64,000 nucleotides of DNA from Candidatus Latescibacterota bacterium (GTDB lineage Bacteria > Latescibacterota > UBA2968 > GCA-2709665): positions 4,288,001 to 4,352,000 of the forward strand of contig OZ241917.1 in assembly GCA_965203805.1 (NCBI GenBank), in the 5' to 3' direction. The notes under the pieces are model-generated. The model saw only the letters and a list, made by a program, of their open reading frames with translations, searched no databases and was not told the DNA's origin. Numbering within the stretch: the stretch's first letter is position 1; the number at the start of each line of letters is the position of its first letter. The translations under genes were made by a program, and so were the position numbers. Shown piece after piece: positions 1-64,000 of the stretch.

Positions 1-2
1 AG

Positions 3-1079
3 GTCGCGGAGAGGTCCGGACTGCCGTATCGCTACGCCAGCGCCGACGAGCCCACGTTGCGTGGGCCGGATTGGATTGCGCAACATTGGGACGCGGCGCG
101 GATTCTCGCCGGCGATGCGGGTGAGGATGGCGCCCTTCTCATCCTGGACGAGATCCAGAAAGCCCCGAACTGGTCGGAAACGGTCAAGAGGCTCTGGGAC
201 GAGGATACGCTGAGCCAGCGACGGCTCAAGGTAGTGCTGTCGGGTTCGGCGCAACTCCTGATCGGCCGAGGGCTTACAGAGAGCCTTGCCGGGCGTTTCG
301 AGCTTCTGCACGTTCCGCATTGGAGCCTGCTCGAAATGCGGACCGCTTTCGGCTGGTCTCTGGAACAGTTCCTGTTCTACGGCGCTTATCCCGGTGCGGC
401 GCCGCTGGTGCGGGAGCCGGCCCGGTGGTCCCGGTACATCAGGGACTCACTCATCGAAACAACCATTTCGCGAGACGTCCTGCTGCTTTCACGCGTGGAC
501 AAACCGGCCCTGTTGCGCCGGCTGTTCGAATTGGGATGCGCCTATTCCGGCCAGATCCTATCCTATTCGAAAATGCTGGGCCAACTCCACGACGCCGGAA
601 ACACCACGACGCTGGCCCACTATCTCGATCTCCTCGCGGCGGCGGGAATACTCAGGGGATTACATAAGTACGCTGGAGCGGCCGTCCGGCGCCGGAGTTC
701 CAGCCCGAAGTTCCAGGTCTTCAACACCGCCCTGATGACCGCGGGTTCGAGCCTCACCTTCGCCCAGGCGCGCGCCGATCACGAATTCTGGGGGCGGCTG
801 GTCGAGTCAGCGGTAGGGGCTCACCTGGTGAATGCCGCTGCCGGCGGCGCGTGCGAGGTCTTCTACTGGCGTGACCGCCACAACGAGGTGGATTTCGTCG
901 TTCGCTCCGGACGGACGGTCACGGCGATTGAAGTCAAGAGCGAGCGAACCGGCCGGAACCCGGCCGGAATGGCCGCCTTCGCCGAGGCCTTCCATCCGAC
1001 CCGCAGTCTGCTCATCGGAGGCGACGGCATTGCCCTTGAAGAGTTCCTTTCGAAATCGGTAGAGCATTGGATACGATAA
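3..1079 (+). CDS. AAA+ ATPase (AAA_14) with C-terminal DUF4143/PD-(D/E)XK-like domain, 5'-truncated
   Basis: Frame is open from base 3 (VAERSGLPYRYASADEPTLRGPDW...). Motifs: Walker B LILDEIQ, SGSA, ESLAGR, GAYP, and C-terminal EVDFVV...AIEVKS. Walker A presumably lies upstream of the window. Confidence 0.88.
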   Translation, partial: VAERSGLPYRYASADEPTLRGPDWIAQHWDAARILAGDAGEDGALLILDEIQKAPNWSETVKRLWDEDTLSQRRLKVVLSGSAQLLIGRGLTESLAGRFELLHVPHWSLLEMRTAFGWSLEQFLFYGAYPGAAPLVREPARWSRYIRDSLIETTISRDVLLLSRVDKPALLRRLFELGCAYSGQILSYSKMLGQLHDAGNTTTLAHYLDLLAAAGILRGLHKYAGAAVRRRSSSPKFQVFNTALMTAGSSLTFAQARADHEFWGRLVESAVGAHLVNAAAGGACEVFYWRDRHNEVDFVVRSGRTVTAIEVKSERTGRNPAGMAAFAEAFHPTRSLLIGGDGIALEEFLSKSVEHWIR

Positions 1080-1154
1080 AGGCAGAACGTCCGACCTGAC
1101 TCATCATATGTCCCATTTATATCGGCGTTCCTTGCGGGAGCCCGCGTCTTTGAA

Positions 1155-1219
1155 CCTTCGCCGACCCTTCGACCCTTCGACAAGCTCAGGGCACCGCATG
1201 CTCAGGGAGCGGCTCAGGG
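1155..1219. repeat. Nested REP-like palindromic element (core CCCTTCGACAAGCTCAGGG)
   Basis: Three CCTTCG left halves (1155, 1166, 1174) followed by three GCTCAGGG right halves (1184, 1200, 1212). Confidence 0.7.
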
Positions 1220-1304
1220 TGCCAGGTCAAAGGTGAATAATAATGTGGACTGCAGGGTGTTCCCTGTGAAATTACATTAACCATTTGAGCTACGGAGAAT
1301 TCCA

Positions 1305-2294
1305 ATGCCCGAGTCGATCCTGAAACAACTGGAAGGGGGCGTGGTGCTGGGCGACGGGGGGTACCTGCTCGCGTTGGAGAATCGGGGCTACGTCCAGGCC
1401 GGTCCGTTTACGCCGGAAGTGACCATTGAGAACCCGAACGCGCTGCTTGCGCTGCACGAGGAATTCGTGCACGCCGGCGCGGAAGTCCTGCAGGTGCTCA
1501 CGTTCTACGCCAGTGAAAACAAGCTGGCGCAGACCGGCTACGCGGGCAGGCTGGAAGAGATCAACCGCGCGGCCGTCAGGATCGCTCGCGAGGCCGCCGG
1601 AGACAGGGCGCTGGTCGCCGGGAACATCTGCCTCACGTGGAAGTACCCCGAATCGGAGGACGAATGCCGGCGCCTGTTCGACGCCCAGCTCGGCTACCAG
1701 ATGGCTGAAGGCGTTGACTTCATCATCGGCGAGACGTTTCTGCACGCGGGCGAGGCCCTGATCGCCCTCGAGCGCGTAAAAAAAACCGGCCTTCCCGCCA
1801 TGATTACGCTGGCGTTCGAAAGTCCGGAGACACGCGATGGAAAGACGCCGGGCGAGGCCGCGAAGATGCTGGAAGACGCGGGCGCCGACGTGGTTGGCGC
1901 CAATTGCTGGCAGGATCCCACCTTCATGCTCCCGGCCATCGAGCAGATGCGCGAAGCGGTGAATTGCCACGTGGCCGCCCAGCCGGTCGCCTATCGATGC
2001 ACGCCGGAGGTACCCTTCTTCACAGGTCAGCCCGGCTTTCCGGACAGGCTGGACGACTACAAGATCAGCCGCTATGAGATGGGCGACTTCGCCAAAACTG
2101 CTCTGGACCTCGGCGTGAACTATATCGGCGGCTGCTGCGGCTGCGAGGGATCGCACATCCGCCAGATGGCGCGCGCAGTCGGCAAAAAGCCCGTTGAAGA
2201 GCGCGAATGGGCCGCGGATTACGGGCAACCCCAGTCTGCGACCGAAGCGTACAAGGAAATCCGGGAGCAATCCGGCGCCGCTCCCGGAGGATGA
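1305..2294 (+). CDS. Homocysteine S-methyltransferase family, BHMT-like
   Basis: GDGG N-terminus, LENRGYVQAGPFTPEV, TFYASENKL, and Zn ligands GANC and GGCCG. GGAGA RBS upstream. Confidence 0.88.
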   Translation: MPESILKQLEGGVVLGDGGYLLALENRGYVQAGPFTPEVTIENPNALLALHEEFVHAGAEVLQVLTFYASENKLAQTGYAGRLEEINRAAVRIAREAAGDRALVAGNICLTWKYPESEDECRRLFDAQLGYQMAEGVDFIIGETFLHAGEALIALERVKKTGLPAMITLAFESPETRDGKTPGEAAKMLEDAGADVVGANCWQDPTFMLPAIEQMREAVNCHVAAQPVAYRCTPEVPFFTGQPGFPDRLDDYKISRYEMGDFAKTALDLGVNYIGGCCGCEGSHIRQMARAVGKKPVEEREWAADYGQPQSATEAYKEIREQSGAAPGG

Positions 2295-2328
2295 ACTGAC
2301 CTGGAATAAACGCGAAGATCCGGCGGGA

Positions 2329-3093
2329 TCAACCCGCACGCCACTCCCAGAACGTCATCCGGTATCCCTTCCCTTTCAGCGCCACGGCGCCAACAAAGCC
2401 GCACGCGGGCGCCATCGCCTGCAGGAACCACTTTGAAGAAGCCTCCGGATCGTCCCTTACGCTCAGCAGAGCCGCTGGCGCTCCGGGCGCGAGTGAAACT
2501 TCGAAAGCGTCCAACGGGTAGGCGAGGCCGTCGCCCAATGCCTTGATATATGCCTCTTTGCGCGTCCAGCAGTTGAAAAACGCCTCGAATTGGACCTCCG
2601 GAGGGAGGGACCGAATCACGGCGACCTCCCCAGGAGAAAAGAAACGCCCCGCGATCTTCAGGTGGTACTGGACCGCCCGCACCCGCTCCACGTCCACGCC
2701 GATATCCCGCGATCCCACCACCGCCAGCAGCGCGAGTTCGCTGGAATGAGACAGGTTGAAGCGAAGCGGGTTTCCCGGCGGATCGTTCTTCAGATATGGT
2801 TTTCCCCGATGCCCGTAGCCGAATTCCAGGCGTTCGGGCGCCCGCCCCAGATACCGGCCCAGTATTCGCCTGAGGGACGCCCGTCCCGCGATAAAACGGG
2901 CCCGGTGCTTATCGAAGACAAACCGGCCGGCGCGTGTCTTCTCTTCGGCGGAAAGCACGCCCTTCATGTCATCGATTTCCGAGGCCGGCAGGTCCAGGTA
3001 AATCCGCCAGACCTGAACATCTTCGTCCAACGCCACCGGACGATCGGGCGGCGGAAGCCAGGATTCGGACGCTGATCGGTCGACTGGATTCAC
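2329..3093 (-). CDS. Sfp-type 4'-phosphopantetheinyl transferase
   Basis: GKP, FNLSHS, IGVDVE and [12 protein letters not shown] motifs. The GTG start at 3093 overlaps the dehydratase stop (GTGA). Confidence 0.92.
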
Positions 3094-5078
3094 GAGGGCG
3101 TACCGCCGTTCAACCGGTTCACGATCGCATCGACGTCGTACACGCACCCTCCCCATGTGCCGCCGCCCACGTTCTGCAGGGCCGCCCACAGGCGGGTATC
3201 TTCCGGCAGGTCCGCGTCGGGCGCCAGGTCGGCGCGCGTGGCGCGGTCGGCCAGAATGCGGCTACCCTCATCGGGTCCGAAACGGGTCTGGCCCGTGCCC
3301 ACGAAGTCGATGCTGCCCGAAAGGTCCTTCCGGTCGATGACGATTTCCACGACGTCTCCATCCTCCAACTTGCCGATCGGACCGCCCGCCAGCGCTTCCG
3401 GACCAACGTGACCGATACAGGCCCCCGTCGAAAACCCCGAAAAGCGCGCGTCCGTCAGCACCGCCACATGTTTCCCGAAATCCAGGTACTTGAGCGCGGT
3501 GGTGATCTGCGCAATTTCTTCCATCCCGGCGCCCATCGGGCCGCGCCCGATCAGTACCATGACGTCTCCCGGTTTCACGCCCATCGGACCGGAATCCTTC
3601 AGCGCGGCGGCGGCCGCGCGTTCGGTTGTGAACACCTTTACCGGGCCGGTCATCCGGTACACGCCGTCGGCGTCGACGACCGATGGGTCGATCGCCGTGC
3701 TTTTGACCACGGACCCTTCCGGCGCGATATTCCCGGTGGGAAAACAGACGGTGCTGGTCAACCCTCTGTCCCGGGCGCGGCCGGCATCCATTATCACGCG
3801 GTCCGGGTCGATTCCGTCCTGATCGTACAACGCCGCCCTCAGCCTGGACCTTCGCTCGGATCCCTCCCACCATTCCAGATTCTCACCCAGTGTCCGCCCG
3901 GATATCGTGAGCGCGTCCGTTTCCAGCAACCCCAGGCGCCGCAGGTGCAGCATCACTTCCGGCACGCCGCCGGCCAGAAACGCCCGGACGGTCGGATGGA
4001 ATTCGGGACCGTTTGGCAGCACGTCCACCAGACGGGGAACCTGGCGGTTCACGTGGCTCCAATCGGCGACGGTGGGCCGGGAGAGCCCGGCCGCGTAGGC
4101 CACCGCGGGAATGTGCAAGAGCAGGTTGGTCGATCCGCCGAACGCGGCGTGCGTGACCATCGCGTTGCGGACCGCGGCATCCGTTACCACGTCGGCGGTC
4201 GTGAGTCCCGCAGCCTGCATCGCGAACACCGCGCGGGCGGATCGGAGCGCCATGTCCAGCCAGACCGCCTCTCCCGACGGCGCCAGGGCGGAATGGGTCA
4301 ACGCGAGACCCAGTGCTTCGGCCACCACCTGTGAGGTGGCCGCGGTGCCCAGAAACTGGCAGCCGCCGCCCGGTGACGCGCAGGCCCGGCAGCCCAGGTC
4401 CTGCACCTCGGAGATCGTCATCTCTCCGTGCGCCAGCCTGACGCCCACCGACTGAATCTTGCCGGCGTCTTCCCCGTCTTCCGGCGGAAGCGTCACGCCT
4501 CCCGGAACGATCGCCGTGGGCAGGGAGTGCATCGCCGCCAGGGCGATCATCATCGCGGGCAATCCCTTGTCGCAGGTTGCAACGCCGATCACCCCTTTGC
4601 GGGTGGGGAGGGAGCGGACCAGGCGCCGCAGTACCGTCGCCGCATCGTTGCGATACGCGAGACTGTCCATCATTCCGGTCGTGCCCTGGGTCCGTCCGTC
4701 GCACGGGTCGGAGCAATACCCTGCGAAAGGAATACCGCCCAGCCGGTGAATTTCCAGGGCGGCCTCCCGCATCAACAGCCCCACCTCCCAGTGTCCCGTA
4801 TGATATCCCAGCGCGACGGGGCGGCCGTCCGGCTCGCGAATGCCCCCCATCGTGCTGAGGATCAGAATTTCCGGCCGGCCCAACTCCGCTGGATTCCAGC
4901 CCATGCCGGCGTTCTGGCTGTACCCGAAGATATCCCCGCTGGGCGATTCGATCACGTGCTCTTCGGTGAGGGAAATCAGCCGCCCTTCGGGTCCCGGCGC
5001 CCGCGTCCGGACGTCGTAGATCGTTTTGTCGTCGGACTGCAGGACGGCGGCAAAGGACGGTTTGCTTACGGCGGACAT
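3090..5078 (-). CDS. IlvD/Edd family dehydratase, YjhG/YagF-like D-xylonate dehydratase
   Basis: [44 protein letters not shown] and [11 protein letters not shown] motifs. Confidence 0.9.
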
Positions 5079-5124
5079 ACGAATCCTCGCAACGGTACGA
5101 ACCCATGCGACGGGCTGTTAAGGT

Positions 5125-5895
5125 TTATTTCAGTCCCATGCTCTGAAGATTCCGCAGGCTGATTCCCAGGCTCTCAAACGGGTCCCGCTGGCATGTATCC
5201 TGTTCCACGATGAACCAAAGGGTGCCCGCGGCCTTGCAGGCATCCAGGATGGCCGGCCAGTTCAAGTTGCCCTCGCCCACCTCGGCGTAGAGCTGTTCCC
5301 GGCCGCGCATGGCCATATCTTTCACGTGAACCAGGTCCGCACGGCCCGCGGCCTTGCGAATCCACGCGGCGGGGTCGCCGCCGCCGTGCTGGATCCAGTA
5401 GGTGTCGATCTCGAGTTGAAAGACCTCGGGGTCGCTCTCTTCAAACAGGATCTGCAGGCCCGTGCGATCTCCGAAACGCTCCAGTTCAAAACTGTGGTTG
5501 TGATACCCGAAGGTGAGCCCTGCCGCCGCGAGCTTGCCGGCCACCTCGGACGCCTCCCGGGCGAACCGCCTGTAACCGTCGCCTCCATCTTCGCGATAGG
5601 TCTGTGGAAGCCCGCCGATTGCCGGGTATTTGCACCCCCACAACAGGTGCTCGTCGATCACGGCCTGGGTTTCGTCCCGCATGCGTTCGTAGCTGGTGTG
5701 GGTGGCGCAGATTTCGAGGCCTTCACCGTCCGCCAGGTCCTTGAGTTCCTGCGGGCTGATGTCTCCAAATGCCGATACCTGCATGGCATCGTATCCCAGC
5801 GCCTTCACCTTTTTCAGACTGGCCGCGACATCCGCGGGTGTTTGTGTGAATTCGCGCACCGTGTACATCTGCGCCGCCAAAACCGTACCGGCCAT
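5125..5895 (-). CDS. Sugar phosphate isomerase/epimerase (xylose isomerase-like TIM barrel)
   Basis: QMYTVRE, YHNHSFE, EIDTYW, HVKD, EVGEG and VEQD motifs. Confidence 0.88.
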   Translation of the reverse strand: MAGTVLAAQMYTVREFTQTPADVAASLKKVKALGYDAMQVSAFGDISPQELKDLADGEGLEICATHTSYERMRDETQAVIDEHLLWGCKYPAIGGLPQTYREDGGDGYRRFAREASEVAGKLAAAGLTFGYHNHSFELERFGDRTGLQILFEESDPEVFQLEIDTYWIQHGGGDPAAWIRKAAGRADLVHVKDMAMRGREQLYAEVGEGNLNWPAILDACKAAGTLWFIVEQDTCQRDPFESLGISLRNLQSMGLK

Positions 5896-6161
5896 CTTCC
5901 GCTCCTTTCCACGATCGCCCATGCAACCTGAAAACGCGTGATTTCAAGTACAAAATACCAAAGGACCGCGGAACTTCCAAGCCAAGTTTTCCCATCGGAA
6001 AGCGAAAACCGCGTGGCGGCGGACGAAGGGATTTTTAGCTGGTTTTTTTCCGAAACCACTGTATTTTTAGTTCGCAGTTTCCGCTTCCCGACCCCTCCCC
6101 CGATCCGTTCGATCCCCCCCTGTTTCAACCGTACCCGCCTTCCTCGCAGAGGAGCCCGTAT

Positions 6162-8426
6162 ATGTCCGTACTGCAAGACGCGACCACTCAGCAGGAGCGC
6201 CGCAACCGCGCGCTGCTGGACGGTTCGCGATACCTGTCCGAATCCGTGACGTCGCAGGTTCTGCCACTGCAGATCGACATCCGGCATACCGATACACTGA
6301 CGGAAACGCAAGTTGACACCTTCACCTCCCTTCAGATCGAGGCCGCCCGTACCGCCGTACGTTCGCTGGCCTCCCTGGCCGAGATTGGTGAAGCGGACCA
6401 TCTGGGAGGCGGCATCGGCCTCATTCCGCCCTTGCTGCTTACCCTGGCGGTGGTCGACTTCGAACGTATCGAGTACACCATCGAACACGCCCACACCAGC
6501 GTCGGGTATTATGCGGCGCTTTCCGCCGTGGGATATGTCGATCCCGAACACGTCGTTTCCGATTTTCGCCGCGGTCTGGACCTTCCGGGCCACGTTTCAT
6601 GGCTGCCGGGGGGCACGCAGATGAACGGCGGACGCCTGGGCGTGATGATACCCGTTGCGGTCGGCAATGCGCTGGGCAAGCGCGGCACGTACGGCGAGGG
6701 ATCCTGGGTGGTTGCCCACTGCGGAGACGCGGGCTGGATCTCGGGCCAGGCGCTCAACGGCTTCAACGCCGCGCACGTTCACGGCGCGCCCATTACGTTT
6801 GTGATGGACCGGAACGGCATCCAGCTTTCCGGCAGCACGAAGAGCATTCTGGATAAGGACCCGCGGCCCATCATTGGCGCCATGGGCGTCGAGGTCCTCG
6901 AAATCCCGACACTCTTAGATCCCGCGTGCCTTTACACGGCGTACCGTGAAGCCTATCTCCTGGCGCAGGAAGGCCGTCCGAGTCTGATCTATCCTGTCGG
7001 CATCCGGTCCCGGAACGGAAGGCGGATCGACCTCTCGCATTTCGGCGAAGCCCACGGCATCCTCGAAGCGGTGGAAGCCTTTGCCGGCCGGCATGACGTG
7101 CCCCTGGACCGCGAGATCTGGGTCCCCGGATCGCTGATGAGCTATAGAGACGTGGAGCCGATGCTGGAGTGCCTTTTCCTCGTGAACGATCTGCCCGGCG
7201 GCGCTGGCCACCACGACGGTGGCATGAAGGACCGAAACGAAGCGAATGTGCTCGGCAACCCCATGTTCCAGGCCACGCCGGTCCAGTCGGAAGCGCTGGA
7301 GCATTTGAAGTCGCAACCGTCACGCGCGGTCAACACCCGGGCCCGGCCGGCCCCGGGAAGCCCGAACCTGGTGCTGCCTGAAGGCGCTGCTGCGAGCGTT
7401 TCCTTACCCGGCGCGGGTGAGATGAAGAGTGCCCGCGACGGTTCGGAAGCAGGTTACGCGCTGGTGGCCGAGACCTTTCCTGAAAGGGTCTTCGTGGTCA
7501 GCTGCGACCTGGACGCTTCCACGAAACTGGCGAAGGCGCGGAGTCACCTGGCCGGGAATCACCAGTTCGAAATCAGCATCGAAGAACAGGCGGCCACCCT
7601 GATTGCCAACGGCCTGGCCACCAGTACGCCGGGTTCGCAGCTGAACGTGGTGTCCACCTTTGCGGCCTTCTTCGAGGGCATTGCACGCGAAGGTTTCGAC
7701 ATGTGGCAGTACCAGCGCAACCTGACGGGCGTGAACGAGGGCCTCAACGTGACGTTTCATCTCTCTCACGTGGGCGCGTGTACGGGCCGGGACCACTTCT
7801 CCGGCTGGGGTCTGGACTGGATCAACGTGGGCCTCAGCTACCTTCCGTACCTGCACCGGTTCTACGCGCCGGCCGACGCGCGGTCGGCCTTTCTCGCCGT
7901 GATCGATCTGGCCGCCAACTATGGCGGGCACATCATCGGCATCCCCCGCGACAACCTGCCGGTCCTCGAAAAACAGGACGGTTCCGGGCCTCTTTGGGAG
8001 GCGGATGAGGCGTGGCAACCCCTCACGCCCTTCCGGTCCGTTGCGAACGCCGGTCACGCGATCCTGGCATTCGGCGCGCCGGCATTCCTGGCGGCGGAGG
8101 CCGCCGACGGCATGAATAGCCGGGGCGTTGGCGTAGACGTATATATCGTCAACGGCCTGCCCCTGCCGAAGGGGCACCTTGAATCGCTGATTTCGCAGTA
8201 TACCCGGGGTGTCGTCACGATTGAAGACGGAAAGATCGGCACATCCGAAACCGGACTCAGGGGGTTTGCGGGCCTGGTTGCCTCTGCGGCCTCCTCACGC
8301 GGCGTTCCACATGCGCACGTCGGCCTGACCGATCCGACCATCGCCCCGTCCGACGGGCATATGGAAACCTGGGCGCACTTCGGCATCACCACCGATGCGC
8401 TGGTCGATGCGGTTGAGCGTCTTTAG
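6162..8426 (+). CDS. Divergent transketolase-like ThDP-dependent enzyme
   Basis: DHLGGG, GRLG, a ThDP-like GDA...DRNGIQLSG motif, DLDASTK, SIEEQ, STFAAF and GRDH in transketolase order. Confidence 0.7.
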   Translation: MSVLQDATTQQERRNRALLDGSRYLSESVTSQVLPLQIDIRHTDTLTETQVDTFTSLQIEAARTAVRSLASLAEIGEADHLGGGIGLIPPLLLTLAVVDFERIEYTIEHAHTSVGYYAALSAVGYVDPEHVVSDFRRGLDLPGHVSWLPGGTQMNGGRLGVMIPVAVGNALGKRGTYGEGSWVVAHCGDAGWISGQALNGFNAAHVHGAPITFVMDRNGIQLSGSTKSILDKDPRPIIGAMGVEVLEIPTLLDPACLYTAYREAYLLAQEGRPSLIYPVGIRSRNGRRIDLSHFGEAHGILEAVEAFAGRHDVPLDREIWVPGSLMSYRDVEPMLECLFLVNDLPGGAGHHDGGMKDRNEANVLGNPMFQATPVQSEALEHLKSQPSRAVNTRARPAPGSPNLVLPEGAAASVSLPGAGEMKSARDGSEAGYALVAETFPERVFVVSCDLDASTKLAKARSHLAGNHQFEISIEEQAATLIANGLATSTPGSQLNVVSTFAAFFEGIAREGFDMWQYQRNLTGVNEGLNVTFHLSHVGACTGRDHFSGWGLDWINVGLSYLPYLHRFYAPADARSAFLAVIDLAANYGGHIIGIPRDNLPVLEKQDGSGPLWEADEAWQPLTPFRSVANAGHAILAFGAPAFLAAEAADGMNSRGVGVDVYIVNGLPLPKGHLESLISQYTRGVVTIEDGKIGTSETGLRGFAGLVASAASSRGVPHAHVGLTDPTIAPSDGHMETWAHFGITTDALVDAVERL

Positions 8427-8637
8427 TGGATTCACCTGCGAGGGATTGACACGGGTAAGGGAAGGGGAAACAAAAGGAAGGAAAGTCAATCCGCGTCAGC
8501 CGGCGCGGCGGACCCGCAATTTGCACCGGTGGGCGGAACAATACCTGATTTGGCGTGTGTCTTTGTGAGCAAAAAGAACCCGCAACACGCGATGACGCAG
8601 GCCATTCCCCTGATTCTGAAGCGGGATTCTTCCCGAA

Positions 8638-9966
8638 CTAGAATATCCTGAAACTCAGCCCCATATTGAAGCTTTGCCTGGCACCTTCGTCCCTTGCGAC
8701 GCGAAAGGACTCGGAGAGCGTCATGTTGAATTTGTTTTCGATGTAGAAGCTGAGCGCGAACGTGATATTCGAAATGACGTCGGCTCTTCTTTCCTCGCGT
8801 TTCTGCGCACGGATTGTCTTCAGGGTCGTGAACCGGATCCTGTTCGTCACCTCGTAGATGAAATCCGTTTTCCAGCGCAGGTTGTAATCCGTCCCGAAGG
8901 CCTTTGAAAAAGGCGTATCGTAGTGTAGATCGGTGTTGATCTGCGTGCTCCAGCTGATCGGGTGGGAGTACCGGATATTTATCAGCATTCCCGGCGGCGG
9001 ACGGTCCACGTCTTCGTAAGGATTCAACAGCTGAAACTGCACGCCGGTTGTAATGTCCCAACCATAGAATCTTTTGCTGATCTGCTCCTGTGTCAGCACT
9101 TCCTGTATCCGCACCAGGCCGAATCCGATCTCTTCTCCCAGAACCCTTCGTGATCTCCTGATCTCGGCAAGCATATCTTCGAACCAGTAGTTTTCGTACC
9201 GGTCTCCATGCTGTTCCTTGTACTGCCTTTCCCTGTCGATGATATGCGCCAGTTCGATCATCGTCTCCTTGGAGAAATGCTCGCCGATGATGCCCTCCTC
9301 CAGGAAGAATTCCTCGATTCTCCCGGCTTTTCGAAGCGCTGTGGCATCGATGAACCGTCCGTGGCCGAAGCCCAGTGTCATCTCGATGTCGGGTCGATCG
9401 TATCCGGAGTCCAGGTCCGAGTCCGTGCCCCAGGAGTAGAATAAGCTGCCTTCGTTCCGATGGTATTTCTTCAGATTCGTCCTCAAGTGGGTCAAGGCGT
9501 CGCGCTCGATTCTCTCGGTGATGATATTCTTCCTGATCGAACCCTGCCCGGTCGCGTCTACGGAATAAGCGTAGGGAAGCGACTCGTAGAAATTTCTGTA
9601 TACCACGGTCACATTTCCATTCAGTACAACGGTTTTGGTATCCTCTGTCACGTAGTTGAAGCTGAGCGCGTCGATGCGCAGGTTGTGCGCCCGGCTCACG
9701 GGCACAACGTAATCGGTAATGGATACGTTCTGCGCCGATGCCGTAGAGACCGTCATGAGACAGACCGCCGCCGGCCGTATCAGTAACATCCGGAAAAAGA
9801 AGAGTACGTTAGCCAACGGACCGAAGCGTTGCGCCGGCAATCCCCCGCTTTCGGGAGTCGGCCATTCCGCGCGGTGCTTTCTTGTAGGACTATCGACGGA
9901 ATCCGCAGTGCCGCCCGCGCCCATCCTCGGCAACCGCTCCCGCCCAGATCCTGTTTTTCCTGTCAT
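8638..9966 (-). CDS. Hypothetical exported protein, probable outer-membrane beta-barrel
   Basis: Signal-like segment ending in ASA-Q (alternative start 9789), amphipathic beta strands, and C-terminal FNMGLSFRIF ending in Phe. Confidence 0.6.
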   Translation of the reverse strand: MTGKTGSGRERLPRMGAGGTADSVDSPTRKHRAEWPTPESGGLPAQRFGPLANVLFFFRMLLIRPAAVCLMTVSTASAQNVSITDYVVPVSRAHNLRIDALSFNYVTEDTKTVVLNGNVTVVYRNFYESLPYAYSVDATGQGSIRKNIITERIERDALTHLRTNLKKYHRNEGSLFYSWGTDSDLDSGYDRPDIEMTLGFGHGRFIDATALRKAGRIEEFFLEEGIIGEHFSKETMIELAHIIDRERQYKEQHGDRYENYWFEDMLAEIRRSRRVLGEEIGFGLVRIQEVLTQEQISKRFYGWDITTGVQFQLLNPYEDVDRPPPGMLINIRYSHPISWSTQINTDLHYDTPFSKAFGTDYNLRWKTDFIYEVTNRIRFTTLKTIRAQKREERRADVISNITFALSFYIENKFNMTLSESFRVARDEGARQSFNMGLSFRIF

Positions 9967-9987
9967 TGCGCTTCCCCCTGTCTTTGT

Positions 9988-10734
9988 CTACGGTTTCGCA
10001 TCGGGATCGCTATCCGATGAATGGGGCGACTCCTTCAAAAACGAAATATCGTCGTAATCCGCCTTGACGAGCGTCTTCGTATTGTCCGAATCCGTAAGCA
10101 CGGCAACGGCGCCGACGAGTCGCGGGTCGCTACCGAATAAGCGTCTGTAATCTTCGTATGCGTTAACCTCTTCCCAGATCCAACTGCCTGTCCTGCCGGA
10201 TCCGGATTGCAGGACAATCACCTTCGTACTTCCAGTGTGCGGGCTTTCCGTCTCGGTGCCCGGGGGAAGCGACGCACTCCACACGTACTTGAGTGTCTTG
10301 ATCCGCCTCCCGCGCCCGAATACAAGGCGCACGGCCGCCGCGCTGTCATTGGTCTTCTTGTAGTTTTCATTGGCGCCGGCGGGGAGGCTGTGCACTCGCC
10401 ACCGCCACCTGAGCTTCTTCCAGACACGCAAGTTGACTCTTACGGGCAGGCCCGCATTCGTCGCCCTGCCGACGGTCTCCGCTCTCAGAAAGTGGTCGCC
10501 GTTTTCGACCTGAATCGTGTAGTAGAGATCCTCCTTCTTGTTTGTCTTCCTATGGAACCAGCCCGATCTTCCTTCCCAGTTGCGGGGAAACCGCCCGATT
10601 TGACCGGGGTACTCAAATCGCTCAAGAGTCAGAACGGAATCTCCGGAAGGCGTATAAAAGTGGGCCGGCGGATCCGCCGCGTACGCGGCCGATCCGATCA
10701 GGATTCCCAGGAGGATTTTTTGGATTCGTATCAT
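9988..10734 (-). CDS. Exported DUF3047-like protein
   Basis: Signal peptide, then LRWRWRV, DSAAAV, LKYVWS, WIWEEVNAYEDY and LTDSDNT. Confidence 0.75.
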   Translation of the reverse strand: MIRIQKILLGILIGSAAYAADPPAHFYTPSGDSVLTLERFEYPGQIGRFPRNWEGRSGWFHRKTNKKEDLYYTIQVENGDHFLRAETVGRATNAGLPVRVNLRVWKKLRWRWRVHSLPAGANENYKKTNDSAAAVRLVFGRGRRIKTLKYVWSASLPPGTETESPHTGSTKVIVLQSGSGRTGSWIWEEVNAYEDYRRLFGSDPRLVGAVAVLTDSDNTKTLVKADYDDISFLKESPHSSDSDPDAKP

Positions 10735-10990
10735 AAAGCTCAGGTTATTCCCGCTTCGTTAAGTGCCGCGGAACCGGGTAATCCGCGCGGAATACACCCT
10801 GGATCCGGACCCCCGGGGGCAAGCCGCGGTGTATTCAGAAAATATAGGAAATAGACTCTTCAAGGTGTACAAAAAAGCCCGGAAACAGACCTTCGCCCCG
10901 CCACCCGGACCGGACATAAAGATACCGCCACGGAATCCACTCCCGTGGCGGTGACAACTCCCTTCTTTGCCGCAAGCATTCACTGTTTCG

Positions 10991-12121
10991 TTACGTGCCG
11001 AACTCCTGCGCGAGTCGGACAAAATCGCCGAACCCGATGCGGCCGTCTCCGTCCAGGTCAAACCTTGTCTCGAAGTCCGGGTCCCCTGTTTCGGAACCGA
11101 ACGCCTTCGCGAAAATCAGGAAATCGCTGAAGTCCACCCGGCCGCTGCCGTCGAAATCCGCCGATTTGTCCCCGACGCTGACAGTCACCGCGGGCAGGAT
11201 GCCTTCGCCGTAGTTCCATCCGGTCCCCCATGTCACCGTCTTCATTTCCGCATCCGCAGATCCGACGTGGTACCAGAGATCCAAACTGTTGTGGGACTCA
11301 TGCACCTCCATGACGATTCCGTTGTCCAGCGCGACGCTGGGAGCGATACCCCGATCGAATCTTGTCGCTTTCCCCCACTCCACGGTCTTGCGTCCCGGAT
11401 CCAGGATACCCACGCGATACCACAGGCGAAGCCCGCTGATTGACTCATGCATCTCCACGACCAGGCCATCGTCCATATCCACGGAGGGCGTCCGGCCGCC
11501 ATCGTATTCCTGCGCGTCACCCCACGCGATAGACTTCGAAGTGGTATCCACGGCGCCCACATTGTACCACAGTTGCTCACCTTCTTCGGACTGGTGGACC
11601 TCCACGACCACTCCGTCAGACAACGCCACCGAAGGGAACCGCCCCCCGTCGAACTTCTCCGAACTGCCCCAGACAATCGAATCGGCCGCGGCATCCACGA
11701 TGCCCACGTGGTACCACAGGTTTGTGCCGATATGCGACTGGTGCATCTCCACCACGACCCTGCCGTCCAGCGCTACCATCGGGTACTGGCCCGCATCGAA
11801 CCTCCGCCCCGCGCCCCACCGGATCGTCTTTGTCTCCGCGTCGACCGTGCCGACCTTGTACCACAGATTCGTTCCCTGGTGGGACTGGTGTACCTCCACG
11901 ACAAGCCTGCCGTCCACGGCGACGGACGGGAACCGGCCGTCGTCGTGCGCGCCTACCTCACCCCAGTCGACGGTCTCTGACCGGGCGTCAATCACGCCGA
12001 CCCGGTACCGCAACTCCGTTTCTTCTTCCTCCTGGTGCATCTCCACAACCACGTCGGCCGCCGGAATCGAAAACCCCCAGAGGCACGCACCCAGAAAAAT
12101 CGCGAATCGAACGGCTCGCAT
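10991..12121 (-). CDS. Secreted protein with six 49-aa repeats and a C-terminal dockerin/EF-hand-like module
   Basis: Signal peptide; repeats VVE[VM]H[QE]S..LWY.VG..D...WG...D.G..PSVA; tail ADFDGSGRVDFSDF...DLDGDGRIGFGDF. Confidence 0.85.
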   Translation of the reverse strand: MRAVRFAIFLGACLWGFSIPAADVVVEMHQEEEETELRYRVGVIDARSETVDWGEVGAHDDGRFPSVAVDGRLVVEVHQSHQGTNLWYKVGTVDAETKTIRWGAGRRFDAGQYPMVALDGRVVVEMHQSHIGTNLWYHVGIVDAAADSIVWGSSEKFDGGRFPSVALSDGVVVEVHQSEEGEQLWYNVGAVDTTSKSIAWGDAQEYDGGRTPSVDMDDGLVVEMHESISGLRLWYRVGILDPGRKTVEWGKATRFDRGIAPSVALDNGIVMEVHESHNSLDLWYHVGSADAEMKTVTWGTGWNYGEGILPAVTVSVGDKSADFDGSGRVDFSDFLIFAKAFGSETGDPDFETRFDLDGDGRIGFGDFVRLAQEFGT

Positions 12122-12206
12122 AACGTCCCTTCGTGGCATTGGAAAACCGGAGAATATCTTCAGAAGCTGTCTTTAAATCCCCAGCGGTCGGAGCGGTTCC
12201 CGGCGC

Positions 12207-12962
12207 CTATTTCAGGCAGAAGCCCCCGTCCACTTTCAGGATCGTACCCGTGATATAATCCGCCGCGTCGGAACAGAGAAACGTCGCCGCTTTGCCCAGG
12301 TCTTCAATGGTGGCCAGCCGGCCCCACGGCAAGCCCTCGGCGGCTTCTCTGATCTGCTCGTCCGTGGCGAATTGGCGTTCGCCGGGCGTGTCGGTATAGC
12401 CGGGTTCGATCACGTTGGCGCGGATCCGGTGCGGGGCGAGTTCAGCCGCGATAGTACGGCACATCTGGTTAATGCCCGCCTTGGCCGAATTGTACGCCAT
12501 GGACGTCGGCATCGGCACCTCCGCCAGCACGGAACTGATGAACAGGATGCTGCCGCCGCCACCCTGGTCCACCATCTGCCGCGCGCCGGCTTGGGCCGTG
12601 TGAAAGCTGCCCCACAGGCAGACCTCCCAGGTCCTCCGTACCGCCTGCGTCGACAGTTCCAAAAAAGGTTCGCGCTTGCTGTAATAGGCATTGGCCACGA
12701 CAGTATCGAGCCTGCCGAACCGGCTCACCGCTGCTTCCACCATCCGGTCCACCGCCGCCCGATCCGACACATCGGCCTGCACCACGATCGCTTCCCGACC
12801 CTGTGCGCGGACTTCGTTCGCAACGTCTTCCGCGTCTTCCGGATGCGAATGGTAATTCACGGCGATATCCGCGCCGGCACGGGCCATCTCCACCGCGCAA
12901 CCCCGTCCGATGCCCCTGGAAGACCCGGTTATCAATGCAACCCTGCCTGTCATATCGACCAT
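12207..12962 (-). CDS. SDR family oxidoreductase (FabG/glucose-1-dehydrogenase-like)
   Basis: TGSSRGIG, VANA, ISS, YNSAK, PGYTDT and VDGG motifs. RBS AGGAAGG before ATG 12962. Confidence 0.92.
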   Translation of the reverse strand: MVDMTGRVALITGSSRGIGRGCAVEMARAGADIAVNYHSHPEDAEDVANEVRAQGREAIVVQADVSDRAAVDRMVEAAVSRFGRLDTVVANAYYSKREPFLELSTQAVRRTWEVCLWGSFHTAQAGARQMVDQGGGGSILFISSVLAEVPMPTSMAYNSAKAGINQMCRTIAAELAPHRIRANVIEPGYTDTPGERQFATDEQIREAAEGLPWGRLATIEDLGKAATFLCSDAADYITGTILKVDGGFCLK

Positions 12963-13018
12963 AAGGACCCTTCCTGTTTCAAAATGCCGGCAGAATGGGA
13001 TGCGAGGGAACGGAAATA

Positions 13019-16000
13019 CTATCCTTCTGCGGACCCTCCTGGAGATCCCGCGCCCGCCTGAACGGGATCGTCCAACGTATCTCTCACGGTTCGTTCCACC
13101 TGCTGGCCCTGCGCTTTCTGCCGGCGGGTTTCCCGATGCGTTTCGCGATAGCGATCCGGAATCACCAGTTCGTCGCCATGGTCTGGCGCGTGCGGCGCAA
13201 CCTTCCAGAATTTGGGCAGAAATCTGTCCCATCGGGTGATGATGGCGCTCGCCCGGCGGCTGTTGGTGTTTTCGAGGTGCCTCCCGATCATCTTTTTCAG
13301 CAGGGCGACGTCGTCCGGCTGGCTGACGCGTTCGATGCGGACGAGTTGCGGGTTGTATCGGTTCACGAACGATCCCTCCTCGTCCAGCACGTACGCGGTC
13401 CCGCCCGTCATTCCGGCGCCGAAGTTCCTTCCCGCGCTTCCCAGAACGATCACAGCGCCCGCGGTCATGTACTCACATCCATGGTCGCCCACGCCCTCCA
13501 CCACCGCATGACCCCCGCTGTTTCGCACGCAGAATCTCTCGCCCGCGCACCCTGCGGCGTAGAGCACGCCTCCGGTGGCGCCGTACATGACCGTGTTACC
13601 GACGATGGCGTTCCTGTGGCTGGGAAACCCGGCGTTGCCCGGCGGCCGCACGATGAGTTCTCCTCCGTGCATGCCCTTGCCGACATAGTCGTTGGCCTCG
13701 CCCGTCAGGACCAGCCGAAGACCGCGAATGCAGAAGGCGCCGAAGCTCTGCCCCGCACTGCCGCGGAATCGACACTCGATCGTACTGTCGAGACCGCGGT
13801 CTCCGTAATGAAACGCGATTTCTCCGGCCAGCTTGGCGCCGACCGCGCGTCTCGTGTTCTTGATTTCGTAACTCAGTGTAATCGAACTGTTCTCTTTAAT
13901 CGCATCGATTGCGTCCTGAAGCAGCAGGTCGTCAATCGACGCATCCGGCCTGTCGTTGCGCTCCCGGGTGTGCAGCCTGGGCCGGGTGCCCGCCGGGTCC
14001 GGGTCGGCCAACAGATCGCTCAGGTCGATTCCCTGCCACCTCTGCTTCTTCGGGTCGACAGTGGCATCCAGAATTTCGGTCCGGCCGATCAGGCTTTCAA
14101 GCGACCGGTACCCCAGCCCCGCGATGACCTCACGGACCTCGCCGGCCAGATTGGTGAAATAGCGGACCACGTGCTCCGGCGAGCCATTGAATTTCTCCCG
14201 CAATTCAGGCTTCTGCGTGGCCACGCCGACGGGACAGGTATTCAAGTGACACTGCCGGGCCATGACGCAGCCCATAGACACCAGCGCGGCGGTGCCGAAT
14301 CCGTACTCCTCAGCCCCGAGCGCGGCCGCGACGACCACGTCCCTGGCTGTTTTCAGGCCGCCGTCCACGCGAAGCATCACGCGGCCGCGCAGGTCGTTCA
14401 TTACCAGCGTCTGCTGTACCTCCGCCAGACCCAGTTCCCAGGGTCCGCCGGAGTGTTTGATCGCGCCCAGTGGCGAGGCGCCCGTGCCGCCGTCGTGCCC
14501 GCTGATGTGGACCACGTCCGCGTACCCCTTGACCACGCCAGCCGCGATCGTGCCGATGCCGGCCACCGAGACCAGTTTGACGCACACCTTTGCCCGGGGA
14601 TTCACCCGTTTCAGATCGTAGATCAGTTGCGCAATGTCTTCGATACTGTAGATGTCGTGATGAGGCGGCGGCGAAATCAGCGTGACTCCCGGTACGGAAT
14701 GGCGGATGAGCGCGATTTCCGCGGAAACCTTGTGTCCCGGAAGCTGCCCGCCCTCGCCCGGTTTGGATCCCTGCGCCATCTTGATTTCCAGTTCCTTCGC
14801 CGAAGCCAGGTATGCGGGCGTAACGCCGAACCTGCCGGACGCCACCTGTTTGATGGCGCTGTTGGGCCAGTCTCCGTTGGGTCGTCGCCGATAACGGTCC
14901 GGGTCTTCCCCGCCTTCACCGCTATTGCTCTTGGCGCCAATGCGGTTCAACGCAATGGCCAGCGTTTCGTGCGCCTCCCGCGAAAGCGCGCCGTGCGACA
15001 TCGCGGAGGATACGAAGCGCCTGCAGATGGCTTCGGCAGGCTCCACCTCGTCGAGCGGGACGGCGCTTCCATTCCGGAATGCCATCAGATCACGCAGCGA
15101 AGCCGCGGGCCGCCCCTCGACCAAACGCGAGTAGGCCGCGAAATCCTCGTAGTTTCCGGATTTGGCCACACTGTGGATGGCCTTGAAGACCGGGGGATTG
15201 AAGGCATGGTACTCGCCGTCCCGCCGGAACCGGTAGATGCCCGCGTCGTTCATCGAGGGCGACCCGTCCGGCTGGAAGGCCAGCAGGTGTCTCTCGGCAG
15301 CGTCGTTCGCGATTTCCGCGAGTCCGATGCCGCCAACCTGGGATACCGTACCTGAGAAGAACCGGTCCACAAGGTCCGAGTGCAGGCCCACGGCGTCGAA
15401 GATCTGAGCGCCGCAATAGCTGCTCAGTGTGGATATTCCCATCTTGCAGATCACCTTCAGGATCCCCGCCTCCAGCGCGCGCCGGTAGTTGTCCAGCGCT
15501 TTCGCGTAGGTGATTTCGCCTTCCAGCCTGCCGGTCCGGATCAGATCGTTCAGGTTTTCGTATACAAGGTAAGGATTCACCGCGCTGGCGCCGTAACCGA
15601 TCAATGAAGCGATATGGTGGACTTCCCTGGGCTCACCCGATTCCACAATCAGGCTCGCCTGCATCCGCTTCCCTTCCCGGATGAGATGATGATGGACGGC
15701 GCCCACGGCAAGAAGCATGGGGATGGGCGCGTGGTTTGCGTCCACGCCGCGGTCGCTCAGAATCAGCAGGGTCTTTCCGGACTCGACCGCTCGCAACGCA
15801 CGGCGGCACATCCTGTCCAGTGCCCGTCGCAGGCCCTCGGCCCCCTCCGAGGGTACAAACAACGCAGACACCGATTCGCTTTCGAACGCCGGCAACCCGG
15901 AGCTTGCGAGCCTGCGGAATTCGGAATCCAGCAGCACCGGGGAGGGGATGCGGACCAGCCGCGCGTTCCCCGCCTTCTCTCGGAATATATTCCTCCGTCG

Positions 16001-17629
16001 CCCCAGCAGTAAGTCGAGAGACATCACCAGTTCTTCCCGCAGGGGGTCGATCGGCGGATTCGTGACCTGCGCGAACCGCTGCGTAAAGAAATTGTACAGT
16101 AGCTGGGGCCGCTCGGACAACATGGCCAGAGGCGTGTCATCTCCCATGGATCCGACCGGCTCCTTGCCGTCGTTCGCCATGGGTACCAGCACATATTCGA
16201 TTTCGTCGGCAGTATACCCGAATGCCAGTTGCCTCCGGGCCAGGTCCGTCTGTTCGCCCACCGGCACGGGCTCGTTTTGGGCGTCCGTCTGTTCGAAACT
16301 GACCACGTTGTCCCTCACCCATCGCCGGTAGGGCCGGCGGCCGGAAAATCGGGACTTGATCTCGTCGTTTTTCAACAACACGCCCCGCCGCGTGTCCACT
16401 GCGATCATCTGTCCCGGTCCCAGGCGCCCTTTCTCCACGACGTGGCGGTCGTCCATCTCGAGCATCCCGACCTCCGAACCCATAACGATCAGGCCGCTCT
16501 CCGTTATCTTGTACCGTGCGGGCCGCAACCCGTTCCGGTCCAACGTGGCGCCCACGACCGCGCCGTCGCTGAACGCGACAGCGGCGGGCCCGTCCCAGGG
16601 TTCCATCAGACAATCGTTATATTCATAAAATCCGCGAAGATCCTCGGGTATGTCCGGGATTCCGCGATGCGCCTCCGGAATCAACATCATCATCGCGTGC
16701 ATCGGATTCCGTCCGGCAACCACCAGCGTTTCGAAGACATTGTCGAGCATCGCGGAATCGCTGCGGGCCGCATCGACAATGGGCTTGATCCGATCCAGAT
16801 ACCGCCCCCATGCCCTGGATTTGAGTTCCGACTCGCGCGCCCGCATCCAGTTCACATTTCCCCGCAGGGTGTTGATTTCGCCGTTGTGGGCCAGATATCG
16901 GAACGGTTGAGCCAGAAACCAGTCGGGCAGCGTGTTGGTGCTGTAGCGCTGGTGAAGGACGGCCAGCGAGGTTTCGAAGTCGGGATTCTGCAGGTCCCTG
17001 TAAAACCGCGCAAGCTGCGCGGCAACCATCATCCCTTTGTAGACGATCGTTCGGTTGGACAGCGAACAGATGTAACAGCCCTCGATCCCGTGCCGACGCA
17101 CGGATCTCTCCACCTGCCGTCGAACCAGGTACAGCGCCCGCTCGAACTCCGCTTCGGACATCCGGTTTCCCCGGGCGATAAGCACCTGCTGAATATCGGG
17201 CATCAGTTCCGCGGCCCGGTCGCCGAGGACCGTACGGTTCACCGGCACCGTCCGCCATCCGATCAGCACAAGCCCGTAATGGTCCGTCGCTTCGTCGACG
17301 ATAATCCGATACCGGTCGTTCGTTGTCGAGTCCTGGGACAGGAACAGCATGCCGATCGCCAGGTCCTCCGCTCGCGGCGCACTGTATCCAAGCCGTTCCG
17401 CCTCACGTACGATCAATCGCCCGGGGATCTGGGTGAGTACCCCCGCCCCGTCGCCGGTTTTCGCATCGGCATCCATCGCGCCCCGATGGGTCAGATTGGC
17501 CAGTCCGAGCACCGCGTGCCGCATGATTTCACTATTGCGATTGCCCCTGATATCCGCGACGAACCCCACCCCGCAGGCATCGTGCTCGAATTCCGGGCGG
17601 TAAAGCCCTTTTGTTGAGGTTACTTCCAT
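13019..17629 (-). CDS. gltB: Glutamate synthase large subunit
   Basis: EHDACGVG Ntn Cys, HQRYSTNT, HNGEINT, SNSGEGGE, QGSKPGEGGQLPG, 3Fe-4S motif CVMARQCHLNTC and a GXGXG domain. Confidence 0.97.
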   Translation of the reverse strand: MEVTSTKGLYRPEFEHDACGVGFVADIRGNRNSEIMRHAVLGLANLTHRGAMDADAKTGDGAGVLTQIPGRLIVREAERLGYSAPRAEDLAIGMLFLSQDSTTNDRYRIIVDEATDHYGLVLIGWRTVPVNRTVLGDRAAELMPDIQQVLIARGNRMSEAEFERALYLVRRQVERSVRRHGIEGCYICSLSNRTIVYKGMMVAAQLARFYRDLQNPDFETSLAVLHQRYSTNTLPDWFLAQPFRYLAHNGEINTLRGNVNWMRARESELKSRAWGRYLDRIKPIVDAARSDSAMLDNVFETLVVAGRNPMHAMMMLIPEAHRGIPDIPEDLRGFYEYNDCLMEPWDGPAAVAFSDGAVVGATLDRNGLRPARYKITESGLIVMGSEVGMLEMDDRHVVEKGRLGPGQMIAVDTRRGVLLKNDEIKSRFSGRRPYRRWVRDNVVSFEQTDAQNEPVPVGEQTDLARRQLAFGYTADEIEYVLVPMANDGKEPVGSMGDDTPLAMLSERPQLLYNFFTQRFAQVTNPPIDPLREELVMSLDLLLGRRRNIFREKAGNARLVRIPSPVLLDSEFRRLASSGLPAFESESVSALFVPSEGAEGLRRALDRMCRRALRAVESGKTLLILSDRGVDANHAPIPMLLAVGAVHHHLIREGKRMQASLIVESGEPREVHHIASLIGYGASAVNPYLVYENLNDLIRTGRLEGEITYAKALDNYRRALEAGILKVICKMGISTLSSYCGAQIFDAVGLHSDLVDRFFSGTVSQVGGIGLAEIANDAAERHLLAFQPDGSPSMNDAGIYRFRRDGEYHAFNPPVFKAIHSVAKSGNYEDFAAYSRLVEGRPAASLRDLMAFRNGSAVPLDEVEPAEAICRRFVSSAMSHGALSREAHETLAIALNRIGAKSNSGEGGEDPDRYRRRPNGDWPNSAIKQVASGRFGVTPAYLASAKELEIKMAQGSKPGEGGQLPGHKVSAEIALIRHSVPGVTLISPPPHHDIYSIEDIAQLIYDLKRVNPRAKVCVKLVSVAGIGTIAAGVVKGYADVVHISGHDGGTGASPLGAIKHSGGPWELGLAEVQQTLVMNDLRGRVMLRVDGGLKTARDVVVAAALGAEEYGFGTAALVSMGCVMARQCHLNTCPVGVATQKPELREKFNGSPEHVVRYFTNLAGEVREVIAGLGYRSLESLIGRTEILDATVDPKKQRWQGIDLSDLLADPDPAGTRPRLHTRERNDRPDASIDDLLLQDAIDAIKENSSITLSYEIKNTRRAVGAKLAGEIAFHYGDRGLDSTIECRFRGSAGQSFGAFCIRGLRLVLTGEANDYVGKGMHGGELIVRPPGNAGFPSHRNAIVGNTVMYGATGGVLYAAGCAGERFCVRNSGGHAVVEGVGDHGCEYMTAGAVIVLGSAGRNFGAGMTGGTAYVLDEEGSFVNRYNPQLVRIERVSQPDDVALLKKMIGRHLENTNSRRASAIITRWDRFLPKFWKVAPHAPDHGDELVIPDRYRETHRETRRQKAQGQQVERTVRDTLDDPVQAGAGSPGGSAEG

Positions 17630-17819
17630 GATGAACGTATTCTTCCTTCCTTGCAGATTGTAAAGTTCTGTTTAGCGATTACTAAGTTTCGATCCGTTCG
17701 AAATAGACTTTCAAGGGAAAGAGACATGATCCTGTCTATTACGAGGCCGAAACTGCGTTCCCGGCGGTTCCGAGCCTCAACTCTCCAATCACCTTTCTTT
17801 TTCTCCCTTAAATTCTCCC

Positions 17820-18170
17820 CACCCTCTAAATTCCCCTATTCCCCTGCCCTTTTTCTTGCTTCGCCCAAGAAAAAGGGCGAAAAAGAAGGGCGCCGCTCAA
17901 ACGCCGCGGGGCTGCTTTTCCGCGAACCGCCTTCGTGGTGGGAACGTGCGCAACTGCCCTGAAACCCTTGCAGGCGTTCCTGGACTTTCGTGCTGAACGG
18001 ACTCGCGCGGAAAAGCCCCCACTCCACCCTTCCGTCGACCTACCCCCTATCCCCCTTCCTGCGAGGAAGGGGGGAACGGTGATCCGCTCAGGGGCTCCCG
18101 GTTTTGCTTCAAGCTGTCTGCTCCCCCTCTCCCTCTGGGAGAGGGGGCCGGGGGGTGAGGGTCTCCCCGC
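17820..18170. repeat. Cluster of REP-like hairpins
   Basis: 13-bp stem GCCCTTTTTCTTG/CAAGAAAAAGGGC (17846-17878); CCCCCTTCCT-gcg-AGGAAGGGGG (~18051-18073); CCCCCTCTCCC..GGGAGAGGGGG followed by GGGGTGAGGG (~18123-18161). Confidence 0.7.
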
Positions 18171-18189
18171 TTTTTGCTGTTCCAAATTC

Positions 18190-18222
18190 AAAATGCCAGG
18201 ATCGGTTGGATCCTGGCATTTT
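18190..18222 (-). terminator. Intrinsic, possibly bidirectional terminator downstream of the ferredoxin gene
   Basis: Perfect 14-bp inverted repeat AAAATGCCAGGATC-N5-GATCCTGGCATTTT. Confidence 0.75.
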
Positions 18223-18260
18223 CTCCACGTCGCTTGAACGAGCGAAGAGCGTTCAACGCC

Positions 18261-18524
18261 TTACTCGAACGCCTTCGCATTGATTTCGATATATTCCTTC
18301 CATTCGTCAGGTGTATCGTCTTCCTCAAAAATCGCCTCGACCGGGCACTCGGGTTCGCACGCCCCGCAATCGATGCACTCATCCGGATGGATGTAGAGCA
18401 TCTGGCGTTGCTCGTCTTCCGGCAGGTTGGTTGCGTCGGGTTCGTAGATACAGTCGACCGGGCAGACCTCCACACAGGCCCTGTCCATCACGTCGATGCA
18501 TGGCTCGGCGATAATGTACGTCAT
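18261..18524 (-). CDS. FdxA-type dicluster ferredoxin
   Basis: MTYIIAEPC...CVEVCPVDCIY...IHPDECIDCGACEPECPVEAIF. Confidence 0.95.
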   Translation of the reverse strand: MTYIIAEPCIDVMDRACVEVCPVDCIYEPDATNLPEDEQRQMLYIHPDECIDCGACEPECPVEAIFEEDDTPDEWKEYIEINAKAFE

Positions 18525-18676
18525 TCTCTTCACCCCTTTCCTTGAGTCGGCCTACTGGTCAATCTTAAAGTGTGAAGTTCAGGTTCGTGAAGATCGAATC
18601 CGTCCGGAACGGGAATATCGGACAACTTCACGAGGGCGACCGGACTGCAATTGTCTTGGGCGCCAATGACACACGA

Positions 18677-18704
18677 AATATAGAACTTTCTTTCGGTTTG
18701 TCAA
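18677..18704 (-). promoter_or_regulatory. Putative sigma70 promoter of the ferredoxin gene
   Basis: Minus strand TTGACA-16 bp-TATATT. Confidence 0.5.
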
Positions 18705-18715
18705 GCGTCAAAAAG

Positions 18716-19297
18716 CTAAGAAATCGCATCAAAATGTAGAAGTGAGAGAGCGACGCTATCCCGGTAGCCGGAACGGATTCTGAGGGTGAATCTTCGCCCT
18801 GGATCCGAATCGTGTTCAATGTCGAATCCGGCGCCATTGTAGAGTTTCGCCAGCACCTGCTCAAGGTCCGGCCGAACGGCCTCCAGCGTTTCAACCGAAT
18901 TCGGCGCCAGCAGCCGGTCGTTCAGCACAAACAGGACTTCATCCAGACGGAAACTCGCACTTCCGGCCAGTATGGGGTCGGTCTCCAGCCTCCGGCAGGC
19001 TTTCAGGGCTGAAACGAAAGCGGCCTTCAGCCGATTCGGGAAGCTGCCGTTTGACGGCTGTTTGCGGTCGTAGAGGAGCCCGGTTTTTCCGTCCGTCCGA
19101 TCGATACTGTAATTAGCCTCGTGTCCCACCAGCAGGGTGACCGGCCCATTGTGCACGTGGCTGTAATCCGCCACATCCACGAGCACCTCGTCCGTCGTCA
19201 CCGGAATCCAGGTGTTGAAGACCCGGAACCAGGTTTCCGGCGCGATGTCCTGCCCGCTTTCGAGGTAGAACTTGATCTGAATTCTATATGCGTTCAT
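18716..19297 (-). CDS. Conserved hypothetical protein downstream of the nitrite/sulfite reductase
   Basis: Co-oriented ORF with LVDVADYSHVHNGP and LNDRLLAPN segments. No function recognised. Confidence 0.7.
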   Translation of the reverse strand: MNAYRIQIKFYLESGQDIAPETWFRVFNTWIPVTTDEVLVDVADYSHVHNGPVTLLVGHEANYSIDRTDGKTGLLYDRKQPSNGSFPNRLKAAFVSALKACRRLETDPILAGSASFRLDEVLFVLNDRLLAPNSVETLEAVRPDLEQVLAKLYNGAGFDIEHDSDPGRRFTLRIRSGYRDSVALSLLHFDAIS

Positions 19298-19326
19298 CGG
19301 TCAGAAACGTAAATCGGGAAATACCC

Positions 19327-21582
19327 TTAATTGCTGACGACGTTCATCCGCCCGTAGCATGCGTACGCGGCCTCGATAAAGAGCTGTGTTTCTTCGATGA
19401 ACCGGTGCGCGAGGTCTTCACTGTAGGTGTCGACGTCGCGTCGATGGGCATGAAAGAGATAATTGGCGAACTTGCCACGGGTTACGGGATTGTCGTGCAA
19501 CAGCCCGGTGTCGACGATCCTCGTGCGGAATTCGGACACGATTGTATCGGGGTCTTCCGGTACATCCAGAAACTGCGACTTTACCAGGGCCTTGGCCGCG
19601 TGAACCATGGCGCTGTATGCCTGATTGTATGCGTTTTCGTATTGGCCGTTATCCAGTTGCACCTGGGCCTCGAACGCCTCGCGTTCACAACTGGAGAGCT
19701 CGAATTGCACCAGCGGCACCACCTCGCCCGCGCACTCGCCCTTCCCCATATCTCCGGTTGTGAACACCCGGCTGTCTCCCCAGTCCATATAGAAAGAGGA
19801 GTCGATCTCGTAGGGAGGCACTTCGGTGAGGTCGTCCAGCATCCGCTTCACCTGCACCTTGCCGATTCGCCGGATGTAATCCTGAAAACTCTCGTCCTCC
19901 TCTCGTCCCTCAATGTAGCTCTGGCTGATTCGCGCCACCACGTCGGGAATCCGCTTGGATGGGACCGCGCCCATCGCCAATCCGAACGATGCGGCGTTGC
20001 CGGTCCACTGGCCTCCGAGTACCACCTGAAAATGCGGCACGGTGTAGCCGCTCACTTTACGGCTGATCCCGTAGAATCCCAGGTCCGCAACGTGATGCTG
20101 ACCGCAGGAGTTGAAGCAACCGCTGATCTTGATGCGCAGACCTTCCACGGCGGCGTCCATCTCCACGCCCTTTTCGGCAAGGTGCGTACGCAATTCGGCG
20201 GCAAGTCCGCGGGACGACGCGATGCCCAGCTTGCACGTATCCGTTCCGGGGCAGGCCGTCACGTCCGCGATGGTCCCGGCGCCGGGTTCGTTCAAACCGA
20301 TTTCCGCGAGCGCGTTGTAGAGTTCGGGGAGATCCGCCTCGCTCACCCAGCGCAGTACGATATTCTGCTCCACCGTGGCTCGAATCGTATCGTTCACGAA
20401 CCGTCTTGAAAGTCTGGCGAGTGCCCGCGTCTGGTCGGACGTGAGGTCGCCCAGCGGCAGCGTGACCGTAACCGCCGCGTAGCCGTCCTGGCGCTGCCGG
20501 TAGACGTTGGTTCGGGTCCACTCCTCGAATCCGCCTGCAACGACGGCGCCGTTGAGCGGCTGTGCGATCTTCAGCGGCTTCTCGTCGTAGGCGTGAAGGT
20601 CCGAAAGGTACGCCGTCCATTCCGGGTCGTCGGGCATCACCTTCCGTTCCTCCGTCACCAGGCGCTTGAATTCTTCCAGGCCCAATTTGGCGATCAGGAA
20701 CTTGAGCCGCGCCCGCGCCCGGTTCCGCTTCTCGCCGAGGCGGGCGAACACACGGGAGATCGCCTGGGAGACGGGGAGGAGTTCCTCTTCCGGCAGGAAA
20801 TCCTCGAACAGTTTTGCTTGGTGCGGCACGGCGCCCAATCCGCCGCCAACGTAGAACCTGAACCCGCGTTTCTCTGTGCCGTTGACCGACCTCGTCACCG
20901 CAATGGCGCCGATATCGTGCATATTGGCAAGCCCGCAGGCCTCGTGTTCGCATCCGGAGAACGCGATTTTGAACTTCCGGCCGAAGTCCTGCGCGTCGCT
21001 GTGGCCCAGGAGGAATTTCGAGCAGGCCCGGGCATAGGGCGTCACGTCGAATGTCTCGGTCCGGCACACGCCGGAAAGGGGGCAGGCGGTCACGTTACGG
21101 ACCGTATTGCCGCAGGCTTCGCGGGTTGTGATGCCCACCGAGGCCAGGCGGTACATGAGATCGGGCGTATCGTCGATGTGGACGTAATGCAGCTGGACGT
21201 CCTGGCGCGTGGTAATGTGCAGGATACAATCCGAATACTCCTCGGCAAGCTCGGCCAGCACATCCAGTTGATCCGCGGTCAGGCCCCCGAACGGAATCTT
21301 GATCCGCTGCATCCCCGGCGCGTCCCATACCGTATCCGGCCCCTTGACCAGGTCTCCGCTAGGAAACTCCAGGACCTGCGTATTGCTGCCGTCGAACCGT
21401 TTGCCGTTATCGTAACGCTGACCGTAAACACCGCGGCGCAGGCGGGTTTCGGCGAAAACGGTGTCGTCGATCTTGTCCTGTTTCCGCAGCTGGATCTGCG
21501 TGGCGAATATATCCACTTCCCGGCCCAGTTCGTCGGGTATGCGATCCGCGAGAACTTCCTTCCAGGTTGTCGATTCAGACAT
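19327..21582 (-). CDS. Ferredoxin-dependent nitrite/sulfite reductase (siroheme) with C-terminal extension
   Basis: RLRRGVYGQR, HITTRQDVQ, RKFKIAFSGC, and cluster ligands CPGTDTC and SGCFNSCGQH. AGGAG RBS. Confidence 0.93.
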   Translation of the reverse strand: MSESTTWKEVLADRIPDELGREVDIFATQIQLRKQDKIDDTVFAETRLRRGVYGQRYDNGKRFDGSNTQVLEFPSGDLVKGPDTVWDAPGMQRIKIPFGGLTADQLDVLAELAEEYSDCILHITTRQDVQLHYVHIDDTPDLMYRLASVGITTREACGNTVRNVTACPLSGVCRTETFDVTPYARACSKFLLGHSDAQDFGRKFKIAFSGCEHEACGLANMHDIGAIAVTRSVNGTEKRGFRFYVGGGLGAVPHQAKLFEDFLPEEELLPVSQAISRVFARLGEKRNRARARLKFLIAKLGLEEFKRLVTEERKVMPDDPEWTAYLSDLHAYDEKPLKIAQPLNGAVVAGGFEEWTRTNVYRQRQDGYAAVTVTLPLGDLTSDQTRALARLSRRFVNDTIRATVEQNIVLRWVSEADLPELYNALAEIGLNEPGAGTIADVTACPGTDTCKLGIASSRGLAAELRTHLAEKGVEMDAAVEGLRIKISGCFNSCGQHHVADLGFYGISRKVSGYTVPHFQVVLGGQWTGNAASFGLAMGAVPSKRIPDVVARISQSYIEGREEDESFQDYIRRIGKVQVKRMLDDLTEVPPYEIDSSFYMDWGDSRVFTTGDMGKGECAGEVVPLVQFELSSCEREAFEAQVQLDNGQYENAYNQAYSAMVHAAKALVKSQFLDVPEDPDTIVSEFRTRIVDTGLLHDNPVTRGKFANYLFHAHRRDVDTYSEDLAHRFIEETQLFIEAAYACYGRMNVVSN

Positions 21583-22028
21583 GGCAACGTCTCCTGGTGA
21601 CCGATTCCAAGCGCGACGGCGTTGTTCAGGCGGGTAATCTATCGAACTCATCCTGTGAAGTCAACGAATTTATCCGGAAACGGCAGCCGTTCCGATCGGG
21701 CAAAACGGGTCACCCGCAGATATTCTTGAGTTTTTCGATCAACAATATAATAAATAAACGGACAAATGGGAAACCTGTCAACAAAAAGCGAGAGACCAGA
21801 GTCTCTCGCTACTCAAGTGGATTGGTGGATCGGCGGTTGATCGCTATACTGTGCCCCCTGGGAGCGAGGCCATCCTGCCCTCGAAACGCACTAAAAGCGG
21901 TAAGACGGTAGACGGTAGATGGCATCTTTGCCCGACTGGTTTCTCCTTCATGCCTGCGGCAAGAGATGATACAGAACGGGCGCCCACATCATCTCACCTC
22001 TCCCGTCTCCCGTCTCCCCGCCTGTCGG

Positions 22029-23051
22029 CTAGCCCCCGATCTGGTACATTTCCACCTTGGATAATGACGGCACTTCCGCTGTCTCGGCCGTCCTCAGTTC
22101 GGAATACCGGTCGTCTCGACCCGCCCATATATCCGAGATCGCCGCCAGGAGTTCGTCGTCACTCGCCCCGTCGCGTAGAAGCCCTCTGAGATCCACGCCC
22201 GACCCGGCGAACAAACAGGTATACACCTTTCCGTCGGTTGAAAGCCGCGCGCGCGTGCAGTCGCCGCAAAACGGTTGCGTAACCGAGGCGATGACGCCGA
22301 TCTCCCCGTTTCCGTCCAGATACCGGAATCGTCGCGCGACTTCGCCCGGGTAATTCGGCGCCACTGCGGTGAGCGGCATTTCCTCATGGATGCGCTGTAC
22401 GATCTCTGCAGCGGGAACCACCTGATCCAGTCGCCAGCCGTTGCGGTTGCCCACGTCCATAAATTCTATAAAGCGGACGATATGCCCAGTACCGTAGAAA
22501 TGCCTGGCGAGATCCACGACGGTATGGTCGTTCACCCCGCGCTGGACCACCGCGTTGACCTTCAGAGGTGAAAACCCGGCCGCTTCCGCCTCCCGGATTC
22601 CCTCCAGCACCTCCGAAACGTGATATCCTCTCCCATTCAACCGTTCGAATACGTTTTCGTCCAGGGAATCCAGGCTGACCGTAATTCTGTCCAACCCGGC
22701 GTCCCTGAGTTCTCCGACCATCCTGGGCAGCAGATAGCCGTTTGTCGTAAGCGTGAGATCCTCCACACCGTCAATTGCCGCCAGACGCCGGATCAGCGCT
22801 TCGAGCTCCCTCCGGAGCAGGGGCTCTCCTCCGGTGATCCGGACCTTGCGCACCCCCAGATCCACGAAAAGCCTCGCCAGCCGGTCGATCTCCTCGAACG
22901 TGAGTATTTCCGCCCTGGGCAGGAAACTGTAATTCTCCCCGAAGACTTCCGCCGGCATACAGTACGGACACCGGAAATTGCACCGGTCCGTTACCGAAAT
23001 CCGAAGGTCCCTGAGCGGTCTGCCCAATCTGTCCGTCGCAACGTCCGTCAT
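22029..23051 (-). CDS. moaA: GTP 3',8-cyclase
   Basis: [38 protein letters not shown] and the C-terminal MYQIGG. Confidence 0.96.
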
Positions 23052-23079
23052 AGCGGGAATCTCTTCCGCATTTGCGCGT

Positions 23080-23661
23080 CTAATACGATTCCGCACGCGT
23101 AACGGCTGTCTCAAACTGTCTCTTGTCTACAATCGCGCCGCGAAGTCGCGCCTCGTAAAGGAATGCGCCGTTCAAATTGGCGCCCCGCAGGTCCGTTCCC
23201 CTGAAATCGGTCGCGCCCACCACCGCCGCTTCCAGGTCGGCGTCCTTGAAACTCGTCGGCCGGCCCGAAGGGTTAGGAAACGACGCATGCACCACGCCCA
23301 GCCGGGCCCGCTTCAGACTCGCGCCCGTGAATTTCGCGCCGCCGAGTACCGCGCCGGACAGAAACGCTTCGTCCATCATGGCGCCCGAGAAGTCCGCGCC
23401 GAGCAGGTCGGCCGCGACGAGGTACACCCGGTTCATTCGTGCGCCACTGAGGTCGGCGCCCTTCATGCTCGCGTTGTGAAACCGGGTCTCCAGGAGGGTT
23501 GCGTTTCTGAACAGGGCGTTGTCCAGCTTTGCGCCTGAGAAATCGACGCCGGAGAGATCCTCTCCCGATAAGTCGATCCCCGTGAGATCTTCTCCCGACA
23601 GATCCCCTGTTGTCCTCGCCCTGGCGATCAGCGCGTCCCTGTCGACATACGCGGCGGCCAT
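23080..23661 (-). CDS. Pentapeptide repeat protein
   Basis: A(D/N)LXX-type repeats throughout ([20 protein letters not shown]). Confidence 0.9.
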
Positions 23662-23765
23662 CCGGTATCCCTCTTTTCAGGTGGTCAGTGGACAGTGATC
23701 AGTGGCCGGCAAAAATCCGTTAACGTTTCAATCAAGCGATGTCAATTCGTGACTGCCTGGTTCTG

Positions 23766-23797
23766 GCTGACTGCTGAAAACTGATCGCTGATCGCTG
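23766..23797. repeat. Heptamer tandem repeat (GCTGANN)n
   Basis: gctgact gctgaaa actgatc gctgatc gctg. Confidence 0.65.
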
Positions 23798-23876
23798 CTT
23801 CTCGTCGAAATATACCAAACTTCCCTTAGCGGTCAACCGGTATCCCCGCGGCGGGAACCAGGTTTTCGATCGGCGG

Positions 23877-25157
23877 TCAGGCCACCGCAATCGTCTCCCT
23901 GCGATCGGGACCGACGGACACCATGGCAATCGGCGTGCGGCTCAACTCCTGAATTCGGTCAAGGTACCGTCTGGCGTTTTCAGGAAGGTCCTCCCACCGC
24001 CTCGCATCGCTGGTGGGCGACTGCCACCCCGGCATCGATTCGTACACGGGCTCACATTCCGCCAGCATCTTCAGGTCGCTCGGGAAATGCTCGAGGCGCT
24101 TTCCCCTGCACAAATAATGCGTGCAGATCCGGATCTCTTCCAGCGGATCCAGTATGTCCAGCCGGGTCACCGCGATCCCGGAAAGCCCGTTCACCCTTGC
24201 GGCGAATTTCAGAATCACGGCGTCCAGCCAGCCGCACCGCCGCGGCCGGCCGGTGGTCGCCCCGTACTCGTGCCCGATTTCCCGGATCCGGTCTCCCATC
24301 GCGCCGGTGAGTTCGGTGGGGAACGGTCCGTTTCCCACCCTCGTCGTGTACGCCTTGACCACCCCGACGACCTCGGAAATCCGGGTGGGGCCGATTCCGG
24401 CGCCCGTACACGCGCCGCCTGCCGTCGTATTCGAAGACGTTACAAAAGGATAGGTCCCGTGATCGATATCCAGCAACGTGCCCTGGGATCCTTCGAACAG
24501 GACGTCCTTGCCCGCGTCGATCATGTCGTTCAGGTAGACGGACGTATCCGTCACAAACGGCGCGAGGCGCTCGCCGAACGCCAGATAGGCCTCGATGATC
24601 GGCGTCGCATCCAGCCCGTCCTCCCCGTACACGTTCTCAAGTATCTCATTCTTCTCGGTCACGTTCTCCCGCACCCTGGAAGGCAGCGCATCCGCGTCGA
24701 ACAGGTCTCCCACCCGAATTCCGGAGGACCGGTTGACCTTGTCCTGGTAGCACGGCCCGATGCCGCGAAGCGTGGTCCCGATGGCGCCCGCGCCGAACCT
24801 TGCCTCGCTGGCCTGCTCCACGCGTTTGTGATACGGCATGACCAGGTGGGTATTGGGACTCACAAACAGCCGGTTTGAAATGGAAATGCCCTTCGATTCC
24901 AGTTCCTCCACCTCCTGGAACAGCGCCTCGGGATCCATCACGACCCCGTTGCCGATCACACAGGTCTTGTCGGGATGCACGATCCCCGCGGGGATGAGAT
25001 GAAACACGAACTCCAGATCGCCCGCCTTGATGGTATGTCCGGCATTGGCGCCTCCCTGGAACCGCACCACGACGTCCGAGTCCGCCGTCATGTAATCCAC
25101 CACCTTGGCCTTGCCTTCATCGCCCCACTGGGCCCCGAGCACAATGCGCACGGACAT
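23877..25157 (-). CDS. purA: Adenylosuccinate synthetase
   Basis: GAQWGDEGKAK, QGGANAGHT, GTYPFVTSS, EYGATTGRPRRCGW and SVGP. Confidence 0.98.
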   Translation of the reverse strand: MSVRIVLGAQWGDEGKAKVVDYMTADSDVVVRFQGGANAGHTIKAGDLEFVFHLIPAGIVHPDKTCVIGNGVVMDPEALFQEVEELESKGISISNRLFVSPNTHLVMPYHKRVEQASEARFGAGAIGTTLRGIGPCYQDKVNRSSGIRVGDLFDADALPSRVRENVTEKNEILENVYGEDGLDATPIIEAYLAFGERLAPFVTDTSVYLNDMIDAGKDVLFEGSQGTLLDIDHGTYPFVTSSNTTAGGACTGAGIGPTRISEVVGVVKAYTTRVGNGPFPTELTGAMGDRIREIGHEYGATTGRPRRCGWLDAVILKFAARVNGLSGIAVTRLDILDPLEEIRICTHYLCRGKRLEHFPSDLKMLAECEPVYESMPGWQSPTSDARRWEDLPENARRYLDRIQELSRTPIAMVSVGPDRRETIAVA

Positions 25158-25178
25158 GATCTATCTCCTCAGGAAAGA

Positions 25179-25543
25179 CAGCGATCAGCAGTCAGCAATC
25201 AGCAGTCAGCTTAGATCCAACGTCAACTCACACGAAGACACAAAGACACAAAGGAAAAACAGCGATCAGCAGTCAGCGATCAGCTGTCAGCCGTCGGCAA
25301 TCAGCTTGAAACAAAGACGGAAAACCAAACACCGCAACCCGTTCAAACACAACACCGCAATGCCGGGGCCGGGTCGCGCGGCTCTCTCCCCGCTACAGCA
25401 TCACCGCTTTTTGCGTTTCCCTCTGTCGTCTCCCAGCCTCATTGGGTTTCCCACATCCCGACGCAGAAATCTCTGGATCACGTCGCGATGCTATATCGTA
25501 AACCGATTCTTGCTGAATGCTGAGAGCTAATGGCTGATGGCTG
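25179..25543. repeat. Intergenic heptamer/octamer repeat tract
   Basis: (CAGCNRT)n at 25179-25210 and 25260-25305, inverted (GCTGANN)n at 25512-25543, and (CACRAAGA)x3 at 25231-25254. Confidence 0.7.
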
Positions 25544-25569
25544 CTTTTCCCTCTCCCGTCTCACCGCTC

Positions 25570-27156
25570 TTAGAATCTCGCCTGTCTCACCCACAGGAAT
25601 TCCGGCGCTTCCGCGATGCGATTCAACACATCGTCCGGGGCCGGCGAATCCAGGCTGATCATCATAATGGCCTGCCCGCCCCGGCTGTCCCGTCCCAGCG
25701 CCATATCGGCGATGTTGAGTTTCTCCTCGGCCAGGAGCGACCCGATCCAGCCCACCACGCCGGGAACGTCCCGGTTGCAGCAGATCAACACGTCGCCTTC
25801 CAGTTTGGCCTTCACCTCGAACCGGTCGACGCGCACGACACGGGCGTCGCTGCTGCCGAATACGGTGGCCGATATAGAGGTCCTCCCCGCCGACGTTTCG
25901 TAATCCACCGTCATCAGATTGGTGTAGTCCTTGTGGGCGCTGCTCCGCGTCTCGTCGATCTTCACCCCGCGCTTCTGCGCGAAAAGGGGCGCGTTCACGT
26001 ACGTCACGAGTTCATCCGTCAGATTCGTAATGGCCCCCTTCAGGACAGCCGCCGTCATAGGTGATGTCGCGAATTTCAGGATATCTCCGTGGTACTCGAT
26101 CGCGATGCGGCGCAGATTGCCGCGGCTCAACTGCGCCTGCAATGCACCCACCTTCTCCGCCAGAAGCAGATACGGACGCACCTCCTCGAACAGCGACGGG
26201 TCCACCGAAGGCATGTTCACCGCCCGCTGGGCGGGCCTGTCCATCAGGACCTCGAGAACATCCTGCGCGATCTGGCGTGCCACGCGGTCCTGCGCCTCCA
26301 TGGTCGAGGCCCCCAGATGCGGCGTGCAGATCACCTCGCGCCGACGAAGGAGCGGATGGTCCCTGGACGGGGGTTCCTTCTCGTACACGTCGAGCGCGGC
26401 TCCGACCACCCTGCCCGACTCAATCGCGTTCAGAAGCGCCGCCTCGTCGACCAGTCCTCCCCGCGCGCAGTTGAGAATGCGCACGCCGGGTTTGCATGTC
26501 GCCAGCGACGACGCGGAAATCAGATGCCGCGTGGCTTCGTTCAGCGGCGTATGCAGCGTGATATAGTCCGCGGTCTCGTATATTTCCTCAAGAGACGTCA
26601 GCCTTACCCGGAATCTCGCCGCCATCTCTTCGGAAAGTAAGGGATCGTGGCCCAGCACCGTCATCCCCAGAGCCCCGGCCAGGCGGGCGACATGCTGCCC
26701 CACCCGCCCCACGCCTACTATGCCCAGCACCTTTCCGTTCAACTCCACGCCCGTATAGGACTTCCGTTCCCACGCGCCGCGTTTCATCGAAGCGGTCGCC
26801 TGCGGAATGTTGCGGCTCAGAGCGAGCAACATCCCAACGGTATGCTCGGCCGTGGCAATCGTATTTCCGCCGGGGGAATGCACCACCACAACGCCCCGCT
26901 CCGTGGCGGCGCCGATGTCGATGTTGTCCACGCCGACTCCCGCGCGGCCGATGACGCGGAGCCGGTTCGCCCCGGCCAGGACCTCCCGGGTCACATGCGT
27001 CTCGCTGCGGATAATCAACCCGTCAAAGGCGCCGATTTCACGCGCCAGCGCTTCCGGCGAGAGACCCGTCCGGACGTCCACCCGGACATCCGGCGCATCC
27101 CCGAACACGCTTTGCCAGCCGCGAGACAACGTATCTGCGATCAATATCCGCTTCAT
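25570..27156 (-). CDS. serA: D-3-phosphoglycerate dehydrogenase with ASB and ACT domains
   Basis: GRAGVGVDNID, NTIATAEH, GVGRVG, NCARGGLVDE, TPHLGAST and ACT motif NRDVPG. Confidence 0.96.
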   Translation of the reverse strand: MKRILIADTLSRGWQSVFGDAPDVRVDVRTGLSPEALAREIGAFDGLIIRSETHVTREVLAGANRLRVIGRAGVGVDNIDIGAATERGVVVVHSPGGNTIATAEHTVGMLLALSRNIPQATASMKRGAWERKSYTGVELNGKVLGIVGVGRVGQHVARLAGALGMTVLGHDPLLSEEMAARFRVRLTSLEEIYETADYITLHTPLNEATRHLISASSLATCKPGVRILNCARGGLVDEAALLNAIESGRVVGAALDVYEKEPPSRDHPLLRRREVICTPHLGASTMEAQDRVARQIAQDVLEVLMDRPAQRAVNMPSVDPSLFEEVRPYLLLAEKVGALQAQLSRGNLRRIAIEYHGDILKFATSPMTAAVLKGAITNLTDELVTYVNAPLFAQKRGVKIDETRSSAHKDYTNLMTVDYETSAGRTSISATVFGSSDARVVRVDRFEVKAKLEGDVLICCNRDVPGVVGWIGSLLAEEKLNIADMALGRDSRGGQAIMMISLDSPAPDDVLNRIAEAPEFLWVRQARF

Positions 27157-27302
27157 AGTATTAGAGAAAGCATTCAGCAGTCAGCATAGAGCAAAACCGA
27201 AAACCAATCGACACATCGAGAAACCGGATCCGGGCCGCCGGGACGTATCCGTTTTTCGTATACCTTCCAACCGGCTATTGCCAGTTCGCAGGTTTCCGTG
27301 AT

Positions 27303-28454
27303 TTACGGCGTTTCAAGGCGGTTTTCGTTCAGCACGCGCTGCGCGGTCTCCACGCCGGTCCCCGCGTCAAAACCCCATCCGGCCTCCCGGAGTCCGGATT
27401 CGAACGCCGAGACGACCTCCAGGATGTCTGCGTCGGCCACGTGCCCCAGGTTGGATATCCGCACCATGCGGCCCCTGTAATCGCCCAGGCCGCCACCGAC
27501 AATGACGTTGAATTCACGCCGCAACCATTCCATCAGGGCGAGCCCGTCCACCTTTTCGGGCAGGACAATCGCGGTGAGCACGTTCGAAGGCTGTCGCGCG
27601 AAACATGTCAGTCCCAGCGCCTCCGCGGACATCCGTACGGCCCGCGCGTGCCGGGCATGCCGCTCCCAGACCCGCGGGATGCCCGCCTCCCGAAGCATCT
27701 GCAGCGCCACCCGCAAACCGGCAAGGAGCGTAACCGGAAGCGTGGCTGGGCCCCGCCCCTCCTCCAGCGACGTCCTGTATTGTCGCAGATCCCAGTAAAA
27801 CTTCGGCAGCCGGCAGTGCTCGCGCGCTTCCCAGGCCCGCGGGCCCACCGCGGCGAATCCCATCCCCGGAGGCAGCATCAGCCCCTTCTGGGACGCCGTA
27901 ACCGCGAGGTCCACGTTCCACGCTTCGAGGGGCAGCGGGTGAGCCGCTACGCTGGAGACGCCATCGACGACGAAGAGCGCGTCTCTTTCCCTGACCAACG
28001 CGCCGATGGCGGCAATGTCGTGCAAGACGCCGGTGGACGTCTCGCAGTGTGTGGCGAACACGACGCGAATATCGGGATCGTCCCGAAGCGCGTCGCCAAC
28101 AACCTGCGGGTCCACCGCCTCTCCCCAGGGAAACCCCCGTTCGACCACCTCGACGCCGTAAGCGCGGCAGAGGTCTGCCCAACGCCTGCCGAAATGCCCC
28201 GCCTCCAAAACAAGCGCCCGGTCTCCGGCGGAAAGGGTATTGGCTACCGCGGCTTCCATCACGCCGGTGCCCGAACAGGCCAAGACGAACACGTCAGCAG
28301 CCGTCGGGAAGACGTCCTGAAGGCCGTTGACCGCATCCCGAAGCAACGCGGGGAAATCCGGCCCCCGGTGGTAGACCGGTGGCCCGGCCATTGCGGCCTG
28401 AACCCGATCGGGAATGGGCGTCGGGCCCGGTGTAAAAAGCCGTCGCCGCCTCAT
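27303..28454 (-). CDS. Class V PLP aminotransferase (alanine-glyoxylate/serine-pyruvate family; candidate SerC substitute)
   Basis: LFTPGPT, SGTG, HCETSTG, VDGVSS and SQKGLMLPPG (PLP Lys). Directly upstream of serA. Confidence 0.9.
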   Translation of the reverse strand: MRRRRLFTPGPTPIPDRVQAAMAGPPVYHRGPDFPALLRDAVNGLQDVFPTAADVFVLACSGTGVMEAAVANTLSAGDRALVLEAGHFGRRWADLCRAYGVEVVERGFPWGEAVDPQVVGDALRDDPDIRVVFATHCETSTGVLHDIAAIGALVRERDALFVVDGVSSVAAHPLPLEAWNVDLAVTASQKGLMLPPGMGFAAVGPRAWEAREHCRLPKFYWDLRQYRTSLEEGRGPATLPVTLLAGLRVALQMLREAGIPRVWERHARHARAVRMSAEALGLTCFARQPSNVLTAIVLPEKVDGLALMEWLRREFNVIVGGGLGDYRGRMVRISNLGHVADADILEVVSAFESGLREAGWGFDAGTGVETAQRVLNENRLETP

Positions 28455-28499
28455 CTCGATCGCCCATGAGGCAATCCGGTTTCCTGGCCGCGCGCGGAT

Positions 28500-29087
28500 C
28501 TATTGTTCGACAACATCCCGAATCCACTTCCAGACGTCATGGCGGCCATGGCCCGACACCGCCGAAAAAGGAACGAAATCAAACTCGCCCAGCCGCGATA
28601 GCAGGTTCCGAGTCCGGTCCAGCCGGGACTTCCGCCGGCTGCCCGGGAGCTTGTCGGCTTTCGTGGCGACCACCAGAAACGGCCGGTCGAATTGCCTGAG
28701 CCAGAGGGCCATCTCCACGTCGTGCGCCGTCGGATCGTGCCGGGCATCGACGAGATGCAATATGCCACGCAACGAGACGCGTGTCTCGAGGTATGCGTTG
28801 ATCAGGTCGGCCCACTGCCGGCGTTCCTGATGACCCCGCTTTGCGTACCCGTACCCGGGAAGATCCACGAAATGCAATGTCTCGTTGACGCGGTAGTAGT
28901 TGAGCGTGCGCGTCTTGCCCGGGGTTTTGCTGGTGCAGGCCAGTTGTCTGCGGTTCAGCAGCCGGTTCAGCAGAGAGGATTTACCCACGTTCGAGCGGCC
29001 GGCAAATGCAATTTCCGGCAGGCCTTCCATCGGAAGGCGGTCCGGATGGGCGATGCTGGTCACAAAATCGGCGGAACGGATCTGCAT
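28500..29087 (-). CDS. engB: Ribosome biogenesis GTPase YihA/YsxC
   Basis: GRSNVGKSS, TSKTPGKT, DLPGYGYA and TKADK. Downstream of clpX. Confidence 0.96.
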   Translation of the reverse strand: MQIRSADFVTSIAHPDRLPMEGLPEIAFAGRSNVGKSSLLNRLLNRRQLACTSKTPGKTRTLNYYRVNETLHFVDLPGYGYAKRGHQERRQWADLINAYLETRVSLRGILHLVDARHDPTAHDVEMALWLRQFDRPFLVVATKADKLPGSRRKSRLDRTRNLLSRLGEFDFVPFSAVSGHGRHDVWKWIRDVVEQ

Positions 29088-29117
29088 AGCTGGCAACAGT
29101 CTATCGCAAACACATAG

Positions 29118-29142
29118 AAAACCGGGGCAATGGACCCCGGTT
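29118..29142 (-). terminator. Hairpin downstream of clpX
   Basis: AACCGGGG-N7-CCCCGGTT followed by a short T run on the minus strand. Confidence 0.45.
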
Positions 29143-29172
29143 CCGAAGGCGGAGGAAAGGATAAGGGTGAGG

Positions 29173-30414
29173 CTAAGCGCTCTTTTTCTCTTCGATGTGA
29201 AGCCGTGGTTTTGACCTTCCGGCGACCATCTCTTTCGTGACCACGACCCGCGTGTGATCCGGATTGGAGGGGAGGTCGTACATCAGGTCGTTCATGATGT
29301 CCTCCAGAACGGACCGCAATCCGCGGGCGCCCGTTCCCTTCTGGACGGTTCGCCGCACCACCTCCTCCAGGGCCGCGTCTTCGAATTCCAGTTCGGCGCC
29401 ATCCATTTCGAAAAGCTTCTGGTACTGCTTGGTAATCGCATTTTTAGGTTCTGTCAGAATCTTGTACAGCGCCCGTTCGTCGAGGTCGCTGAGGGAACAG
29501 GTGATCGGCAGCCTGCCGACCAGTTCGGGAATCAGCCCGTACTTGATGAGGTCCTCAGGTTCCACCTCGGCAAACAACGCGCCCGCGTTCCGCTTTTCAT
29601 CGGGACCGTCCTTCGCGCCGAACCCGATGGTCTTGTCGCCGATCCGGTTGCCGATGATTTCTTCGAGGCCGTCGAACGCCCCGCCGCAGATGAACAGAAT
29701 ATTGCGCGTATTCACCTGGATCAGCGGCTGCTCGGGGTGTTTCCTTCCTCCCTTCGGCGGTATGCTGGCCACGGTACCCTCGAGAATCTTCAGTAACGCC
29801 TGCTGAACGCCTTCGCCGGATACGTCCCGGGTAATCGAAGGATTGGCTGCCTTCCTCGATATCTTGTCGACTTCGTCCAGGTAGAGAATGCCCATCTCCG
29901 CCTGCGCCACGTCGTAGTCGGCCGCCTGCAGCAGCCGCACAAGGATATTCTCCACGTCTTCGCCCACGTATCCGGCTTCAGTGAGAATCGTTGCGTCCGC
30001 GATGGAGAACGGAACGTCCAGGATGCGCGCGAGCGTTTGGGCCAGCAGGGTCTTCCCGGTGCCGGTGGGCCCGACGAGCAGGATATTGCTCTTTTCGAGT
30101 TCGACGTCGTCCGTGACAACCCGGGACCGGATGCGCTTGTAGTGATTGTAAACGGCTACGGAAAGCGTGCGTTTGGCCGCTTCCTGACCGATCACGTAAT
30201 CGTCGAGGCGGGTCTTGATCGTTGCCGGTTTGGGCAGCTTCTGCCGGGCCGAGACCGGCTTCTGCCTGGCGTCCTCCTGAAGCACTTCGTTGCACAGCTT
30301 GACGCAATCGCTGCAAATGTGCACCGAGGTCCCGGTGATGATCTTGTCGACCTGGTCGTTGCCCTTGTCACAGAAAGAGCAACGGACCTCAGCCCTTGAA
30401 GTTCGCCGTTTCAT
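29173..30414 (-). CDS. clpX: ATP-dependent Clp protease ATP-binding subunit
   Basis: Zn finger [33 protein letters not shown] loop and GARGLR. Confidence 0.98.
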
Positions 30415-30476
30415 AACTCACCCATGATTTCCAGACCGTGGAAAGATGATGTCTTCGTCCCCGCCACCGCGGAATC

Positions 30477-31091
30477 CTACTCGTCGTCTTCGATCGCGAG
30501 ACTGTCATCCCCGCTGGGCATCAACACCTCATCGATCAGTCCGTACTCCAGGGCCTCGTCAGCGGACATAAAGAAGTCCCGATCCGCGTCTTTGGCAACC
30601 CGGTCGATCGGCTGACCCGTCTGCTCCGCCAGAATCTCGTTCAGCTTGTCCCGCCACTGAAGGATCTCCTTTGCGTGGCGTTCCACGTCCGAAGCCTGTC
30701 CGCCCGCGCCGCCCATGGGCTGATGCACCAGGATACGGGAATTCGGCAGGGCGCGCCGCTGCCCCCTGGTGCCTCCCGCAAGCAACACGGCGGCCATGCT
30801 GAATGCCTGGCCGACGCAGACCGTTTCGACTTCGTTGGGCACGTACTGCATGGTATCGTAAATGGCCAGGCCCGCGGTAATGCTGCCTCCGGGCGAATTG
30901 ATGTACAGCCGAATCGTCTTTTCCGGCGATTCCGAACTGCAAAACAGCATCTGCGCGATCACCAGGTTTGCGATGGTGTCGTTAACGGGAAACCCGATGA
31001 AAATGATGTTGTCCCTGAGAAGACGGGAGAAAATATCGTAGGAACGTTCGCCGAACCCTGTCTTCTCCAATACCATGGGTACCAGTGCCAT
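30477..31091 (-). CDS. clpP: Clp protease proteolytic subunit
   Basis: [18 protein letters not shown], catalytic Ser in AFSMAA, HQP and DRD. Confidence 0.97.
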
Positions 31092-31131
31092 AAGATTTCA
31101 TTCTCCTTAACTTTCCGAACCCGGATCCACC

Positions 31132-32442
31132 TTACGAGTCCGCCTTTACCTCTTCGATATCCGCATGTTCAATCAGCAGATCGAACGTCTTCCCGGTCAG
31201 CAGGTCCGACTCGATTTGCTCGATCTGGTCCGACCGCTTGAGTATCCGACGGATTTGCTCCCGTTCCGTATTGTATCGACGCGCCATGCCGTCGAGATGA
31301 CGGTCCACGTCCGTCTCTTCCACCGCCAGGCCTTCCTGTTTCTGAATTGCCTCCAATAGTAGATGACGCTTCAACCCTCGAATGGTGCCCTCGCGGCTTT
31401 CCCGGCGAATCGCTTCATCATCGACGTCTTTTTCGTCTCCTTCGTGTTCCTTCCTCTGGTTTTCCACGAGCGTGTCCAGGGCATTTTCGACCATGGCTTC
31501 GGGAAGATCGAACGCGTTCATTCGAATCAGTTCGTCTACAATGTGGCCTTCGAGGTAGCGCCGTGAGGCGAGATCGGCCTGCGCCTGGAGGTCTGAACGG
31601 ATCCGGGCCCTGAGTTCTTCCAGCGACGCGAACTCACCCTGGTCCCTGGCGAATTCATCGTCCAGTTCCGGCAGCTTGCGTTCACGGATCTCCCTTGCGG
31701 AAAACATCATGCGGATCTCCCGGCCGTCCTGATGCAGGGAACCGCGACCCTGGTCCTGGTTTTCTCCTTCTTCCGTGTGCGTCAGCCGGATCTGCCGGGT
31801 TTCGCCCGTGGAAATGCCCACCAGTTGGTTGTCGAGGTCGTGATTGGCATTCCTGCCGCCGATGTGAATCGGGCGTTCTTCCTGTTTGCGACCGATAATC
31901 GGCAGCCCGTTCTCATCCAGCTCCTGAAGGTCCGCAACGACGACGTCGCCCAATTCGGCGGGCCGATGGACTTCCTGCTCCGTGGCGTTCTGTTCCCGCA
32001 CATGCTCAAGCTGTTCTTCGACATCGTCATCGGCGACTTCGAACACGGGTCGGGTGGTTTTCAGGCCTTTGTAATCCTGGACGACGATATCGGGCTTGAT
32101 GTCCACCGACGCCGTGAACTTGAGCGGCTGCCCCTCTTCGTAATTCACGTCCTCGATGGTGGCTTGCGAGATCGGGGTCAAACCCTCGGATCTGCTGGCC
32201 TCCCGGTAACATTCCTGCATCACCTCCTGCAGAACCTCGCCCTGAATCGCCTTGCCGAACCGTTTCTTGACCAGGCTTACGGGAATCCTGCCCTTGCGAA
32301 ACCCGGGTAAATTCAACGATTTGCTGTAATTCTTGTATGCGGTCTCCATTCGCCGGCGCACATCCTCGCCCGGCACCTCGACTTCAAGCGTCCTGCGCCA
32401 CGTGTCCGACTCTGAAACGGTCACCTTCATGACGTTCTGCAT
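31132..32442 (-). CDS. tig: Trigger factor (alternative start 32430)
   Basis: GFRKG ribosome-binding motif, LPELDDEFA, and tig-clpP-clpX synteny. Confidence 0.94.
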   Translation of the reverse strand: MQNVMKVTVSESDTWRRTLEVEVPGEDVRRRMETAYKNYSKSLNLPGFRKGRIPVSLVKKRFGKAIQGEVLQEVMQECYREASRSEGLTPISQATIEDVNYEEGQPLKFTASVDIKPDIVVQDYKGLKTTRPVFEVADDDVEEQLEHVREQNATEQEVHRPAELGDVVVADLQELDENGLPIIGRKQEERPIHIGGRNANHDLDNQLVGISTGETRQIRLTHTEEGENQDQGRGSLHQDGREIRMMFSAREIRERKLPELDDEFARDQGEFASLEELRARIRSDLQAQADLASRRYLEGHIVDELIRMNAFDLPEAMVENALDTLVENQRKEHEGDEKDVDDEAIRRESREGTIRGLKRHLLLEAIQKQEGLAVEETDVDRHLDGMARRYNTEREQIRRILKRSDQIEQIESDLLTGKTFDLLIEHADIEEVKADS

Positions 32443-32495
32443 CCTTCTATCGCGTGGATATCTTCACCGTTATTCCCGGTACGATCCAAACGCAA

Positions 32496-32524
32496 ATGAT
32501 AAATAATCGCCCCGGATTTGTCAA
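32496..32524 (-). promoter_or_regulatory. Sigma70 promoter of tig-clpP-clpX
   Basis: Minus strand TTGACA-17 bp-TATCAT. Confidence 0.7.
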
Positions 32525-32625
32525 TCCGTTTGCCGCGACGCCGGCAGGTCGGAATCCTGCATCCTCCATAAAAAATCCGGGCGCAGCTCCTGCCCGGATT
32601 CAATCGGCGTCTGTTGGCGGTACTG

Positions 32626-34572
32626 TCAGGAAGCCACCGGCTCCCGCTCGTCGGGCGCGGCGATGATCTTTCGAATCGTGTCCTTTTCGGTGCCGCAGCA
32701 CCCATTGCTCCCGTTGCTCCCGTTGCTGCCGTTGATGACCGGAAGCTCGAGTTCCCCGTCTTCGGTCTCGCGGACCCGCAGCGTGTGGTCCGCATCGGGC
32801 AGCGGCATGTCGCGGTTGCCCGCATAGATTGGGTGGCGGCCCCTGGTTTTGAACCAATCGGCCGTTGTGGCGGTCATATGCATATTCTCAATGATCTGAC
32901 GCCATCCGATTCCGGTGTTATACGCGCAGAAGGAGATCTCGCCTTCCTGGGTGCCGTAAGGGATCACGCACATTTCCGTACGGCGAAAATCGTAGGTCCA
33001 CAGATCCTGGAACCACATCCCGCCGACCCACATGATTCGCCACTCCCGGTCGGTCGGCCTGGGACCGCCGCTGATGGAGCCTCCGACCCTGCGGTCCAGA
33101 ATCCGGGCAAGATCAATCAGTCCGAATCCGGACGGCGCCTTTCTAGCGTCGAAATTCCGAAGCAGCGACATGCCGACCTGGAACTTGATCCATTTGGGGT
33201 CCCGCGCGGTGTCGGTCATCACTTCGATGTCCTTCATAAACTGTTCCTGGTTGAAGAACTCGGTGATGGACGCCCACTGCCGGGTCTTCTCGTTCACGAT
33301 AATATGGGCCGCGGAACCGCAGTTGGGGTGGCAGGAGCAGGTCTGCCCCCCGAATTCAACGTCCTGCCCGCGCAGATGGTCGGCCAGCGTGGTAAACAGC
33401 GTTCCCGCGCCCAGCGGGTACCAGTCGCGGTGCGCTTCGATCTTTCCGCCGGACCACGTCTGCAGGTCGTGAGCGAGGTGAGAAATGGTGTAACGCTGCC
33501 GGTGACGCATCTCGTCGGTGATATCCTCGTCTCGACCGGTAAATGAGACGGGCTGGAAGGAAATCGAACCGACCTTGTCGCTGTTGTCGATACAGAACTG
33601 GAGAATCGGCCCGACCTGTTCGTTGTTGATCGTATTCAGAACCGTTGTGACGGGCGTGATATCGATTCCGGCACGGGCGAGGTTCTCCATTGCCAGGAGC
33701 TTGGCGTCGAAGAGATTGGAAATGTGCCGGTGCTGATTGGCCGCGTTGGTGACGCCGTCGAACTGCAGATACGCCATATCGAAACCGGCTTCTTTCGCCT
33801 CGAAAGCGAAGTCAGGCTCTTTGGCAAAGCGGAGTCCGTTGGTCGCGGCCTGCACACACCAGTATCCCACCTTTTTGGCATACCGGCAGGCATCCAGAAA
33901 ATGCGGCGAGATCGTGGGTTCTCCACCCGAGAACTGAACCGACATCTGCCTGCGTGGTTTGAAGGAGATGGATGCGTCCAGGATCCGCTTGACGTCGTCC
34001 ATTGTCAGTTCGTGGACGTATCCCACCTGGTTCGCATCCATGAAACAGGGATTGCACATCATGTTGCAGCGGTTGGTGAGGTCGATCGTCAGTACGGCGC
34101 CGCGACCGTATTTGATGCTGGATGTGCCGTGCTGGTGCACGTGCTCGTCTCCCCAGGTGCGGAAGTCCCGGCCGGGAAAACGGCCCTCGATAAGGCGCGT
34201 AAACTCCGGATCGATCGACAGGACGTCTTCATAGGGGCCGTGGATCGGGCAGGACTTGCGCATCAGAATACACCCGTTTTCCTCCAGGATCTCAGCTTTG
34301 ATCTCGCCGGGATTGCCGTGTACCAGTTCACCGATGTCCCGTGTCCCGTCGATGATGGCGGTCCGGACTTCCTTTACGCAATCCGGGCACAGCGAATCGG
34401 TTTCGCGTGGAAATCCCAGGGTGGGCATCGATCGCTGATAGCTCTTCAGCAGCGGCGCGGAAGCCCAGTCAGGTTGAAATGGCTGACCTTCGGGGAGCCT
34501 TGTATTCACGCTCTGGAAGACGTTCCAGGCGGCGTTCGCAGCCCCTGAAACGAAGCGGTCACGATAACTCAT
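32626..34572 (-). CDS. Radical SAM protein, tetraether lipid synthase (Tes/GDGT-MAS, MJ0619)-like
   Basis: N-terminal CPDC...CPIHG metal site, LTNRCNMMCNPC, FSGGEPT, YLQFDG, FQPVSFTGR, and auxiliary CSCHPNCG and C..SFCAYN. Confidence 0.8.
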   Translation of the reverse strand: MSYRDRFVSGAANAAWNVFQSVNTRLPEGQPFQPDWASAPLLKSYQRSMPTLGFPRETDSLCPDCVKEVRTAIIDGTRDIGELVHGNPGEIKAEILEENGCILMRKSCPIHGPYEDVLSIDPEFTRLIEGRFPGRDFRTWGDEHVHQHGTSSIKYGRGAVLTIDLTNRCNMMCNPCFMDANQVGYVHELTMDDVKRILDASISFKPRRQMSVQFSGGEPTISPHFLDACRYAKKVGYWCVQAATNGLRFAKEPDFAFEAKEAGFDMAYLQFDGVTNAANQHRHISNLFDAKLLAMENLARAGIDITPVTTVLNTINNEQVGPILQFCIDNSDKVGSISFQPVSFTGRDEDITDEMRHRQRYTISHLAHDLQTWSGGKIEAHRDWYPLGAGTLFTTLADHLRGQDVEFGGQTCSCHPNCGSAAHIIVNEKTRQWASITEFFNQEQFMKDIEVMTDTARDPKWIKFQVGMSLLRNFDARKAPSGFGLIDLARILDRRVGGSISGGPRPTDREWRIMWVGGMWFQDLWTYDFRRTEMCVIPYGTQEGEISFCAYNTGIGWRQIIENMHMTATTADWFKTRGRHPIYAGNRDMPLPDADHTLRVRETEDGELELPVINGSNGSNGSNGCCGTEKDTIRKIIAAPDEREPVAS

Positions 34573-34718
34573 CGACAGATCCTTGTGAGTGTTGCCCAAA
34601 CCGACCGGGTTGCCGCAATGCGAAACGCCGGCTTACGGCCATATGAAGTTCCTGCAGGAGTAGAGCAAAGGGAATATAAGTAAAAAGCCGGTACCGTCAA
34701 GCGGTTCCTGTTGAAGAG

Positions 34719-35504
34719 TTATACTCGCCGTCGCAGGATTCGTTTCATATTTTCGCCGAAAATCCGCGCTCGCTGCCGGGGCGTGATCGATGCGCCAAGT
34801 ACCTTGCCCACCCCGGCCTCCATTGCCACGTCGGTCGCAAAGAGGACGCGTTCCGTCCCCAGATGGCGCACTGCCGTTTCGACAAACCCGTCGTCGTTCA
34901 GGCTGCCGCTGGTATCCACGTACACGTTCGAGACGTCCCGGAGGGTCTTGATCGCCCACTCCCAGTCTCCCACGATGGGGTGACCCTCAATGACGATGGC
35001 TTCAGGATACATTCGCGCCAGTCGCACGAAGTCCCGGCTGTCCGAGCGATTCGTCTGCCATGGTCTGCCGGAAACCGGCGTCTGTTTTCCGCCGTGGTGC
35101 AGAATCGGCACGCCCAGATCGATGCATCGCTCCACAATCGGCAGCACGAGGGGATCCCAGCATTTGCACTGATTGTAGAGCTTTACGCCCATCATCCCGT
35201 GCTTCAGAATGCACCGGTCGATTTCATCCCGCGCCTCGTTTTGAAACCGGGGATCGAGAAAGGCATATCCGAGAATGCGCGCTGGGAACCGCCGCATGGC
35301 GTACAGGAGGCTGTCATTCACCTCGCGCATTCCGTCCGGGCGGAGGTTATCCATTCCTTGAATGGGTATCGAACAGCAAAGCTGATCGATTTCCAGGCGG
35401 TCGGCCGCCTCGATCACCATCCGGTCGTCCTTCCATTTCCCACGCCATCCCACGGACGCCAGGTTACCGGCCACGTGCATGTGCGCGTCGATCCGCAAGT
35501 CCAA
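34719..35504 (-). CDS. Amidohydrolase_2 family metallohydrolase
   Basis: IDAHMH, GVKL, PILHH, NVYVDTSG and VLFATD. TTG start with AAGGAG RBS. Confidence 0.88.
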   Translation of the reverse strand: MDLRIDAHMHVAGNLASVGWRGKWKDDRMVIEAADRLEIDQLCCSIPIQGMDNLRPDGMREVNDSLLYAMRRFPARILGYAFLDPRFQNEARDEIDRCILKHGMMGVKLYNQCKCWDPLVLPIVERCIDLGVPILHHGGKQTPVSGRPWQTNRSDSRDFVRLARMYPEAIVIEGHPIVGDWEWAIKTLRDVSNVYVDTSGSLNDDGFVETAVRHLGTERVLFATDVAMEAGVGKVLGASITPRQRARIFGENMKRILRRRV

Positions 35505-35724
35505 CGCTCCTTTTCGGAAGTCCCCCGCGCCAAAACCTTGACGCTCAGATTCTCAATGCCTATTATGCTTCTCCAGAACTGGATTATCAAGCGGATTCTA
35601 CGCGTTTGCCGCTTCAACCCGGACGATACGATGCTCCCGGACGGGCGACGAACGGACCACGCGGACGCTGGCGCCGCGCATGGTTTGAGAATGCGCTTCC
35701 GCGTTCCAGCAAAGGAGATTCCAT

Positions 35725-36627
35725 ATGCGCCGTTTTACACGAAAGCCGTATCTGACAGTTTCTGAAGCTTCCGAACGACGCCAGGTTCGCGGTACGATCG
35801 AGCTCGGCGAGACCCTCGTCATCGAGGCGCCCGGCGGCGCCGACGGCGACCTCAAGCCCGGCGTCATCCCGGAAACCACCACGCCGCGCGGTTCACGCCA
35901 GGGAGGCCCGTTTCTCATCGAGGGCATCGAACCCGGCGACTGGGTTTCCATCGAAGTCATCGATATCGAAGTGGGTCCCTACGGCTATTACAATAACGGC
36001 GGGCCGTTCCGAGGCAGCCTGCGCTCCGTCGCGCCCGTAAGAGACGGCCTCCTTCACTTCCCGCCGGACTTTGTCGTACCCGTCCGCCCGATGATCGGCG
36101 TGATGCAGTTGGCGCCCGTATCGGAACACCCGGGACCCTGGAACCACGGCGGCAACATGGACTACAACAGCATTTGTCCCGGCAGTACCGTGCATATTCG
36201 CGCGCAGAAATACGGCGGCCATTTCTACGTGGGCGACGTCCACGCCCGCATGGGCGACGGTGAGCTCACCGGCACGGGCGTGGAAATCGACGCGGCGCTC
36301 ACGCTGCGTTTCGACCGCTCGCCGGGCTTTCCCGCGGGCGGGCCGGTCGTGGAAACCGCGGACGAGATCCTCACCAGCGGCATGGGCGCGAATTGGGAGG
36401 AAGCGTTGAAAATCGCCTGGAGCGACATGGTCGGCCTCGTCGCCGACCGTTACGAGACCACCGTGGAACACGCCAATCTCATTGTCGGTACCATCGGCGA
36501 CGCGCGCCCGGGATACGCCGCCGGTCAGCTGAATACCCGGGGATTCAGAAGGGACAACGCATACGTCACCTGTCAGATCGGCATCACCAAAGACCTGAAA
36601 AGAACCGGCCGGCCCTTCCAGCCGTGA
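35725..36627 (+). CDS. Acetamidase/formamidase family protein
   Basis: GP..IEGIEPGD, PMIG, HGGNMD and GDVHARMGDGE..GTGVE. Confidence 0.85.
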   Translation: MRRFTRKPYLTVSEASERRQVRGTIELGETLVIEAPGGADGDLKPGVIPETTTPRGSRQGGPFLIEGIEPGDWVSIEVIDIEVGPYGYYNNGGPFRGSLRSVAPVRDGLLHFPPDFVVPVRPMIGVMQLAPVSEHPGPWNHGGNMDYNSICPGSTVHIRAQKYGGHFYVGDVHARMGDGELTGTGVEIDAALTLRFDRSPGFPAGGPVVETADEILTSGMGANWEEALKIAWSDMVGLVADRYETTVEHANLIVGTIGDARPGYAAGQLNTRGFRRDNAYVTCQIGITKDLKRTGRPFQP

Positions 36628-36661
36628 CCCGGCGCGACTTCGCCTTCCCGAGGGCACCCCA

Positions 36662-38818
36662 ATGTTCCATCACGATGAGTTCCCCGACAAGATCGTGCAT
36701 ATTTCAGATGCTTCTTTCTTCGATGGCCTGAATCCCGAATACCCAGGGCTTGATGAGGTCCGACTCGCCGCGGATTCAGGACGTTTCGACGATGCATTCG
36801 ACGCATGGCGGCGGCATTTCCTGTCCCGGAGCACGCCGGTCAACCCGTTCGCGGGTTCCCTGCATGAACTCCGGCCGAGGGTCGCGTCCAACCGGGGCCT
36901 GGCCGATACCATCCTCAACGGTGGACGGCGGCGATTCGGCCAGGTCGAAATCGACTTCTCCCGTCCCGTGGCGTTCAACGCGTGGTTCGGCGACCAATCC
37001 AAATACGGCTTCCATTATCTCGGGTGGATGGACTGCCTGACGAGGGCCGCTCTGGATACGGGCGATGAACGCTACGTTGAGGCTTACCTGGAGGTTTTCC
37101 GCCAGTGGTACGACATGCGGCACGAAATCGTCGGGGCACGCCGGATGCATCCGGTCTTTTACGAACTGGGACTGTCGGTGAGGAGTCACCGGTTCGTGAA
37201 TTTCCTTTACGCCGTCCAACTTCTGGATATGGCCAGCCTGCTCTCCCCGGACCACGTCCGCCGGTTCTTCAAGTCGTTCCTGGGCGCGGCCCGGTGGCTG
37301 ACGATGGAACAAAACGCCACAGGATACCGCGAGGGAAACTGGCAGGTGCACGGCATCTCGGCCATGATTCTAATCGGGTTCCTCATGCCCGAGTTCCGCG
37401 AGTCCGGCGACTTCCGTGCCGTCGGCGCGAACTACCTCGAGCAGCACATGGTGAAGGACTACTACGCGGACGGAGGGCACAGCGAGCGCTGCTATTCTTA
37501 CGGAAGCGGCTGTCTGCGCCACCTGGAAGAGGCCACCCTCCTGGCGGAGGCCAATCCGGACCTTCAACCGCCGGGGACGCTGGATTGGCGGGAGCGTACC
37601 TCGAATGCCTTCGCCTGGTTTCTAAAGATGGCCGGTCCCGGGGGAGAAATGCCCGGCATCAACGACGGCACTTTCCTGGACGGGACGGGAATCCTGAGAC
37701 AGGCGTGCAGATTCACCGGAGACGGGACGTATCTCTGGCCCATTCGCCACAAGCCGGGTGCGAACGGTGCCGAGCCGGCAAAACCCGATTTCGAGAGCCT
37801 TCGCCTGGATTCCAGCGAATTCTGCGTGATGCGCTCGGGCTGGGAGCCTGAAGACACGTTCATGCTCGTCAATCACGGCCGGTGGCCCGGCGGCCACAGC
37901 CACATGGGCATACTGGACATCAATCTCTACGCCTTCGGGGTGCCCATGGCCGCCGAAGTCTCCCGTTTCGGTCCCTACGACGCCCCGTGGGATATGTACT
38001 TCCGTTCCGAACAGGCGCACAACCACATTGTCGTCGAAGGCGCCCCGTCCGCCCGACCGGAAATCCGGGGGGAACACATCGAGTTCGGCAGCACCGAGTC
38101 TTGCGATTTCTTCTCGGGCCGGCACCGGGCGTACGAAGCCGGCGCGGGCGTCGTGATCGAGCGTCGAATCCTGTTTTTCAAACCGTGGGGCTTTCTCGTC
38201 TCCGACGCGGTGGCGTGTACCCATCGCCGGAGAAGCGCGCTCTGGTATCTCCACAGCGTCTTCCCCTTCGCCATGCGCGATACTGTCGCCGTTGCCGAGG
38301 GTAATCACGCGGGCCTCATCGTTGCGCCCGCGAACCCGAGACAACTCAAATACGCATACAGCGGTATAGATTACCTGGAGGAAATGGTCCGCGAAATTCC
38401 GGTATACTCCGGCGATCCGCCCGTCGCCCCGTGGCCGGACCGGTACTTCATCGCCCTTCGAGGCTGGTGTGTCGAGGAGCCTGTCGTCCCTTTCGACGTC
38501 CTGCTGATGCCGTATCAGGGCGCCCGTCCCGATGCGAGCGTCAAGACGCTCGAGTGTCGTGTCGACGGCCGCGCCGAATCTCCTGCGCTGCCTCGCGCGC
38601 TGCAGGTTGACGCGGGGGAACATTGTCATCTCGTGATTCACGGCGCTCCCGGCATCACCGTTACCGTTAACGACGTATCGTTCTCGGGCCACACGGCCGC
38701 CGTCGAATATCGTGACGGCCGCCCCGCAAAGGCCTTCGTCCATCGCGGCGACAGCCTGTCGGTAAACGGACGCACCATCCCGATCTCAGATCGGCCGACC
38801 CAGGAAATCGAGCTCTGA
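36662..38818 (+). CDS. Heparinase II/III-like polysaccharide lyase
   Basis: GNWQ, DGGHSERCYSY, PGINDG, MRSGW, GHSH and AHNHIVV. Confidence 0.8.
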   Translation: MFHHDEFPDKIVHISDASFFDGLNPEYPGLDEVRLAADSGRFDDAFDAWRRHFLSRSTPVNPFAGSLHELRPRVASNRGLADTILNGGRRRFGQVEIDFSRPVAFNAWFGDQSKYGFHYLGWMDCLTRAALDTGDERYVEAYLEVFRQWYDMRHEIVGARRMHPVFYELGLSVRSHRFVNFLYAVQLLDMASLLSPDHVRRFFKSFLGAARWLTMEQNATGYREGNWQVHGISAMILIGFLMPEFRESGDFRAVGANYLEQHMVKDYYADGGHSERCYSYGSGCLRHLEEATLLAEANPDLQPPGTLDWRERTSNAFAWFLKMAGPGGEMPGINDGTFLDGTGILRQACRFTGDGTYLWPIRHKPGANGAEPAKPDFESLRLDSSEFCVMRSGWEPEDTFMLVNHGRWPGGHSHMGILDINLYAFGVPMAAEVSRFGPYDAPWDMYFRSEQAHNHIVVEGAPSARPEIRGEHIEFGSTESCDFFSGRHRAYEAGAGVVIERRILFFKPWGFLVSDAVACTHRRRSALWYLHSVFPFAMRDTVAVAEGNHAGLIVAPANPRQLKYAYSGIDYLEEMVREIPVYSGDPPVAPWPDRYFIALRGWCVEEPVVPFDVLLMPYQGARPDASVKTLECRVDGRAESPALPRALQVDAGEHCHLVIHGAPGITVTVNDVSFSGHTAAVEYRDGRPAKAFVHRGDSLSVNGRTIPISDRPTQEIEL

Positions 38819-38883
38819 CGCAGGACGGAATCCGGGTACACGCAACCGATTCTCGCTTGGGATCTACTACTGAGGCACGCCCT

Positions 38884-40467
38884 ATGCCGCAGCCACGCAT
38901 AATGTTCTACCACGACGGCCGTCACCCCCTCATCTATATGTACGAGCCTCCCATTCAGAAGGAGGAATTCGAAGCCGGCGTGGACGAACTCGCGGGGACT
39001 CCCGTGGACGCCATCATGTTCTGCCTCGGTGACGGTCGCACGTTCCTCCACGACACGAAAGTCGGAGAGATCTGGGGCCACAACGTGGAGAAATGGACCC
39101 ACCTCGTCTTCGACAGGGCGGGCCGGAACGCCCGGCGTCTCATCCGGGAAGGGCACGATCCGCTCCGTCTCATCTGCGATCGGGCCCACGAAAAGGGCAT
39201 GCTGGTCTACCCCACGCTCCTCGTGCAGCAGGGGCGCGGGGATCGGGACGAGGACGTGCGGTGCTCCAATTTCCGGTTCGAAAATACCCATCTCGAAATC
39301 GGCGCGGGAGGCGACCTGGACCCCGACTTTCCGGGTCTCACCTGCCTCGACTTCGGGCGCCGGGAGGTCAGGGAAGAACGGTTCGCCGTTATCGAAGAGA
39401 CGCTGAACGCCTACCCCGTCGACGGCTTCGAACTCCAACTCAACTACACGCCGTATTATTTCCACCCGGACGCGGTCGAAGAAGGCCGGGAGATCATGAC
39501 CGGGTGGATTGGATGCGTGTACGATATGGTAAAGGAAAGCGGAAGCGGCCGCGAACTGGTTCTGCGTATTCCGGCCAGCATCGAGGGTTGTCTCGAAGCG
39601 GGGCTGGACGTGCGGGAGTGGCTCCGGAGGGGGATTGTGGACGTGCTCATCGGCCAGACCTTCTCCACCCCGGAACTGCTCGACTCAACCGTAGACTTCC
39701 GCCCTCTGGTCGAAGCCGCGGGAGAAACAGGGTGCCGGGTCCACGCCGCGGTGCACAGCCACGTGGACTCCGACCGGCTGGCCGAAGCCACCATCGAAAT
39801 GATCCGGGGAGCGGCCTGCAACGCCTGGGCCCAGGGGGTTGACGGCCTGTACCTTGCGCACTGGTTCGGCAACTGGCCCTATCAGGCGTCTTTCTACGAG
39901 AAGCTGCGGGAACTGCCCCATCCGGACGTTATGGCTCCTAAGGACAAGCACTACTATGTTCCCACGGAGACCGGGCGGTACCCCAGGCCCGTCACCGAAC
40001 CCGGCGTTTCCATGGGTCTGCCCGCCGCCTTGAACGTGGATAAACCGGCGCGCGTGATCATCCGGATGAGCGACGACCTCCCGCGCTGGGACGAAACCGG
40101 ACGGGTGCACGACGTGGTGCTCCGCGTACGGATCATGAACACCACCGAACGGGACCGGTTTCGCTTCCGTCTCAACGGCAAAGACCTTTCGGACGCGCAA
40201 ATGCGCAGGATCAATGAGATGTACCGGATGAGCGCGCCGCGATATCGGACGGGCTCCGGCTACTGGTACGTATTCCGGCCGGACCGGACAGACTGGCCGC
40301 GCCGGGGCGAGAACAAGCTGCAGGTTTATCTGCTCGAACGGGATCCGGACGTCACACCGGACGTATACATCCGCGACGTGGAACTGGAGATCAGGTACCT
40401 GATGGGGAGGAGCTTTCACCGAATGACCGATCCGGACCTGGGCCCCTTCGAACCTTCGGGGGAGTGA
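38884..40467 (+). CDS. Putative glycoside-hydrolase-like TIM-barrel protein (GHL10-like), paralog 1
   Basis: YHDGRH, DPL....DRAHEKG, LDF...EVRE, YPVDGFEL and GVDGLY, with a C-terminal beta domain. Confidence 0.65.
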   Translation: MPQPRIMFYHDGRHPLIYMYEPPIQKEEFEAGVDELAGTPVDAIMFCLGDGRTFLHDTKVGEIWGHNVEKWTHLVFDRAGRNARRLIREGHDPLRLICDRAHEKGMLVYPTLLVQQGRGDRDEDVRCSNFRFENTHLEIGAGGDLDPDFPGLTCLDFGRREVREERFAVIEETLNAYPVDGFELQLNYTPYYFHPDAVEEGREIMTGWIGCVYDMVKESGSGRELVLRIPASIEGCLEAGLDVREWLRRGIVDVLIGQTFSTPELLDSTVDFRPLVEAAGETGCRVHAAVHSHVDSDRLAEATIEMIRGAACNAWAQGVDGLYLAHWFGNWPYQASFYEKLRELPHPDVMAPKDKHYYVPTETGRYPRPVTEPGVSMGLPAALNVDKPARVIIRMSDDLPRWDETGRVHDVVLRVRIMNTTERDRFRFRLNGKDLSDAQMRRINEMYRMSAPRYRTGSGYWYVFRPDRTDWPRRGENKLQVYLLERDPDVTPDVYIRDVELEIRYLMGRSFHRMTDPDLGPFEPSGE

Positions 40468-40521
40468 TCGCGCCGGATCAATACCGTTGGATCAGGAGAG
40501 ACATCGTCGGGCCGGAGGGAA

Positions 40522-42012
40522 ATGTCAGCGATGAGAAAACAACGCACGATCTATTTCAACGACGCCCGCCACTACTATCTGTTCGTCTTCGAACCGCCGA
40601 TGCGGCTGGAAGACGCCCGGGTGCCTGTAGATGAAGTCGCCGGCACGGCCGTGGACACCTTCGTCTATGGCGTGTCCCGCGCGGACGGTCTCTTCTATCC
40701 CTCCAGGATCGGCCGAATGTTCGGTGACGATCTGCGACCATTCCAGCATGTCCACGAGTGGCGCGCCTGGGAGAATATGCAAAGCCTCATCGCCCGCGGC
40801 CTCGACCCCCTGACCGTCCTGGTCGACCGCGCCCACGAGAAGGGCATGGACTTCATCGCCAGCCTGCGGATGGGCGCTTACGGCGGCATGGCCCCGGAAC
40901 ACGCGCTCAACACCGGGGGGCGGGGTTTCGTCCATCCCGAAGTGCGCAACCACCAGCGGGCGATTCTGAAAGAACTCGCCACGAGGTACGCCGTCGAAGG
41001 CGTGGAACTGGACTTCGCAGCCTCCCCCGGCGGTTGTCCTTTCTGGCTGAGGACGGAAGACGTGGCCGAATACACGCCGGTGATGACGGATTTCGTGAGA
41101 GAAACCGCCGAAATCGTCCGGGGCCGGCCGGGCGGTCCCGCCCTGATCGGCGCCCGCGTCTACCCCACCGAAGAGCTGAACCTGAAGACCGGGCTTGACG
41201 TGCGGACCTGGCTTCGAGAAGGGGTGGTCGACTTCGTGGTTCCCATGCTTTACGTCGATTTCGTACTGGACGCCAATATGCCGGTCGGCTGGCTCGTAGA
41301 GGCCGCCCACGACCGCGATGTCTCCGTCTACGGAATGCTTCAACCCTACTGCAGCGACGAGAGCCGGCGGTTCAATACGGCCGGGAACGCGACCCCCGCC
41401 ATGATGCGCGCGGCCGCCGCGAATTTCCTGGAGCTTGGCGTGGACGGCCTGTACACGTGGTTTCTTCCCTGGCCCCTGGACGAATCCGGCCGCAGTCTCC
41501 TCACGCAGCTCGGCGATCCCGATCTGATCCGGGAAGCCGACAAACACTACTTCCTGCGCCGCCGCTGTGAGGCCGCGGCCGAATTCGACTATGGCGCCTC
41601 TCTGCCCCTCGAAATGCCTTTACCGGAGCCGGGGAAATTTCGCCGGATGCCTTTCTCCATCGCCGACGACCCCGAAAATGACCGCATACGGAGGGTCCGC
41701 CTCCGGATGGGCATCAGCAATCTCGTCTCGGCCGACAGACTCGAGATCAGGCTGAACGGCGTCCGGCTGGACGTCGGGTCCTGCCGCCGTTCGCCGATCC
41801 GGTCCCGGGACCCGTACGCGGGACAACTGCTGGAATTCGACCTGGAAAACGTACGTCCCCGGAAGGGCCGGAATGTGCTCGAAATATCCCTGCAGGAAAG
41901 GCCTCCCGGCTTCGAAGGAGGAATTGTGGTGGAAGACGTGGAGGTCCTGTTCGAATACGGTACGTATCCGACACCCATCAGTGGACCGATAGGATTAGCA
42001 GCACAGAAGTAA
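40522..42012 (+). CDS. Putative glycoside-hydrolase-like TIM-barrel protein, paralog 2
   Basis: FNDARH, DPL..LVDRAHEKG, SLRM, YAVEGVELDF and GVDGLY. Confidence 0.65.
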   Translation: MSAMRKQRTIYFNDARHYYLFVFEPPMRLEDARVPVDEVAGTAVDTFVYGVSRADGLFYPSRIGRMFGDDLRPFQHVHEWRAWENMQSLIARGLDPLTVLVDRAHEKGMDFIASLRMGAYGGMAPEHALNTGGRGFVHPEVRNHQRAILKELATRYAVEGVELDFAASPGGCPFWLRTEDVAEYTPVMTDFVRETAEIVRGRPGGPALIGARVYPTEELNLKTGLDVRTWLREGVVDFVVPMLYVDFVLDANMPVGWLVEAAHDRDVSVYGMLQPYCSDESRRFNTAGNATPAMMRAAAANFLELGVDGLYTWFLPWPLDESGRSLLTQLGDPDLIREADKHYFLRRRCEAAAEFDYGASLPLEMPLPEPGKFRRMPFSIADDPENDRIRRVRLRMGISNLVSADRLEIRLNGVRLDVGSCRRSPIRSRDPYAGQLLEFDLENVRPRKGRNVLEISLQERPPGFEGGIVVEDVEVLFEYGTYPTPISGPIGLAAQK

Positions 42013-42082
42013 AAAGGCGGTCGGACGGCTACCTGACCTGGCGCTTCAACCTGATCGTCCCGGCTCCGGATCGGACCGTTCC

Positions 42083-42667
42083 TCAGTCCTCCTCGAGCAG
42101 CCCCCCGGCCCGCAGCACCCGCCAGAACGCGTAGTCGGCCGCGTTCACGATGGTATTTTCGAGGCTCCGCACCACCAGTTCTCCTTCTCCCGAATGCCCG
42201 CCCGCGATATGCGCCACGGCTTCGGGCAGTCCCACGCTCAGACATACGTGGACGCCGTAGGCCGGATGCCGTATGGACGGCCACCCTGCCGCGCCCGGCG
42301 CGCGCTTCCAGCGGGCCTGGTTTTCCGGATCGAATTCCCAGGGCTTGCCGACGTCGTGGCAGATCGCGCCGGCAATGAGAACATCGCGGTTCACCGTCAG
42401 GTCAGGAAACATCGAGACGAGTTCATCCGCCATCCGCATCGCCAGGCGGGTCACCCCGCGGATATGATCGGTCTGCGTCCCCGTTTTCAGCGGCGGCGTA
42501 TCCGGGTTTCCCGATGGCCGGATCGCGGCAATCGAGTCGAAGCTGCTGCTCGCAAGCGCCGTCGCCCATGCCTCGATGACTTTCTCCCGCAATGCCGCGT
42601 CTGCGATTTCATCTGCCTCCGGCAGTTCTGCGCGGACGCTTTCGCGCAACGAATCGGTAACGGCCAT
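42083..42667 (-). CDS. HD-domain phosphohydrolase
   Basis: DHIRGV...HDVGK...RH...H...AD. GGAGGG RBS. Confidence 0.85.
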   Translation of the reverse strand: MAVTDSLRESVRAELPEADEIADAALREKVIEAWATALASSSFDSIAAIRPSGNPDTPPLKTGTQTDHIRGVTRLAMRMADELVSMFPDLTVNRDVLIAGAICHDVGKPWEFDPENQARWKRAPGAAGWPSIRHPAYGVHVCLSVGLPEAVAHIAGGHSGEGELVVRSLENTIVNAADYAFWRVLRAGGLLEED

Positions 42668-42724
42668 TGTATCTCCCTCCAATCTTGAACGCTCGTGAAC
42701 ATGATCAGAACGGTATGCGAGCCT

Positions 42725-44308
42725 TCAATACCGAATGACCAGTTCCACGTCGGTCAGGACGATATCGCAAGCCAGCTGCGGATGGCGTTCGACCAGTCCG
42801 ACATTGACCGTATGCCTCCTCTGCGCGACGTCAGCGGGGCGCAGCGGGAAGCACAGCCACGCCGCCCGGCTCACGTCGGAAATGCGGCGGATGCCCGGTG
42901 GAGGCTGGAAGGCGCCGCCGGGAGGATTCGTGTTGTCCATTGCGCAATAGCGGGTTTCAGGGTCTTTCAGTTCCCGCCCGTCCCAGACGACGCGGACCCT
43001 GTCGCCAACCACCCACTGATCCAGCCGGACGCGGAGTTCCAGGTGTGACGCGCCGTCTGCTTCGACGTCATCGGCGATGTCCAGGATGATGGCCGGCATT
43101 TCGCCCGTCACGGTTTCCTTAAGGGCCACCGGCACCTCCCCCAGGATCCGGTCGATGCGGTAAGCGCCGCGCCACGGTCCCTCTTTCTGGATGAACCGGT
43201 GTGTGGCCGCATAGATCTTGTCGGTGCGGTGAAGGGTTTCGGGCGAGGCGATCTGCGATAGCAACTCCCTCTTCATGTCCCGGTTGGCGTGCCAGTTGAA
43301 CACGTAAATGCCGTCGGCGCCGGCTCGATGGTACCGGGAGGCAATCGCCCGGGTGCGCATTCGATCTTTGATTTCAGGCGCTTCCGGGCCGACGAACGGA
43401 TCGGGCAGACCGCTGTCGAATCCCGCGTACACGGCGATCCCCCTGTCCCGGCACATCTCCACGAACGCCGCCACCTCCAGAGACGCGTCGGTGACAGCGC
43501 CGCCTCCCAGGATCAGGATGTCCACCAGCCCCTCTTCGATCCACACCGGAATGTCGTAGCCGATGCGGCGGCACATCTCCTCCGAGCCGGCCACGCGCGC
43601 CGCCAGATGGAATGGCCTGCCCCGCCGTTTCGCGACGTCGTCCGTCAGCTGCCGGACCCGGCGCTGGAGATCGGTGAGCACGTACCGCAGCCGGTAAGCC
43701 TCGTCTTCGGGAAGGTGAAACGCATGCCGCTGCCAGTCCAGTTCCACGCCGTCCCAGTCGTAGCGCGTGACGACCTCCTCGATATGGGTATACCGGTGCT
43801 CGCGGACTTCAGGGACCGCCATATTCCACGAGAGCGCGAACCACTCCGACGTCCGGTCGCCCAGCACCCACTCCGGGTGTTCCCGCCGCATCCGGGTCAA
43901 CTCCGAGTGGTGAAGCGCCGGCAGGTCTTCCACCTGCGCCCCGTCGAAGTGGTTGTCGTTCATGCGCACGGATGCGTAGACGTCCATGCCCAGGGCGCGG
44001 CCGTGTTCGATCAGCGAGGCATGCGGGTCCTCGCCCCGCTCCAGCATCAGACGGATGTTTTCGGTGTGGGTATAGGCCGAGACGTTCTCGTACATTCGCC
44101 CGTGGACGTCCCCCAGCATTTCCAGCGCGGAATCCGGCCAGCGGGCGGCGTGTTCGCCGATGCACCAGAACAACGCCCCCACCTGCGTATCTTCGAGAGG
44201 CCCGTAGGTCTTCTCGAGAAACGCGTCCATCGATTGCGGCGCCTCGGAATAGCCGTGCGGCGCCCCGTCCCAGTTGTAGATGATCCCGTAGTCGAAGGGT
44301 CCGGACAT
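42725..44308 (-). CDS. Putative glycoside-hydrolase-like TIM-barrel protein, paralog 3
   Basis: YNWDG, SVRMNDNH, YDWDGVELDW and GADGIYVFN. AAGGAGG RBS. Confidence 0.65.
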   Translation of the reverse strand: MSGPFDYGIIYNWDGAPHGYSEAPQSMDAFLEKTYGPLEDTQVGALFWCIGEHAARWPDSALEMLGDVHGRMYENVSAYTHTENIRLMLERGEDPHASLIEHGRALGMDVYASVRMNDNHFDGAQVEDLPALHHSELTRMRREHPEWVLGDRTSEWFALSWNMAVPEVREHRYTHIEEVVTRYDWDGVELDWQRHAFHLPEDEAYRLRYVLTDLQRRVRQLTDDVAKRRGRPFHLAARVAGSEEMCRRIGYDIPVWIEEGLVDILILGGGAVTDASLEVAAFVEMCRDRGIAVYAGFDSGLPDPFVGPEAPEIKDRMRTRAIASRYHRAGADGIYVFNWHANRDMKRELLSQIASPETLHRTDKIYAATHRFIQKEGPWRGAYRIDRILGEVPVALKETVTGEMPAIILDIADDVEADGASHLELRVRLDQWVVGDRVRVVWDGRELKDPETRYCAMDNTNPPGGAFQPPPGIRRISDVSRAAWLCFPLRPADVAQRRHTVNVGLVERHPQLACDIVLTDVELVIRY

Positions 44309-44351
44309 AATTGCCTCCTTTAAATCGGATGATTCAGGCACTAAATTGCGA

Positions 44352-44379
44352 TTGACATTGCGTGTAGTCCCTCTATTTT
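44352..44379 (+). promoter_or_regulatory. Putative sigma70 promoter
   Basis: TTGACA-16 bp-TATTTT upstream of 44431. Confidence 0.4.
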
Positions 44380-44430
44380 ACGAGCGAATTCACACCTTTC
44401 CAATATCAGATTCCTTCACTTTCGCAATCT

Positions 44431-45213
44431 ATGAAATCCGCCTTCTGCACCAACGCCTTCGGTAATACGCAAGCCGATCAGGAAAGCGCCATCCCCTATC
44501 TCGCCGAACTGGGATACGACGGCATCGAGCTCTGGCAGCAGTACCTTTGCGACGCGGACCTGGCATGGGTCCGTTCCATCGCGGCCGAACACGACCTCGA
44601 GATCGTGCAGATCTGCCCCTACTTCGACTTCACCACCAGCCGGGAAACCTGGGACCGGAGTATCCGGGACGCGGCAACCTTTATCGAATACGCGGTCGAA
44701 CTCGACTGTCGATTTATACGCACCTACACGGGCAATGTCGGGAGCGCGGACGCCTCCGTCGAGCAGTGGGACGCCTGCGTCCGGGGGTTGCGGACCGTCT
44801 GCGAAATGGGCGCCGCGCACAATATCGTGTTCCCGCTGGAAACGCACCAGGTGATTCACCATGGGCCCAACCTGACGGATACGAGTCCAAGCACGCTCAA
44901 ACTGCTCGACGACGTTGGCATGGACAACCTTACCGTGAACCTCCAGACGCCTCTCGTCGGCGAGTCCGTCTTCCATACCGCCGAGCAACTCGGGGAACAC
45001 GTGGTCCACCTGCACGCCCACAACTGGCTGGGAAGCTGGCCGAACCTCACGTTTCTGGACGCCGGCGACGTGGACTTCGCCGCATTCCTCCGCGTTCTCC
45101 AATCCAAAGGCTTCGACGGATACATTTCAATAGAACACGGGAGCCATCATCCGCCATACGAGACGGCTGCGCATGAAATCACATACCTGAAGAGACTCAG
45201 GCGTCAGGAATAG
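44431..45213 (+). CDS. Sugar phosphate isomerase/epimerase (TIM barrel)
   Basis: GYDGIEL, LETH, HLHAHN, GDVDF and GFDGYISIEH. Confidence 0.85.
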   Translation: MKSAFCTNAFGNTQADQESAIPYLAELGYDGIELWQQYLCDADLAWVRSIAAEHDLEIVQICPYFDFTTSRETWDRSIRDAATFIEYAVELDCRFIRTYTGNVGSADASVEQWDACVRGLRTVCEMGAAHNIVFPLETHQVIHHGPNLTDTSPSTLKLLDDVGMDNLTVNLQTPLVGESVFHTAEQLGEHVVHLHAHNWLGSWPNLTFLDAGDVDFAAFLRVLQSKGFDGYISIEHGSHHPPYETAAHEITYLKRLRRQE

Positions 45214-45269
45214 CGTAGATCGCAACCCGCACCGTAAGACCCCAATCTCGTCGACAACCGGAGCCCGCG

Positions 45270-48200
45270 ATGCCGCAGCGGAGAATATCCCTCAAGAATC
45301 TCAGGACACCCAAACCGGTCTACCCGTACACCGTCCTCGTGGAGGCCGGGCTGCCGGCGGCCGCCATCGTGCGTCCGTCGGATGACCGGTACGGCGCCAT
45401 TGCCGAGACCATCCGGGGAAAAATATACGACCTCACGGGCGCGAAGCTGCCGGTGGTCGACCACGGCGCCGCTGCAAAGACGCCCCGAAGGCACCTCATC
45501 CTGCTGGGAAACGTGAACACCAACAGGGTGGTCTTCCGGCTGTACGGTTACAGCTATACCCCGACAGACGACCATTATCCCGGCCGTGGCGGCCACCTTC
45601 TCCATACCATCCACGATCCCTGGGGCAACGGCAGGAACGCCGTGGGCCTTTTCGGCAGCGACGTCGCCGGGGTGGAAGCGGCCGCAGGCCTCTTTCTGGA
45701 CCGCCTGGCGGCGGGGCCCACGCTGACCCTCGGATCCATGTTCGACGTAACGTGGGGTCCGGATGCCCGGCGCGACGCCGGAGTCCCGGATGAACCGGAC
45801 CTGGACGCCGAGATGGCGGAAGCCGAAGACGACCTCGCACGCGGCTCCCATACCGGTCTTTGGAGCAGGATCGGCCAGCGGGGCCTGCTCTACGGGCTTA
45901 CCGGAAACGAAATCTACGCTGAAATTTACAAACGACTGGTTTACCGGATGTACGACCATGTCCTGTCCGACCCTGATAATTACGGCAGCGTATGGGGTTT
46001 CGACGCGGACTTCGCGCTGCAGTACGTCATGCCCGGGTGGGACCTCGTGGAAGAGAGTCCCGCCGTCTCCTCGGAGGACCGCCTGCGGATTACGCGCATC
46101 CTCTACGAGTTCATTTCGGATTGCGTTTCGCACGTGGGCAATGTCGACAACGACCACGTCCGCCATAACCATGCAACGTACGCCGCGCTCGGCCTTCACT
46201 ACGCCGGCGCTTATTTCAGGAAATACTACAGGGCCACGCAGGCCTACCGTTGGCTGGCCCTGTCGGAGAAGTGCTTCGGTGTGCAGGTCAACGCGTTCAA
46301 GCCGTACGAGGACTGCGGCCACTACCATTGGCGCACCCATTTCCACGCGATGCGATATACGCTAAGTACCGGCGACATGACGTTTTTCGATACGGGTAAT
46401 GCGCAGCGCGCCGGCGACTACGCCATCCTGACAACGGACAACCTGGGCTGCGCGGTGCCCAATGGAGACACGGCCTCCCCGTTCGGCACGTGGACCGAAA
46501 TGCCCTACCTGCGCGCCATGGTCTGCGTAACCGGCGACGGCCGCTACCAGTGGATGCTCGACAAGAAGAAAGAAATGGCGCCGCGCCCCCACCCTTACGA
46601 ACACAGCCGCGACGTGGAACCCGTTGAACCCATGGACCTGGAGGGGGCGCAGGTCTATCCGTTAGACCCCAGGTATTACGATTCAACAAACGGCAGCGAG
46701 CACCTGCCTCTGGACAAGACGTTCGACAAGGTCGTCTTCCGGGACGGGTTCGATCCTGACAATCAATATCTGTTTCTGGACGGCCTGTCCAACGGCGGTC
46801 ACAAGCATTACGACGGCAACTCGATCTGCCGCCTGACCCAGAACAACCGTATCTGGCTGGCCGACTGCGACTATATCAAATCACTGCCCAAATTCCACAA
46901 CGGGGTCCTCATCTTCAAGGACGGCCAGTCAGCCGAAATTCCGCCGTTCGTGGAACTCGAACGGTTTTCCGCCAACCGGAACAGCGGGTTCTCCCAGACG
47001 ACCCTTCGTTCCTACAGCGGCGTGGACTGGCGTCGCAACACCCTGTGGAGCCGGGGCGTCTATTTCCTCGTCGTCGACGAGATGGAGGCCCTGGGAGAAG
47101 CGGAATACAGTTTCCGCGCCGTCTGGCAGACGCTGGGCGACGTAACCCTCCGCAAGGGCGGCCTGGCCGCGGAGCAGAACGGCGAGCAATTCTTCATCCA
47201 CGGCCTGCCGGGACCGCGGCTCAGGCTCGAGGACGATCCGGTTACAGGTAAGAACTGGGACCGATACGAACACGCCGAACCGATCGTACGCATCCTCCAG
47301 CAGATCGCCGACGTGCGACTCGTGAAAGGGGAGACGTATCGGTTTTTCAACCTGCTCTATTGCAGCCCCCTGAAGCTCGCTATGACACAGGTCGCCGCGA
47401 ATGCCGTACGCATCGACGGGGGTCCGGAAACCGTCTTTGCCGGCGTCGGCGAAACCCGCGTTGCGTCGGCCCTTCCGTCCGGCCCCTCCGTCGCGGCGGC
47501 TCAGTTTCAGATATCTCCCCGTTCACTCTCCATTGTCGACGGCACGGAAGTCTCGTGGGAAGATACCGCGTTCAAGAGCGATCGCCCGGTGAGTCTCGAA
47601 TACGATCTGTCGGCTGCACAGGGCAGGCTTGCCACCTCCGGGCCGACGACGATCTCGCTGACCGCCGGAAGCGGGACGCAGGTCGAACTGGACGGCAAGC
47701 CGATCGCCGACGACGACTCGAACGGCGCCGTCACGTTCCGCGCGCCTGAGGGCAAATGCCGGATCGCGTTGATTCCACCGGCGCTTGCGGGAATCCGCCG
47801 CGCCGCGGTGACGTCTGATGCGCCCGAATTTACGCCACGAGTTCGAACGACACGCCGGGAACGCCGGGTTCCCCACCTCCGAACGGTCTGGTCGCACCGG
47901 GCGGACGGCGCATTCCTTTCCCTGCAAGCCGCGGACCTGGACGGCGATGGCGAAGATGAAGTCATCGCGGGCGGACGTTCGCAGTCCATCCATGCGTATA
48001 AGGGCGGAGGCGAGCTCTGGCGATTTCCCACCGGAGGCGCCGTGCGTTCCGTCTGTGCGGCGGATCTGGAGAACGACGGCCGGTCCGAAATCATCGCCGG
48101 TTCGGAAGACACCCGGGTGTACGTCCTCGCCGCGACCGGAACCTTACAGTGGAGTTACGAGATTCCGTTCTACTTCCAGGACCCGGTCGTGCGCTCCGTT

Positions 48201-48956
48201 TTCACCGGCGACATCAACGGCGACGGCAACCTCGAAGTCATCGCCGCCGTGGAATCGTGGCGATATCACGCCCTCACCCACGAGGGCGAGGAACTCTGGC
48301 GCCAGATGACCGTTCGCCCCTCGTCCACCGGGTGTGCTGCGGATCTGGACGGCGACGGCCGCGACGAGGTGATCGCCGGGACCGACTACCACCGGTGGCA
48401 CTGCATCGACGGCGACGGTGAGATCCGGTGGTCCTACCATCCGGCCACGGGCCCGCGCGCCAACAGCGCGGCCGCCGGGGACGTCGACGGCGACGGGCTG
48501 AAGGAAGTCGCATTCGCGGGCGCGGACACGCACATCCACCTCCTCAAAGCCGATGGCACGCTCATCTCGCAATTCAACACCGGCGATGAAGTCACCCGCG
48601 TCCTGATGGCCGATATGGATGGCGACGGGCGGGACGAAATCGTCGCCTCGTCCATGAGTTTCAACGTCTACGTCGTCAAAGGCGACGGCAAGACCCTCCA
48701 CTGGCGCACCGATCTCGGTGAAGTCGTCAATTGCATCGCCGCGGCCGATTTCAACGGGGACGGAAAACCGGAAGTCGCGGCGGGTGTCGAGGACGGGACG
48801 GTATACCTCCTCGGCAATGCGGATGGACGTCCGGTCGGCCGATATAAGACTGGCGGACCGATTCTGGATATCGTCGCCGCGGACGTGGACGGGGACGGCA
48901 TCCCCGAAATCGCCGCCTGTTCGGAGGACGGATTCCTGCACGTCTTCAAGGCGTAA
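45270..48956 (+). CDS. Heparinase II/III-like protein fused to an FG-GAP/PQQ-like beta-propeller
   Basis: HNH, PNGD, GGHKHYD and HNGV in the lyase-like part. About 8 C-terminal D(L/I/V)DGDG..E(V/I) repeats. Confidence 0.72.
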   Translation: MPQRRISLKNLRTPKPVYPYTVLVEAGLPAAAIVRPSDDRYGAIAETIRGKIYDLTGAKLPVVDHGAAAKTPRRHLILLGNVNTNRVVFRLYGYSYTPTDDHYPGRGGHLLHTIHDPWGNGRNAVGLFGSDVAGVEAAAGLFLDRLAAGPTLTLGSMFDVTWGPDARRDAGVPDEPDLDAEMAEAEDDLARGSHTGLWSRIGQRGLLYGLTGNEIYAEIYKRLVYRMYDHVLSDPDNYGSVWGFDADFALQYVMPGWDLVEESPAVSSEDRLRITRILYEFISDCVSHVGNVDNDHVRHNHATYAALGLHYAGAYFRKYYRATQAYRWLALSEKCFGVQVNAFKPYEDCGHYHWRTHFHAMRYTLSTGDMTFFDTGNAQRAGDYAILTTDNLGCAVPNGDTASPFGTWTEMPYLRAMVCVTGDGRYQWMLDKKKEMAPRPHPYEHSRDVEPVEPMDLEGAQVYPLDPRYYDSTNGSEHLPLDKTFDKVVFRDGFDPDNQYLFLDGLSNGGHKHYDGNSICRLTQNNRIWLADCDYIKSLPKFHNGVLIFKDGQSAEIPPFVELERFSANRNSGFSQTTLRSYSGVDWRRNTLWSRGVYFLVVDEMEALGEAEYSFRAVWQTLGDVTLRKGGLAAEQNGEQFFIHGLPGPRLRLEDDPVTGKNWDRYEHAEPIVRILQQIADVRLVKGETYRFFNLLYCSPLKLAMTQVAANAVRIDGGPETVFAGVGETRVASALPSGPSVAAAQFQISPRSLSIVDGTEVSWEDTAFKSDRPVSLEYDLSAAQGRLATSGPTTISLTAGSGTQVELDGKPIADDDSNGAVTFRAPEGKCRIALIPPALAGIRRAAVTSDAPEFTPRVRTTRRERRVPHLRTVWSHRADGAFLSLQAADLDGDGEDEVIAGGRSQSIHAYKGGGELWRFPTGGAVRSVCAADLENDGRSEIIAGSEDTRVYVLAATGTLQWSYEIPFYFQDPVVRSVFTGDINGDGNLEVIAAVESWRYHALTHEGEELWRQMTVRPSSTGCAADLDGDGRDEVIAGTDYHRWHCIDGDGEIRWSYHPATGPRANSAAAGDVDGDGLKEVAFAGADTHIHLLKADGTLISQFNTGDEVTRVLMADMDGDGRDEIVASSMSFNVYVVKGDGKTLHWRTDLGEVVNCIAAADFNGDGKPEVAAGVEDGTVYLLGNADGRPVGRYKTGGPILDIVAADVDGDGIPEIAACSEDGFLHVFKA

Positions 48957-49031
48957 GGGAACCTGTCAATCGACTTTCGCGGCAGCGGGCACGTCGATCG
49001 CCGTGCGGCTCCGAATTCACGTCACACGGAC

Positions 49032-49697
49032 TCAGTCCTCGCCCAGGATTTCCCGTACCATGTTCTCCAGATGGTCCGTCCTCCCGAAGGAGACGTCCCG
49101 GAGGACGCCCTTTCGGTCGACCACAATGGTGGACGGCGTTCCGCGCAGGGCGAACTTTTCGAACGTCTCGGCCGAATATTGCTTGGCCTTCAGATAGTCT
49201 CGCACCCTCTCAATGATCTGGACCCGATAGCCCTCGGGCTGCGAATCGAAGTCAGGTACCTGGGGGTATATCACGTTCATGATCGCGTCATCCCCGGGGT
49301 CGCCGGACGTCCTCGTCAGGTTGTCCATTCCCAGCGGAAACGGGATCCTGTAGGGCAGCCTGTCCCCCTCCTGCAACTGCCCGTTCACAGAAAGCACCTT
49401 CCTGGTCTCGCCGATGACCCGACCCGTTTCGGCCAGGAGCCTGAGGTTGTCGAGCGTGTTCCTGTCAAAGTCCTCGAAGGCTGTGGCCAGTCCGATCACG
49501 CGTACCCCTTCGTCCCTGTATTCATCGTAGATGCGTATCGCCTCTGGAATGGCATACATGAAGCATCCGGGACAATTGACCTGGAAGACTTCAAGCACGA
49601 CGATATTGTCCCGTTCAAGGTCGAAGTTGGTCGGGGCGCCCTGCACCCAGGTTGAGACGCCGAAGTTGGGCGCTGTCTGTCCTACCTTTATTGACAT
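49032..49697 (-). CDS. Thioredoxin-fold redoxin (AhpC/TSA/TlpA-like)
   Basis: KVGQTAPNF, FQVNCPGC and GTPS..VVDRKG. Confidence 0.82.
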   Translation of the reverse strand: MSIKVGQTAPNFGVSTWVQGAPTNFDLERDNIVVLEVFQVNCPGCFMYAIPEAIRIYDEYRDEGVRVIGLATAFEDFDRNTLDNLRLLAETGRVIGETRKVLSVNGQLQEGDRLPYRIPFPLGMDNLTRTSGDPGDDAIMNVIYPQVPDFDSQPEGYRVQIIERVRDYLKAKQYSAETFEKFALRGTPSTIVVDRKGVLRDVSFGRTDHLENMVREILGED

Positions 49698-49937
49698 GGA
49701 TTGTGGACTCCTTTCGCCATCGGGGTATGTCGGTCCCTTTGCCCGACCAACAAAAAACCGGATTCAACTTGAATAAACCGCCCACGGCAGACCGGTCAAG
49801 TTCCCGCTTGCGCCGGATGTCGCCTCGCGTGGATATTACAGGGCACATGAAGGTCTGAAAAGCGCAAACCATCGGCCCTTCACCCGGAGCCGAACCCGCG
49901 ATTCCGAGCCGCAAACTCACGACTAAAGGAAATCACC

Positions 49938-51152
49938 ATGAAAATCACCGACATCGAAATCATTCCCATCTACCCGAAGATCGCCGCGCGGAATGCCGAT
50001 CAGAAAACCCGCTTCATCAATCTGAACCATCGTACCATCTTCAAGATCACGACGGACAGCGGCATCGTCGGTTACGGCGACGCGCGTTGCGCGGCCCCCG
50101 ACAGGTCCACCGTCGAGCACGTTGTCGGACGAGATCCCTTCGACTTCATCAACGCCAATCTGAATTCAGGCCTGATGGGCGCGCTGTACGACGCCATGGG
50201 CAAGCACCTCGAGATTCCCGCGTACAAACTCATGGGCCAGAAGATCCGCGACCGTGTGCCCGTGGCGGCGTGGACCCGCCCCGCGTCCCCGGAAGACCTG
50301 GCAAAAGACGTCCAGCGGGCGGTTGGCGAAGGATATATGATCTTCAAGATCCATACCTGCGCCTACTACGACGTTTTAGAACAGACCCGGGCCGTGGAGG
50401 AGGTGGCGCCGCCGGGATTCAAGATGCACTACGACTTCAATCACAACCGGCCGCTTGCCGCCGTCCTGCGAATCCTGAAAGAACTGGAAGGTTCACCCGT
50501 GGTGGGAATGATCGAGGACCCCCTCGTTCTGTCCGACGTGGAAGGGTGGCGGCTGCTGCGGCAGAAGACCAGCTTTCCACTTCTCATGCACGTCCCGCAA
50601 CTCGGCGGCGGGCAGGAGATGATCCGGGGTTGCGCGGACGCCTACATGATCGGAGAAGGCGGGATCGGCCCCACCCTCGTGCGCGGTTTTGCGGCCGGCC
50701 TGGCCAACGTGTCCTCGGTGATCCAGCTCACGGGCGGTACGCTCACCAAGGCAATGGCCCTGCATATGGGCGCCGTGATTCCGAACGTGGCGCATTGCAC
50801 GAACCTGGACGACCAGTACGACGAAGACGTTGTCAAACAACGGATCGAGGTGGCGGCCGGTTCGTCTCCGGTCCCCGAGGGCCCCGGCCTCGGCGTCGAG
50901 GTCGACGAAGACGCCCTGGCAAGGTGCGCGGCAAACAAACCCACGGTGATCCCGACCACCATCGGGATCCTGCACCTGCCGGGCGGGAACAGACTCTACA
51001 CGAAAGGGTTCCCGAACGTGCCCCGGGTCACGGGCTTTCCAGAAGGCAATACCCGGGGCATCCGGCTGGAGGTGTGGGAGGAGGACGGCACGGACGCGTT
51101 TCGGGAGACGCTGCAACGCATTGAAAAGAGCGGTCCGTTTATGGAGAAATAG
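49938..51152 (+). CDS. Mandelate racemase/muconate lactonizing (enolase superfamily) enzyme
   Basis: MKITDIE, ALYDAMGK...P.YKL.G, FKIH, YDFN, EDP and PEGPGLGVEVD. Confidence 0.85.
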   Translation: MKITDIEIIPIYPKIAARNADQKTRFINLNHRTIFKITTDSGIVGYGDARCAAPDRSTVEHVVGRDPFDFINANLNSGLMGALYDAMGKHLEIPAYKLMGQKIRDRVPVAAWTRPASPEDLAKDVQRAVGEGYMIFKIHTCAYYDVLEQTRAVEEVAPPGFKMHYDFNHNRPLAAVLRILKELEGSPVVGMIEDPLVLSDVEGWRLLRQKTSFPLLMHVPQLGGGQEMIRGCADAYMIGEGGIGPTLVRGFAAGLANVSSVIQLTGGTLTKAMALHMGAVIPNVAHCTNLDDQYDEDVVKQRIEVAAGSSPVPEGPGLGVEVDEDALARCAANKPTVIPTTIGILHLPGGNRLYTKGFPNVPRVTGFPEGNTRGIRLEVWEEDGTDAFRETLQRIEKSGPFMEK

Positions 51153-51236
51153 ACGTTCAGTTCGCCCCGGCGCCCGGAGACATCGACCTTCCGTATGATT
51201 GAACGCCCGGGCAGAATCGTTCGAACAGGAGTCGCC

Positions 51237-53951
51237 ATGCCGCTTCTCAACGTAGAAAACGCACGCGAAAATCTGCGCCGCTATGCCTGGGCTCAGGCCA
51301 TCGTCGAAGGCTGGAAGAATGAGGTCGACTACCTCATCCGCCAGGACCGGGAATTCGTGGATGCGATGGTGTCCGAGCTCACCCCGTGGCCCGAGTACGG
51401 CCAGAACTGCCCGGTCTGCGTGAACCGCCTCTCTTCGATGGGTGAAACCGGAATTTACGACTGGGACCCGACCGATCCGGACCGGCTGATCTGCAGATAC
51501 TGCAAAACCGAGTACCCCAACGACGACTATCCCGAGACCGGCAGCGTGACCGCACCCGGAATGAACCAGACCTTCGCCTTCTACCTCACCGATGCGGAAC
51601 GCGCACACCCGGAAGACCGGTCTGGCGAACACGCGTTCAAATGGGTCCGGACGCCCGTGCACACAAGCTGGTCCGGCGTCATCCGTGCAAAGAAATGCCG
51701 CTGGTGCTGGGAACAGATGCTTCCTCTCGCCAAGTTGTACGCCCTCACCGGCGACGTGCGGTACGCCCGGTGGAGCGCATGGATCATGGATTGTATGGCT
51801 CGTCGGTATCCCAACTGGCTGTTCCACTCCTATGACGGCACCGTTGCCGACTGCCCGCCGGCGGAGGCCGCGGTGTCCATGGGCAGGTTTCCTCCCGCCG
51901 GCCGGTTTCCCCCTGAGACAATCATCTCCGCGTTCGAAGGCCGGCACCGGGTGGGCGATCACGCGGTACTCAACAACGGCTTCTGGGGCGCCGGACGCGT
52001 CGGGTGCAGCGGGTCCGACGGCTGGTACATTCTCCGTGTCGTAATGGCCTACGACCTGATCCGGAGCGCCCGCGATGCGGACGGTTCGCCCGTCATCACG
52101 CCGGAAATGGACCGGCGCATCGTGGACGACCTGATCCTGGCAGGTTGCGCCGACACGGAAAACTGGAACGACATCAACAACAAATGCGGCCCGGGGAGGG
52201 CGCTCAGCGCGGCGGTGGGCATTCTGTTCGGGAAACCGGAGAGCGTCCGACGCGCCATCCAGGGTTTCGAAGCCCTCATGGACGACGCGTTCCATTTCGA
52301 CGGCTTCTGCACGGAGTCGCCGAGTTATTCCAGCATGCATCTCAATCAGTTGCGGGAAATACCCGAACTGCTGAATGGATATTCCGACCCCGAAGGATAC
52401 GAGCCGAAGTCAGGCCCCGTTTTGAAGGACCTGGATCCGTTTCAACACTTCGACCGGTATCGCCTGGCGCTGGAGAGCATGGTCCGCATGCTGGACCCGA
52501 ACCTGGAGGAGCCGGTCATCGGAGACTCCAGGGAAGGCAGCAGCGTCGACCCGATCTACGCAGAGGTCCTGGCCGCCCGCTACGGAAGCCGCTACGCCGG
52601 CCTTCTGGAGAAGTCACAGGGGGCCCCGCTGTCCGAAAAAGGCACGGAATACGCCCTGTGGAACCGGGACCCGGACCTGAAAGCGGACGAGGACGCCCGT
52701 CTGCCGCACCGTACCGAATGGTTCCCGGGCTGGCACGTCGGCGTTTTGCGGGGGGGTAACCCCGGAGGCCATACGGCATTTTACCTCAACGGATATGCCT
52801 ATGGCGGCCACCGCCACGCGGACACCCTCGGGATCATTTACGTCTCGAACGGGAAGGAAATGGCGGCGGACAGAGGCTATATCTGGGATGACCCCAGAAA
52901 CGCGTGGACCGGCAGCACGCTCGCCCACAACATCGTCACCGTGGACGGTCAGAACCAGGCCAGAGTCAACAAGCCGTCAGCGCTGGAACTTTTCGGATAC
53001 GGCGCGGGAATCGAAATCGTGCAGGCATCCGCCTCGCCGTACGAGCAGTGCGATTCGTACCGGCGCACCTGCGTCCTGGTTCAGGTTCCCGGCGATCAGA
53101 CCTACGCTGTCGATATGTTCCGCGTCGGCGGCGGCAGCCTTCACCAGTACGGTTTCCACAGCAACGGCCGCCTCACCGGCATTTCCGGCACCGATCCGAT
53201 GCCCGTCGACGAACACATCGAGTGGCTGGACAACATCCGCGCCGACCGGCCCCGGGCGCCATTTACCGCAACCTGGGACAACCGGGGCGTGCGCATCGAC
53301 CTCACCCTGCTCAACCCCATCCATCGTCTGCTACTTGTGGACGCGCCTGGCTGGCGTTCGGACCTGGGCGAAGACCTCAACGCACCGCCCGTGCAGCAGG
53401 TTCTGGCGGAGCGTGGGGACGATTCGCACCTGACCAGCCGGTTTGCCGCGGTGATTTCACCGTACGTCGACCGTTCGCCCGTCCTGTCTTCCCGCCTGCT
53501 TCTGGACGATCCGGACACCGGCGCGATGGCCGTTGCCGTCTGCCGCGAGGGATGCACGGACTACATCCTCTCCGCGCCCGAGGGCGGCGCGCACAATGTC
53601 GGTCCCCTGTCGATTACCGGTCAATTCGCATTCGCGTCGGTGGATGACGGCGGCGCGCTGCTGCGCGCGTATCTGCTGCGCGGAACTGAACTCAAATGCA
53701 ACGGGCTGGCGCTGACGCCGGACAGGTCGGAGGTCTCCCTGGAGGTCGCCCGCGTTTCAGACCGCACGTATACCCTTCACAATGCCGTGCCCGATCCTGA
53801 AACGCTTCCCGGGGCCTACCTTCTGTGCGGCGACACCGGGTACGAAATCGAGGACGCTACCGAAGTATCCATCACCGTTCGCGACTACCCCGCCACCGAA
53901 TGCGGCACCGTCACGTTGCTCAAGGCCGCCGAGTACGTGAAAGACGACTGA
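51237..53951 (+). CDS. Heparinase II/III-like protein with an N-terminal CxxC...CxxC insert
   Basis: CPVC..CRYC..YP, DGFCTESPSY, PVIGD, GHRHAD and LAHNIVTVDG. AGGAG RBS. Confidence 0.75.
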   Translation: MPLLNVENARENLRRYAWAQAIVEGWKNEVDYLIRQDREFVDAMVSELTPWPEYGQNCPVCVNRLSSMGETGIYDWDPTDPDRLICRYCKTEYPNDDYPETGSVTAPGMNQTFAFYLTDAERAHPEDRSGEHAFKWVRTPVHTSWSGVIRAKKCRWCWEQMLPLAKLYALTGDVRYARWSAWIMDCMARRYPNWLFHSYDGTVADCPPAEAAVSMGRFPPAGRFPPETIISAFEGRHRVGDHAVLNNGFWGAGRVGCSGSDGWYILRVVMAYDLIRSARDADGSPVITPEMDRRIVDDLILAGCADTENWNDINNKCGPGRALSAAVGILFGKPESVRRAIQGFEALMDDAFHFDGFCTESPSYSSMHLNQLREIPELLNGYSDPEGYEPKSGPVLKDLDPFQHFDRYRLALESMVRMLDPNLEEPVIGDSREGSSVDPIYAEVLAARYGSRYAGLLEKSQGAPLSEKGTEYALWNRDPDLKADEDARLPHRTEWFPGWHVGVLRGGNPGGHTAFYLNGYAYGGHRHADTLGIIYVSNGKEMAADRGYIWDDPRNAWTGSTLAHNIVTVDGQNQARVNKPSALELFGYGAGIEIVQASASPYEQCDSYRRTCVLVQVPGDQTYAVDMFRVGGGSLHQYGFHSNGRLTGISGTDPMPVDEHIEWLDNIRADRPRAPFTATWDNRGVRIDLTLLNPIHRLLLVDAPGWRSDLGEDLNAPPVQQVLAERGDDSHLTSRFAAVISPYVDRSPVLSSRLLLDDPDTGAMAVAVCREGCTDYILSAPEGGAHNVGPLSITGQFAFASVDDGGALLRAYLLRGTELKCNGLALTPDRSEVSLEVARVSDRTYTLHNAVPDPETLPGAYLLCGDTGYEIEDATEVSITVRDYPATECGTVTLLKAAEYVKDD

Positions 53952-53963
53952 CGGCGGAGAAAA

Positions 53964-54175
53964 CAGCTGTCAGCGAACAGCCTTCAGCAGTCAGCTTGAA
54001 TCAAGAAACAATAATCAGCTTCAAATTCAAAACCCCTATTCCCCAAATTCCCTGCCTCCGGCGGGTTCCTTTTGAAGCGACCAAAAGGAACCAAAAGTCG
54101 CCGCTGGGCGCCTGCCTGCGCCTGCCTGTCCCGTTGGAACGGCAGACAGGCCAAGCCCCGCGCGACAGGCAGGCG
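53964..54175. repeat. Intergenic repeat composite: heptamer tract, 11-bp hairpin and nested CCTGCCTG/CAGGCAGG palindrome
   Basis: (CAGCNNN)n at 53964-53995, GGTTCCTTTTG/CAAAAGGAACC at 54064-54092, and cctgcctgcg-cctgcctgtc...gcagacagg...gacaggcagg at ~54111-54172. Confidence 0.65.
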
Positions 54176-54501
54176 GGGCCTGCTATATGCACAGCGCGAA
54201 TCCCCTCGCAGGATGCACAGAATCCTCTGCCCTGAGACCTGCGGAGGCACATCGAACTGTGTCGCTGGACGGATCAGCGCGCTCTGCTCCGGTAGTCCTC
54301 CTGCCAGGAAATGCCTGCGTAGATCCATTCGCGTCTGAATGATGAGGACGGTCGTACGCTATTGGCCGACAGCTATCAGTTTGAATCAACGACAAAAGGC
54401 AAACGGCGGACCCACGCGAATCCACCAGGATGAACTCCCCAGACGACCTCCTGTCCGCACGGAGGCAAAGATCCCGACTCAATGGTGGCGAGGTTGCTTC
54501 G

Positions 54502-55350
54502 CTACAGACTAACAAAACCCGACAGTGCCCGCTTTTGTCCGGCGACGTCCAGGATCCTGCGAATGATCAGGCTCTCTTTCCGGTCGATGGCGGGCTTTCC
54601 GGTTTCGAACAGGTCCAGCACGGCATCCGCGGTATTCAGGAAGATGCGGCTGGAGTCGACCTGGAAGTGACGTGTCGCGGCGGCGGTGGTCACGGAAGCC
54701 GCATACGGCGTGCTCGCACCCGTATACACATTCACAACGGCCGTGCGGCCGCCTGAGAAATCCAGAAGCAACTGCGACTGCTTCCCGCCGCCCCTCCGCA
54801 TCATTCGCCGGACGTTCGGACCCATACAGCTGATGGCCAACTCCAGGGGATGGATCGCGTATTCGCCGAAGGATCTCCCGCCGCCCCAGGTGACCATGTG
54901 CCGGACCTGCCGGCGCCCGACCTCCTCCACGTAGTCCTGGACTTCGGTATAACGCAGCGCGGACGTGGTCTGCATGGGCACCCGATGGCTGTCCGCCAGC
55001 GCGAAGATGCGCCTGGCGGTTCTCAGGTCCGGCGCGAAGGTTTTGTCCACGTACGTCGGTTTTCCGAACGGAAAAACCTGCCGGCACAGCTCAAGGTGCG
55101 TCTCCGGCGTCGACGGCGCCAGCACCACATAGGCGTCCACCGCCTCGTTCAATGCCGCCGCATCCTGGAACCAGGGCACGCCGTTCGCCTCGGCCCACGT
55201 TCTTCCGGCTCGCGGACGCATTCCCGTACATCCCGCCACGACAAATCCGCGAAGCTTCAGTTCGTTCCGGAAAAGCTTCAGGTACACGTTGGAATGAAAG
55301 TTCTCAAGATTGTCATCCACGAACCCGATCCGCTTTTGTCCATCCGTCAT
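54502..55350 (-). CDS. Gfo/Idh/MocA-like oxidoreductase (short form)
   Basis: RIGFVD, H.ELC....GKPTYVDKTFA, SALRY and YAIH. Confidence 0.7.
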   Translation of the reverse strand: MTDGQKRIGFVDDNLENFHSNVYLKLFRNELKLRGFVVAGCTGMRPRAGRTWAEANGVPWFQDAAALNEAVDAYVVLAPSTPETHLELCRQVFPFGKPTYVDKTFAPDLRTARRIFALADSHRVPMQTTSALRYTEVQDYVEEVGRRQVRHMVTWGGGRSFGEYAIHPLELAISCMGPNVRRMMRRGGGKQSQLLLDFSGGRTAVVNVYTGASTPYAASVTTAAATRHFQVDSSRIFLNTADAVLDLFETGKPAIDRKESLIIRRILDVAGQKRALSGFVSL

Positions 55351-55378
55351 TCGTCTGTTCTCCGTTCCAAAATGCCTT

Positions 55379-56413
55379 CTAAGGCCACGCGGGCGCGGCC
55401 GCCACCTGAACGATCCCGCCTCGTTCCGCGGACTGGTGCAGCGCGTCCAACACCGCCGTTGCGCGCCACCCGTCCAGCGCCGTCACGAAAGGCGCCCGAT
55501 CCTCGATAACCGCGTCGACAAAGCTGTTTACGCACGACGGAAACGCCCCCACCCATTTGTCGAAGACTTTGTAGTTGAGAAGCGACCGCGGCCATTTGAA
55601 CTTCTCCTCGGTACTCATTTCGATCGCCTCGGCTTTCCGGTCCAGGCTCACGTGCCCCTTCTCGCCGATGACCTGCATAAAGGAGTCGGGCATGGACGGA
55701 TGGGTATCGGGATAGATCCACGCCGACTCAAACGTGGCGATGGACCCCCCGTCGAACTTCACAAGCCCCTGCAGCATATCGTACGTATCGATGCCCCTGG
55801 CGGCCAGCACCTGTTTGATGCCATAGCCGTGGACCTCGACCGGACTCTGATCGAACCACCAGCAGATCAGGTCGATATCGTGCGCCGAGAGGAACCAGGC
55901 GGGGGAGGACTGAGCCGACCACGGCAGCATCTCCGTCGGGACGGAGATGGGGTTGTTCTTGCGCGCGTACGCCATCAGCGGTCTGCCGATGTCCCCGTCG
56001 CGAATCATATTCCAGGTGGCATTGTACGGCGCCAGCCACCGGTGGTTATACGAGACCTGAAGCTTCAGCCCGCTGCTTTTCACCCTCTCCACGATTTCCG
56101 TGGCCTCCTCCAGATCGGTTGTCATCGGTTTTTCCACGTGCACGTGACAGCCCGCATCCAGGCATGCGATGACGGGATCGCGGTGCGCCCAGTCCGGCGT
56201 GGCGATGTAGACGATATCCAGGGATTCCTTCTCCAGCATCTCCCGGTAGTCCGCATAACCGGCGGAAACCGAATACTCCGCCTGCGCCTTGCGGAGCTTG
56301 GCTTCGTCCAGTGTGCAGAACGCCGTCAGTTCCACGAGCGGATTGCGGTCCAGGACCTGCGTCACGCTGCTGCCCATAATGCCAAGGCCGATCACTCCCA
56401 CGCGCTGCGCCAT
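55379..56413 (-). CDS. Gfo/Idh/MocA family oxidoreductase
   Basis: GVIGLGIMG, IATPDWAH, VEKPM and HDID. Confidence 0.93.
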   Translation of the reverse strand: MAQRVGVIGLGIMGSSVTQVLDRNPLVELTAFCTLDEAKLRKAQAEYSVSAGYADYREMLEKESLDIVYIATPDWAHRDPVIACLDAGCHVHVEKPMTTDLEEATEIVERVKSSGLKLQVSYNHRWLAPYNATWNMIRDGDIGRPLMAYARKNNPISVPTEMLPWSAQSSPAWFLSAHDIDLICWWFDQSPVEVHGYGIKQVLAARGIDTYDMLQGLVKFDGGSIATFESAWIYPDTHPSMPDSFMQVIGEKGHVSLDRKAEAIEMSTEEKFKWPRSLLNYKVFDKWVGAFPSCVNSFVDAVIEDRAPFVTALDGWRATAVLDALHQSAERGGIVQVAAAPAWP

Positions 56414-56476
56414 CTGCTTCCCTCCTCAACTCAGTGTTTTATCGTGAATCACTCACGAAAATTCTCCGTTTTCTCG

Positions 56477-56721
56477 CGTTTTTTGGTCTTTTATCCTGTT
56501 CATCCTGTCTATCCATGTGAGTTCTGTTTTTGTGGATGATTCAGGTTGTAGCCTTTTTCGTGTGTTTCGTAGTTTCTGATGTTTGCTTTCTCGTGCTTTT
56601 GTCACGTTTTTTGGTTTCATCCTGTTCATCCTGTTTATCCATGTGAGTTCTGTTCTTGTGGATGACTCAGGTTGTAGCCTTTTTCGTGTGTTTCGCGTGT
56701 TTCGTAGTTTTTGATGTTTGT
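56477..56721. repeat. Two-copy ~110-bp imperfect direct repeat (period ~126-128 bp)
   Basis: ATCCTGTTCATCCTGT.TATCCATGTGAGTTCTGTT.TTGTGGATGA.TCAGGTTGTAGCCTTTTTCGTGTGTTTCG starts at 56493 and again at 56619. Confidence 0.85.
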
Positions 56722-56743
56722 TTCGATTTCCAAATGATCCGGG

Positions 56744-59700
56744 CTAATCAAACCTCACGAACGCCATCGGCCGCGCCACGCACGAATCCCCGGGCCCCAG
56801 GTCGTAGATCACCGGCATGTCATCCGGCGCGTTGGGCCAGGGAATCGCATCCCGCAGCACGAAACGGTGTCCGCCCTCGTCTCGCGGTATGACTCGCTCG
56901 ATGGTGTGGAGCCGTTCCTTGTAAGCCAGGCGTGCGCCCTTCAGATAGTGGCATCCGGAATCTTCCGTATCCTCCCACTCCCGGTGGATCCACGTCCGGG
57001 TCAGCAATCCGTCGTCCGTCTCCGCTTCGACGACGAACCTTCCGATGTGCAGCCGTTCCGCGTCCAGCGAACACAGCCACCCGTCGCCCGCCGCCTTGAC
57101 CGACCGGATGGGGAAGTTGCACGCGTGGGGAGGGTTCGCCACCATCAGGGTCTCGCCCGAGGGGGGCGCCCCGCCGGTGTCCGACGTTACGGTCACCCGG
57201 CGGTTTTCCGTGTCCACTTCCGTAATACGTCCCCGCCATGTTCCTGCGCCTTCGGCCTGGATGTCTCCGAATCCCAGTCTGTTTCCCGACAAGCACGCCC
57301 AGGCCGGTCGGCCGGCGTCGTCGAGGGTTAATACGCCGAAGCCGCCGTGAAGTTCGAGGCCGCCATCGAAGACGGACCGGCCCTCGTCAGCCGACGCGCT
57401 CAGGACGAGACATTTCCCATCCTGCCACGATATTTCCAGTCCGATCGCGTCTTCACCTTCGATCAGATCCAGCCGCCTGACGCGCGTCAACTGCGGGTTT
57501 TTCCGATAGGTTTCGCAGACAACGGCGAACAGGCTGTTCAGGTCGCCTTGCCGGCGGCCCGAACGATTCCGCAGGAGGACGTAGTCCAGGTGTTCGGGCG
57601 CCCCCGGTCTCTTCGGTGTTTTGCCATGGGCTGTGATGACCTCCTGCGCGACATCCGCGGGGACGATCATCCGCAGACCCATCTCCTCGTCCCGCCACAC
57701 GGCCCGGAATTCACCCGCGGGCTGCCCGCGCTTCACGTCGTACAGGTAGGAAAAGCCGCTGCCCCGGTACGAGTGGTAGCTACGCTTGCCGTTTGTCCCC
57801 GGCAGGCCAGGCAGGTTGGCGTGCCGTTCAAGTTCGGGATCGTCGTACAGCTTCTTGAAGGAAACTTTCGGCCCGGCCAGCGTACCGCCCTCCTGTCGCT
57901 GGAGCGAAACGCCTTGGGTTGAAAAATCCCCGGCGAATCCGTGGAAGGAATAATCGTGCGCCCAGCCGCCCTTCACGCGGAAAAGGTCCACCAGGACCTG
58001 CAGGTCCGGCGCCAACTCCAGCAGCGTCACACCGCGCCGATACACGTTTGCGTCCAGGTAAGCCCGCGGCGCCGAGAGTTCCACGTGCTGCACGTGCGGG
58101 GTGGTACCGAACCGTTCCAGGCGGCCCTCGTCGGCCGTGTCCTGCCGGCTTTCGTTCACCACGACGGTGACGTGACTGACGGTGTTCTTCTCCCAGGCCG
58201 GCGGGTCCGGGTGTTCGGCGGCGTGGGTGGGATAGCCCGTATCGGGCGCCACGCGTTTGCCGCCGGCGATGACCTCCAGATTCAACCGGTCCCGGTGCGC
58301 GTGGCCGGCGTTGGCATGGCCGTACTGAAGTACCGCCGCCGTCTGGTTCCGCGCCCGCCCGCTTCGCAGAATCACGAATCCCACCCCGCCGAGGTTATCG
58401 CTCGTCTCCGGCCATTCCGGCAGATTACCCGCGGCGTGTTCCAGTTCGGCTCTCGTCAACGGCTCCTCGAACAGGTCGTCGTAACTGCGGAGCCCGTTTT
58501 CTTCCGTTGCGCCCTCGTTCAGGAGCGCGCGGGCGTATTCCGGCCACCCGTAACCCCTGAAGAACCGCCGAAGCGAGGAAGTATCCAGCATGGGATAGGT
58601 TGCCTCCGCGCCCGTATCCGCTATGGCGGGCATCTTGCCGCCCCAGCACGCCAGTCGCCGCGACCAGCTGCCCAGAGAACGCACGTGTTCCCCCGGAAGC
58701 CGGCGCTTGGCCAGGCGTTTCAGGACCAGGTCCGTATCCAGCATATACCGCGTCCAGCAGCCCGCCGAATAGCCGATCGCCACCTCGAACGAGACCCCGT
58801 CACGGAACAGGAAGTTATCCAGCGCGTGATTCCAGCCCTCGACGCCGTACGCCCACACTTGTGTGTCGGGCCCGCATCCGGTGTACGTCTCCAGGTTCCG
58901 GATGGCCCAATCCGTAAACGCGTCGTCGTCAAGGACAACCAGTGCTTTCACCGCCGAGGCCTGGTGAAGCCCGTAGTTCCCACGAATCTTTCCTTCCCAG
59001 ATGTCCCGTACCGACTGCCGCACCAGGTTGTCTTCCACGTGCCGGACCAGCGCTTCCGGTTTTTTGCCCAGAAACTCGTGTACGCCGCTTTCAGCCTGCA
59101 ACGCCGGAAACAGGTTGTCGTACGCCTCGGCATAGAGCCCGATATTGAACGATTCCTGTACGGCATAAAGAAAACGTCCCGTATAGCCGACCTGGTAGTT
59201 CAAGCCGTACCAGGATTGGGCGGCGTGGTCCATGGTGGGAAACAGCGCGGCCATCCTGTCCAGCAGGATCGCGCCCTTGCGGCCGTACCGCGCGTCTCCG
59301 GTCATCAGATACGCGCGACCGAGATCCTGAAGCGCCGGAATCAACTGGTGCCAGAGCCGGTAACAATAGTGCGCGACGAACCAGAACCGGGGCCGCCCGT
59401 CGCCGGGGTCCCAGCCAGAACCGTCGTCGGCGTAATCGCCGGTAAGCAGGGCGCGGTCTCCGGTCCTGTAATACGCCATAAAGTCGTTCGAAGGGTACTC
59501 CTCGCCGCCCACGGCGCATTTGATCTTCCACGGACGGTTGAAGATGTTCACCTGCCAGGGTCCGCCCGGCGCCTGAAAGACCGCCTCGCCATGGACCGGA
59601 CACCCGTCGAACGACGGCAGAAACCCACGGAAGACGTCCGCCGGAGGCGGCAGGTCGCGCACGTACGCGTCATCCAGTTTCGCCCAGACTTCGGCACGTT

Positions 59701-59803
59701 CGACGATCTCATCCGCGATCTTCGTCGCCGCGGGAAACCGTACCACGTGGTCCTTCATCCTGCGAACCTCGTCCTCCGTATGCCATGTGCGACCGGTCTT
59801 CAT
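56744..59803 (-). CDS. Heparinase II/III-like protein
   Basis: GCPVHG..C...YPSND, GNYG, DGVSFE, PAIAD, GHAHRD, PDTGYP and SHVTVVV. ATG 59803 with AAAGGA RBS. Confidence 0.75.
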   Translation of the reverse strand: MKTGRTWHTEDEVRRMKDHVVRFPAATKIADEIVERAEVWAKLDDAYVRDLPPPADVFRGFLPSFDGCPVHGEAVFQAPGGPWQVNIFNRPWKIKCAVGGEEYPSNDFMAYYRTGDRALLTGDYADDGSGWDPGDGRPRFWFVAHYCYRLWHQLIPALQDLGRAYLMTGDARYGRKGAILLDRMAALFPTMDHAAQSWYGLNYQVGYTGRFLYAVQESFNIGLYAEAYDNLFPALQAESGVHEFLGKKPEALVRHVEDNLVRQSVRDIWEGKIRGNYGLHQASAVKALVVLDDDAFTDWAIRNLETYTGCGPDTQVWAYGVEGWNHALDNFLFRDGVSFEVAIGYSAGCWTRYMLDTDLVLKRLAKRRLPGEHVRSLGSWSRRLACWGGKMPAIADTGAEATYPMLDTSSLRRFFRGYGWPEYARALLNEGATEENGLRSYDDLFEEPLTRAELEHAAGNLPEWPETSDNLGGVGFVILRSGRARNQTAAVLQYGHANAGHAHRDRLNLEVIAGGKRVAPDTGYPTHAAEHPDPPAWEKNTVSHVTVVVNESRQDTADEGRLERFGTTPHVQHVELSAPRAYLDANVYRRGVTLLELAPDLQVLVDLFRVKGGWAHDYSFHGFAGDFSTQGVSLQRQEGGTLAGPKVSFKKLYDDPELERHANLPGLPGTNGKRSYHSYRGSGFSYLYDVKRGQPAGEFRAVWRDEEMGLRMIVPADVAQEVITAHGKTPKRPGAPEHLDYVLLRNRSGRRQGDLNSLFAVVCETYRKNPQLTRVRRLDLIEGEDAIGLEISWQDGKCLVLSASADEGRSVFDGGLELHGGFGVLTLDDAGRPAWACLSGNRLGFGDIQAEGAGTWRGRITEVDTENRRVTVTSDTGGAPPSGETLMVANPPHACNFPIRSVKAAGDGWLCSLDAERLHIGRFVVEAETDDGLLTRTWIHREWEDTEDSGCHYLKGARLAYKERLHTIERVIPRDEGGHRFVLRDAIPWPNAPDDMPVIYDLGPGDSCVARPMAFVRFD

Positions 59804-60018
59804 TTTACGAATTCCTTTCGGTCCCTTCGACTTGAGAATCGCGTCCGGCAGCAAAGTAATCAGGAAAATGCGAAAATGGAAAAAGAAAAACAGCACGTTT
59901 CGTGTGCCGGATTCGGACTGTAAAACTTCGCGCCGGCCGCCCGAGCCTCCGTGAGCGATTAAGTGAAATCTCGATTTCCAGCTGCCAACAGGCACTCGTA
60001 TTGGCAATGATTTACGCG

Positions 60019-60086
60019 ACAATTTCCTGATAGGACTTGACAAATTGTACGAAATTGTGTAAGATTTTCTTACCACACGTAAGAAA
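60019..60086 (+). promoter_or_regulatory. Sigma70 promoter with overlapping operator-like palindromes
   Basis: TTGACA (60037-42), 17 bp, TAAGAT (60060-65). GTAAGA-ttt-TCTTAC (60059-73) and TTTCTTAC-cacac-GTAAGAAA (60066-86). AAATTGT twice at a 10-bp period plus an inverted copy at 60019. Confidence 0.78.
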
Positions 60087-60096
60087 GGAGAGTGCT

Positions 60097-60387
60097 ATGG
60101 AAAAGACAGAGGTCGTTCGCAAGGTCGTGGAGGTAATTGGAAATGTCCAGCAAGAGAGTGGTAGGACACCTCACGATATTACCGCAGGCACGTACATCTA
60201 CACGGATATCGACGGCTTCGACAGTTTGAACGGCGTTGAAGCTACGGTGATCCTGTCCGAAGGGTTGGGTGATGCCGAATTGCCGGACGATCTATTCCTC
60301 CCCGAAAAGGGCCATCGAGATATTTCGGTCGGTGAGATAGCAGACCGGGTTTGTGATCAACTAAACGTGGAGGCAAACGTCAGATGA
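60097..60387 (+). CDS. Acyl/aminoacyl carrier protein-like (phosphopantetheine attachment site)
   Basis: 96 aa, acidic, GFDSL with Ser at residue 43, and a C-terminal SVGEIADRV helix. AAAGGAG RBS. Confidence 0.72.
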   Translation: MEKTEVVRKVVEVIGNVQQESGRTPHDITAGTYIYTDIDGFDSLNGVEATVILSEGLGDAELPDDLFLPEKGHRDISVGEIADRVCDQLNVEANVR

Positions 60388-60734
60388 GCGATCAAGACCT
60401 GCTCCGTCGAAACATTGCTTCAAGGTTGCGGATGGCACGGGAGCTGGCAGGGCTCACACAAGGACAGGTGGCAAAACGCCTAAGGTATCACCGGCCGACT
60501 GTGTCCGAGATTGAGGCGGGCAGGCGCAGGGTAACAGCGGAGGAACTAACTATGTTCTGTGAACTATACGGAGTAAATGTGCACTGGATCACAGGAGAGG
60601 ATACGCAAGATACGGCAAGCTTTAAAGCTAAGCTCGCAGCCCGAGAGTTGGACAAGCTAAAGGATGAAGATCTTGATCGGCTGTTGCAACTCATTCAGTC
60701 ACTGAAGACTTCAGAGGATCCGTCGGATAAATGA
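60384..60734 (+). CDS. XRE/Cro-family HTH regulator
   Basis: RLRMARELAGLTQGQVA...TVSEIEAGRR. ATGA overlap with the upstream gene. Confidence 0.93.
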   Translation: MSDQDLLRRNIASRLRMARELAGLTQGQVAKRLRYHRPTVSEIEAGRRRVTAEELTMFCELYGVNVHWITGEDTQDTASFKAKLAARELDKLKDEDLDRLLQLIQSLKTSEDPSDK

Positions 60735-61588
60735 ACCGGAAAACTGTAGCTCGAAGGGCCATTTTTAAAGCACTGCAAATGCGTAAGCAAGCGGGTTACG
60801 GATTGGATTGCGCAATCTGTGTCTACGACTTAGCACAAAGACTCGGCGTTGAAGTGCGTTTTCTGGACCTCCCGAGTATGGAGGGCATGTATTACAATGT
60901 CCCACGGCCGCACATAGTCATTTCTTCATTGCGCCCCGTTGGCCGCCGCGCGTTTACGTGTGCTCACGAACTCGGCCATCATTGTTTTAACGACGGTACC
61001 CACATTGACGAACTTACTGAACAATTCAAGAGTCCCCGTCAAGATCCGCGTGAGTTTGCCGCCGATTGTTTCGCCGGTGCTCTTCTGATGCCCAAAATGG
61101 CAGTTGAGAAAGCGTTTGCTGTTCGCGGTTGGACTATCAGAGAGTGTACGCCGGAACAAACCTTCGCGGTTTCAAATTACTTTGGAGTTGGATACACGAC
61201 ATTGATCCATCACCTGCGGAGTGCTCTACATCTACTTTCCCACTATCGTGCCGAGGAACTCTTGAAAATACCGACACGCAGCGCACAAAACTTGGCGCTT
61301 GGCTGGGAGACGACAAAAACTGCTTGGATTGTCGACCGGAACTGGATAGGACGGCCAATCGACGTTGAAGAAGGTGATCTGATTCTCGTGCGGGGAAAGG
61401 TTTGTATTGAGGGGCGGAACTTAGAACACCTGGCAGATAAGCACGGGGGCAGAGTCCTCCGCGCCATACGCCCGGGCATCGCAAGGATTGAAGATAGTTC
61501 AGGTTGGTCGTCCTTTATACGAGTATCCAAGCGAGGATTCATCGGGCGCGCCATGTTTCGTCACGATGAGGAGTTCGGCGATGAATAG
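60731..61588 (+). CDS. ImmA/IrrE family Zn metallopeptidase
   Basis: RRAFTCAHELGH and REFAADCFAGALLMP. ATGA overlap with the HTH gene. Confidence 0.92.
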   Translation: MNRKTVARRAIFKALQMRKQAGYGLDCAICVYDLAQRLGVEVRFLDLPSMEGMYYNVPRPHIVISSLRPVGRRAFTCAHELGHHCFNDGTHIDELTEQFKSPRQDPREFAADCFAGALLMPKMAVEKAFAVRGWTIRECTPEQTFAVSNYFGVGYTTLIHHLRSALHLLSHYRAEELLKIPTRSAQNLALGWETTKTAWIVDRNWIGRPIDVEEGDLILVRGKVCIEGRNLEHLADKHGGRVLRAIRPGIARIEDSSGWSSFIRVSKRGFIGRAMFRHDEEFGDE

Positions 61589-62363
61589 TTACAATCCTAT
61601 AGAGGATCAGAACCTCTCGGTTGCGTGGGGGAAGGCGTTTTTGAAAGTGTTTCATGAAGGCGAAGTCGCGCCAATGACAGTCAAGATCAATGTGTTGGAT
61701 TGCCGAGAACCTGAAGAGATTCCGTCCATTCGAAGAAACCTTGATGCCAGCTTGAACAATCGTCGTGCAAAGCTCTCTTGCGACCAAGTCGCGAATACGA
61801 TTTTCCCTATCTCACTTTGGAACCCAAATGCAGACAGAAGACTACTGTACAAGAGGTACCGAAGAATCTGCCCTCGCATACTTCGCCACCGCAGCAATCG
61901 AAATGGAGTGTATTTCCAGCGTTTCATTGCCTATGGCGGCGGATCCTGCACCCAAGGCGGAGTAAACCAATTGGAGCATATCATCCAAACGTGGCACCGT
62001 GGGAACCACCGCAGGTCAGCCCTCCAGGCTGCAGTATTCGATCCATTGACCGACCACACGCACCAACGCCAGCGGGGTTTTCCTTGTCTTCAACAGGTAG
62101 CATTTGCAGGAAAAAACGGTGGCTTATCTGTTACCGGCTTCTACGCGACGCAATACATCTTTGAACGTGCCTATGGCAACTATCTTGGCCTATTTCGGCT
62201 GGGTCGATTTATGGCGCACGAGATGAAACTAAGGTTGGAGCAAGTCATATGCGTCGCATCTCCCGCCAAACTGTCCGGCGTACGGAAGCGGGATCTGTCG
62301 GCGCTTGCTGAGCAAGTTAAGGAAGCCCTCGAGCACTACGCGTACTCAGACGACTTCAGGTAG
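61581..62363 (+). CDS. Divergent thymidylate-synthase-fold protein
   Basis: NQLEHII..HRRS..FPCLQQV..GN. Aligns without gaps to the ThyA catalytic region (alignment from memory). The start overlaps the upstream stop. Confidence 0.78.
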   Translation: MNSYNPIEDQNLSVAWGKAFLKVFHEGEVAPMTVKINVLDCREPEEIPSIRRNLDASLNNRRAKLSCDQVANTIFPISLWNPNADRRLLYKRYRRICPRILRHRSNRNGVYFQRFIAYGGGSCTQGGVNQLEHIIQTWHRGNHRRSALQAAVFDPLTDHTHQRQRGFPCLQQVAFAGKNGGLSVTGFYATQYIFERAYGNYLGLFRLGRFMAHEMKLRLEQVICVASPAKLSGVRKRDLSALAEQVKEALEHYAYSDDFR

Positions 62364-62381
62364 AATAGGGGCGTCATTCTT

Positions 62382-64000
62382 ATGCAAACCGGACCTGCGC
62401 AACTGATAGTATTGGAAGGACCTGATGGTGTAGGTAAGTCGACGATTTCTTTCGCGCTCTACGAGAAGCTCTCCAACTCCTCTATTGAGTGTGAGTATTT
62501 TTCGTTTCCGGGCAAGGAAACCGGGACAATCGGACGTTTAGTGTACGACCTTCACCATGAACCGAGGATGTTCGGACTAGAACCACTAAGTCCCGCCAGT
62601 CTACAAACCCTACACATTGCGGCGCATTTGGATGTAATTGAGCAACGGATTCGGCCAGCCATTAACGACGGAAAGTGGGTCATACTGGATCGATTCTGGT
62701 GGTCAACTTGGGTCTACGGGCGTGCATCCGGGATGGACGGAAGTATGTTGGATGCGTTGATTGAGGCGGAGCGTATTCAATGGCAGGGTACCACGCCCCT
62801 AGCCCTCTTTCTCATTGATCGATCTCCGGATCTGTCTGGTCGCAATGATCAAGCCACAATCCGTATGGGGTATGACGAACTCTTCAAAAGAGAACAAAGC
62901 CAGTACCCCGTTTATAAGATTAAGAATGACGGCTCAGTGCAAGAAACGCTGAACGAAACATTGGGGATTTTGCGAGACGTCACAAGTCGGAAATCGGATT
63001 CTGATACGAAGCAGATAAACCCGGATTCAGAGAAAAAAGTGACTCAACTATCTATTCCACTTATTGGAGAGGCACCTTTTTCAGTCTTCACGAAACTATC
63101 CCCCGCCGTGCCGACTGTCGTTTATGACAGTCTCTGGCGGTTCGCTGTAGAACGGCAGGAAGTTTTTTTTCGTAAGATTGATGGACGTCCCTGTCCCTGG
63201 ACCGACGATGAGATCCTCCGTCGGCATAAGTTCACGAATGCCTATCGCGCTTCAGACCGCGTTAGCCAGTATCTAATTCAACACGTAATCTATGAGGGGG
63301 AAAAGACCCCAGAGGAGGTATTTTTTCGAACGATTCTCTTTAAGCTGTTTAACAAGATCGAGACTTGGAAACTGTTATCTACGAAATTAGGAACGGTCAG
63401 TTATGCCGATTTCTCGTTCTCCAGATACGATGAGATACTAGCAAGAGCACTCTCATCCGGCATTCGTATTTATTCGGCAGCGTATATTATGCCGTCAGGT
63501 AAGACATCGTTTGGCTATAAACTGAAACACCGCAATCATCTAACGCTTCTTAAACAAATGATGGAGGATGAGGTACCGCGCAAAATTGAAGACGCGCTAA
63601 ACATGCGACAGGCTTTTGAACTATTGCGCTCCTATTCTACAGTAGGCAGCTTTCTCGCTTATCAGTATGTAACAGACCTCAATTACAGTGCAATTACTGA
63701 CTTCTCAGAGATGGAGTTTGTTATACCTGGTCCAGGCGCGCTGGATGGCATTCACAAGTGTTTCGCCGACCGTGGCGGCCTTAATGAGAGGGACATTATT
63801 CGAGTAGTCACGGATCGACAAGAGCAGGAGTTTGAACGGTTGGGGCTACGATTTCGCTCTCTCTGGGGTAGGCGCCTGCAGCTGATAGATTGTCAGAATC
63901 TCTTCTGTGAAGTCTCCAAGTACTCTCGCCTGAAGCATCCCGAGATTCCAGGGATCAGTAAACGAACCCGAATAAAGCAAATATACCGTCCTTCCGATGA
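62382..64000 (+). CDS. dTMP-kinase domain fused to a 5-hmdU DNA kinase / aGPT-PPlase1-like helical domain, 3'-truncated
   Basis: Hand translation, open for at least 539 codons: MQTGPAQLIVLEGPDGVGKST...FPG...VILDRF (TMK), then ERQ...PWTDDEIL..HKFTNAYRASDR...FNKIETW...YSAAY...GSFLAYQ...GPGALDG...CQNLFCEVSKY. Confidence 0.85.
   Translation, partial: MQTGPAQLIVLEGPDGVGKSTISFALYEKLSNSSIECEYFSFPGKETGTIGRLVYDLHHEPRMFGLEPLSPASLQTLHIAAHLDVIEQRIRPAINDGKWVILDRFWWSTWVYGRASGMDGSMLDALIEAERIQWQGTTPLALFLIDRSPDLSGRNDQATIRMGYDELFKREQSQYPVYKIKNDGSVQETLNETLGILRDVTSRKSDSDTKQINPDSEKKVTQLSIPLIGEAPFSVFTKLSPAVPTVVYDSLWRFAVERQEVFFRKIDGRPCPWTDDEILRRHKFTNAYRASDRVSQYLIQHVIYEGEKTPEEVFFRTILFKLFNKIETWKLLSTKLGTVSYADFSFSRYDEILARALSSGIRIYSAAYIMPSGKTSFGYKLKHRNHLTLLKQMMEDEVPRKIEDALNMRQAFELLRSYSTVGSFLAYQYVTDLNYSAITDFSEMEFVIPGPGALDGIHKCFADRGGLNERDIIRVVTDRQEQEFERLGLRFRSLWGRRLQLIDCQNLFCEVSKYSRLKHPEIPGISKRTRIKQIYRPSD

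What the first reader, a model, noticed from the sequence alone, without database searches (positions are those of the whole stretch)
60019..64000. Candidate new nucleotide/DNA-modification or anti-phage operon: ACP - XRE HTH - ImmA/IrrE peptidase - TS-like - TMK/5-hmdU-DNA-kinase fusion
Seen in sequence: five co-oriented genes with ATGA/ATGA/8-bp overlaps and an 18-bp gap, a dedicated promoter, and AT-richer composition than the host. Established: TS-fold hydroxymethylases, nucleotide kinases and 5-hmdU DNA kinases form the core of phage thymidine hypermodification, and HTH plus IrrE-like peptidase pairs (ImmR/ImmA, DdrO/IrrE, CapH/CapP) act as damage- or phage-inducible switches. Inference: this is an inducible bacterial system that either makes a modified pyrimidine and installs it in DNA, or attacks 5-hmU-containing phage DNA or nucleotide pools. 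I know of no described system with a carrier protein as the first gene of such an operon.
Basis: partly seen in the sequence, partly recalled or inferred. Interest (0 to 1): 0.92.

Follow-up and report, generated by a model that had tools for sequence, protein, structure and literature searches.

The report
Inducible carrier-protein pyrimidine-modification defence operon
A horizontally acquired six-gene operon at the edge of a defence island joins a repressor/protease switch to enzymes resembling those phages use to hypermodify thymine, plus an unexpected carrier protein predicted to dock on a thymidylate-synthase-like enzyme.

Summary
All five genes, their overlaps, the 18-bp gap, the promoter and the low G+C are there. 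The operon has a sixth gene beyond the window end, a MilA-like pyrimidine hydroxymethylase. The gene order is conserved: 49 of 80 related loci from many phyla carry the cassette ACP, XRE repressor, M78 peptidase and divergent TS-fold enzyme upstream of a HMUDK_hel gene. These loci share a promoter and a palindromic operator, GTAAGA-N3-TCTTAC, that overlaps the -10 box. The carrier has an invariant phosphopantetheine serine. Sixteen of the 80 loci add a dedicated PPTase. The carrier is predicted to dock on the TS-fold enzyme (ipSAE 0.79, best control 0.02). Gene 5 has the two-domain architecture of the phage SP10 5-hmdU DNA kinase. None of 40 relatives has the locus, and it adjoins Hma-like, ABC-3C and other defence genes. 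The core domains (TS, dNMP kinase, 5-hmdU kinase) match an E. coli system shown to protect against phage (DefensePredictor, 2026); its mechanism is unknown. So this is a new variant of a known kind. My best reading is a derepressible defence system that makes 5-hydroxymethyl-pyrimidine nucleotides and phosphorylates hmU in replicating DNA. The carrier-dependent step has no description in the papers I could search.

The parts
60037..60065 (+). Sigma-70-type promoter: -35 TTGACA (60037-60042), 17-nt spacer, -10 TAAGAT (60060-65)
   Evidence: (10 of 12 matches) and the sequence. TTGACA/TTGAC followed by GTAAGAT recurs at the same place upstream of the ACP gene in the relatives printed.
60059..60073 (.). 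Operator palindrome GTAAGA-TTT-TCTTAC overlapping the -10 box, the presumed binding site of the g2 repressor. A further GTAAGA (60079-60084) runs into the Shine-Dalgarno AAGGAG (60085-60090).
   Evidence: Sequence. The strict pattern TAAGA-N2-6-TCTTA lies upstream of the ACP gene in 31 of 50 cassette loci, and these 31 are the only matches in 1,280,803 nt of locus DNA. A relaxed pattern is found in 36 of 50, and the other 14 show imperfect copies at the same position by eye. Binding by g2 is inferred.
60097..60387 (+). g1: 96-aa acyl-carrier-protein-like carrier; Ser43 in GFDS is the predicted phosphopantetheine site
   Evidence: Ser43 is the only invariant column in 21 homologues. In the profile search against PDB, all 60 listed hits are ACPs, best 2.4e-6, with Ser43 aligned to the DSL serine. 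A dedicated ACPS-type PPTase lies in 16 of 80 related loci, 15 of them with the ACP.
60384..60734 (+). g2: 116-aa XRE-family HTH repressor (CapH/ImmR-like)
   Evidence: HTH_31 6.1e-16 and HTH_3 6.6e-13; PADLOC capH 2.7e-11. ATGA overlap with g1 and with g3.
60731..61588 (+). g3: 285-aa M78 (ImmA/IrrE/CapP-like) zinc peptidase with HELGH motif, plus a C-terminal region of about 120 aa with no family match
   Evidence: Peptidase_M78 3.4e-22, residues 35-162; capP 4.4e-18; IrrE 3dte 4.6e-4. HELGH is read from the translation.
61581..62363 (+). g4: 260-aa divergent thymidylate-synthase-fold enzyme. It has an invariant FPC (Cys169) and YGN (Asn200) but lacks the R-S-x-D phosphate-binding motif. It is the predicted docking partner of g1.
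   Evidence: TIGR03283 8.7e-12. AF2 pLDDT 91.6. Foldseek best hits are MilA and TS, E 2.9e-9, TMq 0.62-0.64. Invariant residues. Complex with g1: ipSAE 0.79 against a best control of 0.02. The family has 1,737 representatives at E<=0.001.
62382..64000 (+). g5: 563-aa fusion that runs on to 64073, 73 nt beyond the window. Residues 1-208 are a thymidylate-kinase-fold P-loop domain, 209-238 a disordered linker, and 239-563 a HMUDK_hel domain. The sixth gene, g6, lies wholly beyond the window end. It occupies extrapolated window coordinates 64070-65068 (L001:4070-5068, + strand), with a GTGA overlap with the g5 stop. g6 is a 332-aa MilA-like pyrimidine-nucleotide C5 hydroxymethylase/methylase with the full TS catalytic set and Asn at the base-specifying position.
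   Evidence: g5: Pfam. Full length. AF2 pLDDT 86. The N-domain matches Aquifex TMK, TMt 0.84. The whole protein matches the SP10 5-hmdU DNA kinase, E 1.6e-16 over 647 columns. g6: start and overlap. Thymidylat_synt 1.5e-22. Profile against PDB: CMP 5-hydroxymethylase MilA 6.7e-35, best TS 1.3e-17. Invariant PC, RSND, G.P, S.H.Y and nearly invariant Asn.

Best explanation
This is a horizontally acquired, self-contained anti-phage (conflict) operon. It belongs to the class that reuses the phage thymidine-hypermodification enzyme set.

Off state (inferred): the XRE repressor g2 sits on the palindrome GTAAGA-N3-TCTTAC, which overlaps the -10 box, and keeps the operon silent.

Switch (inferred by analogy with ImmA/ImmR, IrrE/DdrO and CapP/CapH): an infection or DNA-damage cue activates the M78 peptidase g3. 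g3 cleaves g2 and all six genes are expressed.

Effector chemistry (inferred from homology):
1. g6, a MilA-like TS-family enzyme with an Asn that specifies uracil, makes a 5-hydroxymethyl (or 5-substituted) (d)UMP.
2. The TMK-fold domain of g5 phosphorylates it towards the triphosphate, so that it enters replicating DNA, which during infection is mostly phage DNA.
3. g5 as a whole has the two-domain architecture of the SP10 5-hmdU DNA kinase. It phosphorylates 5-hmU in DNA and leaves a charged, reactive base that hampers transcription, replication or packaging.
4. The carrier g1, in holo form, docks on the second TS-fold enzyme g4 and supplies a carrier-dependent step whose chemistry is unknown.

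Shown here: gene identities, folds, conserved order, conserved promoter/operator, accessory status and defence-island context.
Modelled only: g1-g4 binding.
Not shown: any activity, the trigger, and the phage phenotype of this variant.
For: 1. Gene identities and folds.
2. Conserved order: 160 relatives of g5 were confirmed in the species-representative genomes and the best 80 were examined. Of these 80, 49 have ACP+HTH+M78+g4 upstream of HMUDK_hel. Among the 49, 20 have the window's arrangement (fused TMK, then g6) and 3 have a split TMK followed by g6.
3. Regulation: the palindrome overlapping the -10 box is conserved upstream of the ACP gene (31 of 50 strict, 36 of 50 relaxed). All 31 strict matches in 1.28 Mb of locus DNA are these sites.
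4. Accessory and defensive context:
- 0 of 40 relatives (14 of the same genus) have PF18723.
- G+C is 0.45-0.57 over about 60-85 kb against about 0.62 in the host.
- The neighbours match HmaA/B/C, PDC-M68A/B (ABC-3C), PDC-M34A and a PD-Lambda-5_B-like methylase.
5. Experimental precedent: an E. coli unit with TS, dNMP-kinase, 5-hmdU-kinase and NMAD domains protected against phage (PMC13092281, sections 5 and 8 and figure legends).
6. Pathway logic in relatives: a dCTP-deaminase-like gene occurs in 22 of 80 loci and MazG+MazG_C in 31 of 80. This parallels phage hmU pathways: phage M6 has kinase, HMUDK_hel, Nmad5, TS and HD genes together, and the ViI-like phage May has an annotated NTP pyrophosphohydrolase-superfamily gene (no Pfam hit) next to HMUDK_hel.
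7. Phage 5-HMUDKs phosphorylate 5-hmdU in DNA (PMC8989533, passages). According to an abstract seen only in a search listing, enzymatic phosphorylation of 5hmU in a template turns bacterial transcription off in vitro (PMC6457204).
8. Carrier role: invariant Ser43; the ACP is never found without g4 (0 of 49 ACP loci); g1-g4 model ipSAE 0.79 in three runs (0.79, 0.80, 0.79), best of 3 controls 0.02, partner pLDDT 88. That mark was reached by 58 of 80 solved complexes and 2 of 110 mismatched pairs. The contacts include ACP 40-45 and g4 68-103.
Against: - No activity, trigger or phenotype was measured.
- The validated E. coli system carries an NMAD domain. The window's genome has no Nmad2, and homology to the E. 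coli genes could not be tested directly: DNA searches found nothing and the supplements are closed.
- The P-loop domain of g5 is TMK-type (PF02223), not the PF18748 type of the characterised M6 kinase.
- The HMUDK_hel protein of M6 (gp55) was dispensable for the in vitro reaction (PMC8989533), so the role of this domain is unproven.
- No amino-acid:DNA transferase (PF18724) is in the locus.
- g6 is closest to a ribonucleotide enzyme (MilA, CMP), so the product could be a ribonucleotide or a free metabolite rather than a DNA precursor.
- The 80 loci are the best 80 of 160 by similarity to g5 and are not an unbiased sample.
- The own locus and genome have no PPTase of the operon-linked family.
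Confidence: 0.55

Rival explanations
1. Inducible synthesis of a soluble antimetabolite rather than DNA modification. The TS-family enzymes and the kinase would make a modified pyrimidine nucleotide, nucleoside or base. This product would inhibit or mis-feed phage polymerases or nucleotide metabolism, as in nucleoside-antibiotic pathways that begin with MilA, or as with viperin-type chain terminators. The HMUDK_hel domain would bind the free nucleotide.
For: The best solved relative of g6 is the CMP hydroxymethylase MilA of mildiomycin biosynthesis (6.7e-35 against 1.3e-17 for TS). MilA is also the best fold match of g4. Relatives add MazG, MazG_C and dCTP-deaminase-like nucleotide-pool enzymes. 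A carrier protein is typical of small-molecule biosynthesis. M6 gp55 (HMUDK_hel) was not needed for the DNA reaction in vitro.
Against: g5 matches the SP10 5-hmdU DNA kinase over both domains, and the characterised members of that group act on DNA. No loading enzyme (adenylation domain or ligase) for the carrier was seen in the operon or among the recurrent neighbour families that I scanned. No exporter or self-resistance gene is present.
Confidence: 0.2
2. A protective self-modification module of a mobile element. The operon would hypermodify thymine or uracil in the element's or host's own DNA to escape restriction, for example during transfer, as phages do.
For: Every enzyme has homologues in phage hypermodification clusters. 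HMUDK_hel is found on 22 plasmid records, 6 of them typed conjugative, and one product is named 'putative DNA base hypermodification protein'. The identical operon lies on a conjugative cyanobacterial plasmid. HTH/M78 switches are common on mobile elements (recalled: ImmR/ImmA of ICEBs1).
Against: There is no transferase (PF18724), no dedicated polymerase and no dTTP-exclusion gene in the window's locus. The locus sits in a chromosomal defence island next to methylase-based systems. Tight repression is odd for a protective mark that must be present before attack. A unit with the same core domains protected E. coli against phage from a plasmid. Only 3 confirmed g4 relatives were found in 2.9 million viral contigs.
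Confidence: 0.12
3. A restriction-like attack aimed only at phages whose DNA already contains 5-hmU. g5 would phosphorylate the invader's hmU and the other enzymes would be accessory.
For: The g5 architecture equals that of a 5-hmdU DNA kinase. Phosphorylated hmU blocks transcription in vitro (abstract in the listing).
Against: Two TS-family enzymes that can make the hydroxymethyl substrate are kept in the operon. The family is very abundant: 7,509 of 8,000 scored candidates had E<=1e-10. It occurs in many phyla, which is hard to reconcile with a target as rare as hmU phages. That hmU phages are rare is my recollection.
Confidence: 0.05

Closest known systems
DefensePredictor-validated E. coli system with TS, dNMP kinase, 5-hmdU DNA kinase and NMAD domains (DeWeirdt, Mahoney and Laub, Science 2026, PMC13092281). 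The DS number is not stated in the text I could read.
   Same: Same core domain set as g6 (TS) and g5 (dNMP kinase plus 5-hmdU-kinase helical domain). Among the 80 relatives, 24 loci without the cassette show g5/g6-type genes next to ThsB-TIR-like and Nmad2 genes. This fits that domain list.
   Different: The window has no Nmad2 or TIR-like gene in the operon, and no Nmad2 anywhere in the genome. It has instead the ACP-HTH-M78-TS-like cassette. Direct sequence comparison was not possible (supplements closed). The mechanism of the E. coli system is not given in the paper.
Phage thymidine hypermodification clusters (M6, ViI, SP10, PhiW-14; Lee et al. 2018 and 2021, PMC5889632 and PMC8989533)
   Same: They share a TS-family dUMP hydroxymethylase, P-loop kinase, HMUDK_hel protein, MazG or HD nucleotide-pool enzymes and rSAM. 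The SP10 kinase is a kinase+HMUDK_hel fusion like g5. M6 has kinase, HMUDK_hel, Nmad5, TS and HD genes together.
   Different: Identity to phage HMUDK_hel is below 60% in all 491 matching phage records and 24-34% in the three I aligned. The locus has no amino-acid:DNA transferase (PF18724) and no PLP enzyme. It is bacterial and chromosomal, repressor-controlled, has a carrier protein, and its kinase domain is TMK-type rather than PF18748.
HTH/M78 peptidase switches: CapH/CapP of CBASS, ImmR/ImmA of ICEBs1, DdrO/IrrE of Deinococcus
   Same: An XRE HTH gene overlaps an M78 HExxH peptidase gene at the head of the regulated operon. PADLOC capH 2.7e-11 and capP 4.4e-18; IrrE 4.6e-4. A palindromic operator overlaps the promoter.
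   Different: The pair is preceded by a carrier-protein gene and followed by a TS-fold gene, in a fixed four-gene cassette (49 of 80 loci). The controlled effectors are nucleotide enzymes, not CBASS. Cleavage and trigger are untested.
MilA CMP 5-hydroxymethylase (mildiomycin pathway; PDB 5b6d, 5jnh)
   Same: It is the best solved relative of g6 by sequence profile (6.7e-35) and of g4 by fold (E 2.9e-9, TMq 0.62-0.64).
   Different: At the base-specifying position g6 has Asn, where MilA has Asp in the alignment. That this position sets uracil against cytosine is recalled TS-family knowledge. g4 lacks the R-S-x-D motif altogether. There is no natural-product cluster around the genes.

Membership tests
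HTH/M78 (CapH/CapP, ImmR/ImmA, DdrO/IrrE-type) derepression switch | XRE-type HTH repressor | tested here: met
   HTH_31 6.1e-16, HTH_3 6.6e-13; capH 2.7e-11
HTH/M78 (CapH/CapP, ImmR/ImmA, DdrO/IrrE-type) derepression switch | Adjacent M78 metallopeptidase with HExxH | tested here: met
   Peptidase_M78 3.4e-22; capP 4.4e-18; HELGH in the translation; 4-bp overlap with g2
HTH/M78 (CapH/CapP, ImmR/ImmA, DdrO/IrrE-type) derepression switch | Operator at the regulated promoter | tested here: met
   The palindrome 60059-60073 overlaps the -10 box. It is conserved in 31 of 50 (strict) and 36 of 50 (relaxed) cassette loci. Binding itself was not tested.
HTH/M78 (CapH/CapP, ImmR/ImmA, DdrO/IrrE-type) derepression switch | Signal-dependent cleavage of the repressor by the peptidase | not testable with these tools
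   Needs biochemistry
5-hmdU DNA kinase (SP10 gp186 type) | P-loop kinase domain fused to HMUDK_hel (PF18723) | tested here: met
   PF18723 3.7e-110 plus a P-loop domain; Foldseek to the SP10 5-hmdU DNA kinase, E 1.6e-16 over 647 columns
5-hmdU DNA kinase (SP10 gp186 type) | Kinase domain of the HMUDK_HMUD1 (PF18748) family, as in the characterised M6 gp54 | tested here: not met
   PF18748 is not among the g5 matches at E<=0.1. The domain is PF02223 TMK-type with a TMK fold, TMt 0.84. M6 gp54 does match PF18748.
5-hmdU DNA kinase (SP10 gp186 type) | ATP-dependent phosphorylation of 5-hmdU in DNA | not testable with these tools
   Activity assay needed
Thymidylate synthase / pyrimidine hydroxymethylase superfamily (g6) | Catalytic Cys in P-C, R-S-x-D, G-x-P-x-N, D/S-x-H-x-Y motifs | tested here: met
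   Invariant P155 C156, R176 S177 N178 D179, G183 P185, nearly invariant N187, and S215 H217 Y219 in 24 homologues; PF00303 1.5e-22
Thymidylate synthase / pyrimidine hydroxymethylase superfamily (g4) | TS fold with catalytic Cys | tested here: met
   pLDDT 91.6; Foldseek to MilA/TS, E 2.9e-9; invariant F-P-C169
Thymidylate synthase / pyrimidine hydroxymethylase superfamily (g4) | Phosphate-binding R-S-x-D motif after the catalytic strand | tested here: not met
   The A2 consensus reads FYATQY.FERAYGNY at that place, with no R-S-x-D. The profile finds no PDB sequence. It finds only 1,737 representatives in 1.84 billion proteins, so the g4 family is separate from canonical TS.
Acyl/peptidyl carrier protein (g1) | Small helical protein with a conserved Ser in a D-S-L-type motif | tested here: met
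   Ser43 is invariant in 21 sequences. It aligns to the DSL serine of ACPs, and all 60 listed PDB hits are ACPs.
Acyl/peptidyl carrier protein (g1) | Phosphopantetheinylation by a PPTase | tested here: inconclusive
   An ACPS-family PPTase (PF01648 1.3e-15) lies in 16 of 80 related loci, 15 with the ACP. None of that operon-linked family is found in the window's genome by tblastn. A housekeeping PPTase was not sought.
DefensePredictor TS/dNMPk/5hmdUk/NMAD defence system | TS, dNMP-kinase and 5-hmdU-kinase domains in one unit | tested here: met
   g6 and g5
DefensePredictor TS/dNMPk/5hmdUk/NMAD defence system | NMAD (nucleotide-modification associated) domain | tested here: not met
   PF18753 has no match in the own genome. 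tblastn with 29 Nmad2 neighbours gave none.
DefensePredictor TS/dNMPk/5hmdUk/NMAD defence system | Sequence homology to the validated E. coli genes | tested here: inconclusive
   blastn of g5+g6 and of a low-GC homologue against 5,426 E. coli genomes gave no match.
Phage thymidine hypermodification pathway | Amino-acid:DNA transferase (PF18724, aGPT-Pplase clade 2) | tested here: not met
   No PF18724 match in g1-g6. hhalign of the HMUDK_hel profile against M6 gp51 gave probability 0.14%.

The most novel reading that the evidence does not exclude
The carrier protein would be a working part of a thymidylate-synthase-fold enzyme, which would be unprecedented. Holo-g1 docks with its phosphopantetheine serine against the g4 helix-loop-helix 68-103. 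A weak profile alignment places this region where canonical TS builds the folate-site wall. The arm would either deliver the one-carbon unit or trap the C5-methylene pyrimidine intermediate as a thioether. After g5 phosphorylates hmU in DNA, the carrier-borne group, or the carrier protein itself, would be transferred to the base. The system would then be a carrier-protein-dependent DNA hypermodification (or DNA-protein crosslinking) weapon, switched on by a protease-controlled repressor.
Probability: 0.15. Interest if true: 0.92.

Novelty: new variant of a known kind. Interest (0 to 1): 0.74.

Why it matters
Bacteria appear to have taken over the enzyme set that phages use to disguise their thymine and put it under an infection- or damage-responsive switch. 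One relative is already known to protect E. coli, but nobody knows how. The variant here is the commonest among the loci examined (49 of 80). It brings a conserved operator, a repressor/protease pair and a carrier protein with its own PPTase, so each step can be tested directly. If the carrier really feeds a TS-fold enzyme, that is new enzymology for one of the best-studied enzyme folds. If hmU or phospho-hmU is forced into replicating DNA, it is a new mode of immunity and a possible tool for site-selective DNA functionalisation.

Tried and rejected
1. An operator I first read by eye (ACAATTT / AAATTGT, 60020-60060) is not conserved. All three copies occur only in the window, and a single copy occurs in one other of 50 loci. 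I rejected it in favour of the GTAAGA palindrome. The repeat finder with a minimum length of 10 found no inverted repeat because the arms are only 6 nt.

2. g4 against g6 by hhalign gave probability 1.8%, E 0.028. This is not significant, although it aligns the two P-C motifs. The fold search settled the fold instead.

3. The g4 profile against PDB sequences found nothing at E<=1.

4. The HMUDK_hel profile against PDB sequences gave only chance-level aquaporin matches, E 0.44-1. Foldseek of the whole g5 model against PDB listed only thymidylate kinases. So the fold class of the helical domain relative to solved structures remains open.

5. The Atlas lead that HMUDK_hel is akin to amino-acid:DNA transferases was not borne out by hhalign against M6 gp51. 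The BFVD hit named 'Pplase1' is probably the same family under an older name. That PF18723 was formerly called aGPT-Pplase clade 1 is my recollection.

6. The E. coli counterpart was not found at DNA level.

7. The own genome has no Nmad2, MazG_C, dCTP-deaminase-like or operon-type PPTase gene.

8. Prophage origin: there is no tRNA in 40 kb and the neighbours are defence genes. Only 3 confirmed g4 relatives were found in IMG/VR. I did not scan the island with PHROGs or look for an integrase.

9. The ThsB_TIR-like neighbours in relatives are TIR-type by sequence (8fz9, 1.1e-5), not MilB-like.

10. Papers by Iyer et al. 2013 and Burroughs et al. 2015, which I recall as the source of these Pfam families and of defence predictions, are not held. 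What they say about bacterial versions or a carrier protein could not be checked. The supplementary tables of PMC13092281 (sequences and domains of validated and predicted units) are closed and may show this cassette. Its Fig. 6F legend lists aGPT-Pplase, HTH and NMAD, and the section 8 text adds MazG, MazG-C and dUTPase, among domains of systems that were predicted but not validated.

Full report
OBSERVATION. All lie on the + strand, with 4-, 4- and 8-bp overlaps and an 18-bp gap.
- g2 is an XRE HTH protein.
- g3 is an M78 ImmA/IrrE-type peptidase.
- g5 is a thymidylate-kinase-like domain fused to HMUDK_hel (PF18723, 3.7e-110).
- g1 and g4 have no Pfam match, but both assignments hold up (see Components).
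G+C drops from about 0.62 to about 0.50 at 60000. A TTGACA-17-TAAGAT promoter and an AAGGAG ribosome site precede the ATG at 60097. The window cuts the operon. In the genome, g5 ends at 64073 (563 aa). A sixth gene follows with a GTGA overlap (64070-65068).

COMPONENTS.

g1. Ser43 in a GFDS motif is the only invariant column among 21 homologues. A profile of these sequences finds only acyl carrier proteins among its 60 listed PDB matches (best 2.4e-6), with Ser43 on the phosphopantetheine serine.

g4. It scores 8.7e-12 against the archaeal TS model TIGR03283. It folds with pLDDT 91.6. It matches MilA and thymidylate synthases at E 2.9e-9, TMq 0.62-0.64. Its family keeps F-P-Cys169 and Y-G-Asn200 but has no R-S-x-D motif. 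It finds no PDB sequence. It has 1,737 representatives at E<=0.001 in 1.84 billion proteins. So it is a separate branch of the fold.

g6. It keeps the full TS catalytic set and matches PF00303 at 1.5e-22. Its profile is much closer to the CMP hydroxymethylase MilA (6.7e-35) than to any TS (1.3e-17). It has Asn where MilA has Asp. From recalled TS-family knowledge, this points to a uracil nucleotide.

g5. The model (pLDDT 86) has two domains joined by a disordered linker, residues 209-238. The first domain is a TMK fold (TMt 0.84). The whole protein aligns over both domains with the phage SP10 5-hmdU DNA kinase (E 1.6e-16). The C-domain has dozens of invariant residues, as expected of an enzyme or a specific nucleic-acid binder.

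In phage M6 the characterised kinase gp54 (PF18748) is followed by a separate HMUDK_hel protein, then by Nmad5, TS and HD genes. The published in vitro reconstitution did not need that protein (PMC8989533). The function of the domain is therefore not established.

CONSERVATION AND ARCHITECTURE. Scanning one genome per species gave 160 confirmed relatives of g5, and the best 80 loci were kept. These 80 are biased towards close relatives of g5.
- 49 of 80 loci have ACP, HTH, M78 and g4 in that order, directly upstream of HMUDK_hel.
- ACP never occurs without g4 (0 of 49).
- g4 occurs without ACP in 6 loci, three of them cut by contig ends.
Downstream of the cassette come:
- fused TMK then g6, the window's arrangement: 20 loci
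- split TMK then g6: 3
- no TMK, then MazG+MazG_C: 12
- fused TMK, then MazG+MazG_C: 7
- radical SAM: 2
- dCTP-deaminase-like: 3
- a PPTase: 2
An ACPS-type PPTase (PF01648 1.3e-15) is present in 16 of 80 loci, 15 of them with the ACP. A second architecture, in 24 of 80 loci, lacks the cassette. It has ThsB-TIR-like and Nmad2 genes beside the HMUDK_hel gene, usually with g6 as well, and in ten loci a divergent HTH-M78 fusion on the other strand. Five loci combine both architectures. The hosts span Chloroflexota, Thermodesulfobacteriota, Cyanobacteria, Acidobacteriota, Planctomycetota, Verrucomicrobiota, Armatimonadota, Pseudomonadota and others (record titles). The large protein database holds at least 7,509 clusters with E<=1e-10 to g5. 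RefSeq already names each gene of an identical operon on a conjugative Allocoleopsis plasmid.

REGULATION. A k-mer census of the 50 upstream regions brought out GGTAAGA and ATCTTAC, each in 42 of 50. They form a palindrome, GTAAGA-N3-TCTTAC, whose left arm contains the -10 hexamer. A -35 TTGACA lies 17 nt upstream.
- The strict pattern is upstream of the ACP gene in 31 of 50 loci. It occurs nowhere else in 1.28 Mb of locus DNA (31 matches in all). It occurs three times in the 5.87-Mb genome, once at 60060.
- The relaxed pattern is found in 36 of 50. The other 14 show one- or two-base variants at the same position.
The cassette thus travels with its own promoter and operator. Repression by g2 and relief through cleavage by g3 are inferred from the ImmR/ImmA, DdrO/IrrE and CapH/CapP precedents. 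They are not shown.

CONTEXT.
- None of 40 relatives (14 of the same genus, 7 of the same family, 19 of the same order) has PF18723.
- The low-GC tract runs to about 85 kb in window coordinates. It has no tRNA.
- The tract holds a DUF5343/PDC-M34A and DUF4145 pair, an IS-type transposase, an Hma-like helicase-methylase-ATPase set split by an ABC-3C/PDC-M68 pair, and a PD-Lambda-5_B-like methylase.
- In viral contigs only 3 g4 relatives were confirmed (56 pattern matches), each with the cassette.
The locus is an accessory defence-island gene set, not a prophage module.

THE CARRIER. Strict co-occurrence with g4 and the frequent dedicated PPTase argue that holo-g1 works with g4. A complex model supports this. 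The ipSAE was 0.79 (runs 0.79, 0.80, 0.79), the best of three controls was 0.02, and partner pLDDT was 88. All contacts were shared between runs. That mark was reached by 58 of 80 solved complexes and 2 of 110 mismatched pairs, though these counts hold only roughly because my own alignments were used. The interface uses ACP residues 20-22, 40-45 (the Ser43 motif), 47-48, 50-51 and 64. On g4 it uses residues 68-103, including the invariant F75, P76 and the nearly invariant W80. I know of no solved ACP-TS complex, so a pass from memory is unlikely. It remains a model. The weak g4/g6 alignment places this g4 segment at the helix that in canonical TS lines the cofactor side of the active site. That last step is inference.

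WHAT IS KNOWN. DefensePredictor validated 42 E. coli units. Among the domains newly validated in defence were a 5-hydroxymethyluracil kinase and a thymidylate synthase. The Fig. 3 legend lists TS, dNMPk, 5hmdUk and NMAD. No mechanism or mutants are reported for that unit (sections 5, 7, 8 and 9 and the legends read; preprint passages). The same paper highlights units that were predicted but not validated, with aGPT-Pplase, MazG, MazG-C, dUTPase and NMAD domains, and cites Burroughs et al. 2015 for earlier predictions. Phage 5-HMUDKs phosphorylate 5-hmdU in DNA (PMC8989533). Searches for a carrier protein in this setting found nothing relevant. Searches on the domain names found only the papers above.

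MECHANISM. I commit to a derepressible defence system. g6 makes a 5-hydroxymethyl-uracil nucleotide. The TMK domain moves it towards the triphosphate. g5 phosphorylates hmU once it is in replicating DNA. The g1-g4 pair adds a carrier-dependent step. Confidence is 0.55. The rivals are a soluble antimetabolite (0.2), self-protective modification of a mobile element (0.12) and attack on hmU phages only (0.05). The points against the main model are the missing NMAD, the TMK-type kinase domain, the dispensability of M6 gp55, the ribonucleotide specificity of g6's closest solved relative, and the absence of any measurement. All are listed in the Against line.

VERDICT. The feature is real and strongly conserved. 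It is a new variant of a kind that has one validated member and no known mechanism. The four-gene cassette with its operator and the predicted carrier/TS-fold pair are the new and testable parts.

Noticed in passing
L001:9411-17411 and L002:2-2794 (beyond the window end; extrapolated window 69411-77411 and 80002-82794), - strand: There is an Hma-like set: a PLD+SNF2 helicase (HmaA/BrxH/DrmD-like), a DUF1156 methylase (HmaB) and a DUF499 ATPase (HmaC, 3.4e-99). It appears split by an inserted ABC-3C pair (DUF2326/PDC-M68B 1e-160, and PDC-M68A).
   Followed up: partly
L001:5212-6368 (extrapolated window 65212-66368), - strand: A DUF4145 and DUF5343 (PDC-M34A 4.8e-36) gene pair lies immediately downstream of the operon. 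Its G+C is 0.38-0.40, much lower than even the rest of the island.
   Followed up: partly
L001:6663-8189 (extrapolated window 66663-68189), + strand: A 508-aa transposase-like ORF (DUF772, 1.3e-9) lies between the operon and the Hma-like set. It may mark a junction between separately acquired blocks.
   Followed up: no
G000:C1:2951182-2952347 (L091:4245-5350): A pair made of an unnamed 165-aa family ('fam10') and a ThsB-TIR-like gene is embedded in a type I R-M operon, between HsdM and HsdS, 1.34 Mb from the window. The pair is 61% and 55% identical to the genes that flank g5/g6 in other genomes. It is therefore a module that can stand apart from the kinase and TS genes.
   Followed up: partly
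L083:2991-5146 (Klebsiella phage May) and L087:11686-15674 (Pseudomonas phage M6): In the ViI-like phage, a gene annotated as NTP pyrophosphohydrolase superfamily (no Pfam hit) directly precedes a 405-aa HMUDK_hel protein. This may mirror the bacterial HMUDK_hel/MazG-MazG_C pair. M6 has kinase (PF18748), HMUDK_hel, Nmad5, TS and HD genes in a row. The phage HMUDK_hel proteins have no assigned function.
   Followed up: partly
L084:822-4837 (Brevibacterium phage LuckyBarnes): A 517-aa TS-family protein, two annotated glucosyltransferases and a 284-aa HMUDK_hel-only protein lie in a row. This is the best phage match to the g5 C-domain (34% identity), in a cluster that looks like base glycosylation rather than amino-acid transfer.
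   Followed up: no
L015:7086-9600; P0083, P0091 (846 aa): Some relatives encode a single protein of about 846 aa that matches both the g4 and the g5 profiles (a g4-g5 fusion). This is a further hint that the TS-fold enzyme and the kinase/HMUDK_hel protein act together.
   Followed up: no
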